From contig OZ024741.1 in the NCBI GenBank assembly GCA_964016885.1, positions 120,838,001 to 120,902,000 on the forward strand: a DNA stretch of 64,000 nucleotides. The letters run 5' to 3'. This document shows, one piece after another, positions 1 through 64,000 of this stretch; position 1 is the stretch's first letter, and each line of letters begins with the position of its first letter. The position numbers and the translations under genes are program-made. The notes under the pieces were generated by a model, which did not search any database, was not told the origin of the DNA, and worked only from the letters and a program-made list of their open reading frames with translations. Source of the DNA: Eledone cirrhosa. Its lineage: Eukaryota.

Positions 1-56
1 CTTTGCAATTATTGGGACCTGGGTTTGATTCCACTTCATTTATCACAGCCTCAGGT

Positions 57-330
57 TAAAGGCATGTGGCCTAGTGCTAAGGGTGTTGGACTTACGATCG
101 TAATGTTTTGGGTTCGATTCCTGGGGTGGGTTGCATATTGTGTTCTTGAGCAAAACACTTCATTTCACATTACCCCAGTATACTCAGCTGAAAATGAGTA
201 CCAGCAATAGCTGGGGGTTTAACCCTGCGATGTACTGGCGTCCCGCCCAGCAGGGAGTCTTGTACTCTCAGTTGCTTCATGCCATGAAACCAGAATAAGC
301 ACCGGCTCAGCGCACTGCTTGCAGTGCATG
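57..330 (+). mobile_element. tRNA-derived SINE with CORE-like central block
   Basis: A-box-like TGGCCTAGTGCT and B-box GGTTCGATTCC, then TGTTCTTGAGCAAAACACTT...CTCAGCTGAAAATGAG resembling the CORE-SINE block. Related copies at ~8946, ~13670-13970(-), ~17574-17968(-) and ~39620. Confidence 0.6.
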
Positions 331-423
331 AGGGCATGTATGCAGGTTGACCCATGCTATGCGAGTGATATAGGGTAGATGGGAAATTGCTTGGAAGCCC
401 ATTGGAAGGACTGTATTTATAAT

Positions 424-735
424 TCAAAGGGCCAGCCTTGTCACACACTATGTTATGTTGAATCTCCCTGAGAATTAGCTTAAGGGTTTGTGTTTGTGGA
501 ATGCTCAGCCATTTACACCTTAATTTCATGAACAGGGGAAGTTTGTCAGATGGACTCTGCACCTGTGATTCAAAGGGCCAACTTTGTCACACACACTGTC
601 ATGTTGAATCTCCATGTGAATTAGCTTAAGAGTTCATGTGTTTGTGGAATGCTCAGCCATATACACGTTAATTTCATGAGTAGGCCGTACTGTTGATGGA
701 ATAATTAGAACACTCATTATTGAAACTGATGGAGG
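424..735 (+). repeat. Two tandem ~145-bp copies of a SINE 3' body
   Basis: TCAAAGGGCCARC..TTGTCACACAC...GAATCTCC...GTGGAATGCTCAGCCAT occurs at ~424 and ~570. Reverse-strand homologues at ~13670-13850 and ~62030-62540. Confidence 0.55.
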
Positions 736-879
736 ACCATTCCTGTCTTCTACCTCGTTTATCATTGTCATCATCATGATCGTCATTTTATGTCCACTTT
801 TCATGCTGGAATAGGTTGGACAGGGGGTGGTGGCACTGTCTGAAACCAGGTGAGTCAGATCACTTCATTTTCCTCTTCA

Positions 880-2520
880 CTCACTTATTCCTGAGAGGGT
901 CATGGGAGCAGAGTCTTTAAACACTCCTTCCAGTGGGTCCTGTAAGAAGCAACTGTCTCCAATTGATTCAGCTGGATCCCCAAATAGGACCAGCTGAGCT
1001 CTTGGGTGTTATCTAACTATCTTGCTCGGGGTCTGCCCCTGGGTCTCCTGCTAGCTGGTTTTGCCCGTAAAATCTGTCCAGTGATTCTTTCCTGAGACAT
1101 TCTAACCACATGCCTGTCATATTGGCGCTTTGAATTCTCAATTCAAAGAAGTAGCGGCTCTACCTAGAGCAACTATCTGATCTCCGAGTTATGCACTCTA
1201 TCAATTAATGTTACTCCAAAGACCCTTCGGAGGAACCCCCCATTTTGGCCGCTTGTATTCGCGATCATATTCTTTTGGTCATTACCCAAATTCATTACCA
1301 TAAGTATGGGTTGGCAAGAATAGCGAGTTTGACTTTTACACCTGCCTCCCCTTTTATGATTACTGAATGCTGAAGCTGGTGCATTACTGCACCAGCTCCT
1401 GCAATTCTTGCACTCAGTTCAGCCTCCTGCCTTTCATCACTCATGAACATGGCCTTTAGATACTTGAACTTCTCCACCTGCTTCAGTGGAACCCCATTCA
1501 GAGTTAGAGTGCACTGTGCAGGCTTCCTTGAGAGGATTACTGTCTCAGTTTTTGCTGCACCGATTTTCATTATAGCCATACAGCACTCGGCATCAAATCT
1601 ATCAAGTGCATATCAAAGATCACTTTCTGTCAAGTTAAATAACACCATGCCGTCTGCAAATTCCAGCCGAGTGATTTTACACCTGTGAGTTGTACCACTT
1701 TTAACCTGGCTGTGCATATCAATACTGTTCATGAAAATAATGAACAGGAGAGGTGATAGTACGTACCCTTGGCGGAGTCCAACACTCACATTGAATGGCT
1801 TCAGTTCAGCACCATTTATCTGAACACAAATATTTGGGCATTCACATAGAGAGATCAGGGCAACAAGAAGATGACCATCGATCTCATATTCCTGCAGCAC
1901 CTTTCACAACAGGTTCTGTAGAACATGGTCATATGCCTTTTTGAGGTCTACAAAGTAAGAATACATCTCTTGGCAGTACTCTTACAATTCCTCTAAGACC
2001 TGCTGTGGTGAGAATATTTTGTCAGATGTGCTGCGTCTGGTGTGAAAACCACATTGTTCATCATCTAACTTGGACTCGACAATCTCCCTACATTTCTTTG
2101 CCAGACACTTAACATAGACTTTACTGGGGAGGCTTAACAATGAGATGCTCTATAATTGGAGCAATCTCTCTTGTCTCCTTTTTGGAAAATTGGGATTGTA
2201 CTCTTGATTGCCATTGCTTAGGTGCCTTTTCAGAGATTCAGGCCACCTGACACACGTGTCAGCCAGAGAATACCATCTTTATTTAAGGCTTTTAACATCT
2301 CAGGCCGAATTTCATCCTACCCAGTACATCAGATGTTGTGATTGGGTTTAGGAAATCAGCAAAGTATTCTCTCTGAAGAGAGGAAAATCCCAGATGCATT
2401 CCTGATAACAGGTGTAGAGGAGGACTTCTTATGAGGTTAGTGGATGGTCTGCCAGAGCATTTCAGTTGCTGATCTGATCTGAAGTTGGATTTTACCTTAA
2501 CCCCACAGTCCACCTATGCC
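880..2520 (-). pseudogene. Decayed Rex3/Expander-like RTE-clade LINE fragment (RT and C-terminus)
   Basis: Broken ORFs carry VGLRQGYVLSPLLF, LEFADG (degenerate YADD), KQVEKFKYL and ARIAGAGAVMHQL...VKLAI, with multiple stops and frameshifts. Confidence 0.75.
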
Positions 2521-2579
2521 TTTACTGTTTCGGCTGTGACTTGTCATGCCTGCTTGTACCTCATGTGCAAGAAGGACTT

Positions 2580-2695
2580 ATTTCCACCATCACCATCAAC
2601 ATCACCACCACCAGCATCATCATGATCATCACCATCACCAACATCATCATGATCATCACCATCACCAGCATCATTATCACCACCACCATTCCACC
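2580..2695. repeat. (CAT/CAC)n trinucleotide microsatellite
   Basis: Seen directly. Similar tracts at 4855-5015, 36715-36890, 42440-42550 and 56075-56440. Confidence 0.9.
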
Positions 2696-3140
2696 CCCTC
2701 CCTTGCTGGCATGGATCGAGTTCTTTTGATTACACCCCCCCCCCCCCCCAAAAAAAAAAACACCTCTGATTAATATTAACCTCTTCATTACAATTTTTTC
2801 TAATGAAATATGCTGCCTATGAATTTCAGTTAATTTTTATAATAATAAAAAATTTGAGGGATTTAGTAAAAAAACAAACAACCAAATATCTCATTATTAA
2901 GTTATTTAGAATAGTTCTAAACGAAAGTTTCTTCTAAAAAAATTATAGTGGCTATTTTAACAGGGCTGGACTTACACCTGCTGAGGCCCTAAGCTATATG
3001 AATTTGAGGCCCTTTTCTAAAAGAATTTGGGTAAAAAAAATTTGAATCAATTTGTTTCTTTTTGGAAGAAAGTCTTTCAAATTTAATGTACCATACAGTT
3101 GTCAAAGTATTTTACAATTGTTGTCATTATTATTATCATT

Positions 3141-3330
3141 TTGGCAGTATCGGTAGAGGGTCGGACATGCTTTCCAGCATAGTTACGTCGCCTTACGATC
3201 TGAGTTCAAATCCTGCCGAGGTTAACTTTGCCTTTCATCCTTACGGGGTCGATAAAATAAAGTACCAGTAACGTACTGGGTAATTGCTGGCCTTGTGCCA
3301 AATGTAGAAACAATTATTATTATCATTATA
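3141..3330 (+). mobile_element. Dominant tRNA-derived SINE family (Meta-domain-like centre, (ATT)n tail)
   Basis: TGGCAGTATCGGTAGAG...GAGTTCAAATCC (A/B boxes), then GTTAACTTTGCCTTTCATCCTTACGGGGTCGATAAAATAAAGTACCAGT and GCTGGCCTTGTGCCAAA..TAGAAACAATTATT. Roughly 20 full or partial copies in the window. Confidence 0.8.
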
Positions 3331-3360
3331 ATTTTTTAGATTAATGTTAATGATAAATAA

Positions 3361-3406
<46 letters not shown>

Positions 3407-3436
3407 TTAATATAGAAATGGCTTCTACAGGACTAG

Positions 3437-3498
3437 AACTGTTTCATTCGGGAGAAATCATCAGGACTTCCTGATGATTTCTCCCGAATGAAACAGTT
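3437..3498. repeat. 30-bp perfect inverted repeat containing a hammerhead-like core
   Basis: AACTGTTTCATTCGGGAGAAATCATCAGGA-ct-TCCTGATGATTTCTCCCGAATGAAACAGTT, giving CTGATGA...GAAAC on both strands. Confidence 0.75.
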
Positions 3499-3705
3499 AA
3501 ATGTGTGTGTGTGTGTGTAAAATGGAAACAAATAACAGAAATAACAAAACAAATGTCCCAGTACAAGGAAGAAATATATTAGTTTAATGCTTGAAATAGC
3601 AGGAAGCAAGTTGTAACGTTTCGGACACTAGTCCTTCATCAGAAGATAGAGTTAGAAGCAGAAGATAAAACCCCACACCTGTGTAGTCAGTCAGCCATCT
3701 ATATA

Positions 3706-3739
<34 letters not shown>

Positions 3740-3898
3740 GTTTTTGATGATTTAGTGTTAAAGAATAAAAACTAATGATAAAATAAATATATCATTTAAA
3801 AAATGAGGCCTCCAAGTGTGTGTGGCCCTAAGCTACAACTTATTTAGCTGATAGGTAAGTCCAGCACTGAGTTTTAAATTCAAACATGAACACTTTAA

Positions 3899-4114
3899 CC
3901 CTTTAGCATTTGCATTACTCTATATTTACTATTGTATTTACTATGTAATTATATTACTATGTAATTATCTCACATAATATTGAGTCTATGAGATTTTGAT
4001 ATTTATTTTAAAAACAATACCTTAACATAAGTATGAGTGGCCAGTTACAGCCAGTTTTAACAGAAAGAGGTGAGAGAATTCTGGCTGGATATAGCCAGTT
4101 TAGATGCTAAAGGG
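3899..4114. mobile_element. piggyBac-type MITE (TTAA-flanked)
   Basis: TTAA|CCCTTTAGCAT ... ATGCTAAAGGG|TTAA. Same family at 35263-35476, 23589-24960 (interrupted), ~40643-40866 and ~11405-11552 (partial). Confidence 0.75.
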
Positions 4115-6369
4115 TTAAAAGAAACTGTTCTCTGTAATAGAAACAAGGTGATTTTAGGCATGTTGGAAGGACAGAACTAATTACTTACTGTATAGCAGTT
4201 TAGTTTAGCGCTCTACAATTTTTGCTGACGGAAAAACCTGATTACTATTGAGTAGTAGTCAGGTCAGGTCTGCCTGATACTGTTACCTTGTAACCCAGTA
4301 CAACCTGCTTCGTGGTCGAGTGGTCGGTGACTAAATTGGCTCCTCCACCAGACACTGGTCTAGTGAGGTGGGTAAGTGGAACCCCAATAGCACAAAAACC
4401 AAGAGATGTTAAAAGGGCGGATGAACTCTTCTGAGTCAACGGCCATCTATCTCTACTATGGGTTAAATAGCCTCACCAACCTTCAATTGGCCAAGTGTGG
4501 TGAGTATGGCTACATCCCTGAAGACATGATCAGAACCAAACAGAAAGTGGTAGAAGTCAACCAGGAAGGGGTTCCTCCAACAGGACTGAGAAAGTCCTGG
4601 ATTGGATTGGAGTAGCTAGGGAAATATGTGCTAGCTTTCTTGAATAAACTATGAAGAGAATATGTAGAAAATATCATGCAAATATTATTCGCATTGTAAC
4701 AACATATAGTATTTAGTACCGCACCCAGTGTAGTAGTAGATTGAAGTTTTCGTATTCATCAGTTATTTCATATTATATGATCTGTATGTGTGTGTGTGTG
4801 TGTGTATGTATGTAAAAGACATTTAAAGTATTTTGTCGCAAAATGTCAATTACAGTCATCATGATCATCACCATCATCACTGTTGTCATCATCATCACTG
4901 TTGTCATCATCATCACTGTTGTCATCATCATCACTGTTGTTATCGTCATTGTTGTCATCGTTATCATCATCACTGTCATCATCATCATCATCATCACTGT
5001 TGTCATCATCATTTGACTACAGTAGCAGACATCCACAATCATCCTCCACCATTCACAGCAGTTTTCATAATCAATTGTTGTCCCTTGTTTAGGTGATTAG
5101 CTCTGGCCATCACTATGATTTGAATCCCTTAGTGAGATTTGAACTCAGAGTGCAGAGAGCTGCAACAAATACTGCAAGGGCATCTTGTCTGATGTTTTAA
5201 CAATTCTGCTAATTCCACAAACCCTGGACTGGTACTTTGTATAATCAACATTGATCATCATCATCATCGTTTAACATCCACTTTCCACGCTAGCATGGGT
5301 TAGACAGGTTGTCCCATTTGAGGCAAGTTGGGTCAGGTAACCGTGTCTTGCTCAGTATAGGACTCTTTCTGGCTAGATTTCTACAGCTGGATGCCCTTCC
5401 TAATGCCAGCCACATTTACAGTGTGTGTGCTGGGGGCTTTTTGTCGTGACACCTACACGACCACTTTACAGTGTGGGCTGGATGCTTTTTGAGATACCAG
5501 CATAACTTTCAGTGCAAAGGTGGTGTGGATTGGAATGGGAGGGTGAGTGTAGGGGCATGGGGGTGATGCATATGAAGGGTGACAGTTGTATAAAAAGGTG
5601 CAGGGTGACACAATTAATATATTACTACATTACTATTATCTATATTATTGCTGTAGATAAAAAACTAAGTTGATTGTGGCAGGATTTAAACTCAGGATTT
5701 AACCATAGATTGGTACAATTTTTATTGACCCCACAGAAAAATGAAAGTCAAAACTGACCTTGGCAGGATTTGAACTTGGTGTGCAGAGAACTGGATCAAA
5801 TGCATGATGATACTCTATCTGATGTTCTTCCGACTCTAACAATTTACTGCCTTAACCATTTTCATTACCATATTTATAATAAAATACACTTATTTGAATT
5901 AATCAGTGAAGAATTTGGAGCGATTTACTAAAATTATTTTAATTATTAAGATTGTATTTCTAACATGACAAAAGGTTCTTATATAAAATTATGTTGGAAA
6001 TTTTGATTTAAATTGAAACCCTTTAAAATAGGCAGTTTTGTTCGATAGTAACAGAGGTGATTTTGGGTGGATTGATATCAAAAGAGTTAACTATAGTAGG
6101 CTGCAGGGACATTTTGCCTAGTTTCAAGAATTTTTTATCAAATGGCAACTGTGACATTAACGATATCAAATGTTCAATCTTCATCATCATTGTCACTGTC
6201 ATTGTTATCATCATCTACGTTGTTGGTGCTGTTGCCAACACCACCACCACCAAAACCACAACCACCACTGCCATGGATTGAATTGAATGGATGCTTATTT
6301 GCTTTACTACTAGAGATCAGTTGGAGGATCATATTTTGTTTGTATGTTTTGTCCCAGTTTTGGCATGGT

Positions 6370-6372
<3 letters not shown>

Positions 6373-6405
<33 letters not shown>

Positions 6406-7192
6406 GCCGTTTTACGTCCGTTCTGCCACGCTAGCATGGGTTAGACGGGTTGTCCTGTTGTGTGCAGTGTCTGGTCGGCTGACCATGCCTTGCTCATACA
6501 GGAACTGATTTGGCTTGATTTCTACAGCTGGATGCCCTTCCTAACACCAACCTCATTTACAGTAAATGCTGGGTGCTTTTTCGTGGCACCTACACGTCCA
6601 CTTTACAGTGTGGGCTGGGTGCTTTTTTGCCGTGGCACATCCACGACCACCTTGCGGTGGGGGGTGGGTGGGGGCATATTGTCTATATGCTTCAGCATGT
6701 ACCCATGGGAGGTCGGGTACTCTGTATTACTGCGTGACGCCAGAGGTCATGGTCGTGTGTCATTGCCTTTGAGAGGTGTAATTGGGTAAGGTCGGCTTTT
6801 ATCACCTCATCCTAGGTCATCTTGGGTCTCCCCACTCCGCGGTTTCCTTCGACTTCTAGTGCTCTGCACCTTTTTATGCAGCTGTCATCCTTCATACGCA
6901 TCACATGTCCATACCAGCGCAACCGCCTCTCCTGCACACAGCATTTGATTCCTCTTATGCTCAGTCTCTCTCTCAATTCATTTATGCTTTGTCGTTCACG
7001 TATATTACTGTTACACATCCATTGGAGCATGCAGGCTTCATTTCTCTCTAATCTACGTAAGTCTTCCACCTTCAGCGCCCAGGTCCCACTACCATGCAAC
7101 ATCGCTGTTCGGATACACGCATCATACAGTCTGCCTTTCATTCTGAGGGAGAAGCCTTTTGCAGCTAGCAGTGGTAGTAGTTCCCTAAACTT
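6373..7192 (-). mobile_element. 5'-truncated RTE LINE, subfamily B (3' end)
   Basis: Encodes KGRLYDACIRTAMLHGS..RRLRWYGHVMRM..GRPK. Near-identical to 51536-52333 and ends in a (GAT)n tail. Confidence 0.9.
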
Positions 7193-7511
7193 CTATGGTT
7201 GAATGTCTTTCTTCACACCAATGACTGTACAGAGTGTACTGGGTGCAGTTTATTGTGTCACCAATACTAGAGAGATTGTCAAGTTTTCCCCATGACTAAA
7301 AAGTCCTCTTTTAACTTATGTTCTTTTGATCAATCTCCAACTACTTTACAGATGAACTTGGGTACATTTTATTGTCACCAACTTCTACTATAACTCTCGT
7401 CACACACACAGTGGGCTTCCAGGCAGTTTCTGTCAACCAAGTTTCATTCACAATGTAAACTTCTTAACCAAGCAGCTATGGCTGCACCAATAAATAAAGT
7501 GAGAATAAAAA

Positions 7512-7705
7512 TAATTGTTTCTACTTTTGGCACAAGGCCAGCAATTACCCCAGTGTATTACTGGTGCTTTATTTTATCAACCCCGTAAGGATGAAAGGCA
7601 AAGTTAACCTCGGCGGGATTTGAACTCAGACTATAAAGGGCCATAACCCTTTGCTGCAAAGCATGGCGTCTGACCCTCTACCGATACTGCCAATCCACCG
7701 CCCTT
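7512..7705 (-). mobile_element. Full-length copy of the dominant SINE
   Basis: Reverse complement of the 3141 family including the head GGCGGTGGATTGGCAGTATCGG. Confidence 0.8.
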
Positions 7706-8339
7706 GACAATAAAAATAACAATGTTTTTCACAATGCTTTGTTTTGGAGATAGGCTCTTTGATAAATATTTAAACCAAATTTGGTTTCAGATAATTTTAT
7801 AACTAGTATCACACTATCATATCATTGTACCACCATGGCAAAGCAGCGCCTTAAGTATCTTTTTTTTTTTTACTATTTATTTCCTTCTGTAATTATATAT
7901 AAATCTATTATTAGCAAAATATCTGTAATTTCATTGTGTCTGCTCTATGTCTTATGCATTCCAAAAAAGGTTTGACATATAAAAATGCAACTGTTATGAA
8001 ATGCCATTCCCTCTAGACACCATTTCCAATGAGAGGAATATGTCAAAAGGACAACTTGCTATGTAAACCTCTGATATATCAGCACTCTGTGAAGGTGCCT
8101 GGCTTAGTGGCTAGGGTGGAATTGGGCTCTTCATTGTAAGATTGTGAGTTCAATTCCTGGACAAGTTGGTGCATTGGGTCCTTAAAATCAACTACTTTGC
8201 CTTTCATTCTTCCAAGGTCAATAAAATAAAAATAGCTGTGAAATGCTGGACTCAATATAAGCCACTATGGGTGATGAATTGTTACCATAGCCACTATGAT
8301 GAATTGAACTCCATATACCCCATAAATCAGCTAGGCACA

Positions 8340-8730
8340 TTAAACCATTATCTAGCCAGTATCTGGGAGATATGGGGTTCGATTCCTTGTAGCAGCGAAT
8401 GGTAACCTCATTTCCCATCTTTTAGGGTCTCCGTCCTATTTTATAAGCTATTTTATAGCATCTTTGTGCATGAACACACCGCTATACATATGTATTTGAT
8501 GTTAAGCTATTTAGTAGCATTTCCACATTTGAGCACACCCTTCTTTATAATAACTTTATCCCCTTAGCACTTCGTAAAAGTTTGAGAGATCAGCTACGTA
8601 CACCAAATACATGTTTCTCATTGATAACTTTGCTCCATTTATTGACTGAAAAAGGAAGTACCAAAAATGTTCTGTATTTTTAATTATCTATAGATGTACT
8701 TTATGCTACGTATATATATATGTACCTCTT
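8340..8730 (+). repeat. Dispersed repeat with B-box-like GGTTCGATTCC (possible further SINE family)
   Basis: Clearly homologous to 11565-11970 and partly to 11980-12050 plus 12222-12270. Confidence 0.55.
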
Positions 8731-8945
8731 TTGAATAAATTTTCAAATTTAGGTACAAAGTGCACAAAATAACTTTACTTGTTTTAAAGTGTGCTGTAAG
8801 TATAAGTTTGGGAACCACTGCTCTAATGCTTCTGTGTGTGTGTGTCTGTGTATGAGTATATATGTGTGTATGCATGTATATATGTATGTCTGTATGTATG
8901 TATGTATGTCTGCATTTATGTATAAATATAGATATAGTAATATAT

Positions 8946-9292
8946 GGAGGCACATGGCTTAGTGGTTAGAGCATTGGCCTTGTAATCGATAGGTTGTGAG
9001 TTCAATTCTCAGACCGGGTGATGTGTTGTTTCCTTAAACAAGACACTTTATTTCACATTGCTTCAGTTTACACAGCTGTAGAAATGAGATGATAGGGACT
9101 GGGGTCCCTATCATTCCACTGCAAAAGTGGTCGTGGAGGTGCCATGGCAAAAAAGCACCCAGCACTCACTGTAAATGAGGTTGGTGTTAGGAAGGGCATC
9201 CAGCTGTAGAAATCAAGCCAGAATCAGTTCCCGTCCCACCCTTGCAAGCAGGGAAAAGCGGACGTAAAATGATGATCATGATGATGATGATA
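8946..9292 (+). mobile_element. CORE-type SINE with RTE-derived 3' tail
   Basis: tRNA head TGGCTTAGTGGTTAGAGC..GAGTTCAATTC, CORE-like block, then a tail matching the RTE-B 3' UTR (GGTGTTAGGAAGGGCATCCAGCTGTAGAAATCAAGCCAG) and (GAT)n. Confidence 0.75.
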
Positions 9293-9977
9293 GTAATATA
9301 CGTGAACGGCAAAGCATAAATGAACTAACGGAAAAATTAGGAATAAGAGGGATCAGATGGTGTTTACTCGAGAGAAGACTACGTTGGTATGGTCACATAA
9401 TGCGCATGAAAGACGACAGCTGTATAAAAAAGTGCAGGGCGATCAAAATAGATGGAAGCTACGGAGTTGGAAGACCCAGAAAAATCTGGGACGATTTGAT
9501 AAATTCCGACCTTACACACTTACACCTCTCCAAGACAATGTCAGTGGACCGAGATCTTTGGCGCTACGCAGTAATACAGAAGAACCGCCTTGCCTAAGTA
9601 CAAAGCGAAACCTACAGTCAGTAGGCACCTCCTAACCAAAAATACACCCCCATACCACTACCCCTACCCCCACCCCCTTTCTCTGTAAAGTTATGTTGGT
9701 GCCACAACATCCAGTCCTAAATAAATGAGGTCGTGTAGGTGTCACGACAAAAAAACACACAGTCCACGCTGCAATGTGGCCGTGTAGGTAACACGGTAAA
9801 AACCTCCCAGTCCACACTGTAAATGTGGTTGGTGTTAGGAAAGGCATCCAGCTGTAGAAAACCCGCCAGACAGTCCTATACGAGCAAGACAACCAATCTT
9901 GCCTCACGTGGGACAATTGCTGTCTAAACCTATGCTAGCGTGGAAGATAGACGTTAAACGATGATGATGATGATGAT
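9293..9977 (+). mobile_element. 5'-truncated RTE LINE, subfamily A-like
   Basis: Encodes [37 protein letters not shown]. Its 3' UTR resembles 45661-46085 and it ends in a (GAT)n tail. Confidence 0.85.
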
Positions 9978-10879
9978 ATGTATGTATATCTGTATGAATG
10001 TATGTGTGTGTGTATATATGTATGGATGTATCTGCATATGTGTGTAGGTGTGTATATATGTATGTATGTTTGTATGTATATATATGAATGTTGTATATAT
10101 ATATATATATATGTATGTGTGTATATGTATGTATGTATTCGGTGGTCAATGGTAACAACATAAACCAGCCAATGATAAGTTGTCATGTTCTTTTATTTGC
10201 TCATTCTGCCTCTCTAACGTGTAGAAGTTAGGTGGATGTTGCTTCATGATTCCAGCAGAGGAGAGAATTGAAAAGTTGTTACTCTGAAGACTAGCAAGGG
10301 TAATGTGTCGAAAGGGCTATTCCAAATCACGGGGTTAATTCCTGTATAAGGCCAACTCTGTCTCAATGGCTGTGAGTAGTGAGGTGGTTTGTTGACCCAA
10401 GACACCAGAGGTTTCAACAGTTATAAGTTCAATAATAAACCAATTAGAAAGTCAAGCAGCTGATACTTCAACAGTTTAGTTGTGGTTTATTATCATTTAG
10501 TAAGACTTTTTTGAAGGTAGCGAATTGGTTGAGTCATTAGAATAACGGATAATATGCTTTGTGGTATTTTTTCGAATCCTGCCAGAGCCAACTTTGTCCT
10601 ATATCCTCTTGTATCAGTCCAGTACTGGGTTCGATTCTTCCCCTATATCTCTCTCACTTCTTCTCTGGAAGAAATCAGCTGTGTTGAGACCTGAAGATGA
10701 GATGGGCTCTGACAGATTTAAAATGCCCTAAGACATGATGTATGTTACTATGGAACCCCTAACTAAATATTGTGTACAGTGCTCAAGTGCACTACAACTC
10801 ATCAAAAGTGTATGTATAGTACATAGGGTAATGTACAAACGTCAGGAAAATGAACAGTGCATGAGTCATGATATAAACA

Positions 10880-11405
10880 TGTGTGCATGTGTATGGAAGG
10901 GGGACATCAGGTGTAGTTTTGGTGAATTTCGGGAAGCATGAGGGTTTTAAAGGATGCAGTGTCTCGGCAGCTAACAACTGACGCAGGTAGTTTGTTCCAT
11001 GCTTCAGCAACTCTAAGCGTGAAAAAATGTTTCCAAAAGTCATGGGAGCTGTGCTGTTTTCTGACTTTGTAGGCATGTCCACGTGTGTTAGACACATGGA
11101 GACCAAAAAGATGCTCAGGGTTGTTGTTGGCGAGATGGTTAATAACTTTGAGGGTGTTTACCAAGTCCATTGCCAGACGTCGGAGCTTCAATGAATCCAT
11201 GCCCAGGGAAGCAAGGCGTTCAGAGTATGGTAGGTGTCTGATGGAGGGTATGCGCTTGGTTGCACGTCTCTGAACAGTTTCCAGGAGGTCAATGTTCTGA
11301 GCAAGATAGAGTTCCAGACTGATGATGCGAATTCCAAATGTGGTCGTACCATAGCTGTATACAGCTTTAAATAGATGGCAGGAGAGCAGCTAACAAAGGT
11401 CTTGC
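10880..11405 (-). pseudogene. CR1-clade LINE 3' fragment
   Basis: LYTAMVRPHLEFASSVW, LRRLAMDL, NTRGHAYK and FFTLRVAEAWNKLP are typical CR1 ORF2 C-terminal motifs. Frameshifted and cut by a MITE at ~11405. Confidence 0.8.
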
Positions 11406-13034
11406 ATAATATCAAATCTATGAGATTTTGATAGTATTTATTTTGTGAACAATACCTTAACATCAGTATGAGCGACCAGTTACAGCCGGTTTGAACAGAG
11501 AGATATGAGAGAATTCTGGCCCGATATGGCCGGTTTAAATGCTTAAAGGGTAAATGTTTTAAAACACCTAGCCAACATCAGGGAGATATGGGGTTCGTTT
11601 CCTCATAGCAGCTAATGACAACTTCTTTTTTTGTCTTTAAAGGGTCTTCACCTTATTTTATAGCATCTTTGTGCATGAACACACTGCTATATATATATGT
11701 ATTTGGTGTTAAGCTATTTAGTAGCATCTCCACATATGAGCACACCTTTCTTTATATTAACTTTATCCCTTCAGCACTTCGTAAAAGTTTGAGAGATTGG
11801 CTATGTACAACAAATATATGTTTCTCATTGATAACTTTTCTCCATTTATTGACTGGAGAAGGAAGTACCAATATTTTTTCTGTATTTTTAATTATCTATA
11901 TTTCTACTTTAAGCTACGTCATCATCATCATCATCATCATTTTATGTCAATATATATAAATACCTCTTTTAAAGCATCTAACCGGCACCTGGAAGATATA
12001 GGGATCAATTCATCATAGTTGCCGATGGCAACTTCTTTTTCTATCTTTAAACGTGGTTGGTGTTAGGAAGGGGCATCCAGCCGTAGAAAACCTGCCAGAC
12101 AGCCCTATACGAGCGAGACATGGTCACCCGACCAATCTTGCATCAAGTAGGACAATTCCCGTCTAAACCCATGCTAGCGTGGAAGATAGACGTTAAACGT
12201 TAATGATGATGATGATGATGATAGGGCTTCACCCTATTTCATAAGGTATTTTATAGCATCTCTGTGCTTGAGAACTTCACTCTTTATAGAAAAAACTAAT
12301 AGTCTTGTTTCATATGGTAGTCCTCTTGTCTATAATGGCTGCGCCACAATAGAATTGAAGTGGTGTATATGTATTTCTAACTTGCTACTACATATTGAAG
12401 TGGTAGTTATCAAAGATGATACTTACGTACATATATACACACACACACACACACACAACATACTTGTACATACACATACAAACAGACATATATACATATA
12501 TATGCCCAAACATATACACACATACTTATACTCACACACATACACACATGTACACACACATATACATGTACGTGCATACATACACATATATACACACATA
12601 CATACATAAGACACACACATTCTATGCACACACTTTCACACACATACATTTATATGATTACTTTGAAGAAGTGAAGTTGTTGGGTATCTTGACATCTTTT
12701 AACAGATGTGAGGCATTAATAAGATATCTCCTCTCTTCATAAATATCCTTCATTGCATTTGTTGTCTGGGAAATGTTTAACCCTTTCATTACCATATTTA
12801 TAATGAAAGGCACTGCCTATGATTTTCAAATAATTTTGAAAATAGTTAAGATTTTAGAGGAACTTAGTACTAAAATTCATTTTATTAAGCTGGTCTTTGG
12901 AGCATTGCATAACCCTTTCGTTGCCATATTTCTAATGAAACACTGTCTATGATTTCCAAATAATTAAAAAAATAATAGAAAATTTGGAAGTGTTTAGTAA
13001 TATAATTAATTTTATTATTAAGCATTTGAAAGCG

Positions 13035-13470
13035 CAGTGGATTGGCAGTATTGGTAGCACATTGGAAAACATGCTTTGTGGTATATAGTTGTGGCCCTTT
13101 ACGTTTTGAGTTTAAATCCTGCCAAAGTTAGTTTTACCTTTAAACCTTATGGTGTCGATAAAATAAAGTACCAGTAACACACTGGGTTCAATTTAATTGA
13201 CTTTCCCTCATCCTTTGAATTGCTGGCCTTATACCAAAAGTAGAAACAATTATTTCAGACAAAATAATTTGCACTATTTGTTCTGGCTTGCTACATTCTG
13301 AGTTCAAATCCTGAGGACGTCAAGTGATGCGGTTGATTTAATTGAGCTTTGCCGTTCATCCTTATGGGGTTGATAAAATAAAGCAGTAGTAACACACTGG
13401 AGTCGATTTAATTGACACCCCCACTCCCTCGAAATTGTTGGTCTTGTGCCTAAATCAGAAACCATTATTA
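13035..13470 (+). mobile_element. Two diverged copies of the dominant SINE
   Basis: GATAAAATAAAG.A..AGTAACACACTGG block and GGCCTT/GGTCTT..AGAAAC.ATTATT tails. Confidence 0.65.
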
Positions 13471-14249
13471 AGCATTTCATTACCATATTTCTAATGAAAC
13501 ACATTTCCTAGGATTTTCAAATAATTTTAAAAATGTTAGATAATTTGGATGAATTTAGTGAAATAATTTTCTCATTATTAAGTTGGTGTTTGGAACATTA
13601 CTTAACAAAGGTTCTTACATGAAATTATGATGGAAGGTTTTTGTATGTGTTGGACCTCCGTTGATTTTGAAGATGAGAGTTCCAGTTGTTTGGACAATGG
13701 AATAGCTGGCTTTTGAAATTAACTTGCAAGTGTTTGAGGATTCCACAGACATGTGTAGCTTGAACCTAAATCTCAAGAAGATTCACTGTGATACAGTGTG
13801 TGATAAGGCTAACCCTTTGAATCACAAATACAACTCAGTTTTGCTAATTGAGTGAGCTGGTAAGACATGAAATAAAGTATCTTGCTCAAGAGCACAATCT
13901 ACAGCCAAGATTTGTGCCCATGACCTTTCAATTCGAACTGAACACTTTAATTGCTAAGCCATGTGCCTTTACTATATAATCACTTTCCTTACCATAATTC
14001 TAACGACACATTGCCAAATATTTTCAAGTAATTTTGAAAATAATTGAGAATTTGTTGGGATTTAGTCATATAACTTTCTCGTTATTAAGCTGGAGTTTGT
14101 AATATAACAAAGAAAATTATGAGGGAAGATTTTTTAGGTAAATTTCAACATGAGCTTAATAAGAAAATTATATTACTAAATCCTTACAAATTCTTGATTA
14201 TTTTTAAAATCAAAGGCAGTATCTTTCTATAGAAATATGGTAACAAAAG

Positions 14250-14610
14250 TGTTAAACCACACCCTATCAACAACTGCTGGCATTATCACTAAGATCTTCT
14301 GCATGGTCGCACGCCTTGCTAGAAATAACAGCCCAATTTCCCTTAAACCACACTTTATCAGCAGCAACACACTATGAGCTATGATTTATGTAGCAATGTT
14401 ATGTTGCTGCTGGTGCTGTTCCTAAGAGCCTCTACGTGATCACTCGCCTTGCTAGAAATAGCAGCCACATTTCCCTTAAACTACACTTTATCAGTAACCA
14501 TACACTGTGAGGTGTGACTTAAGCAGCAATGTTATGTTGTTGCTGGTACTGTCACTAAGATCCTCTTCATGGTCGCTGAACCTGTTGGAAATCTCCATTA
14601 AACCATGTCC
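14250..14610. repeat. ~130-bp tandem repeat, 2-3 copies
   Basis: CCTTAAAC.ACACTTTATCAG...AGCAATGTTATGTTG.TGCTGGT..CTAAGA..CTC...GCCTTGCTAGAAATA recurs. Confidence 0.7.
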
Positions 14611-15464
14611 TACCAACTTAAAAGAACAGGAAAGACATTAAGATGGAATGGTCATGGCAGGTATTCCTTTTTGAATCATAGGTCTGTCTACTAGATCAGT
14701 CCCAACCTTGGGCTAAACAAGAGCAACTAAAGGAAACACTAACAAGCACATGTTGCTTAATTTCATTCATTTTTTCCCCCTCTTTCTTTTTTCCCTTCTT
14801 GTTCTCATCTGTCTAGCTATTGACAGTCCCTCCTCTCTATACCACCACCACTTTTCTACATCATTTTATTCCTCCCATATCCGGGTGAGTGGGAGGTAGG
14901 AGGAAGGGTTTAAGGATGTGCTTCATCTTTCCCTCTTTTTTTCTCTTTGTTTATTTATGTTGTTTAGCAGAAACAAAAAAAGAAAAAAAGAAGACAAAAA
15001 ATGTATTATCTGGAAGTGAACATTTTCTTCCATATTCTTCCTGTGGTTGTTGTGTGTATTTCTAAAAAAATAGGGAATGTCAGCAAGAAAGATAGATAGA
15101 TAGAGGGAAGGAGAAGGCGAAGCAGGAAAGGGTTTTTTTTTATGAGGAGGGAGCTAGTATGGGATGATTGTAGTGGTGGAGGGGGGGGGGGGGGGGGGTT
15201 GGATAAGAATGTTCTATGTGTAATCAGCCTTTTCTTCCCCTCCTCTCCTACATCCCCATTTTCCTCCCATTTCTTGTCACCAACAAGAGACTTTATTGTG
15301 GTAAAAATCATTCAAGCAGTTTATATATATAAATATGCACATTATGTATATATGTACATAATGTATATGTATGTATGTATATATATGTATACATATATGT
15401 ATGTATCATCATCATCATACATTAGAATGCTGTTGAAGTGTGTATATATTTTTGGGGACACACA

Positions 15465-15536
<72 letters not shown>

Positions 15537-15823
15537 AAATAACGAAACAAAATTAAATTTCGTTTCGCTTCTAACTCACTTTTGTATGACTGACGCTTAA
15601 ACAATTAAGTTAAAAGTGTACATCTACATATGTATACTGAAATACTAGTATGCATATAAATACACACATGTATACATATGTACATGTACTGAGTTTTTCA
15701 CTGGACACTTTACTGTGAGTGTCCAGCTAGTCTGTATGTAACCAAACAGACAAACCGGGTTTTAGAGTCATACGGGTTTTCAAGGAAACACATTTCCTCT
15801 ATTCTCCAGAGAGCCAGACAGGA

Positions 15824-15866
15824 ATATTGGACTAGTTTCGATGTTATTACATCTCATCAGCAATAT
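15824..15866 (-). ncRNA. Minimal type I hammerhead ribozyme (mirror copy)
   Basis: Exact reverse complement of 15920-15962 in the left arm of the inverted repeat. Confidence 0.85.
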
Positions 15867-15919
15867 ATACCCATCTTCTGGCTTCTCTAGAGAATCGTAA
15901 AAGCACGGAAGATGGGTAT

Positions 15920-15962
15920 ATATTGCTGATGAGATGTAATAACATCGAAACTAGTCCAATAT
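15920..15962 (+). ncRNA. Minimal type I hammerhead ribozyme
   Basis: Stem I ATATTG/CAATAT, core CTGATGA, stem II GATGT-AATA-ACATC, GAAA, palindromic stem III ACTAGT, GUC cleavage triplet (cut after 15956). Confidence 0.85.
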
Positions 15963-16204
15963 TCCTGTCTGGCTCTCTGGAGAATAGAGGAAATGTGTTT
16001 CCTTGAAAACCCGTATGACTCTAAAACCCGGTTTGTCTGTTTGGTTACATACAGACTAGCTGGACACTCACAGTAAAGTGTCCAGTGAAAAACTCAGTAC
16101 ATGTACATATGTATACATGTGTGTATTTATATGCATACTAGTATTTCAGTATACATATGTAGATGTACACTTTTAACTTAATTATATATATATATAGATA
16201 GATA

Positions 16205-16872
16205 TTAAACAGTAAAGTTGACATGGCTCGCAGAATGTATTCCTGGATTCTCAGAACCTTCTAGTCGAGAGATATCCACACTGTTATCCTTCTCTTCTCC
16301 ACTTTTGTTCGACCCCACCTTGAATACTGTTGTCCACTGTGGTCTCCCCACACGAAACAAAGTATCGTGAAAGTCGAAGCCCCCCCAAAGATTGATCACA
16401 AAAAAGATAGATGGCATGACAGGCCTTGACTATTGGAGTCGATTAGAAAAGCTCAACCTTTATTCTCTCCAACGTCACCATGAGCGCTACATTATCTGCA
16501 TGATGTGGAAAATATTCCATCAGCTTTGCTCAAATGATGTTGGCATCACCTTTAATGTACACCCAAGGCTTGGGCCCCGTGCTATCCGCCCACGACAAAA
16601 TTCTCATTCACATCTCATAACAACAATACGGCACAATTATTTCACCTCAATTGGCCATGCTCTCTTTAACATTACATCAAAACAGAAACACCCCATCAAG
16701 TTCAAGAAGTCTTTGGACAAATTCCTTCAAGAAATCCCGGATAAGACTCTGTAAACAATAACTCTCTGCTTGAGTGGGCCATGGTGCCCAAAACCTGATT
16801 TGTAAGACTTTGCCAGGTGGTGCTATTAAGTTAGACATGGCCTGGGCCAATACTGGCCGAAACCTATCAAAG
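16205..16872 (+). pseudogene. CR1-group LINE 3' fragment (second family)
   Basis: FVRPHLEYCCPLWSP..., then LDYWSRLEKLNLYSLQRHHERY..., FKKSLDKFLQEIPD. Frameshifted. Confidence 0.7.
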
Positions 16873-16996
16873 TTATATATATGTGTGTGTGTGTGTGTGT
16901 GTATGTATATATATATAAAATGAAAAGACAGAGTTAAAAACTTGCGTTAATCCCCTGTAATTTAATGAGCTCAAGGAATAAGTACCGGCCTCTTCA

Positions 16997-17550
16997 GAAT
17001 ATAGTAGAGAAGAAAGCACAAAAGGGAATGTTTTCAATTACGAGGGGTAAAGAACCACTAGAGTGAAAATCATAAAGTCTACGAAAGGAGTGGAAAATAC
17101 ATATTAATTAAAAGAGTAAATCAAAATGTACAGACCAACCTTTATAACTATAAAACACCTGGACAAACTCTAAGAAGAGAATGTTTTGCAATAAAAAGTG
17201 TTGATAGCATCCATCTCAAGGCTTCTCAACAGGTGTAAAGACACCATGGTCGACACTTCTAAAGAAACTTTAGTCAAAGAAATATCGCACATAGTGAAAG
17301 AAGAGACGAAAACATGCACACTAGACAGTACATAGTGGCTGAGTTAACTTTGCCTTTCATCCTTATGGGGTCGATAAAATAAAGTACCAGTAATGCACTG
17401 ATATAATTGCTGGCCTTGTGCCAAAAGTATAAACAATTAATATGTATTTTCCACTCCTTTCGTAGACTTTATGATTTTCACTCGAGTGGTTTTCTACCCC
17501 TTGTAATTGGAAACATTCCCTTTTGTGTTTTCTTCTCTATATACTGTATT
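16997..17550. repeat. Imperfect ~113-bp inverted repeat (probable older Penelope-like relic)
   Basis: ~16997-17109 (...CATAAAGTCTACGAAAGGAGTGGAAAATACATATTAATT) versus ~17435-17550 (AATTAATATGTATTTTCCACTCCTTTCGTAGACTTTATG...). CTGAAGAGGCCGG half-core on the minus strand at ~16985-16997. Confidence 0.65.
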
Positions 17551-17573
17551 ATATATATATATATATATACACA

Positions 17574-17968
17574 CATCATCATCATCATTTCATTTTACGT
17601 CTGCTTTTCTCTGCTTGCAAGGGTGGGACGGGAACTGATTCTGGCTTGATTTCTACAGCTGGATGCCCTTCCTAACACCAACCTCATTTACAGTGAGTGC
17701 TGGGTGCTTTTTTTTCCGTGGCGCCTACACGTCCACTCTACAGTGTGGGCTGGGTGCTTTTTTGCTGTGGCACCTCCACGTCCACTTTGCAGTGGAATGA
17801 TAGGGACCCCAGTCCCTATCATCTCATTTCTACAGCTGAGTAAACTGGAGCAATGTGAAATAAAGGGTCTTGCTCAAGGAAACAACACATCACCCGATCT
17901 GAGAATCGAACTCACAACCTTTCGATTGCAAGCCAAATGCTCTAACCACTAAGCCATGTGCCTCCACC
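17574..17968 (-). mobile_element. CORE-type SINE with RTE-derived tail
   Basis: Reverse-complement homologue of 8946-9292 with an extra copy of the ~46-48-bp tail unit. Confidence 0.75.
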
Positions 17969-18045
17969 ATATATATATATATATATACACATACATACAC
18001 ATATATACATATATACATATCATCATCATCGTTTAACGTCCATAT

Positions 18046-18146
<101 letters not shown>

Positions 18147-20016
18147 AAGAGAGAGAGAGTAATAAATGTGTGTGTGTGTGTGTTTGGTACACGTCTATCC
18201 TTCTATTTATCTCTCCAACAGGGGGCTCAAACATGCGGCCCGCGAACTACTTTTCTATGGCCTGTGGTAGAACCAATATTTCAGATTCCATTATAACTGG
18301 TGAAAATAAGGCGGTGAGCTGGTGGAATGGTTAGCACATCTGGCAAAATGCTTAGTGGTACTTCTTCCGTTTTTACATTCCGAGTTCAAATTCCGCCGAT
18401 CTCAACCTTGCCTTTCATCCTTTTGGGGTCAATAAATTAAGTACCAGTGAACTGGGATCGATGTAATCGACGGGACCCTATACCCTAAATTTCATGTCTT
18501 GTGCTTATAGTAGAAATGATTATAACTGGTGAAAATGATCACCCACCACCACGTTTGGCCCAGTGCCTCTCCTCCAGGACATAATGGCCCTTTTATGTCC
18601 TTGAGTTTGAGATCCCTCTTCTACATACAGACACACACACATACACACACATACATATATATATACACCTTACTTTTCTTCTGTCTCTGGACTAGGCCCA
18701 TGCTGGAGCATTACATTGTAAGTTATGGGGATGTCAACAAACCAACAAGCATTGGTGGGAGGGCAAACAAACGCAAAGACACACACAGACATATATACGA
18801 CACGCTTCTTTTAGTTTCGTCTATCAAATCCACTCATAGGGCTTTGGTCGTCCCGGGCAGTGGGACTGAACCCGGAAACGTGGTTCGGAAGCAAGCTTCT
18901 TGCCACACTGCACATATATATACATATGTGTGTGTGTGTGTTATCAAGTTAACAATGAAAATAAAAAGAACAAAGTCAAGTTACTTTATAACTTTGTTTT
19001 TATTTTGTTGTTTTTATTTTCATTGTCAATTCAATACCTAATATCTGACTCTGTATCTAAAGAATTAATTCAGCGAAACACAGAATTTCTCTATGGATTT
19101 TACAAGATTACATTGAGTCCTATCTACGGTACGGACCCTACCACCAGAGGTAGACAGACTGAAAAAAGAAAATATTTATATATATATACGCGTGCCCATG
19201 CGATACATACATTATATTGATATACATATACTTACATATATGTATGTATACAAGGGAACGGACCTCAGTAATGAAAACCTCATATCAGTCTGTTCCATTG
19301 CCTTTAGCTTGTTTTGCATGGCAACTTAACCTGATAGCTTAAGATGTTGTCTGATGATGTGTTACTGGTTGCATGAGTGAAGCATCCCATTATCATGAAC
19401 GCCATTGAAATATATATCACAGATTTATGAGTAAAGGAATTTTGAACATCTACGATAGACCTTTGCAATTATCCTTATTATATATATATATAAGTTCAGT
19501 TTGCAACCACATAGTTTCACTTCCAGTCCTACTGTGTGGCACCTTGAGCCAGTGTCTTCTACTATAGTCTTGGGTTGACCAGCACCATCTTATGTCTGCT
19601 TTGCCATATCTGCATGGATTTTTTGCAAGTGTTTTTTTTCTTTTCGATGGCTTGATGTGAAGCCATACTTTATTGTTTCTAAGTGTGGTATATATTGCTA
19701 ACCTTATTCATGCTATTAAGCTGCTTGAGGTATTGTTGATGAAAGATGTAAACAAATGCATGGTTTTTTTAAATAGAGGCGGGATCAAAGATAAAACAAT
19801 GTCAGTGGGTAACAACAACATCATCATCATCATCATCATTTAGCATCCGCTTTCCTTGCTAACAAGGGTTGGATGACAAGTCAGTATTGAAGTGGGGCTA
19901 CTAACCTCACAGACATGTTGGGGGTCTGCATCTCGCTTATATGGGGATCCACATTTTACCGAGTGCATTTTATTGTGGCACCAACACAAGAGAGGTTGTT
20001 AACTCTCTCTCTCTGT

Positions 20017-20100
<84 letters not shown>

Positions 20101-20104
<4 letters not shown>

Positions 20105-21782
20105 CATCATCAGCATCATCACTGTTTAATGTCAATTTTCCATGCTAGCATGAGTTAGACAAGCTGTCCTGTTGTGAGACAAGCCAGGTTGGATGACTGT
20201 GACTTGCTCATACGGAACTGATTTTGGCTTGGTTTCTATGGCTGGATGCCCTTCCTAATGCTAACCACATTTACAGTGTGGACTGGGTGCTTTTTATCGA
20301 TCATGACACCTACATGACCACTTTACAGTGTGGGCTGGGCGCTCCTTGTTTTGGCATTAAAAACGACAAATTTGCTGTGTGGACTGGGACTTGGGTAGAG
20401 GAGGTGCATGGGGATCGGGTAGGTAGATCTAGGGGTATGGGTGAGGGGTGGGGTTTAGAACATGTGTGGGGTGTTACAGCATGAGTGATGGCGAGGAAGT
20501 TGTTGCATATTGTTGAATCCCTCAGCCCATGCATATGGGAAGTTGGGTCTTCTGTATTACTGCTTAACGCCAGAGATCATGGTCCTGTGTCATTGTCTGT
20601 GAGAGATGTAATTGTGCAAGGTCAGTTTTTATCCCATGTCTTCCTAGGTCTTCCTACTCTATAGCTTTTATCAGCTTTGAGCACTCTGCACATTTTTTTT
20701 ACACCTGTCATCCTTCATATGCATCACATGTCCATACCAATGTAATCTCCTTTCCTGCACACAGCATCTGATCCCTCTTATGTCCAATTTCTCTCTCAGT
20801 TCATTTATGTTTTGCCATTCATAAATATTATTATTACACATCCATTGAAGCATGGAGGCTTCATCTTATTCCAATCTTCACAGGTCCTCTGCACACAGCG
20901 CTCAGGTCTCACTGCCATGCAACATTGCTGTTTGTATACATGCATCACGTAATCTGCCCTTCACTTTGAGGGAAAAGCCCCTTGTAGTTAGCAGTGGTAG
21001 TAGCTTCCTAAACTTTCTCCAACCTGTTCTCACTCTGGCTACTGTGCTTTTGGAACACCTCCTCCACTGCTAATTTGGTTACCCAGGTAACAGAAACTAT
21101 TTACTACTTCTACAGAGCCCTCCGGGCATTTGAAGGAGCTTGTATCCTCTGATCGTTTGCTACTTATTGCACCTGTGCATTAGCCACATGTAAAACCTAC
21201 ATTCTTTGGTAGCCTGCCTGAGATCCCACTACATCTCTTGTGTACCCATAGTTTGCATTCGAGACATAGGATAGAATTTCTACCTACTCCTTTTTTGCAC
21301 ACTGAGCAAAGCAATTTCCCTGATGGAATCTGGACCCTGTTTTCCTTTCTACATACTAGAATTTTTATCTTTGACAAATTAACTTTAAGACCTTTTGGTT
21401 CTAAGCTATGTTTCTAGGTTTGGAATGTCTTCTCTAATTCTGCCATTGATTCATCTATAAGGGTTAGGTCATCTGCATACAGTAGTTCCCATGGGCAGCC
21501 AGTTTTAAACGCCTCCGTTATAGCCTGCATGATGATAAACAGGAGAGGGCTAAGAACTGAGCCCTGATGGACACCAACCTGCTTGCTAATTTCTTCAGTA
21601 TAGTCATTGTTAATTCTGACCCTGCTGATTATTCCTCTATACATGTCTTGTACTGTCCTCACAAGCCACTCATCTACTCCTAGTTTTCTAAGAGCCCACA
21701 AGATAATGAAATAAGAGACTCTGTCAAAAACTTTCTCCAGGTCAACAAAAGCCAAATAGAGGGGGTTTACTTTCAGCTAGGT
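20101..21782 (-). pseudogene. 5'-truncated, decayed RTE LINE (RT, Zn finger, C-terminus, 3' UTR)
   Basis: AFVDLEKVFDRV, GVHQGSVLSPLLF, LYADD and CSVC..CLECKLWVHKRC are present, with internal stops. Confidence 0.85.
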
Positions 21783-22334
21783 ATATAATATATACTCATT
21801 AAAAACAGCAGAAGGCCAGACTGGAAACATTCTTTAAAGTTTTAATTTTGCAAAAACATTATACGTATTTCAATGGTCCAGTTTCATCCGATTGTGATGA
21901 TATGTATTTCAATAGCCCAGTTTCATCATTCGATTGTGATGCAAGTCTTAGGCGATTTCATCAGCTGTTGATTGCAAAGTTAGTTATATAAGATAACAAG
22001 ATGGCGAACACAAACAGAGAATAAAGGATAGATTTGGTGGTTCAGGGATAGCTCGCCAATTCAGTGTTATTTAAATGGTAAACCATCCCCGAATCCACTC
22101 GTAAACAACAAATGGTATATATATAGAGCTTAATGGCAAATTCCTTGAGTCAGTGCTAAGATTTTAATATATAGACTCAGCTTTTAAAATATAGAAATTA
22201 ATAATGGAGCTTGAGCAAGATTTTCAACATTTCCTTTTCTCATCTATTTCTTGTTGAAACGTGTGCTGGCTAAATAAAATGTAGTAAATTTCTTCGTTTT
22301 CTATCTATTATATGTGTGTGTGTGTGTGTGAGTA

Positions 22335-22390
<56 letters not shown>

Positions 22391-22764
22391 TACATATGTA
22401 TGTATTTATTTATATATATATATATACATATGACAAAATGGTAATGTATGTATGTGTATATATAAATTTATATTGTTTAACTGATGAAATCTTGGTCGGC
22501 TGTCACTATTACCAAATGACTCCAGATCACTTACTTCCTGTTGAGGGAGGGGAGGGGTAGGACATTCTACACTCTTCCCTCCCTCCCACATATGGTGGTT
22601 CTTTTTCCTGTTTAGTTTAATCTGGATTCCTCTCATCATCGTCATCATCCTTTCTCTCCCCACCCCTTCCTGTTTCCCTTTCTTTAATTCTATCAGATTG
22701 TTGTTATTATTAATACTACTACTACCACCACCACCACCACCACCATCACCACCATAATAATAAT

Positions 22765-23585
22765 GGTTTCTGATTTAGGCACAAGGCCAACAATTTTGGT
22801 GGAGGGGAAAGTCTATTAAATCAACCTCAGTGTGTTACTGGTATTTTATTTTACTTTTTGAGATCGATAAAATAAAGTACCAGTAACACTCTGGGGTAGG
22901 TTTAATTGACTTTTCTTTCCTCCCCAAATTCCTGGCTTTGTGCCTAAATCAGAAACCATTATTAATAATATAACTAGAGCGGTGGATTGGCAGTATTGGT
23001 AGAGCATCGGATACAATGCTTTGCAGCTTAGAGTTACGACCCTTTACGGTCTGAGTTTAAATCCCGCCGATGTTAACTTTGCCTTTCATCCTTACGGGGT
23101 CGATAAAATAAAGTACCAGTAATGTACTGGAATAATTGCTGGCCTTGTGCCAAAAGTAGAAACAATTATTAATAATATAACTTTGCCTTTCATCCTTACG
23201 GGGTGAATAAAGTAAAGCACTAGTAATTCAGTGGGGTAATTGCTGGCGTTTTGCCTAAAGTAAAAACAATTATTATTAATATAATTGTTTCTACTTTTGG
23301 CACAAGGCCAGCAATTACCCAGTACACTACTGGTACTTTATTTTATCGACCCCGTAAGGATGAAAGGCGAAGTTAACCCCGGCAGGATTTAAACTCAGAA
23401 AAGGGCCATAACTCTATGCTGCAAAGCATATCGCCCGACCCTTTACTGATACTGCCAGTCCAGTTAATATAATGGCAGTGAATTGGGAGAGTTGTTAGTG
23501 TTGGACACCCTGTTTGGCGCCATAGAGTTCGTCTCTTTATATTCTGAGTTCAAATTTTGCTGAGGTTAACTTTGCCTTTCTTCCT
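22765..23585. mobile_element. Cluster of about 6 nested or adjacent copies of the dominant SINE in both orientations
   Basis: Diagnostic blocks at ~22765(-), 22861(+), 22978(+), 23180(+), 23283(-) and 23474(+). Confidence 0.75.
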
Positions 23586-23588
23586 TAA

Positions 23589-24960
23589 CCCTTTAGCATT
23601 TAAACCTGCCGGTTCTGGCAAGAATTCTCTCAACTCTTTCTGTTCAAACTGGTCATAACTAGCCACTCAAACTGATGTTATGGTATTGTTCTCAAAATAA
23701 ATAACATAAAAATCTTGTAGATTCAATATTATATGAAATAATAATCTATACATATATATAAAACTGTAGTTGTCTGTGTGTGTGTCCTCATTTTTGCAAA
23801 ATCTATACAAATCCACATTTCTACTCCGGTGCCTTCAAACTTGTATTTATATATTCCTTGTGGTCTAAAGATATTAACTGCAGCTTTTATTTTTCAATTT
23901 TCTGTTGTTAAAGGGGCATTAGGCGCCGGTTATCGATCTCCGTCGCGCCTTTATAATATGTCTGTATGTCTGGCTGTCTGCATTACGACATTATGACAAA
24001 CATTGATGACGTATTATGTTTGCTTTTTTCCGTTCATTGCCAGGGAACGTCTTCACGAACCAAAGTATCGCCTTCCTGTTTTCTTTCGGTTGCAACGTTT
24101 TTCGAAATATTCACTTCTGCGTTCACAGATTGATTTTTTTTAGTTTCAGAAGATCCCGTTAAGGGTGAAAGCAGCAATTCTTTGCTTAAACTTTAATCTG
24201 TTATTTTAATATATAATATAAGCGAGGCAAGCCAGCCCAGTTGCCATTTCTTGCCAATAAACATTAACCCCTTGTGCGCCATTCATCTAACTGTAGACAA
24301 ACAAATACCAACTCAACGGAGCGTTGACAAGAACGATAGTGAATGAATCTTCGAGGTAAGCAGTTTCCTGCCGAGCTGTTAGATCCTCTGCTACACTTTT
24401 CGCAATAATACCGAACAACGTACTGCTGGTCACTCCTTCCTCCAAAAGCCGTACAAAGCGGAGATGTGCATCGGGCAGATGGATCGGGTGCAAATCTACG
24501 CCAGGCCTACGCGAGAAATTTGCAAGAGACTGCACCGAGAGGGATAGAGAGAAAGTAACTTAGTGACAAGAGTGCGAATGAACTTTTGAGGTAAGTAGCC
24601 TACGCCTTACTGCTATTGCACTGGAACCTTCTGCCAACTTAACCTGTGACTTTCACATTTACTCCAATAGACCAAAACAGAGGAGTATGAAAAGAAGGGG
24701 CTCAACAATATTTCTATGAACAATGCACGTAGACAGCTAAACTGTACTTTCAACTTCTTAATTTTCTCCAAATAAAACAAGTTTCCTGTCGGTATATTTT
24801 CGTCAGTTTTTAACAGGCACTTACAAATAAACGTTTCTCATTGGAGGTGCTATTACTAATGTTCTTACCCGTGCAATGCCGGGATACACTGACAGTGTAA
24901 GATAAAGTCTTTACCACAAAAATACAACAGTATATATCAAGTAATGTAAATACTAAAGGG
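23589..24960. mobile_element. piggyBac-type MITE split by a Helitron
   Basis: TTAA|CCCTTTAGCATTT at 23585 and TACTAAAGGG|TTAA at 24964. The two halves rejoin to match the intact copy at 35263-35476. Confidence 0.75.
23745..24895 (+). mobile_element. Non-autonomous Helitron
   Basis: 5' TCTATACATATATAAAA and 3' hairpin CCCGTGCAATGCCGGG followed by ..CTGACAG (degenerate CTAG end). Inserted between A and T with no TSD. Internal homology to 37980-38600. Confidence 0.7.
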
Positions 24961-25719
24961 TTAAGGGGTTGATCAATTAAACCACCAGTAATGCAATGGG
25001 GTTGATTTAATTGACTTTCCCTTTCCCCACAATCACTGTCCTTGTGCCTAAAGTAGGAACCATTATTATTATTATTATTAATTTTACAGACAAAATAGGG
25101 TGGTGGGTTGGTAGTGTCGGTAGAGCATCAGACATGTTTTGTGGCATACTGTTACGACCCTTTTCTTTCTGAGTTCAAACCTTGCTGAAGTTAGCTTTGC
25201 TATTCATCTTTATGGGATTGATAAAATAAAATACTTGTAATACACTGGGGTTAATTTAATCGATTTTCTCCTCTTCAAATTACTGGCCTTGTGCCAAATG
25301 CAGAAACAATTGTTATTATTATTATTAACACTATATTTTCATGCATTTGTTTATTTGGTTCTGGATTGTCATGTGATTGTCATGTGATTGCTTATAGGGA
25401 TTACTCATCATCTGTGTGTGTATGTACATGTGTGTGGATGTCTGTATGTGTAATTATGTATGTGCTTGTATTTATATGTATGTTTGCTTGTGTATGTATG
25501 TGCATGGATGTTGATGTGTGTATTTGTATATATATATATGTATGTACGTATGGTTTTGTGTGTGTATTCATATGTGTAAGTATGTGTTTGTGTATATATG
25601 TGTAAGCATTTGTTTGCAATATCAACATAGGGTTTGTAAAAGCAAGTGAACTTTATTATTATTATTGAAGACAAATTTCCAAATTAGCTTCTGGCTGGAA
25701 CAATAAGTATCCCCTCCCC

Positions 25720-26355
25720 CAACAACAACAAAAAAAAAACTACCATCACTACCACCAACAACAAAACTACCACTACCACCACCACCACTACCACTACCAC
25801 CACCGACGACAACAACAAAAATAATAACATCAACAAAACCACCACCAACAACAAAAGTACCACCACCACCACCACCAACAACAACAACAAAAATAATAAC
25901 ATCAACAAAACTATAACCACCACCATTCCACACCACAACCAACAATGACAACACTCCCACCACAGCCACCACCATCACCACACCATTCCACTTCACCACT
26001 ATGACCACCTCCAACAAGAACACTGCCACCACCACCACCACCACCACCACCAGCAACAACCCTACTACCAGTAGCATCACCACCACCACCACTAGCAACC
26101 ACACAACCATCAGCAGCAACAGCACTACCACTGCCACTCAATAGTACCACCACAACCAACAACAACAACATCGCCATCAGCACTAGCATCACCACCACCA
26201 CCATCATCAACAACAGCAGCATCACCACCACCACCACCAGCAGCAGCAGCAGCAGCAGCACCACCACCACCACCACCACTGCCACTATCAACACCACTAC
26301 TTCAACCAACAACATCACCACCATCAGCAGCAGCACCACCACCACCACCACTATA
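25720..26355. repeat. (CAC/CAA/CAG)n compound microsatellite
   Basis: Seen directly. Similar arrays at 28300-28700 and 30080-30450. Confidence 0.9.
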
Positions 26356-26489
26356 CATTCCACATGGCAAATCATTGCTTTAACAATACCAAACGTTGTT
26401 CATTAGCAAAGTACTGTGGTAAGTAGTGTAATTAGATTTTGAGTTAATGACTCAAAGAACTAGGTGCAAAATTGGTGCACGCACACACA

Positions 26490-26527
<38 letters not shown>

Positions 26528-29309
26528 TACACAAACACTCATGCACATGCATACACACACATGCACACACACATTTACACACATTCACATGTATACACAC
26601 GCTTTCACATATACATACAGGCACTCATACACATACATACTGACCCCCCCCAATACATACTGACACCCCCATCCACACATGTTCACATACACATGCACAC
26701 ATGTTCACATGCACACAAATAAACACACATGTACACACATTCATACACACACAAACACTTCTATTTCATGCCAGTCTCAGTAATTCCTTTAGTCAAAGAT
26801 CCTCTTAGTGATGTTCCAGTTGAGTGGTTCCAAAATGTATTTGGTCACGGAAACCTTATATCCATCTATTGTGTTCTTGCTTGCACCATCCTCCTCAGAG
26901 TTTGTCCAATGTGGCCAACGAAAGCAGCCAATTTATACAATCTTTAAGTTTTTGACCACTTTACATCATCATCGTTTAACGTCCACTTTCCCTGCTAGCA
27001 AGGCTTGGACGGACTTACATAGACCAAGTCATACTGAAGCAGGACTACTGACCTCCCAGACAGGTTGGCATCTCACTTATGTATTGTTTTATGTTCTATC
27101 AAGTACGCAGGGATGTTGTCATGTCTTTGACACAACTTAAGGGTCTTCCCAACCCATTTGGCGAGAATTCTATGGTTGGATACCCTTCTTATCACGAACC
27201 ACTTTCTAGTGTGTACTGGGTGCATTTATCATGTAGATCATTAACACTAGGGAGGCTGTCATGTCTTTGACACAACTGAAGGGTCTTTCCAACTCTGCCT
27301 TTGCCAAATCCATTGTGTTCATGCTTTTGATTTTGTATCAAACACAAAAATTTGTTGTCACCCCATGATTGATTCCCTTTAACAACTTCTACTAAAAAAG
27401 CACCTCGATTTGTTAAGGAGGTGAACTTCTCTGTGAAGCAGTCATGTCTGAGCCCCTCTTGGGACAGTTGAAAATGTGGATTGTTTTGATCAACTTTGAT
27501 CTTGAGCTAAAATTCTTGTCCTTGCATGGATGGTATTTGTTGTTGGAGTTGTGACTGTTTAACAGTATTCATGTCAGATATGATTGCCATGTTGGGTGGT
27601 CACTGTTCATGATGTTGTGATGTTGACAGTTAAAAGTTGGATCTCAAGCAAATATTCGATCTTTATATATGTGGTGTATACCATTGAGATCATAACTGGC
27701 TGATAATATCTGTTGGTCATTTCTGTGGTTGTTGTGCATTGGCAACCTCTGCAATGTTATGGAACCAGCTCAACCCATCCTGGGTGAATTCTGACACAAG
27801 TACAAGTAATTATGATATATGCAACAAGTGTTTATAGGTCATTTTCTCTGCTAAAGCAGGGGTAAACCTTGCATGTTCCATTCATGAAATCTTCATACTC
27901 ACATTGGGGTCCTTGTCAAGGCAATGTTTTATGGCCAAATGACTTTCCTGACAGAAACCCTTTTAGTTGCCTTTTATTGTATGCAGGAATGTGGTGTACC
28001 TGTTCTAAACTGGATACAGGTTGGAGAAACTTTATATATGATTTTCCAAAAGTTGTGAAACCCCTAGCTATATTTTACAGACAACCCTATCACCCTTCAT
28101 TTGAAATCAGAACACAGAGAGCCAAAACAAATGTCCCAAGGCATCCTATCCATACATACACATCACATATCCATACCAACAGAATATTCTCTTTTGCACA
28201 ATACTCATTCCTCTTCTGCTCAGTTTTCCTCTCAGTTAATCTATGCTTCCTTTGAGAGATAGTGAAGGTTTGGGTGAGGTAAGGTGGAACTGTAGAGAAA
28301 GTGAGCAACAGCAATAACAATAAAAGCAACAGCAATAACAACAACAGCAGAAGCAAAAACAGCAACAACAATAACAACAGCAGCAGCAGCAGCGGAAACA
28401 GCAACAACAACAATAACAACAACAGCAGCAGAAATAGCAACAACAACAGAAGCAATGGCTACAAGAACAATAACAACAACAACAACAACAATAGGAGCAA
28501 CAGCAACAACAACAGCAATGGCAACAACAGCAACAATAACAACAATAACAACAGGAGCAGCAGCAGCAACAACAGGAACAACAACAACAACAACAGGAGC
28601 AGCAGCAACAGGAACAGCAACAGCAACAACAACAGGAGCAGCACCAACAGCAACAGGAGCAGCAACAACAATAACAGCAACAACAACAACAACAACAGGA
28701 ACAGTAGTATTATTTGTTTTGTTTTTTTAAAGACCATTTCTTCCCTTCTCTAGTAAGTAGAATTGGTTTCACTTACAGAAAACAATAAACAAACAAACAA
28801 AAGTGTATAAATAACAAAAATAAGTCTGATTAATCATCATAGTGATGAAACCTGATTAATGTTTCATTAACCTAGATTTAAATAGCTATAATTAGCACTT
28901 CACCTTACAACTACACATTCGTTAACCACCTTCACACCCCTTCTCTCACACCTACTAAACTCACTCAAAATTCTTTCCAGAATATTCTGAACATTTTATG
29001 TACCAAATAATTTTTTTTTTGTTTATTAATTTTCTTTATTAATTAGTTTTAGTATTATTATTTTTTTCTTAAGAAAACTATCTTTTTTTAAAATTTGAAA
29101 TGTGTGTGTCCTTATGCAAATGACCATAATAATAGTCGATCACCTTAAATAATCATGTAAAGTACATCTGGATACTGAAGGAGACAGACATGGGTTTGTT
29201 TTCTTACAGACGCTTTTGTGCACTTTTTCTAATGTCTCCAGAGCTACTTTGCTAGGTTTCGTCAATTATCATTTACAGTGATCGACTATTATTATTATGG
29301 TCATTTGTT

Positions 29310-29795
29310 AACTTTGCCTTTCATCCTTACGGGGTCGATAAAATAAAGTACCAGTAATGCACTGGGTAATTGCTGGCCTTGTGCCAAACGTAGAAACAAT
29401 TATTATGGTCATTTGTTCAAATCACGCTGAGGTTAGCTTTGCCTTTCTTCCTTACGGGATCAATAAAATAAAGTACCAGTAATGCACTGGGGTCGATTTA
29501 ATTGACATTCCTCCTCCCCCAAATGCCTATAGTAGAAATCATTATGATGGTCACTTGTTCAAATCCCGCTGGGGGTAGCTTTGCTTTTCATCCTTACAGG
29601 CGGTGGATTGGCAGTATCGGTAGAGGGTTGGACGCCATGCTTTGATGCATAGAGTTACGACCCTTGCCATTTGAGGGTAGCTTTGCTTTTCGTCCATAAA
29701 ATAAAATACCAGTAACACACTGGGTCGATTTAATCAACTTTCCCCTCCCCTTCAAATTGCTGGCATTGTGCCTAAAGTATAAACAATTATTATGG
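29310..29795 (+). mobile_element. Head-to-tail cluster of dominant SINE fragments
   Basis: Repeated SINE centres and tails separated by the recurring linker ATTATGGTCATTTG (~29294, ~29402, ~29545, ~29788). Confidence 0.7.
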
Positions 29796-30599
29796 TCATT
29801 TGCTTTGGGGTGTACACATTTCAAATGTTCTTGAGCAAGTTACTTTATTTCATGTTACACCAACCAGTCCACACAACCACACAACCAGAAAAAAAAAATA
29901 GCACTTCGGAAGGATTTGAACTCAGAATGTTGTGAACCAGAATAAATATCTTGAATTGTTCTAATGATTCTGCCAAGTCACTGCCTTAAGCTGTTTTTAA
30001 TAATCAATAATATCTCATAGAGATCAGAGTAGGAGGTTGGAAAAATAAACTGAAATTCAGGTACTGCCCACAGAGACTGGAGGATGGTGGGTGTAGTGGT
30101 GGTTGTGGGTGGCGGTGGTGTTGGTATTAGTTGATGTGTTGTTGTTGGTGGTGGCAGTGATTGTGGGTGATGGTGTTGGTGGTGTGTTTGTGTTTGTGTG
30201 GGTGGTTGTGGGGTGGTGTTGGTGGTATTGATATTGATGTGTTTTTGTTGTTGGTGATGCTGTCGATGGTTGTGGTGGTGGTGGTAGTGGTGTTGGTATT
30301 AGTTGATGTGTTGTTGGTGGGGATGGTGGTGGCATTGGAGTTGGTAGGAGTAGTGATAAATGTAGTGGTGGTGATAGTGTTGGCAGGAGTCATGGTTTTA
30401 ATGGTGGATGGAGTGGTGTTGTTGTTTGTGGTAGTAGTGGTAGTAGTGAAGTTATTCAGCATGAACATATATATATCATCATATATATATATAGAGAGAG
30501 AATGATGTCATTTCTGAATTTAGTTTCTTGGATATGGTTCCGATGTAAAATTCCAAATTTCTTCACGGTGCAATAGTTTGAAAGATGTTCAATTAGAGT

Positions 30600-30830
30600 G
30601 GGAGGTGGGAGGCATGGTCATATTGTAGTTTGTTGTAGAGGAGAGTAGGAGGCATGGACATATTGTAGTCTGTTATAGAGAGAAGGGGAGTAGGAGGCAT
30701 GAATGTATTGTAGTTTGTTATAGAGAGAGGGGGAGGCATGGACATATTCTTGTCTGCTATAGAGAGAGGGAAGCATGGACATATTCTACTCTGTTAAAGA
30801 GAGAAAGGGAGGGGCATGGAGAGATTCTTA
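30600..30830. repeat. ~40-bp minisatellite, about 5-6 copies
   Basis: Unit GAGGCATGGACATATTGTAGTCTGTTATAGAGAGAGGG. Confidence 0.75.
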
Positions 30831-31213
30831 AGGCAAGCCAAAGCACATGATGATAAAGTAATAATTGATTTTGGGGAGAAGTATTTGTATAATCTTATGT
30901 TTTCCATCTCTCTCTCTCTTGTTCTTTCTTTCTTTTTTCCTCTCTCCATTCTCTATCTCTTGCTATCTATCTCTTCCTCTTCCTGTTAAGTCATCCCAGT
31001 TTCAAAAGACAACAATGAGGTCATCATCATCTTCATCATCACCACCACCACCACCACAACCGTTTCAAGTCCGTTTTCCCATGTTGACATGGGTTGGATG
31101 GGTTGTCACATTCTGAGACTTGACAGATCGGATAACCACTTGTTGCTTATATGTTTCACTTTGGCATAGTTTCTATAGCTGGATACCTTTCATAATGCCA
31201 ACAACATTATATA

Positions 31214-34200
31214 GTGAACAGGGTGCATTATATTGTGGTACCAGCACTACAACTTTACCGAGTGGACATGGTGCATTTTATTGTGATACCAGCACTACCA
31301 CTTTACCGAGTGGACAGGGTGCATTATATTGTGGTACCAGCACTACAACTTTACCGAGTGGACATGGTGCATTTTATTGTGATACCAGCACTACCACTTT
31401 ACCGAGTGGACAGGGTGCATTATATTGTGGTACCAGCACTACAACTTTACCGAGTGGACATGGTGCATTTTATTGTGATACCAGCACTACCACTTTACCG
31501 AGTGGACAGGGTGCATTATATTGTGGTACCAGCACTACAACTTTACCGAGTGGACATGGTGCATTTTATTGTGATACCAGCACTACCACTTTACCGAGTG
31601 GACAGAGTGCATTATATTGTGGTACCAGCACTACAACTTTACCGAGTGGATATGGTGCATTTTATTGTGATACCAGCACTACCACTTTACCGAGTGGACA
31701 GGGTGCATTATATTGTGATACCAGCACTACAACTTTACCTAGTGGACAGGGTGCATTATATTGTGGCACCAGCACTACAACTTTACCGAGTGGACAGGGT
31801 GCATTATATTGTGGCACCAGCACTACAACTTTACCGAGTGGACATGGTGCATTTTATTGAGATACCAGCACTACCACTTTACCGAGTGGACAGGGTGCAT
31901 TATATTGTGGCACCAGCACTACCACTTTACCGAGTGGACATGGTGCATTTTATTATGACACCAGCAGTACCACTTTACCGAGTGGACATGGTGCATTTTA
32001 TTGTGATACCAGCACTACCACTTTACCGAGTGGACAGGGTGCATTATATTGTGGCACCAGCACTACAACTTTACCGAGTGGACAGGGTGCATTATATTGT
32101 GGTACCAGCACTACAACTTTACCGAGTGGACATGGTGCATTTTATTGTGATACCAGCACTACCACTTTACCGAGTGGACAGGGTGCATTATATTGTGGCA
32201 CCAGCACTACAACTTTACCGAGTGGACAGGGTGCATTATATTGTGGAACCAGCACTACAACTTTACCGAGTGGACATGGTGCATTTTATTATGGCACCAG
32301 CACTACCACTTTACCGAGTGGACATGGTGCATTTTATTGTGATACCAGCACTACCACTTTACCGAGTGGACAGGGTGCATTATATTGTGGCACCAGCACT
32401 ACAACTTTACCTAGTGGACAGGGTGCATTATATTGTGGTACCAGCACTACAACTTTACCGAGTGGACATGGTGCATTTTATTATGACACCAGCACTACCA
32501 CTTTACCGAGTGGACATGCTGCATTTTATTGTGATACCAGCACTACCACTTTACCGAGTGGACAGGGTGCATTATATTGTGGCACCAGCACTACAACTTT
32601 ACCGAGTGGACATGGTGCATTTTATTATGGCACCAGCACTACCACTTTACCGAGTGGACATGGTGCATTTTATTGTGATACCAGCACTACCACTTTACCG
32701 AGTGGACAGGGTGCATTATATTGTGGCACCAGCACTACAACTTTACCGAGTGGGCAGGGTGCATTATATTGTGGCACCAGCACTACAACTTTACCGAGTG
32801 GACATGGTGCATTTTATTGAGATACCAGCACTACCACTTTACCGAGTGGACAGGGTGCATTATATTGTGGCACCAGCACTACAACTTTACCGAGTGTACA
32901 GGGTGCATTATATTGTGGCACCAGCACTACAACTTTACCGAGTGGACATGGTGCATTTTATTATGGCACCAGCACTACCACTTTACCGAGTGGACATGGT
33001 GCATTTTATTATGACACCAGCAGTACCACTTTACCGAGTGGACAGGGTGCATTATATTGTGGCACCAGCACTACAACTTTACCTAGTGGACATGGTGCAT
33101 TTTATTGTGGCACCAGCACTACCACTTTACCGAGTGGACAGGGTGCATTATATTGTGGCACCAGCACTACAACTTTACCTAGTGGACATGGTGCATTTTA
33201 TTGTGGCACCAGCACTACCACTTTACCGAGTGGACAGGGTGCATTATATTGTGGCACCAGCACTACAACTTTACCTAGTGGACATGGTGCATTTTATTGT
33301 GGCACCAGCACTACCACTTTACCGAGTGGACAGGGTGCATTATATTGTGGCACCAGCACTACAACTTTACCTAGTGGACATGGTGCATTTTATTGTGGCA
33401 CCAGCACTACCACTTTACCGAGTGGACAGGGTGCATTATATTGTGGCACCAGCACTACAACTTTACCTAGTGGACATGGTGCATTTTATTGTGGCACCAG
33501 CACTACCACTTTACCGAGTGGACAGGGTGCATTATATTGTGGCACCAGCACTACAACTTTACCTAGTGGACATGGTGCATTTTATTGTGGCACCAGCACT
33601 ACCACTTTACCGAGTGGACATGGTGCATTATATTGTGGCACCAGCACTACAACTTTACCGAGTGGACAGGGTGCATTATATTGTGATACCAGCACTACCA
33701 CTTTACCGAGTGGACAGGGTGCATTATATTGTGATACCAGCACTACCACTTTACCGAGTGGATATGGTGCATTTTATTGTGATACCAGCACTACCACTTT
33801 ACCGTGTGGACAGGGTGCATTATATTGTGATACCAGCACTACCACTTTACCGAGTGGACAGGGTGCATTATATTGTGATACCAGCACTACCACTTTACCG
33901 AGTGGATATGGTGCATTTTATTGTGATACCAGCACTACCACTTTACCGTGTGGACAGGGTGCATTATATTGTGATACCAGCACTACCACTTTACCGAGTG
34001 GACAGGGTGCATTATATTGTGATACCAGCACTACCACTTTACCGAGTGGATATGGTGCATTTTATTGTGATACCAGCACTACCACTTTACCGTGTGGACA
34101 GGGTGCATTATATTGTGATACCAGCACTACCACTTTACCGAGTGGACAGGGTGCATTATATTGTGATACCAGCACTACAACTTTACCGAGTGGATATGGT

Positions 34201-34628
34201 GCATTTTATTGTGATACCAGCACTACCACTTTACCGTGTGGACAGGGTGCATTATATTGTGATACCAGCACTACCACTTTACCGAGTGGACATGGTATAT
34301 TTTATTATGACACCAGCAGTACCACTTTACCGAGTGGATAGGGTACATTTTATTGTGATACCAGCACTACCACTTTACCGAGTGGACATGGTGCATTTTA
34401 TTGTGATACCAGCACTACCACTTTACTGAGTGGATAGGGTACATTTTATTGTGATACCAGCACTACCACTTTACCGAGTGGACATGGTGCATTTTATTGT
34501 GATACCAGCACTACCACTTTACTGAGTGGATAGGGTACATTTTATTGTGACACCAGCACTACCACTTTACCGAGTGGACATGGTGCATTTTATTATGACA
34601 CCAGTACTACCACTTTACTGAGTGGACT
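31214..34628. repeat. 48-bp tandem satellite (~71 units) derived from an RTE 3' UTR unit
   Basis: Unit CTTTACCGAGTGGACAGGGTGCATTATATTGTGGTACCAGCACTACAA. It directly continues an RTE-tail sequence (TTTGGCATAGTTTCTATAGCTGGATACC..AATGCCAAC) at 31160-31213. Confidence 0.92.
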
Positions 34629-35262
34629 GTGTCATCTCCTTTGTGATGTTCCTTATTTTTTAGGTCATTCCTCACAACTTTGTTCCAGTCTTCCTTGGTC
34701 TCCATTTTATTGCAAAAACAAAAATATGCTTTAATACAATATACACAAAAGCACATAATCATCATCATCTCTATCGCTTAACATCCATTTTCCACGCTAG
34801 CATGGGTAAGATGGGCTGAACCTTTGTGAGAAATCAGGCCGGTTTGTTAACTTTTGACATCCTGTAATGATTTAGCAGAAAATATCTAAAGATTGGCTTG
34901 TTAATTCAAAGGGTTGTAGTTTCTTTACTAGTGGACAGATCGTTTTGAAGATATGCAGTATTAGAGTAAAGACTTTTTTATGTTTCAAGAATGTCATTGT
35001 TAATGCGGTTTCATGTGGTACAGGACGTTCAGAGTAAACAGGATTTACTGTACTTTTTCTCGCTTCTAGTAACAAACTAAATAGGATTTGGTTCAGTTTG
35101 GCAGTTCTATTTGTAGTTCACCTTTGCTTGTACCAAGTTTAGAAGGCAACCAAGTGCTCTGTTCTCTATTTGTTAACACTTCCAACTCATCCAAACATCA
35201 GAGTGAAATTTATCATTTTATGTCTGTTTTTCCATGTAAAATTTCTCCAAATGTGACTTTAA

Positions 35263-35476
35263 CCCTTTTACATTTAAACTGGCCATATCCGGCCAGAATT
35301 CTTTCACCTCTTTCCGTTCAAATCGGCTGTAACCAGCCGCTCATATTGATGTTAAGGTATAGTTCTCGAAACAAATAGCATCAAAATCATCAATATTATG
35401 TGAGATAATTTTGTAAGATAAAGTGTTTACCATGAAAATACAATAGTAAATATAGAATAATGTAAATGTTAAAGGG
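35263..35476. mobile_element. piggyBac-type MITE, intact
   Basis: TTAA|CCCTTTTACATTT ... AAATGTTAAAGGG|TTAA. Confidence 0.75.
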
Positions 35477-35959
35477 TTAAGGTTAAAATTGGACACCATG
35501 CTCCACACTCTAGCAGTTTATATATCCAAGTTATGTGAATGAGTGTAGCCTAGTAGTTAGGCTGTTAGACACACAATCCTAAGGTACTACTCTGTTTATA
35601 CTTCCAAGTTATGTGAAGCTATGTGGCTTGTAGTTAATGTGTTGGACACACCATCCTGAGATACCCTGTATTCTATTTATTTACACCTCTAAATTATGTG
35701 AAGCTATGTGGCTTCGTAGTTAAGGTGTTGGACATCTTGAGGTACCCTGTACTGTATCTGTTTACACTTCCACGTTACCTGAGTCCTGTACTTTATCTAT
35801 TTACACTAATACTGATAAAATCAGAAGTAGACCACAACATACAAAGCCATACTGATTATTTATTATTGTGTAAGTCTTAGTTATCTTGTTTGTTTTAAAG
35901 TACACTAGGTGGCTATGACCAAAGAATAGCTCCTTCCTCATGCCCCCCCCCCCTTCTCT

Positions 35960-36285
35960 GTATTATAGGCTAACATACAATAGACCTCCCCTCTCTCTCT
36001 AATATAGTTTAACATAGAGTAGAGCCCCTCTTCACTCTATAATATAGTCTAACCTACAATAGACCCCCTCTCTCTCTAATATAGTCTAACATACAATAGA
36101 CCCCGTCCTCCCCTATAGTATAATCTAACCTACAATACACACCCTCTTCACTCTATAGTATAGTCTAATCTACAGTAGACCCCTCTTCACTCTATAGTAT
36201 AGTTTAATATAAAATAGATCTCTCCTTCCTCTATAGTCTAACAAACACTCTCATTCTATAGTATAGTCTAACAATAGACCTCCTC
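35960..36285. repeat. ~40-bp minisatellite, about 8 copies
   Basis: Unit resembles CTCTATAGTATAGTCTAACCTACAATAGACCCCTCTTCA. Confidence 0.75.
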
Positions 36286-36957
36286 CATACACACACACAC
36301 ACTCATATTTTATTGTCAATATCAATGGAGGTCCATCTCTATGTATTGATGTTGTGAAAAGTGATAATTTAAAAGCAATAGCTGGTTCACTTTATTTCTT
36401 TACTTTTTCTTTTTTCTTTTGCGGTTTTTCTGCCACTTACTCTTAGTTTGTTAGTGTAACGAGGCATATGTGTGTGCTGGGGAAGCTTACGGTTAAAACG
36501 TAATTCGTACTTGATTAATTAATAATTGCTGATAAGAGCCAGATTACTTACAATTTAGGATTTCGGCAGGATTAAAGCTAATACTCTTCCATAAGTGAAT
36601 CACACACACACATTTGCAAATACACACACACATACACACATGCACACTTACACAGATGTATTTAGTACTTAATGCACTTGTTATGGCATGTCCTCCAAAT
36701 ATTATGTCATTATTAAGATCATCATCATTATCATCAATGTCATCTTCATCATTACCATCATCATCAGTAGCAACAGCAGTAGCATCATCATCAGCATCAC
36801 TATCACCATCATTGCCATCATTATCGTCATCTACATCTTCAACACCATAACACAGCTGCAACCACTACCACCATCAGCCTCATCATCACCATTATATATA
36901 TATATATACATACACACACACAATTTATATATATATGTGAGTGTGTTTGTGTATGTA

Positions 36958-37345
36958 AGACATCAGGGTCCTATCTTCTCTCTTACTCACTAGCACTTTA
37001 GTTTTGGCAAAGTTTACTCTCAGACCTTTTGATTTCAAATTCTGTTTCCATAGTTGGAACTTATTTTCTAGTTCTTTAATGGATTCGGCTATAAGGACTA
37101 GATCATCTGCATAGAGAAGTTTCCATGGGCAGCTGGTCTTAAACTCCTCTGTTATGGCCTGGAGGACTGTAATCAATAGTAGTGGGCTAAGAACTGAACC
37201 CTGATGAACTCCTACCTGTACCTTGGATTCCCTACTAAACTCACTTTGCTGACAATTACATCTCGTCTAATTTGACTCCTTCTTTAATTAGTTGTGCTAT
37301 AACCCTTTCCATCTCTTTACTAACTTGGTCCATTAGTTTTCCTCT
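36958..37345 (-). pseudogene. RTE RT fragment
   Basis: VLQAITEEFKTSCPWKLLYADDLVLIAES..GLRVNFAKTKVL. A further APE-end fragment lies at ~39420-39600. Confidence 0.8.
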
Positions 37346-37346
37346 A

Positions 37347-37480
37347 CTAGATCACCTGTGACCCGTTGGGTCACATTCATTTAAAAATATTTTCTAAAAA
37401 TCATGTTCCCTTAAAAATATTTTTTAAATAATTAAAGTATATACAGACATGTATATAATGTGAAATGAAACTGGAAGGCC
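37347..37480 (-). mobile_element. Helitron-like 3' terminus (second family)
   Basis: The minus strand reads hairpin TGTGACCC-AAC-GGGTCACA, then GGTGAT-CTAG|T. The 5' end was not located. Confidence 0.55.
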
Positions 37481-37582
37481 CATATATATATGTGTATGTG
37501 TATGTATGTAAATGTGTGTGTGTCTATATATATATGTGGGTGTCTGTGATCTATATACACTGGTCATAGACACACACATACA

Positions 37583-37626
<44 letters not shown>

Positions 37627-37668
37627 TATATATATACACATACATATATATATGTATATATGTGTGTG

Positions 37669-37734
37669 TCTATATATATATATATATATGTGTAGATGTA
37701 TATATATATGTATGTATATATATATATATATATG

Positions 37735-37790
<56 letters not shown>

Positions 37791-38079
37791 TGTGTATCTG
37801 TTTCCCTAAAACTCGAGAACCACCCAACCGTTTTTTTTCAAATTTTACACATGTAATACTTATGGTCCTATTGAGTGTTCTGAGCAAAAGAAATTTCAAA
37901 TTTTCAATGCCCTAGGGACTGCATTAGGCGATTTAGCGATCTCTTTCTCTTAGTCTTTCTCTTTTTAGATAGATACATAGATATGACGTCGCACCTTCAT
38001 ACTATCTGTCTGTATGCCTAGCTGTCTGCATTACGACATTATGACGCGATCAGTGTGTGTGTGTATATATGTATATATA

Positions 38080-38111
<32 letters not shown>

Positions 38112-38768
38112 TCTTATGCCAGGGAATGTCTTCAGGAACCAAAGTATCGTCTTCCTATTTTCTTTCGGTTGCAACGATTTTTTAAATATTTACATCTGTG
38201 TTCACAGATTGATTTTTTTAGTTTCAGAAGATCCCATTAAGGTTGAAAGCAGCGATTCTTTGCTTAAACATTAATATGTTATTTTAATATAGATATTCAT
38301 GTACAGATATTTTTGCATACACAAAAACAAAATATAAACAAACAAGGCTGGCGATTACATAATCACACGCATCACTGACAGATATTTTTGCATACACAAA
38401 AACAAAATATAAACAAACAAGGCCAACGATTACATCAGTTAGTCTTAGTGTACTTCATACTGCTTTTAGGTAGAAGATCCCGTTAAGGGTGAAAGCAGTG
38501 ATTCATTTTTTGCGTTCACAGATTGATTTTTTTTAGTTTCAGAAGATCCCGTTAAGTGTGAAAGCAGTGATTCTTTGCTTAAACTTTAATCTGTTATTTT
38601 AATATATATATATATATAATTATATATTCGTGTACAGATATTTTTGCATACACAATAACAAAATATAAACAAACGTATTTATTTCACGAGGGTCGATAAG
38701 GATAAATATATATCAAATATATAAGAACCCTAGAGTAAATCCCGAGCAACACCGGGCCATTCTGCTAG
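37669..38768 (+). mobile_element. Non-autonomous Helitron related to 23745-24895
   Basis: 3' hairpin CCCGAGCAACACCGGG then CCATTCTGCTAG|T. Shares the internal block CACAGATTGATTTTTT..AGTTTCAGAAGATCCC, here internally duplicated. The 5' end is buried in (TA)n and approximate. Confidence 0.7.
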
Positions 38769-39064
38769 TATATATATGTATGTGTGTCTGTATATATATA
38801 TGTGGGTGTCTGTGATCTATATACACTGGTCATAGACACACACATACGTATATATACACACACACTCACATATATACATAACAACATTACCAGCTCTCTC
38901 TCTCTTCCATTCTCCTTCTCTGTCTCCTCTCCCTCCCTCTATATCTCTCTTTCAATCTACTCTCTCACAAACACTATCTCTTTCTCTCTCTCTCTCTATC
39001 TATGAAGGTACCCATAAAAAAACCCATATCTCGGGAACAGTAGTTATCTAGTTGCCTTCTACAG

Positions 39065-39375
39065 CAGTGCTTCTCAAACTATCTGATGTGGCGGACCGGC
39101 ATTTTTTTTTTCAATGTGCCACGTACCGCTAATATTTCGTAGTAATATTAATTTATACCGGAAACGATATATATAATGAATATAATAATAGTTGACCATT
39201 TTTTTATCTTCTATTTATTTTGTAAACAAATAATACAATATCAAAACATATAAAAAAGTAATAAAAAAAATTCCTCAAATGATTCCTTAGCATGGCCTGG
39301 ATACTGGCCGCGTACCGGTAGCTGATGGCTTGCGTACTGGCACCGGTCCGCGGACCACCACTTTGAGTAGCACTG
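39065..39375. mobile_element. hAT-Charlie-type MITE
   Basis: TIRs CAGTGCTTCTCAAA / TTTGAGTAGCACTG. The 8-bp flanks TTCTACAG / CTCTACAT fit the nTCTAnAn target preference. GCGGACC subterminal motifs. Confidence 0.8.
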
Positions 39376-39619
39376 CTCTACATGATAGGTATCTAGCTCA
39401 TTACTCATCAAATGAAATCCGTAGGGCCTTTCTAAATTTATAATTTAACGAAGAGGTCCTTTAGTTTCCAGACCCTACATCTCTATATTTTCCTGTCTGT
39501 CTTGTTCTGTCTTGTGCTTATTTTGATGTCACTAATAATTAACTTGTGCTGAGCAGTGCATTCCTCCCCAGGGAAGCCCTTAGTATTTATTACACTCTGT
39601 TTGTTTTATTGTCTCTCAC

Positions 39620-39970
39620 TCAAGGTTGTGAGTTCGATTCTCAGGCTGAATGATGCGTTGTGTCCTTGAGCAAGACCCTTTATTTCACATTACTCCAGTT
39701 CACTCAGCTGTAGAAATGAGTTGTAAAGTCACTGGTGTCAAGCTGTATCGGCCATTGCTGTAGAAATGAGTTGTAAAGTCACTGGTGTCAAGCTGTATCG
39801 GCCATTGCCTTTCCCTTGGACATCATCAGTGGTGTGGAGAAGGGAGACTGGTATGTATGGGTGACTGCTGGTCTTCCACAAACAACTTTGCCCGGACTTG
39901 TGCCTCGGAGGGAAACTTTCTAGGTGCAAATCCCATGGTCATTCGTGACTGAAGGGGGTTTTACCCTTTT
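39620..39970 (+). mobile_element. CORE-type SINE with a different 3' tail and an internal ~52-bp duplication
   Basis: GAGTTCGATTCTC..GTGTCCTTGAGCAAGACC. The block GCTGTAGAAATGAGTTGTAAAGTCACTGGTGTCAAGCTGTATCGGCCATT occurs twice. Confidence 0.65.
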
Positions 39971-40039
39971 TTTTATATATGTAATACACACACACACATA
40001 CATATGTATACATATATATATATATATGCATATGTATAT

Positions 40040-41180
40040 ATTCTATGAAGTCCTCATGCAGACTACTTTATTGACAAATGACAGTGATCTCATCATTGCA
40101 GCTAGTGACTTCAATGGACATGTTGGGAAACATCACAATGGATTTCCTGTATATGGTGGCCATGGTCATGGTACAAGAAATGAGGAGGAGGCGGGGGAGT
40201 CTAGGCTTCTGGAATTCTGTGATGCTCTCAACCTAATCATCTGGAACACAAACTTCAGAAAATCAATCACCCACTTGATCACTTATCAATTAGGAGAGCA
40301 TACAAGCCAAATAGATTTTGTCCTCACCAGGAAATGAGATGGGTAAATGGTTGTAAATATCAAATCCTTTCCTGGAGAGGAATGTTCTTCCCAGCATAGG
40401 TTAGTTGTGAGTGACCCTAGAGTAAGGATTAGGTGGACCAAGAGACAAATGCCAGTCTGGAGAAGGAAGACATGGAAGCTGAGAGAACCCTCTGAAGGTA
40501 ACAAATTCAGAGAAATCCTACTTGATACCTATGACAATAAATAAGAGGAGTTAGGGACTTTGAGAAAAAATGGGAATTTCTACTGGACAACCTGCTGGAG
40601 TAAGGTCCCACCAAGACGAAAAGTGTCGTAGTGGTGGAATGATAACTCTTTAGCATTTACATTACACTATATTTACTATTGTATTTTGGGGGTAAAGGCT
40701 TTACCTCACATAATTATCTCACATATCAGATCTATGAGATTTTGATATTATTTATTTTGAGAACAATACCTTAACATCAGTATGAGTGGCCAGTTATAGC
40801 CAGTTTGAACAGAAAGAGGTGAGAGAAGAATTCTGGCCGGATACGTCTGGTTTAAATGCTAAAGACTTAAAATAAAAAAAATCAAGCCTGGAGAGACTGG
40901 AGGAATGGAAGAAACAGAAAGCAATATGTGAGCTAGAAGAAAGGAGTATATCTAGCAAGGAGAGAGGCAGAAAAGAAGTTTGCACATATTCTGTATCGTG
41001 AAGATCAGAGGTATGAACATTTCAAGAAAATCTTGATGTCGTTTGGGAAAAGTGTCCGAAATGATAGCAGAGCACTTGCCCTGTCTGATGCTGAAAAGAA
41101 CGAGGCATGGAAAACACATGATGAGAGACTGCTGAATGAGGAAAATAAATGGGACAGTGAGGGTCTACCCCATGCAGACA
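40040..41180 (+). pseudogene. Decayed RTE APE/linker fragment interrupted by a piggyBac-type MITE
   Basis: DFNGHVG, RLLEFC, TSQIDFVL, ECSSQHRLVV. MITE at ~40643-40866. Confidence 0.8.
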
Positions 41181-41280
41181 TACTGTGTGATGCTGAAAGA
41201 CTTGCATGTTAATTTCATAAGCAAGCTTTTTCTGTTGTTTGAACAAATAGAACACTCATCAGAACCGACAGAGTGCCAAC

Positions 41281-41388
<108 letters not shown>

Positions 41389-42552
41389 TTATGTAAAAGA
41401 CACTTGTGCCATGCAGTGGGATTGAACCTAGGACCTTGTAATTTGCAAAGCAAACTTCTCAGGCTCTTATGGACTTGTAACTTCTGATGGTGTTGTAGGA
41501 GCGCCATTGTGATATATAGCATGTCCTGAACACTTTACCCCTGGCAGAGACCATCCTCTCTCCAAGTTTGAACATAGTTGATTTTTTCCAGAGAAGGGAA
41601 GAGAGAGCATGAGAGAGTAAGTGAGAATGAGAGATATTAGTGGAAGAATTGACCCAGTATTAGACTGGTACTTGTTTTTTTTTATCAATTTATTATAACA
41701 AAGGTACTTACATAAAATTATGATGGAAGGTATTTAGATAAATATAAACATTTCAAAACTAGAGTGAAAAATAATGTTGGCTTCGGCAGGTTTTGAACTC
41801 AGGAAGCAGAGTACCACAAACTATACTGTTAAGCTTTCTGACGTTTTAACGACAATTTGCTAGCTGGTTTAATAGTACACATGTCTTATATATGATGTGC
41901 CACTTTCTTTTCTTATGTACCAATAAACATTCACACATGCACACACTGTTAATTCGACAAAATTGCAAAGCCAGATTTTGTATCATGTTAAAAAATCTGA
42001 AATCACAATATTTTTTTTTTACTGTTTATCTCTCTAAGTTCCGTTTTCTGACAACACCTTCATTAAAAATACTTTTGTCTTAACTCCATCCACATCAGCA
42101 TTTCTTTACATTTCCATATCACGTAGTAGATTTCCTGTGAAATCATATTATAATCTGACACCCCTCCACACCTCCTCCTTTATTTTCTCAACAAAACAAC
42201 CTCCCAGCATGTAACCCCAACTCTCTAAAAGACCTTCCTCCTCGAAATTCCCCCAACCAAAAACACAGCACAAATGTTGAACCTCTGGGTCAACTTAATA
42301 TTTACTTTAGTTTATCTTAATATCTACTTCCTTTTGGCTATAATAAATGTTGTGAGGGGTCCCAAACCATCCAACATAAAATACTGGTCCTTTTCCTGCT
42401 TATTCTGATTTCTAGAATTTTAGAGAAAACTCCTCTTCCTCGTCATCATCATTGTTGTCATCATCATCATTGTCATAACCTCATAACCATCATCATTGTC
42501 ATAATTGTCATCATCCTTGTCATCACCATCATCATCATCATCATCATCACAA

Positions 42553-42875
42553 TGATTTCTAGTATAGGCACAAGGCCAGTAATTTAGGGGGAGGGGAAAG
42601 TCAATTAAATTGACCCAGTACGTTACTGGTGCTTTATTTTATCGACCCCATAAGGATGAAAGGCAAAGTGAACCTCGGCGGGATTTGAACTCAGATTATA
42701 AAGGGCTGTAACTTTATACTGCAAAGCATGGCGTCCGACCCTCTACCGATTCTGCCAATCTACCGCCCTTAATCATAATAATAATAATTGTTTCTACTTT
42801 TGGCACAAGGTCAGCAATTACCCAGTGTATTACTGGTACTTTATTTTATCGACCCCGTAAGGATGAAAGGCAAAG
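42553..42875 (-). mobile_element. One full and one truncated copy of the dominant SINE
   Basis: Reverse-complement diagnostic blocks with (TAA)n between them. Confidence 0.8.
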
Positions 42876-43229
42876 TAATAATAATATCTATCTATCTATC
42901 TTGCACATTTTTTCAGGGGTATGTGTTACCCATATGAAATGTCTCCCCTTATTGGGGAAAATCGATTAATTTTTAAATTGCGTTTGTGATAGTATTTTAC
43001 ACGTTTTTATTGTATGTAAACTTCCCCCTTTGTATTTGTCCCCTTCTTTTGTGCCCCTGTGGCTAATAAAGAAACATATATATATATATTTCTTTGCAGT
43101 ATCTATAATGTGTTGCTTTGTGTGATTACTCACATATTAAATATCCCCCCCCCCCCTCCTTCCTTTATATCTACACTCCATCTATCTGTTTTAATTGCTG
43201 TTTCTACATTTCTACAGCCTGCTCTATCA

Positions 43230-43625
43230 ACTGTTTTTGTTGCTCCTGTTATTGTTGTTCATCATGCTGTTGTCGTTGTTCTTACTACTGTTGTTGTTTA
43301 TGCTGTTGCTGCTGCTGTCAATTTTTGTTGTTGTTGTTGTTGCCGTTATTGTTGTTAATGTTGCTGTTATTGTTGTTGCTGCTGTTGTCATTGCTACTGA
43401 TGTTGTTTCTGATGTTATTGTTGCTGCTGCTGTTGTCATTGCTACTGATGTTATTTCTGCTGTTATTGTTGTTGCTGCTGAGGTTGTTGTTGCTGCTGAT
43501 GTTGTTGTTGCTGTTCTTGTTGTCACTGCTGTCGTTGTTGCTGTTATTATTGTTGCTGCAGTTATTGTTGTTGCTGCTGTTGTTGTTACCGTTCTTGTCA
43601 TTGCAGCCTTTCTTGTTGCTGCTGT

Positions 43626-43676
<51 letters not shown>

Positions 43677-43681
43677 TATTG

Positions 43682-43744
<63 letters not shown>

Positions 43745-44010
43745 ATGTTGTTGTTGCTGCTGATGTTGTTACCGTTCTTGTCATTGCAGCCTTTCTTGTT
43801 GCTGCTGTTATTGTTATTGCTGCTGATGTTGTTACTGTTCTTGTCATTGCAGCCTTTCTTGTTGCTGCTGTTATTGTTGTTGCTGCTGATGTTGTTACTG
43901 TTCTTGTCATTGCAGCCTTTCTTGTTGCTGCTGTTGTTATTGTTGCTGCTGTTGTTATTGCTGCTGATGTTGTAACTGTTCTTGTCATTGCAGCCTTTCT
44001 TGTTGCTGCT
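43230..44010. repeat. (GTT/GCT)n array with higher-order units
   Basis: GTTCTTGTCATTGCAGCCTTTCTTGTTGCTGCTG recurs 5 times within the trinucleotide array. Confidence 0.85.
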
Positions 44011-44331
44011 GTTTACTTCACTCGCTCTTGTATTTTATCATAACCACTCTCTGTCCTCACCCCACTTCCACCACACACATTTCACCCTTCCTATTTTTTG
44101 CGGGCCTGTTCATTTCCAACATCTGCATGGCGTTAACCCTATTTCTCTGATATGACAACGATATAGGCCAACATCTGCTCTACATTAACCCTATTTTATG
44201 TAGGTCAATCTAATTAGTCTGTTAGCATTTCTTCACAGAAAGGGAATGTTTGTTATATACAGGGTATATGTCATACTGTTGTGCTGCTAATCCAAACAAG
44301 ACCCTGTTTCATTTCAGTCTGCTTTTAAGCC

Positions 44332-44335
<4 letters not shown>

Positions 44336-44383
<48 letters not shown>

Positions 44384-44397
44384 AGTGTGTGTGTGTC

Positions 44398-44468
<71 letters not shown>

Positions 44469-44593
44469 CTCTGTGTGTATATATATGCGTCTGTCTGTGT
44501 GTATGTATGTATATGTATATATATATATATATATATGTCTATATATATATATGTCTATATATATATATATATGTCTATATATATATATATATA

Positions 44594-44624
<31 letters not shown>

Positions 44625-44637
44625 GTCTATATATATA

Positions 44638-44681
<44 letters not shown>

Positions 44682-44691
44682 TATATATATA

Positions 44692-44738
<47 letters not shown>

Positions 44739-44763
44739 GTCTATATATATATATATATATATA

Positions 44764-44804
<41 letters not shown>

Positions 44805-44829
44805 GTCTATATATATATATATATATATA

Positions 44830-44871
<42 letters not shown>

Positions 44872-44915
44872 TATATATATATATATATATATGTCTATAT
44901 ATATATATATATATA

Positions 44916-44965
<50 letters not shown>

Positions 44966-45109
44966 TATATATATATATATATGTCTATATATATATATAT
45001 ATATATATGTCTATATATATATATATATATATGTCTATATATGTCTATATATATATATATATGTCTATATATATATGTATATATATATATATGTCTATAT
45101 ATATATATG

Positions 45110-45177
<68 letters not shown>

Positions 45178-45475
45178 TATATATATATGTCTATATATAT
45201 ATATATATATATATGTCTATATATATATGTCTATATATATATATATATATATATGTCTCTATATATATATATATATATATATGTCTCTATATATATATAT
45301 ATATATATATATGTCTCTATATATATATGTCTATATATATATATATATGTCTATATATATATATATATATGTTTATATATATGTCTATATATATATATAT
45401 ATATGTCTATATATATATATATATATATGTTTATATATATGTCTATATATATATATATATATGTCTATATATATA
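44336..45475. repeat. Long (TA)n array interrupted by GTC
   Basis: Seen directly. The same array type resumes at 45555-45660, 49550-49820, 50197-50645, 51245-51535 and 55435-55850. Confidence 0.95.
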
Positions 45476-45660
45476 GAAAGATTTGAATGAATACAGTTTA
45501 GTTGAAAGGAATTTATTGACACGTGTTTCTATAACAGTTACATAACCTGAAAACATATATGTCTATATATATATATATATATATATGTCTATATGTGTCT
45601 ATATATATATATATGTCTATATATATATGTCTATATATATATGTTATATATATATATATA

Positions 45661-48600
45661 TCATCATCATCATCATCATCAACGTTTAACGTCCGTGTTC
45701 CACGCTTGCATGGGTTTGGACGGGGGTAGTCCCACTTGAGGCAAGAGTGATTGTCTTGCTCGCATAAGACTGTCTGGCAGGTTTTCTACAGTTGGATGCC
45801 CTTCCTAACACCAACCACATTTACAGTGTGGGTCTGGGAGGTTTTTACCGTGTTGCCTACACGGCCACATTACAGCGTGGACTGTGTGTTTTTTTGTCGT
45901 GACACCTACACGATCTCATTTGTTTCGGCCTACACGATCTCATTTGTTTCGGCCTGGATGGCGCGGCACCAACATAACTTTACATAGAACGGGGTGGTGT
46001 GGATGGGGTGGGGGTGGTGGTGGTGGGACGGGGTGTATTTTGTTAGAGATGCCTACTGGCTGGAGTAGGTTTTACTATATATATTTAGGTAAGGCGGGTC
46101 TTCTCTGTTACTGAGTACCGCCAAAGGTCTCGGTCCAGTGTCATTGTCTTGGAGAGGTGTAAGTGTGTGATGTCGGAGTTTATCAGCTCGTCCCAGGTTT
46201 TTCTAGGTCTGCCTATTCCGTGACTACCGTCTATCTTTATTGCCCTGCACTTTGTTATACAGCTATCGACTTTCATGCGCATCACGTGTCCATACCAACA
46301 TAGCCTTCTCTCGAGTAAACAACATCTGATCCCTCTTATCTCTAATTTTTTCCTTAGTTCGTTTATGCTTTGCCGTTCACGTATATTACTGTTACACATC
46401 CAGCGGAGCATGCAAGCTTCGTTCCTCTCTAGTCTGCGTATATCCTCTGCACACAATGCCCAGGTCTCACTGCCATGCAACATTGCTGTTCGTATGCAGG
46501 CATCGTACAACCTGCCTTTCATTTTTAGGGAGAACCCTTTAGCAGCTAATAGTGGTATAAGCTCTCTGAACTTTTTCCAACCAGTTCTGACTCTAGCTAC
46601 AGTACTTTCAGAGCACCCTCCCCCACTGGTGATTATATCGCCCAGGTAACGGAAGCTGTCCACTATTTCTATAGAACCCTCTGCGCAATTGAAAGAGCTA
46701 TTATTTTGTGGGCACTTGCTGCTACTTATTGCACCAGAACACCGGCCACATGTAAAATCTATGTTCTTAGTTAGCTTACCTGTGATCCCACTACATCTTT
46801 TATGCACCCATACTTTGCATTTAGGACATAAAATGGAGTTTCTACCTACGCCTTTCCTACACACCGAGCACGACCATTTCCCAGAAGGGACCGCCACCTT
46901 GTTTTCTTTCCTACAAACTAGAACTTTGGTCTTAGCCAGGTTAATTTTAAGTCCTTTTGACTCTAGGCCGTGCTTCCATGTTTGGAATTTCTTCTCTAGC
47001 TCGGCCATTGATTCCGCTATGAGTGTCAGGTCGTCTGCGTATAGGAGTTCCCATGGGCAGCCTGTCTTGAACTCCTCTGTTATAGCCTGAAGGGCAATAA
47101 TAAATAGTAGGGGGCTGAGAACAGAGCCCTGATGGACGCCAACTTTTACGCTAAACTCTTCACTATATTCGTTGTTAATTCTAACCTTGCTGACTGTTTC
47201 TTTATACATGGCTTGTATAGCCCTCACAAGCCATTCGTCAACGCCTAGTTTTCTAAGAGCCCACCAGATAATGGAGCGGGGGACTCTGTCGAAGGCTTTC
47301 TCCAAGTCGACAAAAGCTAAGTAGAGGGGTTTACCTTTAGCTAGGTACTTCTGCTGTAGTTGTCGTACTATGAAAAGAGCGTCTGTGGTACTTTTGCCTG
47401 ACACAAACCCGAACTGCATTTCATCTAGGTCAATTCTCTCTCTGATTAGTTGCGCTATTACTTTTTCCGTGACCTTCATGACCTGGTCGATTAATTTAAT
47501 GCCTCTATAGTTACTCCTATCTAGGGCGTCTCCTTTACCCTTATAACAGTTAACGATGATGCTGCTATGCCAGTCCTTCGGAACAACCCCATTCTGTACG
47601 ACTTGGTTAACTATGCGGGTGACCATGGTGTGTCCCACCGTGCCAGATGCCTTCAGCATCTCAGCAACTATTTCCGAAGGCCCAGCCGCCTTACCCGTCT
47701 TCATATCCTTGATTGCCTTACTTATTATACTCCCCTCGACTAACACTGCTGGTCCCTCTATTGGGTCGATATGGGGGAGACTGTCTTTCTCCCATTTATT
47801 CTCCTCATTTAGTAGCCTTTCATAGTGACACTTCCAAGCTACCTTCTTATCAGTGTCGGTGATGGCAAGTATGCCATCATCGTTAAGTACACACTTCTCC
47901 CCGACAATATCACGGTTTTCCTTGACGCATTGCCTAGCAATCCTGAACACCTCACGTTTTTGGTCATCGCGTTGTAGAACATGCTTGAACTTTCTTTCCT
48001 CAGCTTCCCTTCTTGCTAAGTACACTTCTCTCCTAGCTTCCCTCCTGGCCACTTGATAGTCTACTCTACTTCCCCCATCCCGCCATACTTTCCAAGCCTG
48101 CTTTTTGGCCTTAATTGACCCCTCCACCTTACTGTTCCACCACCATGTTACTCTGCTCCTGCCTACAGGCCTGCTCCAGCCACAGACTTCGTCTGTCGCC
48201 AACAGCAGGTTTGCTTTCAGAAATTCCCACTGTCCCTCTATATTGTCCGACTCTAAATGTTCTTCCTTACTGTCGAAAGCATCAAGTAATATGCTTTGAA
48301 ATTTATTTCTGGCTGTGGGGTCCTTTAGCTTCCATATTTTTCTCCTGAGGATAGTCCTCTTCTGCTGTCGAGTACGTCTCGTCCTGACTATGAGGTCGCT
48401 AATTATCAGTCTATGTTGGGAGGTGCATTCTTCATGGGGGAGGGATATAGTGTTTACAACAGACACTCTGTCACGTCTTCTGGTAAGGATATAATCTACC
48501 TGGCTTGTGTGTTCCCCGGATCTATAGGTGATCAGGTGATTGTCACGTTTTTTGAAGTTAGTGTTACAGATAGTTAGGTTATTAGCATCACAGAATTCCA

Positions 48601-49392
48601 GGATTCTGGAGCCTTCCTCATTTCTAGTACCAAACCCATAGCCTCCATGGATTTCGTCGTAGCCGTCACAATGTTGTCCAACGTGACCATTTAGGTCGCC
48701 TGCAATAATTATATAGTCACTGTCAGATATTTGGGAAGTAGTTAGCAACAGTGTCTCATAGAATCTGTCTTTTATAGTGCCGGGCAGTCCGGATTGGGGT
48801 GCGTACGCAGATATTACTGTCACCGTAGTTCTATTGAGGACAAGTCGTATTTTAATTATTCTGTCGTTCACTCTATTTACGTCTATTATCTTATCTGCCC
48901 ACTTTTCTGCTACCATGATTCCTACTCCACCCAGCCCATCGTCGTTTCCCACCCAGAAAAGCTTATAACATCGTTTTTTACCCTCAATGAATCTAGCAGA
49001 CCCACCCCTCCACCTGGTCTCTTGAATACAACAAACATCGACCTCCTTACGTTCAAGCATTTCTACAACCTCGTTAGCGCGACCCTTTAGGGTGCCTACA
49101 TTTATGGTACCAACTCTGAAGTTTTGGATTGCGTTTGGAGGGTGGGGGCGGTGGGGGGCGGGGGGAGATGGGGTTATGTTAGCCGTCCGCGGACGAAACA
49201 AAGAGGAGTGCTCGCATTCTCGTCCACGAGGTGAATTTGACTTTAACTTTGGCATTTTCGCTCTGAGCGTCCAGATTTTTCTCTCCCTTCCACTCTCTAG
49301 GATTCCGCAGTCCGTCCATCCATCCATCCATCATATATCGAAGGCAACCGGGCAAGCGATAGTATAGGCCTCTGGCTTATGATTGGTCCGCG
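45661..49392 (-). mobile_element. Full-length or nearly full-length RTE-clade (BovB-like) LINE, subfamily A
   Basis: Single long ORF, ~400-bp 3' UTR and a (GAT)n tail abutting (TA)n. The short 5' leader has (GGAT)n and abuts a truncated SINE at ~49393-49512. Confidence 0.93.
46085..49327 (-). CDS. RTE LINE ORF: AP-type endonuclease + reverse transcriptase with inserted PHD-like C4HC3 zinc finger (1080 aa, uninterrupted)
   Basis: APE motifs TINVGTL, CIQETRW, SAYAPQ, GDLNGH, VDYIL, SQHR. RT motifs QFGF, FVDLEKAFD, GVHQGSVLSP, LYADD, FRYLG. RTE C-terminus WYGHVMR..GRPRKTW. The true start Met is uncertain. Confidence 0.95.
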   Translation of the reverse strand: MDGWTDCGILESGRERKIWTLRAKMPKLKSNSPRGRECEHSSLFRPRTANITPSPPAPHRPHPPNAIQNFRVGTINVGTLKGRANEVVEMLERKEVDVCCIQETRWRGGSARFIEGKKRCYKLFWVGNDDGLGGVGIMVAEKWADKIIDVNRVNDRIIKIRLVLNRTTVTVISAYAPQSGLPGTIKDRFYETLLLTTSQISDSDYIIIAGDLNGHVGQHCDGYDEIHGGYGFGTRNEEGSRILEFCDANNLTICNTNFKKRDNHLITYRSGEHTSQVDYILTRRRDRVSVVNTISLPHEECTSQHRLIISDLIVRTRRTRQQKRTILRRKIWKLKDPTARNKFQSILLDAFDSKEEHLESDNIEGQWEFLKANLLLATDEVCGWSRPVGRSRVTWWWNSKVEGSIKAKKQAWKVWRDGGSRVDYQVARREARREVYLARREAEERKFKHVLQRDDQKREVFRIARQCVKENRDIVGEKCVLNDDGILAITDTDKKVAWKCHYERLLNEENKWEKDSLPHIDPIEGPAVLVEGSIISKAIKDMKTGKAAGPSEIVAEMLKASGTVGHTMVTRIVNQVVQNGVVPKDWHSSIIVNCYKGKGDALDRSNYRGIKLIDQVMKVTEKVIAQLIRERIDLDEMQFGFVSGKSTTDALFIVRQLQQKYLAKGKPLYLAFVDLEKAFDRVPRSIIWWALRKLGVDEWLVRAIQAMYKETVSKVRINNEYSEEFSVKVGVHQGSVLSPLLFIIALQAITEEFKTGCPWELLYADDLTLIAESMAELEKKFQTWKHGLESKGLKINLAKTKVLVCRKENKVAVPSGKWSCSVCRKGVGRNSILCPKCKVWVHKRCSGITGKLTKNIDFTCGRCSGAISSSKCPQNNSSFNCAEGSIEIVDSFRYLGDIITSGGGCSESTVARVRTGWKKFRELIPLLAAKGFSLKMKGRLYDACIRTAMLHGSETWALCAEDIRRLERNEACMLRWMCNSNIRERQSINELRKKLEIRGIRCCLLERRLCWYGHVMRMKVDSCITKCRAIKIDGSHGIGRPRKTWDELINSDITHLHLSKTMTLDRDLWRYSVTEKTRLT

Positions 49393-49617
49393 TAATAATA
49401 ATAATAATTGTTTCTACGTTAGGCACAAGGCCACCAATTACCCAGTGTATTACTGGTACTTTATTTTATCGACCCTGTAAGGATGAAAGGCAAAGTTAAC
49501 CTCGGCGGGATTAATAATAATAATAATAATAGTAATAATAATAATAATGATATATATAATGTCTATATATATATATATGTCTATATATATATATATGTCT
49601 ATATATATATATGTGTC

Positions 49618-49687
<70 letters not shown>

Positions 49688-49911
49688 TATATATATATAT
49701 ATGTCTATATATATATATATATGTCTATATATATATATATGTCTATATATATATATATGTCTATATATATATATATGTCTATATATATATATATGTCTCT
49801 ATATATATATATATATATATAATGAAAAATTGAACAGGGACAGAACAGAGAGGCAGTACGACAAATGTTTATTAAATTCACGCTCAGGAGAGTGGGGGGT
49901 AGGTGGGGGAC

Positions 49912-49938
49912 GACGTTTCGGGCATAAGCCCTTCTTCA
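49912..49938 (-). ncRNA. 5'-clipped hammerhead motif in a short Penelope-like insert (~49821-49940)
   Basis: Minus strand: TGAAGA-A-GGGC-TTAT-GCCC-GAAACGTC, followed downstream by AATAAA. The first core C and the 5' strand of stem I are lost at the junction. Confidence 0.6.
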
Positions 49939-50038
49939 TATGTCTATATATATATATATGTCTATATATATATATCTATATATATATAGACATATATTGA
50001 AAATTGAAAATTACAAACTCGACTGTCACCACATATCA

Positions 50039-50077
50039 TGAACCTGAAGATTGCGAAAGCATGAAAGTACTTGTTCA
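50039..50077 (+). ncRNA. Minimal type I hammerhead ribozyme in a short insert (~49996-50197)
   Basis: Stem I TGAAC/GTTCA, core CTGAAGA, stem II T-TGC-GAAA-GCA-T, GAAA, palindromic stem III AAGTACTT, CUU triplet. Confidence 0.7.
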
Positions 50078-50313
50078 ATTAACACTTAGAATTTAATATT
50101 CTATCATACTATTTCATTATAATACCATATTATATATATTTTAAAGGATTGTAAACAAAACGAGTAAATCAGACAAAGTTGGAATTCCTCTTATTAATAT
50201 ATATATATATATATATGTCTATATATATATGTATATATACGTTATTCCGGGTTGAATCGGAGGTAACCACAGTAAGTAAGGTACTCAATACATAGCAGAG
50301 TATATTAAAACTA

Positions 50314-50409
<96 letters not shown>

Positions 50410-50427
50410 CGTATATATATATATGTC

Positions 50428-50523
<96 letters not shown>

Positions 50524-50599
50524 TATGTATATACATATATATATATGTCTATATATATATATGTATATACATATATATATATGTCTATATATATATATG

Positions 50600-50646
<47 letters not shown>

Positions 50647-51244
50647 CATCATCATCATCATCATCATCAACGTTTAACGTCCGTGTTCCACGCTTGCATA
50701 GGTTTGGACGGGGGTAGTCCCACTTGAGGCAAGAGTGATTGTCTTGCTCGCATAGGACTGTCTGGCAGGTTTTCTACAGTTGGATGCCCTTCCTAACACC
50801 AACCACATTTACAGTGTGGGTCTGGGAGGTTTTTACCGTGTTGCCTACACGGCCACATTACAGCGTGGACTGTGTGTTTTTTTGTCGTGACACCTACACG
50901 ATCTCATTGGTTTCGGCCTCGATGGCGCGGCACCAACATAACTTTACATAGAACGGGGTGGTGTGGATGGGGTGGGGGTGGGGGTGGTGGGACGGGGTGT
51001 ATTTTGTTAGAGATGCCTACTGGCTGGAGTAGGTTTTACTATATATTTAGGTAAGGCGCGTCTTCTCTGTTACTGAGTACCGCCAAAGGTCTCGGTCCAG
51101 TGACATTGTCTTGGAGAGGTGTAAGTGTGTGATGTCGGAGTTTATCAGCTCGTCCCAGGTTTTTCTAGGTCTGCCTATTCCGTGACTACCGTCTATCTTT
51201 ATTGCCCTGCACTTTGTTATACATCTATCTTTATTGCCCTGCAC
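50647..51244 (-). mobile_element. 5'-truncated copy of RTE subfamily A
   Basis: Near-identical to 45661-46262, with a (GAT)n tail and (TA)n on both sides. Confidence 0.92.
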
Positions 51245-51293
51245 ATATATATATATATATATGTATATACATATATATATATGTCTATATATA

Positions 51294-51324
<31 letters not shown>

Positions 51325-51369
51325 GTCTATATATATATGTGTATATATATATATATATATGTCTATATA

Positions 51370-51400
<31 letters not shown>

Positions 51401-51409
51401 GTCTATATA

Positions 51410-51440
<31 letters not shown>

Positions 51441-51447
51441 GTCTATA

Positions 51448-51482
<35 letters not shown>

Positions 51483-51491
51483 GTCTATATA

Positions 51492-51522
<31 letters not shown>

Positions 51523-51535
51523 GTCTATATATATA

Positions 51536-54500
51536 TCATCATCATCACCGTTTTACGTCCGTTCTTCCACGCTAGCATGGGTTAGACGGGTTGTCCTGTT
51601 GTGTGCAGTGTCTGGTCGGCTGACCATGCCTTGCTCATACAGGAACTGATCTGGCTTGATTTCTACAGCTGGATGCCCTTCCTAACACCAACCTCATTTA
51701 CAGTGAGTGCTGGGTGCTTTTTCGTGGCGCCTACACGTCCACTTTACAGTGTGGGCTGGGTGCTTTTTTGCCCTGACACCTCCACGACCACCTTGCGGTG
51801 GGGGGTGTGGGGGCATATTGTTTATATGCTTCAGCATGTACCCATGGGAGGTCGGGTACTCTGTATTACTGCGTGACGCCAGAAGTCACGGTCATGTGTC
51901 ATTGTCTTTGAGAGGTGTAGTTGGGTAAGGTCGGCTTTTATCACCTCATCCCAGGTCATCTTGGGTTTCCCCACTCCGCGGTTTCCATCAACTTCTAGTG
52001 CTCTGCACCTTTTTATGCAGCTGTCATCCTTCATACGCATCACATGTCCATACCAGCGCAACCGCCTCTCCTGCACACAGCATTTGATTCCTCTTATGCT
52101 CAGTCTCTCTCTCAATTCATTTATGCTTTGTCGTTCACGTATATTACTGTTACACATCCATCGGAGCATGCAGGCTTCGTTTCTCTCTAATCTATGTAAG
52201 TCTTCCACCTTCAGCGCCTAGGTCTCACTACCATGCAACATCGCTGTTCGGATACACGCATCATACAGTCTGCCTTTCATTCTGAGGGAGAAGCCTTTTG
52301 CAGCTAGCAGTGGTAGTAGTTCCCCAAACTTCTTCCATCCCGTTCTTACCCTAGTTATTGTACTTTCTGAACACCCACCTCCGTTGCTAATTCGGTCACC
52401 TAGGTAGCAGAAGCTGTCTACTGTTTCTACAGGGCCCTCCCAGAGATTGGTGGTACTTGTTTCCTGTGGCTGTTTGCTGCTTGCTGTTTCAGCACAGCTG
52501 CTGCATGTGAATCCTACATTCTTAATTAAGCTTCCTGAGATCCCGCTACATCTCTTGTGTACCCATTGTTTGCATTTGGGGCAGAGAATGGAGTTCCTAC
52601 CTACACCTTTTCTACATACTGAGCAAGGCCATTTCCCTGAGGGGATCTGGGTTCTGTTTTCTCGTCTACTTACAAGGACCTTAGTCTTTGTCATGTTGAC
52701 TTTGAGACCCTTTCTTTCTAGTCCCTGCTTCCAGGTTTGGAATTTATTCTCTAGTTCTACTATAGATTCAGCTATGAGTGCGAGGTCATCAGCATACAGG
52801 AGTTCCCATGGGCATCCGGTCTTAAACTCCTCCGTTATTGCCTGCAGGACTATGATGAACAGGAGAGGGCTAAGAACAGAGCCCTGGTGGACCCCAACCT
52901 GTACGCTAAATTCCTCGCTATACTCATTGCTAATCCTAACTTTGCTGACTGCTCCCCTATACATGGCTTGTACCGCTTTCACAAGCCATTCATCTACACC
53001 TAGTTTTCTAAGAGCCCACCAGATTACCGCACGTGGAACTCTGTCAAAGGCTTTCTCAAGGTCGACAAATGCCAAGTAGAGTGGCTTACTTTTAGCTAGG
53101 TACTTTTCCTGTAATTGCCTCACAAGGAAGAGGGCATCAGTGGTGCCTCTTCCTGGTACAAACCCAAATTGCATCTCGTCTATTTTCACCCGGTCCCTAA
53201 TCAGCTGTGCTATAACTCTTTCTGTTACTTTCATGACCTGGTCCATCAACTTTATTCCTCTATAGTTTCCTCTATCTAGTGCATCGCCTTTACCTTTGTA
53301 GCAGTTGACAATGATGCTACTGCACCAATCTTTTGGTATGGCCCCTTCTAGTATTACCTGGTTAACGATACGTGTGGTTATAGTGTGACCTACAGACCCA
53401 GATGCCTTCAGTATCTCGGCAGCTCTCCCCGATGGACCGGTTGCCTTCCCCATCTTCATATCTCTGATTGCCTTACTTACTACGCTGCCGCTGACTTGTA
53501 CTGCTGGTCCCTCTATAGGGTCTACTTGGGGTAGGGTCTCTTCTTCCCATGCATTCTCCTCATTTAGTAATCTATCATAATGACTCTTCCATGCATCTTT
53601 CTTCTCAGCACTTGTGAGGGCAAGCTCACCTTTATCATTCCGGATACACTTCTCTCCAATGACATCACAACTATCTCTGACACACTGCCTCGCAATCTTG
53701 AATACCTCCTGTTTCTGGTCCTCACGTTGTAAAACATGCTTGAATTTTCTATCCTCTGCTTCCCTCCTAGCTAAGTATACTTGTCGCCTAGCTTCCCTCT
53801 TGGTCTCTATGTAATGTACCCTGCTCCCCCCCGTTCTTCCATTCTTTCCATGCCTGTCTCTTGGCCTTGACTGCTTCATCTACCTTATTGTTCCACCACC
53901 AAGTCACTCTCCTCCTGCTTGAGGTCTTACTCCAGCCACAGACCTCGTCCGTCGCCTCTAGTAAATTATTTTTTAGGAACTCCCAGTTCTCTTCTACATT
54001 AAATGTCTCTATCTGTTCTTCTTTACTGTCATAGGCGTTGAGTAAAATATCTTTAAATCTGTTACTGGTTGAGGGGACTTTCAGCTTCCAGATCTTTCTT
54101 CTCCAGGTTGGCCTCTGTTTCAGGGCTCGTCTAGTTCTGACCGTGAGGTCGCTGACAACTAAGCTATGTTGGGATGTACATTCCTCACTAGGGAAGGCTT
54201 TTGTGTTTACGACTGTCCATCTGTCACGTCCTCTGATGAGGATAAAATCTAACTGAGTAGAGTGCTCCCCTGATCTATAGGTGATCAGGTGGTTGTCGGG
54301 TTTTTTAAAGTTTATGTTACATATCGACATGTCATTGGCGTTGCAGAATTCTAGAAGTCTGAATCCTTCCTCATTCCTTGTGCCAACTCCATGGCCTCCA
54401 TGGACTCTATTGAAGCCGTCGCTGTGTTTACCTACGTGTCCGTTAAAATCTCTTGCGATGATTAGGAAGTCATTGTCGTTTGTTAGAGCAGTAGTGTGCA

Positions 54501-55434
54501 TTAGGGACTCGTAAAACCTATCCTTAAGTTCGTCTGGCAGCCCCGATTGGGGTGTGTAAGCTGATATTATTGTGGTAATTGTCTTATTCAGGACTAATCT
54601 GAGTTTAATGATTCTTGCATTTACCCTGTACACTGAGATTACTTTATCTATCCACTTGTCAGCTAATAGTATACCTACACCACCCATCCCATCGTCATTT
54701 CCCACCCAGTAAAATTTGTAGCACTGACTTTTTCCTATAAGGACTCTAGCAGACTCTCCTCTCCATCTAGTCTCTTGCACACAGCATACATCAACTTCCT
54801 TTCGCTCTAGCATTTCTACAATTTCTCCTGCTCTTCCTTCCATTGAGCCTACATTGATGGTACCAACTCGGAGTTTTGGGCATTTGTCGACACTCGTAGG
54901 GGAGGGTTTCTGGGTTGGCGCTTCACGTGGGTGCTTGGTAGCTCGCAGATTCATATTTCATCTATTGATTCAGAGTTGCTCAAATGTATTCTCAGCTCAT
55001 CCATCCATAACGGTGGGAAAATTGAGGGCTAGAAGAACAGCGGTGGTGGGGTAATGGCAGGGTGTGTTGGGCTGCGCCAGGGGAGGAGAGAGTTAGTTAG
55101 GTAGTAGCAGCAGCAGCGGCGGAAATGGCATGCTGAGGTTTGATTGGTCGAATAGGCTATGGTGGTGTGTGGGTCGGGTGGGGGGAAATTGTGAGGTAGG
55201 CACTGAGGGTTGCATGGTAAATAACCGAGAGATACGATAGAATTAGAATACCGCATGGTAAATATCCGAAGTTAAAACAGCAGTAATATTAACAATAGTA
55301 ACGTCGTAGGAACTAAGAAAATTTATCAATAATACAGCAGAAAAACAGTAGTAATATCGTCATAAGACTAACTAAGATACCTCGAAGAATTTTATGGATG
55401 GGTGGCCGGAACGAAATGAAATCAACTCTACTGA
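51536..55434 (-). mobile_element. Near-full-length RTE LINE, subfamily B
   Basis: ~480-bp 5' leader starting TCAGT, ORF split in three pieces, 3' UTR and (GAT)n tail. Flanked by (TA)n on both sides. Confidence 0.9.
51831..54954 (-). pseudogene. RTE-B APE-RT ORF with one frameshift and one nonsense codon
   Basis: ORFs 53788-54954, 52218-53879 and 51831-52208 join colinearly with the 1080-aa ORF. Frameshift at the C7 run 53826-53832. TAG at 52218-52220 where the 7.08-kb copy has TGG. Confidence 0.9.
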
Positions 55435-55464
55435 TACATATGTATATATATATATATATATGTC

Positions 55465-55505
<41 letters not shown>

Positions 55506-56876
55506 GTCTATATATATATGTATATATATATATATATATATATGTCTATATATATATATGTATATATATATAAAAACAAATAACGAAACAAAATTAAATT
55601 ATATATATATATATATATGTCTATATATATATATGTATATATATATATATGTCTATATATATATGTATATATATATATATGTCTATGTATATATATATAT
55701 ATGTCTATGTATATATATATATATATGTCTATATATATGTATATATATATATGTCTATGTATATATATATATATGTCTATATATATATATGTATATATAT
55801 GTCTATATATATATATATGTATATATATGTCTATATTTGTACGTGTGTATATATTACTTGGAGAAACACTTTTGAATAAGAGTTATTTAACAACAGATAT
55901 TTTTTCATTTATGTTTCTTTAGTCATTTAAAAAAGCATTCTTTTACTGGTTTCAGTCACTAAACTGGGGCCATGTTGGGGCACCACTTTGATTTTTAGTC
56001 CTGCATGTCAACCCTCAGTACATATTTTTTCAAATCTAATAATTATTTTATCAATCCTTTTTGGGGGATGCTTTTGGTGGTGGTGAGTTTGATGATGATG
56101 ATGAAGTGGTCAAGGGGAGGATGAGGTTAGTGGTGATCATGGTGATGATGGTATGTTGATGACAGTGGTGGTGATGTTGTAATGAAGTTGGTGGGATGAT
56201 GGTGGTAGTGGTGGTGATGATGATAATGATGGTGGTGTTGATGATGATGATTGTGATGGTGATGATAGTGATGGTGATGATAATGGTAGTGATGATGATG
56301 ACAGTGTGGATGATCATAATGATGATGGTGGTAGTGGTAATGCTGGTGGTGGTGAGAATGGGGATGCTGTTGGTGGTGGTGATAATGATGATGGTGGTAG
56401 TGGTGGTGTTGATGGTGGTGATGATGATGGTGGTGATGATGCAGATCCCATTGATAATATGTTGTTATTGGATGCAAATTATAGATGTGTGTATGTGATA
56501 AATATTTTATCATATATCTGAATATTATTTGATGATGACGATAATGATGATACTAGATATTTTTCTGTCATTCATAAAATATGCATTTTATATCTGTTTT
56601 CCACGATGGCATGGGTTGGATGGGTCGTTAGAGACCAAGTCAGTATTTTAGTGAAGTTACTCTTTTGAAGGTTGAAGGAACTGCGTCTTATCAGATACAA
56701 TCCAGTTTTGGTATGGTTTCTACAGATGGATGCCCTTCCTAATGCTAACCACTTTACAGTGTGTACTCAGTGTATTTTATTGTGGCACTAGTACTACGGA
56801 CTAGGGAAGTTGTTATATATTTGACACAACTGAAGAGTCTTCACTAACATTTTGGCATTATTTCTACAGCTGCATG

Positions 56877-57055
56877 GGTGGTGGATTGGTAGTATCGGTA
56901 GTGGGTTGGACACCATGCTTTGACGCATAGAGTTACAGCCCTTGCCATTCTGAGTTCAAATCCCGCCGAGGTTAACTTTGCCTTTTATCCTTACGGGGTC
57001 GATAAAGTAAAGTACCAGCAATTGCTGGCCTTGTACCAAAAGTAGAAAGAATTAT
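56877..57055 (+). mobile_element. Dominant SINE copy
   Basis: Full head and centre. Further copies at 25100-25315(+), 60607-60780(-), 60900-61085(+) and 62200-62390(+). Confidence 0.8.
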
Positions 57056-57791
57056 TTCTACAGCTGGAGGCCCTTCCTAATTCCAACCGCTTTACAGAGT
57101 ATACTGGGTACATATTATCACATCACATAAATATTTTGTCTGTCTGAATACTATTTGTGTATAATGATGATGATGATGTGGTTATGGTGGTGATGATGAT
57201 GGTAGTAGTTGTAGTGGTGGTAATGATGTTTCTCATTGATAAAAAGTATTATTTTTTATGCCAATTATAGATGTGTTAGTGTGATAAATATTTTATCTCT
57301 GACTATTGTTTGTGTATGGTGATGATGATGATGACACATATATAACTCTCATTGATAAAATATCTTGTTAGATGCAAATTATAGATATGTGTGATAAATA
57401 TTCTATCATTTGTCTGAATACTATTTGATGATGATGATATTAACTATATTCCTCTCATTGATAAAATAATGTGGTTTGTTGTTAGATGCATATGTAGTAT
57501 TATTTCATCCATTCATATACTACCTCTATTGTGTTGAATGAAACATTTCCCATTCATAAATACAAAACAAAAACAAAACAAACAACACACAAAATAAAAC
57601 AAAACACATAAACAATTGCCTGTGTTGTTACAGAAAAGCCAATCATAAAAATCAAGGCATTTTACATCCTTCTATTTATCATATTTATGTTAGATAATAT
57701 TTATGTTAGATAATTAAATCATAATTACTAATAATAGATAATTTATGAGAAATCTTGTAAATTTCCAAAATATTTGTGTGCAACATATCTA

Positions 57792-58675
57792 CAGGATGCA
57801 GACGATATTTGTTCGCAAGATTACTGTCTAGGAAAAAATAACACAGTAGTTTTATTTTTTAAGATATATTTATCAAACTTGGGTCAGTTTGTCTTCATGA
57901 CTTGTTCTTTTGATCTCACTCGATAAACCCGCCATTGGCTTTGATGACGGCCTCAAGGCGGCCTCGGAACCGGCTACAGGCCTTCGTCACTGTCCCCCGA
58001 CTTAGGCCCCTAAAGGCACTTGTGATCCTGGCCTTCAGATCGTCTTTCGTATTGCAGCTAGATCTGTTGGTGTCTCGTTCCACTGTGCCTCACACAAAGA
58101 AGTCGAGGGGGTTGCAGTCAGGCGAGCTGGGAGGCCAGATGTCAGGTGAAGTGTGGTCGACAAAGTTCTCTGACAGCCAGGCTTGGGTCTTTCGGCTGGT
58201 ATGGCAGGGCGCTGAGTCTTGCTGCCACACGTACGGCCTACCTGCAGCTACCTGGTTGATCCAGGGCTTTACTACCTCGCTCAGAACGCGGATGTAGCCA
58301 TCGATGTTCTGCTTGAGGCCCTCATGGAAGAAGTGAGGTGGAATGACGTCACCTTGACTGCTGACTACACCTAAGACCAATATTGTCGCTGGAAACTTTG
58401 TCTGCATGACTCTGGGCACGTCTTTGGATGAGACAGCGAGCCACCTGGGAGTTGATCTTCTGGTCTTATTTGTCCTACTGGCGCGGATTCCAAGAAGAAC
58501 TCTGTGTCTCTTCCACAAATTTGGAGGTTCAAAATTATTCATAATCAATTATTCTGAAAATAAATAATGGAAATATAGTCACTGTTTTTATGAAGACAAG
58601 AGTGACAACGGAAGTAAAAAAAATGTGCATAAAATTAGCAGTTGAAAATTGCGAATAAATATCGTCCGCACCCTG
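57792..58675 (-). mobile_element. Internally deleted Tc1/mariner element, DD37D (maT) family
   Basis: TA|CAGGATGCAGACGATATTTGTTCGCAA ... TTGCGAATAAATATCGTCCGCACCCTG|TA. The transposase remnant WQQDSAPCH..WPPSSPDCNPLD has 37 residues between the second and third Asp. The N-terminal HTH and first Asp are missing. Confidence 0.88.
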
Positions 58676-59499
58676 TATAGGTGCGGGCATGACTGCAAGG
58701 TTAACTTTTAATATCCTGCAATGGTTTAATAAAAAGTGTTTAAAAAAGTTTTGTGAATTCAAATGTTTATAGTATCTTTACTAGTGGATGGGTGGTTAAC
58801 TATGATTTATAATGAGCGGGGCCTTCTCATAGCTTGGTGACCTGCCAGATTGCTGCCATATCCTACCTGCTCACCTCCTTTCCATCAATTTCCTATCTGT
58901 CTATCTACCTTTCTCTCTCCCTCTTTCACTGGTAGATGTAGGCTCTGTAAGCCACGGAAAATGCAACCCATCTAGGAGAGCAGTTACTCTGAATAAATAA
59001 GGTTGACAGGGTAGACATGAGCTCCGTAAGCTACAAGCCTTAGCAAGGGTAATTCATCCAGGCAAGCAGTTACTCTGAATAAGTAAGGGTGCATGGGGTA
59101 GACTTGAGCTCTGTAAGCTGTAAGTCTTAGAAAGAGCAACACATCTATAAGAGCAGTTATTCTAAACTAAAACTGACACAGAGAAGAGAAGACCAGATAG
59201 CCTCTCTAGTGCTGGTGTCACAATGAAATGCACCCAGTCCACACTTCAAAGTGGTTGGTGATAGGAAGGTCATCCAGTGGGAAAAACCTTGCCAAAAATT
59301 ATGATTAGCACAAAATATAAGATTCACATTAATTGCAATTAAAGGACTAACACTAGTCATGTTAGTACTGTGCACAATAGTGGAGTGGCTAACTTAGCTA
59401 TGTGTGAGAATCCATCACTCGTCATCAAGCAATCATTTGCCCATATTTCCTTTCAGGTAGAGAGAGATACTACCAAATGATGACCTAACCGCCACTGTC

Positions 59500-60200
59500 A
59501 GGTAACACATCTCAGGGCAGCCACTTGCAATGTGGGCACACTGAAAGGATGATCTGGAGTAATTGTTGAGTTACTTGAGAGGAGACAAGTGGCAAGTGGT
59601 GAGATGGAGGAGTGCCTCAGAATGACTACCCACAGGCAAATAAACATAAATAATCTTTTCTAGATAGGTAAATACAATGGGGTTGGATGAGTAGGCATTC
59701 TACTAGCTGAGAAGTTGATAAATAAGGTAATTGGGGTAGAGTAAGTGACTGAATTATGAAGCTCAGAATAGTCATAGGCATGATGACACTTATCTCTACC
59801 TAGAGATAACAGGACATTGTTGGGGAAAAGTGTGATTGAAATGGCACAGGTGCACTTAGCGTCACTGATGCCCAAAAGAAAGGGACCTGGAAATACTATT
59901 ACAAAAAAATTGATGTATGTGCAGAAAGAGATACTACCCCCAGCTGACCCAACAGAGGGACCAACTATCGAAATTAACAGTTATAGAGTCAAAGAAGCAA
60001 TTAAGGAGATGAAGAAGGGTAAAGCTGCTGGTTTGTCAGAGATAGTTGCTGAGATTCTGATATCTTATGGGGGAAGTAGGAACTGAACTAGTGACCTGCA
60101 TAACCAATCAAGTAATACATAATGGTGTCATACCCAATGACTGGTCTTGTAGTATACTTATTAATTGTTAAAAGTGAAAAGGTGATGCACTAGAAAGGAA
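59500..60200 (+). pseudogene. Old, deleted RTE copy
   Basis: Remnants NVGTLKG, DPTEGPTIEI..VKEAIKEMKKGKAAGLSEIVAEIL and GVIPNDW. Confidence 0.7.
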
Positions 60201-60448
60201 CAAGCCTACTTTTAGATAATTTCTACGAAATCATTACAGGATATTAAAAGTTAACCATGCAGTCATGCTCTCACCTATATATATATTAGTATGATGTTTC
60301 ACGTGAATATTTTGGAAATTTACAAGATTTCTCATAAATTATCTATTACTAGTAATTATGATTTAATTATCTAACATGAGTATGATAAATAGAAGGATGT
60401 AAAATGCCTTGATTTTTCTGATTAGCTTTTCTGAATTAGTGGTATCAA

Positions 60449-60867
60449 TTAACTCTTTTGATACCAACACACACCCCAACCACTTCTGATTCTATGAAGT
60501 AAAACCAACCATTTTAAGGGGTTCTTTGTTAAATTAAAATCGTCCAACATAATTTGATATCAAAACGTTTCGTTAAGTTTTTTACAAGTGTCATTATGAT
60601 AATGAAATAATTGTTTCTACTATTGGCACAAGGCCAGTAATTACTCCACTACATTACTGGTACTTTATTTTATCGACCCCGTAAGGATGAAAGGCAAAGT
60701 GAACCTCGGCGGGATTTGAATTCACACCATAAAGGGGCGTAACTCTATGCTGCAAAGCATGGCGTCCGACCTTCTACTGAATGATATAATTTTAGTAAAT
60801 TCTTCCAAATTTTTTATTAATTCAAATACAATATATTTCATCAGAAATATGGTAACAAAAGGGTTAA
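60449..60867. mobile_element. Second TTAA-flanked MITE family with nested SINE
   Basis: TTAACTCTTTTGATACCA ... TGGTAACAAAAGGGTTAA. Related ends at ~2777, ~5852, ~12777 and ~14255. Confidence 0.55.
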
Positions 60868-61329
60868 TGAGTTATCTGATAATTTTTTTCTATGGTTGGA
60901 AAACATGCTTTGTGGCATATAGTTATGGCCCCTTACTTTTTGAGTTCAAATCTTGCCAAGGTTAACTTTTTATCCTTACGGGGTTGATAAAATAAAGCAC
61001 CAGTAATGCGCTGGCGTTAATTTAATTGACTTTTCCTCTTCCCTTCAAATTGCTGGCCTTGTGCCAAATGTAGAAACAGTTATTATTGAGAAAGTTAGTT
61101 ATGTTACTAAATCCTTCCAAATTCAAGTACTTGTTCTAAAAACTAGGAACCACATAGTGCCATCGCTGTTGCCAGCACCACTATTGTGTATCATGTGTGT
61201 GTATCTATGTTTATTGATATGTCTGTGTGGAGTGGAAGAGAGAACCCTCCCCTCATATACAATCAAAACAAACAAACAAAACAGTCAAACAGTCAAATAT
61301 ATATACTCGTCCAGCTATACAGTCATACA

Positions 61330-61575
61330 CTACCACAACCACCCTGCCATCCACTACCACCCAGCCATACCTGCCACCAAGCCATACAGCCATCTACTAC
61401 CACAACCACCCTGCCACCAGGCCATACAGCCATCTACAACCACCCTGCCATACAACCATCTACAACCACAACCACCCTGCCACCCAGCCATACAGCCATC
61501 TACTCCGACAACCACCCTGCCACCCAGCCATACAGCCATCTACTCCCACAACCATCCTACCACCCAGCCACCGTA
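61330..61575. repeat. ~39-bp minisatellite
   Basis: Unit CCACAACCACCCTGCCACCCAGCCATACAGCCATCTACT. Confidence 0.8.
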
Positions 61576-62815
61576 TTTATTAATAATTTAATAGTGTTTT
61601 TAATGTCTTTCTTACTTGAGCTTCTTTTATCATTATTTATCATCTTGTTGTTGTTATCGTTATTATTGTTGTTGTTATCGTTCTTGTTGTTGTTATCGTT
61701 CTTAGTTTTGTTGTTATTTTTGTTGTTGTTATCGTTCTTAGTTTTGTTGTTATTTTTGTTGTTGTCGTTCTTAGTTTTGTTGTTGTTATCCTATTTAATC
61801 TTAATCCTAAGACAGTAAACATGGTGATTTGGCGATGTGGAAATATCTTGAGATTTAGCTCTAGCACTTGGTTACTTATTGTGTGTGTGTGTGTCTGAGT
61901 TTATGTGTGCCTGTGTATGTCAGTGTGTGTGTATCCATGTGTATGTCCATGTTTATGTGTTATGTGTGTGTCTGTGTGTTTATATGAGTGTATGTCAGCA
62001 TGTATGTGTGCGTGTTGGACTTTTGTTGGTTTCCACAATAAGTGTTCCAGTTGTTTGATCAAAGGTACAGCTTCCTCATGAAATTAATGTGTAAGTGGCT
62101 GAGTATTCCAATCATACATGTACCCATAACATAATTTTCAAGGAGATTCAGTATGACACAAGGCTGTTTTACTAGTATAGTCTTTGTATTATATTGTAAG
62201 GGTGGTGTATTGGCAGTATCGGTAGAGTGTCAGACAACATATGCTTTGAAGCATAGAGCTATGGTCCTTTACGTTCTGAGTTCAAATCCCGTTGAGATTA
62301 ACTTTGCCTTTCATCCTTACGGGGTCGATAAAATAAAATACCAGTAATGCACTGGGGTAATTGCTGGCCTTGTTTCAAAAGTAGAAAATTATATTGTAAA
62401 TGTCTGAGTATTCCTTAGACACATGTGTCCTTAGGGTAGTCCACAGGGAGATTCAACATAACCCACTCTGTGACAAGGACCATTGAATTATACATGTACA
62501 TTTCATTTTCTTCTAGCTGAGTGAACTGGTGCACCATGAAATAAATAACGTGTCTTGCTGAAGGGTTCAATGCTCTGTTAGGACTCCAACAAATGACTTC
62601 AGTCTTCACCCAAACACTCTCTCCACTAAGCCAGCTACTTTTACACACTGTGTTTCTTACTGAATTACTTGAGTCACTTGAAAGAAATGACCCTGTAAGC
62701 ACTGAAGTTATTAGTTCAATAGAATTACTTGCTCAAAATTAAGTCTTAACTTACTATAAAGATTGGATATATCTGTTTGGGGTAGTAGAAACTAGTCTTT
62801 GTGTTTGTGTGTCTC

Positions 62816-62847
<32 letters not shown>

Positions 62848-63069
62848 AGAGGGAGAGAGTGTGTGTGTAAGAGAGAGAATATGTGTGTTTGTAGTGTGTT
62901 GGTGTGTTTATAGCATGTGTGTATATAAAGATCTGATTATATTATTTGTGTGTAGTAGAACTATTAATCTGTGTGTATAGTATGTGTGTATATGTGTAAG
63001 AGTGTTTGTAGTGTGTGTTTATAAAGATCTGACATATCTATTTATGTGTAGTATAAATACATTGGTCTT

Positions 63070-63760
63070 AGAATGTGTGTGTATGTGTCTGTCAGAGAGT
63101 GTATGTTTGTGTGCACGAGTGTGCATGTGAGTGAGTTTATTTGTCTGTGTGTGTGTGTGCATGTGAGTGAGTGTATTTGTTTGTGTGTTGTGTGTGTGTG
63201 TGCATGTCTGTGTGTGCATGTGAGTGAGTGTATTTGTCTGTGTTTGTGTGCATGTGAATGAGTGTATTTATGTGCATATTTGTTTGTGTGTTTTGTATGT
63301 GTGTGTGCATGTGTGCATGCATATGAGCATATGTTTGTATGTGTGAGTGCATGTGTGTATGTGTGTGCATATGTATGCATGTGTGTGTGCATGTTTGTGT
63401 GTGTATGCGTGTGTACATGTGTGTGTGTATGTGTATGTGTGTGTGTGCGTGTACATGAGTGTGTGTGCATGCATATGTCTGTATGTGTGAGTGCATGTGT
63501 GTGTGCATGTGTATACATGTGTGTGTGCATGTTTGTGTATGTGTGTATGCGTGTGTAGATGTGTGTGTGTGCATGTGTATGTGAGTGTGCATGAGTGTGT
63601 GTGTGCGCATATATATGTGTGTGTGCATGTGTATACATGTGTGTGTGCATGTTTGTGTATGTGTGTATGCGTGTGTAGATGTGTGTGTGTGTGCATGTGT
63701 ATGTGAGTGTGTGTGCATGAGTGTGTGTGTGCGCGCATATATATGTGTGTGTGTGTGTTA
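63070..63760. repeat. (GT)n/(GTGCAT)n compound microsatellite with larger internal duplications
   Basis: Seen directly. Confidence 0.9.
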
Positions 63761-64000
63761 TTTGCTGACAGAATTCCTTTTATATGTTTGATCTCTCTTG
63801 AAGTTTAGTGACTCTGGCATAGCTTGGGTTGATTGAAAACTGATATCTTGTATATTGATATATTGATTGGGTGGAATAGTTGAAATAAACTTATTGATGC
63901 TTCAACTATATGTATGTATATATATATATATATGTGTGTGTATATATGTGTGTATATATATTTATATAGATAGATAAATATATATATGTATGTATATATA

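What the first reader, a model, noticed from the sequence alone, without database searches (positions are those of the whole stretch)
15603..16183. 276-bp inverted repeat carrying two outward-facing hammerhead ribozymes
Seen: two 276-bp arms with no visible mismatch and a 29-bp spacer, inside (TA)n. Each arm holds a complete minimal type I hammerhead (6-bp stem I, CUGAUGA, 5-bp stem II, GAAA, palindromic ACUAGU stem III, GUC site). Established: minimal hammerheads with palindromic stem III and inverted pseudo-LTRs are hallmarks of Penelope-like elements, and such ribozymes usually cleave as dimers. Inference: this is a very recent non-coding Penelope-like or retrozyme-like insertion. Read-through in either direction makes the antisense arm first, so the ribozyme would be locked in a 276-bp dsRNA (a candidate siRNA or ADAR substrate). 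Transcripts starting near the spacer would expose an active ribozyme.
Basis: partly seen in the sequence, partly recalled or inferred. Interest (0 to 1): 0.85.

Follow-up and report, generated by a model that had tools for sequence, protein, structure and literature searches.

The report
Head-to-head Penelope-type hammerhead retroelement stump
A perfect 276-base mirror repeat carrying two hammerhead-ribozyme motifs sits inside a TA microsatellite; it is likely the stump of a Penelope-type retroelement insertion, a known layout, and its ribozymes are predicted to be mostly silent at this site.

Summary
The arms match at 276 of 276 bases around a 29-nt spacer, and each carries an intact type I hammerhead core facing outward. 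The element is larger and asymmetric. The left copy (minus strand, 15535-15907) includes the spacer, which pairs into an extended helix I, and a 68-nt 3' extension. The right copy (15908-16183) is shorter at both ends. Removing 15535-16183 restores a continuous (TA)n tract. Head-to-head 5'-truncated copies, a tail at one end and (TA)n targets are the published signature of Penelope-like (PLE) insertions, and opposite-strand hammerhead pairs 100-700 bp apart are already described in Schistosoma. No RT/GIY-YIG partner, family copy or read support for the inversion was obtained, so membership rests on architecture. The open point is whether the donor is a PLE terminal repeat or a non-coding retrozyme unit moved by PLE machinery. 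Verdict: new member of a known kind.

The parts
15535..15907 (-). Longer (left) copy, 373 nt: spacer + arm + 3' extension; non-coding and strongly self-paired as RNA
   Evidence: MFE -128.1, z -8.2, 0 of 100 dinucleotide shuffles as low; opposite strand -104.6; longest stop-free stretch 41 codons in three sense frames
15535..15602 (-). 68-nt 3' extension present on the left copy only (candidate PLE 'tail'); holds a 13-bp hairpin
   Evidence: Lies between (TA)n and the arm and has no mirror; folds -13.9 on the ribozyme strand vs -5.8 on the other, 53 of 1000 shuffles as low; assignment as tail is inference
15603..15878 (-). Left arm of the inverted repeat
   Evidence: 276 of 276 complementary to 15908-16183
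15816..15876 (-). Left type I hammerhead; predicted cut 3' of C at 15830
   Evidence: Mirror of the right motif; Rfam HH9 33.6 bits at 15807-15879; descriptor hit
15879..15907 (-). 29-nt spacer, likely the native 5' continuation of the left copy; 15877-15895 pairs with 15801-15818 in an 18-bp extension of helix I
   Evidence: Duplex with the arm -25.7 vs shuffled mean -16.8, 8 of 1000 as low; the other strand gives -17.4
15908..16183 (+). Right arm: shorter copy, starting 18 nt upstream of the ribozyme core and lacking the extension
15910..15970 (+). Right type I hammerhead of canonical proportions with palindromic ACUAGU helix III; predicted cut after 15956
   Evidence: Aligns to HH9 model positions 1-77, 32.7 bits, E 3.5e-7; anatomy
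15468..15533 (.). Left part of the (TA)n target microsatellite
   Evidence: removing 15535-16183 gives a continuous TA tract
16183..16196 (.). Right part of the (TA)n target microsatellite

Best explanation
The locus is two head-to-head copies of one hammerhead-bearing non-coding unit inside a (TA)n tract, likely left by a single insertion made by Penelope-like (PLE) reverse transcriptase/endonuclease machinery. Shown: the perfect arms, the asymmetry (29 extra nt at the 5' end and 68 extra nt at the 3' end of the left copy), the TA target and the ribozyme motifs. Inferred mechanism: the GIY-YIG endonuclease nicks the TA tract, and reverse transcription starts near the RNA's 3' end. It starts either at two sites 68 nt apart from the two target strands, or once, followed by fold-back copying of the cDNA. 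Synthesis stops just upstream of the ribozyme, and the two cDNA ends are joined, giving mirror arms with a tail on one side. The hammerhead would have served the donor RNA, cutting tandem precursors as a dimer through ACUAGU. Here it is predicted to be a passenger: a transcript carries only one sense copy, and read-through locks it in a 276-bp hairpin.
For: The architecture matches published PLE insertions point by point. An inverted 5'-truncated copy, a tail at one end and (TA)n bias are described in PMC8557442 (passages). Head-to-head is the commonest arrangement, and one inverted pLTR there is 37 bp shorter than its partners (PMC3846280 passages). Dual hammerheads on opposite strands 100-700 bp apart occur in Schistosoma mansoni (PMC4209133). 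A purified PLE protein cuts and extends both target strands and starts RT at two sites that bound the tail (PMC11167929). The spacer belongs to the left copy's RNA fold. The ribozyme strand folds better than its complement, with 12 vs 5 G-U pairs. The empty site is a clean TA tract. The double-hammerhead dimer (-32.0) lies within 3 kcal/mol of the best dimer fold (-34.8). A second, 30-bp head-to-head repeat with a hammerhead-like core lies between microsatellites at 3437-3498.
Against: No link to a PLE ORF. None of 58 of the window's 97 long frames scanned gave a GIY-YIG hit, and no whole genome is held. No other copy of the unit was found: window, viral contigs 0 hits, metagenome contigs 5 pattern hits with no similarity beyond the core, earlier findings 0. 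So there is no covariation test. The extension is 68 nt, not the 30-40 nt described. The ribozyme has canonical, retrozyme-like proportions, whereas most metazoan PLE ribozymes are minimal. Extra pairing at the centre, expected from fold-back priming, is not significant: 382 of 5000 shuffles by pair count, 344-526 of 2000 by energy. A TSD cannot be read inside (TA)n. The inversion has not been checked against reads.
Confidence: 0.75

Rival explanations
1. A retrozyme or satellite unit that was inverted without PLE machinery, by twin priming from a LINE enzyme or by DNA-level fold-back repair.
For: Canonical-type ribozyme; a 373-nt self-paired non-coding unit, within the 170-400 nt retrozyme range; LINEs with long ORFs lie in the window.
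Against: No tandem copies and no poly(A) end in the sequence; the one-sided extension and (TA)n target fit the PLE pattern.
Confidence: 0.1
2. Fold-back artefact of sequencing or assembly: one real copy was mirrored in a chimeric read.
For: The arms are 100% identical, and no read-level check of the junctions was obtained.
Against: The mirror stops 68 nt short of the left TA tract and then continues into a different flank, a TA run and a LINE 3' piece. A chimera would need two switches, one exactly where a PLE tail would begin.
Confidence: 0.07
3. A MITE-like DNA transposon with 276-bp terminal inverted repeats and a TA target duplication; the hammerheads were captured by chance.
For: Long perfect inverted ends in a TA context; a DDE transposase-like fragment lies elsewhere in the window (weak hit, E 0.004).
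Against: It does not explain the one-sided 68-nt extension or the strand-specific pairing of the spacer with the arm.
Confidence: 0.04
4. A host-selected hairpin RNA locus (endo-siRNA source or ADAR substrate) kept perfect by selection or gene conversion.
For: Read-through would give a hairpin of about -514 kcal/mol.
Against: No evidence of transcription or conservation; perfect arms are expected of any young head-to-head insertion.
Confidence: 0.04

Closest known systems
Endonuclease-bearing Penelope-like element insertions with inverted pLTR and tail (Penelope/Poseidon, Neptune, Naiad; PMC8557442, PMC3846280, PMC11167929)
   Same: Head-to-head inverted 5'-truncated copy, one copy shorter at the junction, a 3' extension at one end only, (TA)n target, type I hammerhead in the repeat.
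   Different: No ORF in this stump; the extension is 68 nt rather than 30-40; the ribozyme has canonical rather than minimal proportions.
Opposite-strand pairs of minimal hammerheads in Schistosoma mansoni, 100-700 bp apart (PMC4209133)
   Same: Two hammerheads on opposite strands close together, ascribed there to truncated PLEs.
   Different: The cores here are about 65 nt apart, and the motif is not the min-HHR type.
Metazoan non-LTR retrozymes (coral, mussel 350-390 bp, axolotl; PMC7229834; bioRxiv 10.64898/2026.07.22.740005)
   Same: Canonical-proportioned type I hammerhead with a weak palindromic helix III; non-coding, under 50% GC, 373-nt strongly self-paired unit.
   Different: Not in head-to-tail tandem here; circular RNA not shown; 'inverted' occurs 0 times in the main text of PMC7229834.
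Rfam Hammerhead_HH9 (RF02275)
   Same: Same scaffold over model positions 1-77: 6-bp helix I with internal loop, 4-bp helix II with 6-nt loop.
   Different: 32.7 bits vs gathering score 52; helix III lacks the 5-nt loop; not a member.

Membership tests
Penelope-like element (EN+) | RT plus GIY-YIG ORF linked to the repeat | not testable with these tools
   No ORF in the stump; no GIY-YIG hit in 58 of 97 long frames scanned; no genome held. A 5'-truncated stump is not expected to carry the ORF.
Penelope-like element (EN+) | Inverted 5'-truncated copy adjoining head to head | tested here: met
Penelope-like element (EN+) | 30-40 bp tail at one end only | tested here: inconclusive
   A one-sided extension is present but is 68 nt; its link to the element is weakly supported (53 of 1000 shuffles; pairing with the arm not significant).
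Penelope-like element (EN+) | Type I hammerhead in the terminal repeat, in the element's sense | tested here: met
Penelope-like element (EN+) | AT-rich or (TA)n target | tested here: met
Minimal hammerhead of metazoan PLEs (min-HHR, PMC4209133) | Unpaired base after CUGANGA, short helix I (4-5 bp), long helix II, little or no helix III loop | tested here: not met
   CUGAUGA is followed directly by G10.1; helix I is 6 bp plus a looped extension; helix II is 4-5 bp against the consensus
Canonical metazoan type I hammerhead | Intact core, helix I 6 bp, helix II 4 bp, helix III 1-2 bp with a 2-4 nt palindromic loop | tested here: met
   definition
Canonical metazoan type I hammerhead | Loop 1-loop 2 tertiary contacts and self-cleavage | not testable with these tools
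   Loop sizes and several loop bases match the HH9 consensus; contacts and activity need experiment.
Non-LTR retrozyme | Head-to-tail tandem repeats of 150-450 bp, each with a hammerhead | tested here: not met
   No direct repeat of the unit in the window; other loci of the genome could not be examined.
Non-LTR retrozyme | Non-coding, under 50% GC, highly self-paired unit of 170-400 nt | tested here: met
   373 nt, 35% GC, z -8.2. 15 of 336 background windows fold as low; most lie in palindromes or simple repeats.
Non-LTR retrozyme | Expressed as circular RNA | not testable with these tools
   No RNA reads could be examined.

The most novel reading that the evidence does not exclude
The donor is not an autonomous PLE's terminal repeat but a non-coding retrozyme unit (canonical hammerhead, about 370 nt, rod-like fold), and it has landed with the PLE-specific signature of head-to-head inversion, one-sided tail and (TA)n target. 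That would be direct structural evidence that PLE enzymes mobilise animal retrozymes, a link so far argued from co-occurrence and pLTR similarity. It may also be a cephalopod retrozyme family, if the host is what its repeats suggest.
Probability: 0.25. Interest if true: 0.55.

Novelty: new member of a known kind. Interest (0 to 1): 0.3.

Why it matters
As a PLE stump it is ordinary: such inverted ends are the usual product of PLE integration. Its value is as a clean young specimen that records both 3' ends and the central junction of one event, which can separate twin priming from fold-back priming once sister copies are aligned. It would matter more if the family proves to be a tandem, circular-RNA-forming retrozyme, because who mobilises animal retrozymes is still open (PMC7229834 calls PLEs a strong candidate; the 2026 preprint says the mechanism is unresolved).

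Tried and rejected
No whole genome was available, and no read-level test of the inversion or of expression was obtained; both stay open.

Run index: 20 of 24 listed runs hold some words of 15560-16400. Three runs of one sample hold 0.48-0.55, above the 0.23-0.33 expected from the right flank alone, so part of the element probably exists in those assemblies. The smaller shares are no evidence.

Pattern scans: viral contigs 0; metagenome contigs 5 loci, of which 2 (L001, L003) pass the hammerhead descriptor and none resembles the arm beyond the core. Earlier-finding look-ups by sequence and place were empty. Motifs of this element were absent from the supplementary file of PMC8557442 (line breaks could hide matches).

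Rejected: pairing of the extension with the arm (919 of 1000 shuffles as good); fold-back microhomology at the centre as evidence (not significant); a coding role (longest open stretch 41 codons); Rfam miRNA matches (all below gathering score, generic to a long hairpin); the right flank as part of the element (46% identical over 94% of the query to a 1007-aa RT/endonuclease protein, i.e. a LINE 3' piece).

Full report
Observation. Positions 15603-15878 and 15908-16183 are reverse complements at all 276 positions, with a 29-nt spacer. Each arm has a type I hammerhead reading away from the centre: helix I ATATTG/CAATAT, CUGAUGA, helix II, GAA, ACUAGU, C17. A structural descriptor finds these two and nothing else in the 64 kb. 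Shuffled windows average 0.025 hits, and 0 of 200 give one this strong. Rfam gives Hammerhead_HH9 at 33 bits on both arms, significant but below the gathering score of 52; at gathering level the window yields only one tRNA-like match.

The element is larger than reported and asymmetric. TA runs lie at 15468-15533 and 16183-16196, and deleting 15535-16183 leaves a continuous TA tract. The insertion therefore includes 68 nt on the left that have no mirror. On the minus strand the spacer pairs with sequence 3' of the ribozyme, extending helix I by 18 bp. That duplex is -25.7 kcal/mol against a shuffled mean of -16.8 (8 of 1000 as low), while the plus-strand spacer gives -17.4. So the spacer is most simply the native 5' continuation of the left copy. 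The whole left copy (373 nt, 35% GC) folds at -128.1 (z -8.2), against -104.6 for its complement, with 12 vs 5 G-U pairs. AT-rich palindromic words inflate this; the 218-nt ribozyme-proximal part alone has z -5.5. 15 of 336 background windows fold as low, most of them in palindromes or simple repeats. The extension's own hairpin is only borderline (53 of 1000), and its apparent pairing with the arm is not significant. The right flank is a separate LINE 3' piece.

What it is. This anatomy is the published form of PLE insertions. PMC8557442 (passages) describes an inverted 5'-truncated copy next to the 5' end, a 30-40 bp tail often at one end only, and microsatellite targets; its supplement lists (TA)n preference for two Octopus Naiad families. 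PMC3846280 (passages) calls head-to-head the most frequent arrangement and describes an inverted pLTR 37 bp shorter than its partners. PMC4209133 (parts 1-2 of 4; supplement file 2 in part; file 1 not searchable) reports hammerhead pairs on opposite strands 100-700 bp apart. PMC11167929 (parts 1-2 of 4) shows a PLE protein cutting and extending both target strands, with two RT start sites bounding the tail, and finds ribozyme cleavage dispensable for insertion in vitro. The window has a second, 30-bp head-to-head repeat with a hammerhead-like core between microsatellites (3437-3498). What is missing is the link to an ORF: no genome is held, 58 of 97 long frames scanned show no GIY-YIG domain, and no sister copy was found.

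The ribozyme. It lacks the unpaired base after CUGANGA of the PLE min-HHR consensus. It aligns with the full HH9 scaffold, including the internal loop of helix I and a 6-nt loop II, which fits the canonical metazoan type as defined. That type is typical of non-LTR retrozymes (PMC7229834: passages, part 2 of 6 and section 14; its supplement was unreadable and may list relevant invertebrate families), though some PLEs also carry canonical or small-palindrome forms. Helix III has zero pairing probability in the monomer model, partly because the model forbids 2-nt loops, and helix I forms in only 22-33% of the ensemble. A double-hammerhead dimer scores -32.0 against -34.8 for the best dimer fold, so dimer activity is plausible but not shown. 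At this locus a transcript carries one sense copy only, and in read-through the 8 ribozyme positions checked pair with the mirror arm at P>0.998. Cleavage would need a transcript starting at the centre and a partner in trans.

Mechanism. Shown: arms, asymmetry, target, motifs. Inferred: PLE enzymes nicked the TA tract and copied the RNA's 3' end twice, by twin priming at two start sites or by cDNA fold-back, stopping 18 and 47 nt upstream of the core. The data do not separate the two routes; extra pairing at the centre is not significant. Zero differences in 276 bp bound the age to under 1.5-3 Myr at the octopus rate quoted in PMC13282606 (passages), if the host is an octopus and barring gene conversion or polishing. 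The cephalopod guess is recalled from the look of the SINEs and microsatellites and comes from no call.

Rivals. Inversion of a retrozyme unit without PLE enzymes (0.10), fold-back artefact (0.07), MITE (0.04), host-selected hairpin (0.04). The artefact reading could not be tested on reads. It is weakened because the mirror stops 68 nt short of the left TA tract and continues into a different flank.

Novelty. The layout is known, so this is a new member of a known kind, filed on architecture with the ORF criterion untested; it is not filed as a retrozyme because the tandem criterion is not met here. The bolder reading is a retrozyme unit bearing the PLE integration signature (0.25). The 2026 preprint (parts 1 and 3 of 5 and passages; supplements not seen) argues the PLE-retrozyme link from co-occurrence and pLTR similarity, mainly in vertebrates. 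Searches for 'hammerhead ribozyme' with 'octopus' (5 papers, 4 listed) or 'cephalopod' (4 papers, 2 listed) showed no title or abstract start describing such a family; subscription journals are not covered. PMC6155905 and PMC7761336 were seen as passages; Lunse et al. 2017 only as a title in a reference list. Three earlier AI notes describe similar PLE stumps in other genomes; they are unchecked leads, not support.

Noticed in passing
window 3405-3498: Second head-to-head repeat: 30-bp perfect arms (3437-3466 / 3469-3498), each with a CUGAUGA...GAAAC core, between TA/TG microsatellites; the left copy runs about 25-30 nt further. Degenerate helices; fails the descriptor.
   Followed up: partly
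window 3618-3642 (-): Core matching the published min-HHR consensus (CUGAUGA, unpaired A, 4-bp helix II, GAAA CG UU) but with no helix I pairing; likely a decayed PLE end between microsatellites.
   Followed up: partly
window 46088-49330 (-) and 52221-54957 (-): Two related LINEs (74% identical) with endonuclease and RT domains and a PHD-finger match just after the RT domain; the first is a stop-free frame of 1081 codons.
   Followed up: partly
window 22755-22967 and 23178-23375: Two roughly 200-bp imperfect palindromes (81% and 84%) made of dispersed repeat copies.
   Followed up: no
window 31105-34700 (approximate end): Tandem array with a 48-bp period, about 70 copies, 90-98% alike.
   Followed up: no
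L001 481-512 (-), L003 292-327 (+): Unrelated metagenome contigs with type I hammerheads that share the ACUAGU helix III.
   Followed up: partly
window 17899-17956 (-): tRNA-like match (34 bits) in a dispersed repeat with a copy near 8891-9289; probably a SINE head.
   Followed up: no
window 58093-58548 (-): Fragment with a weak DDE_3 transposase match (E 0.004).
   Followed up: no
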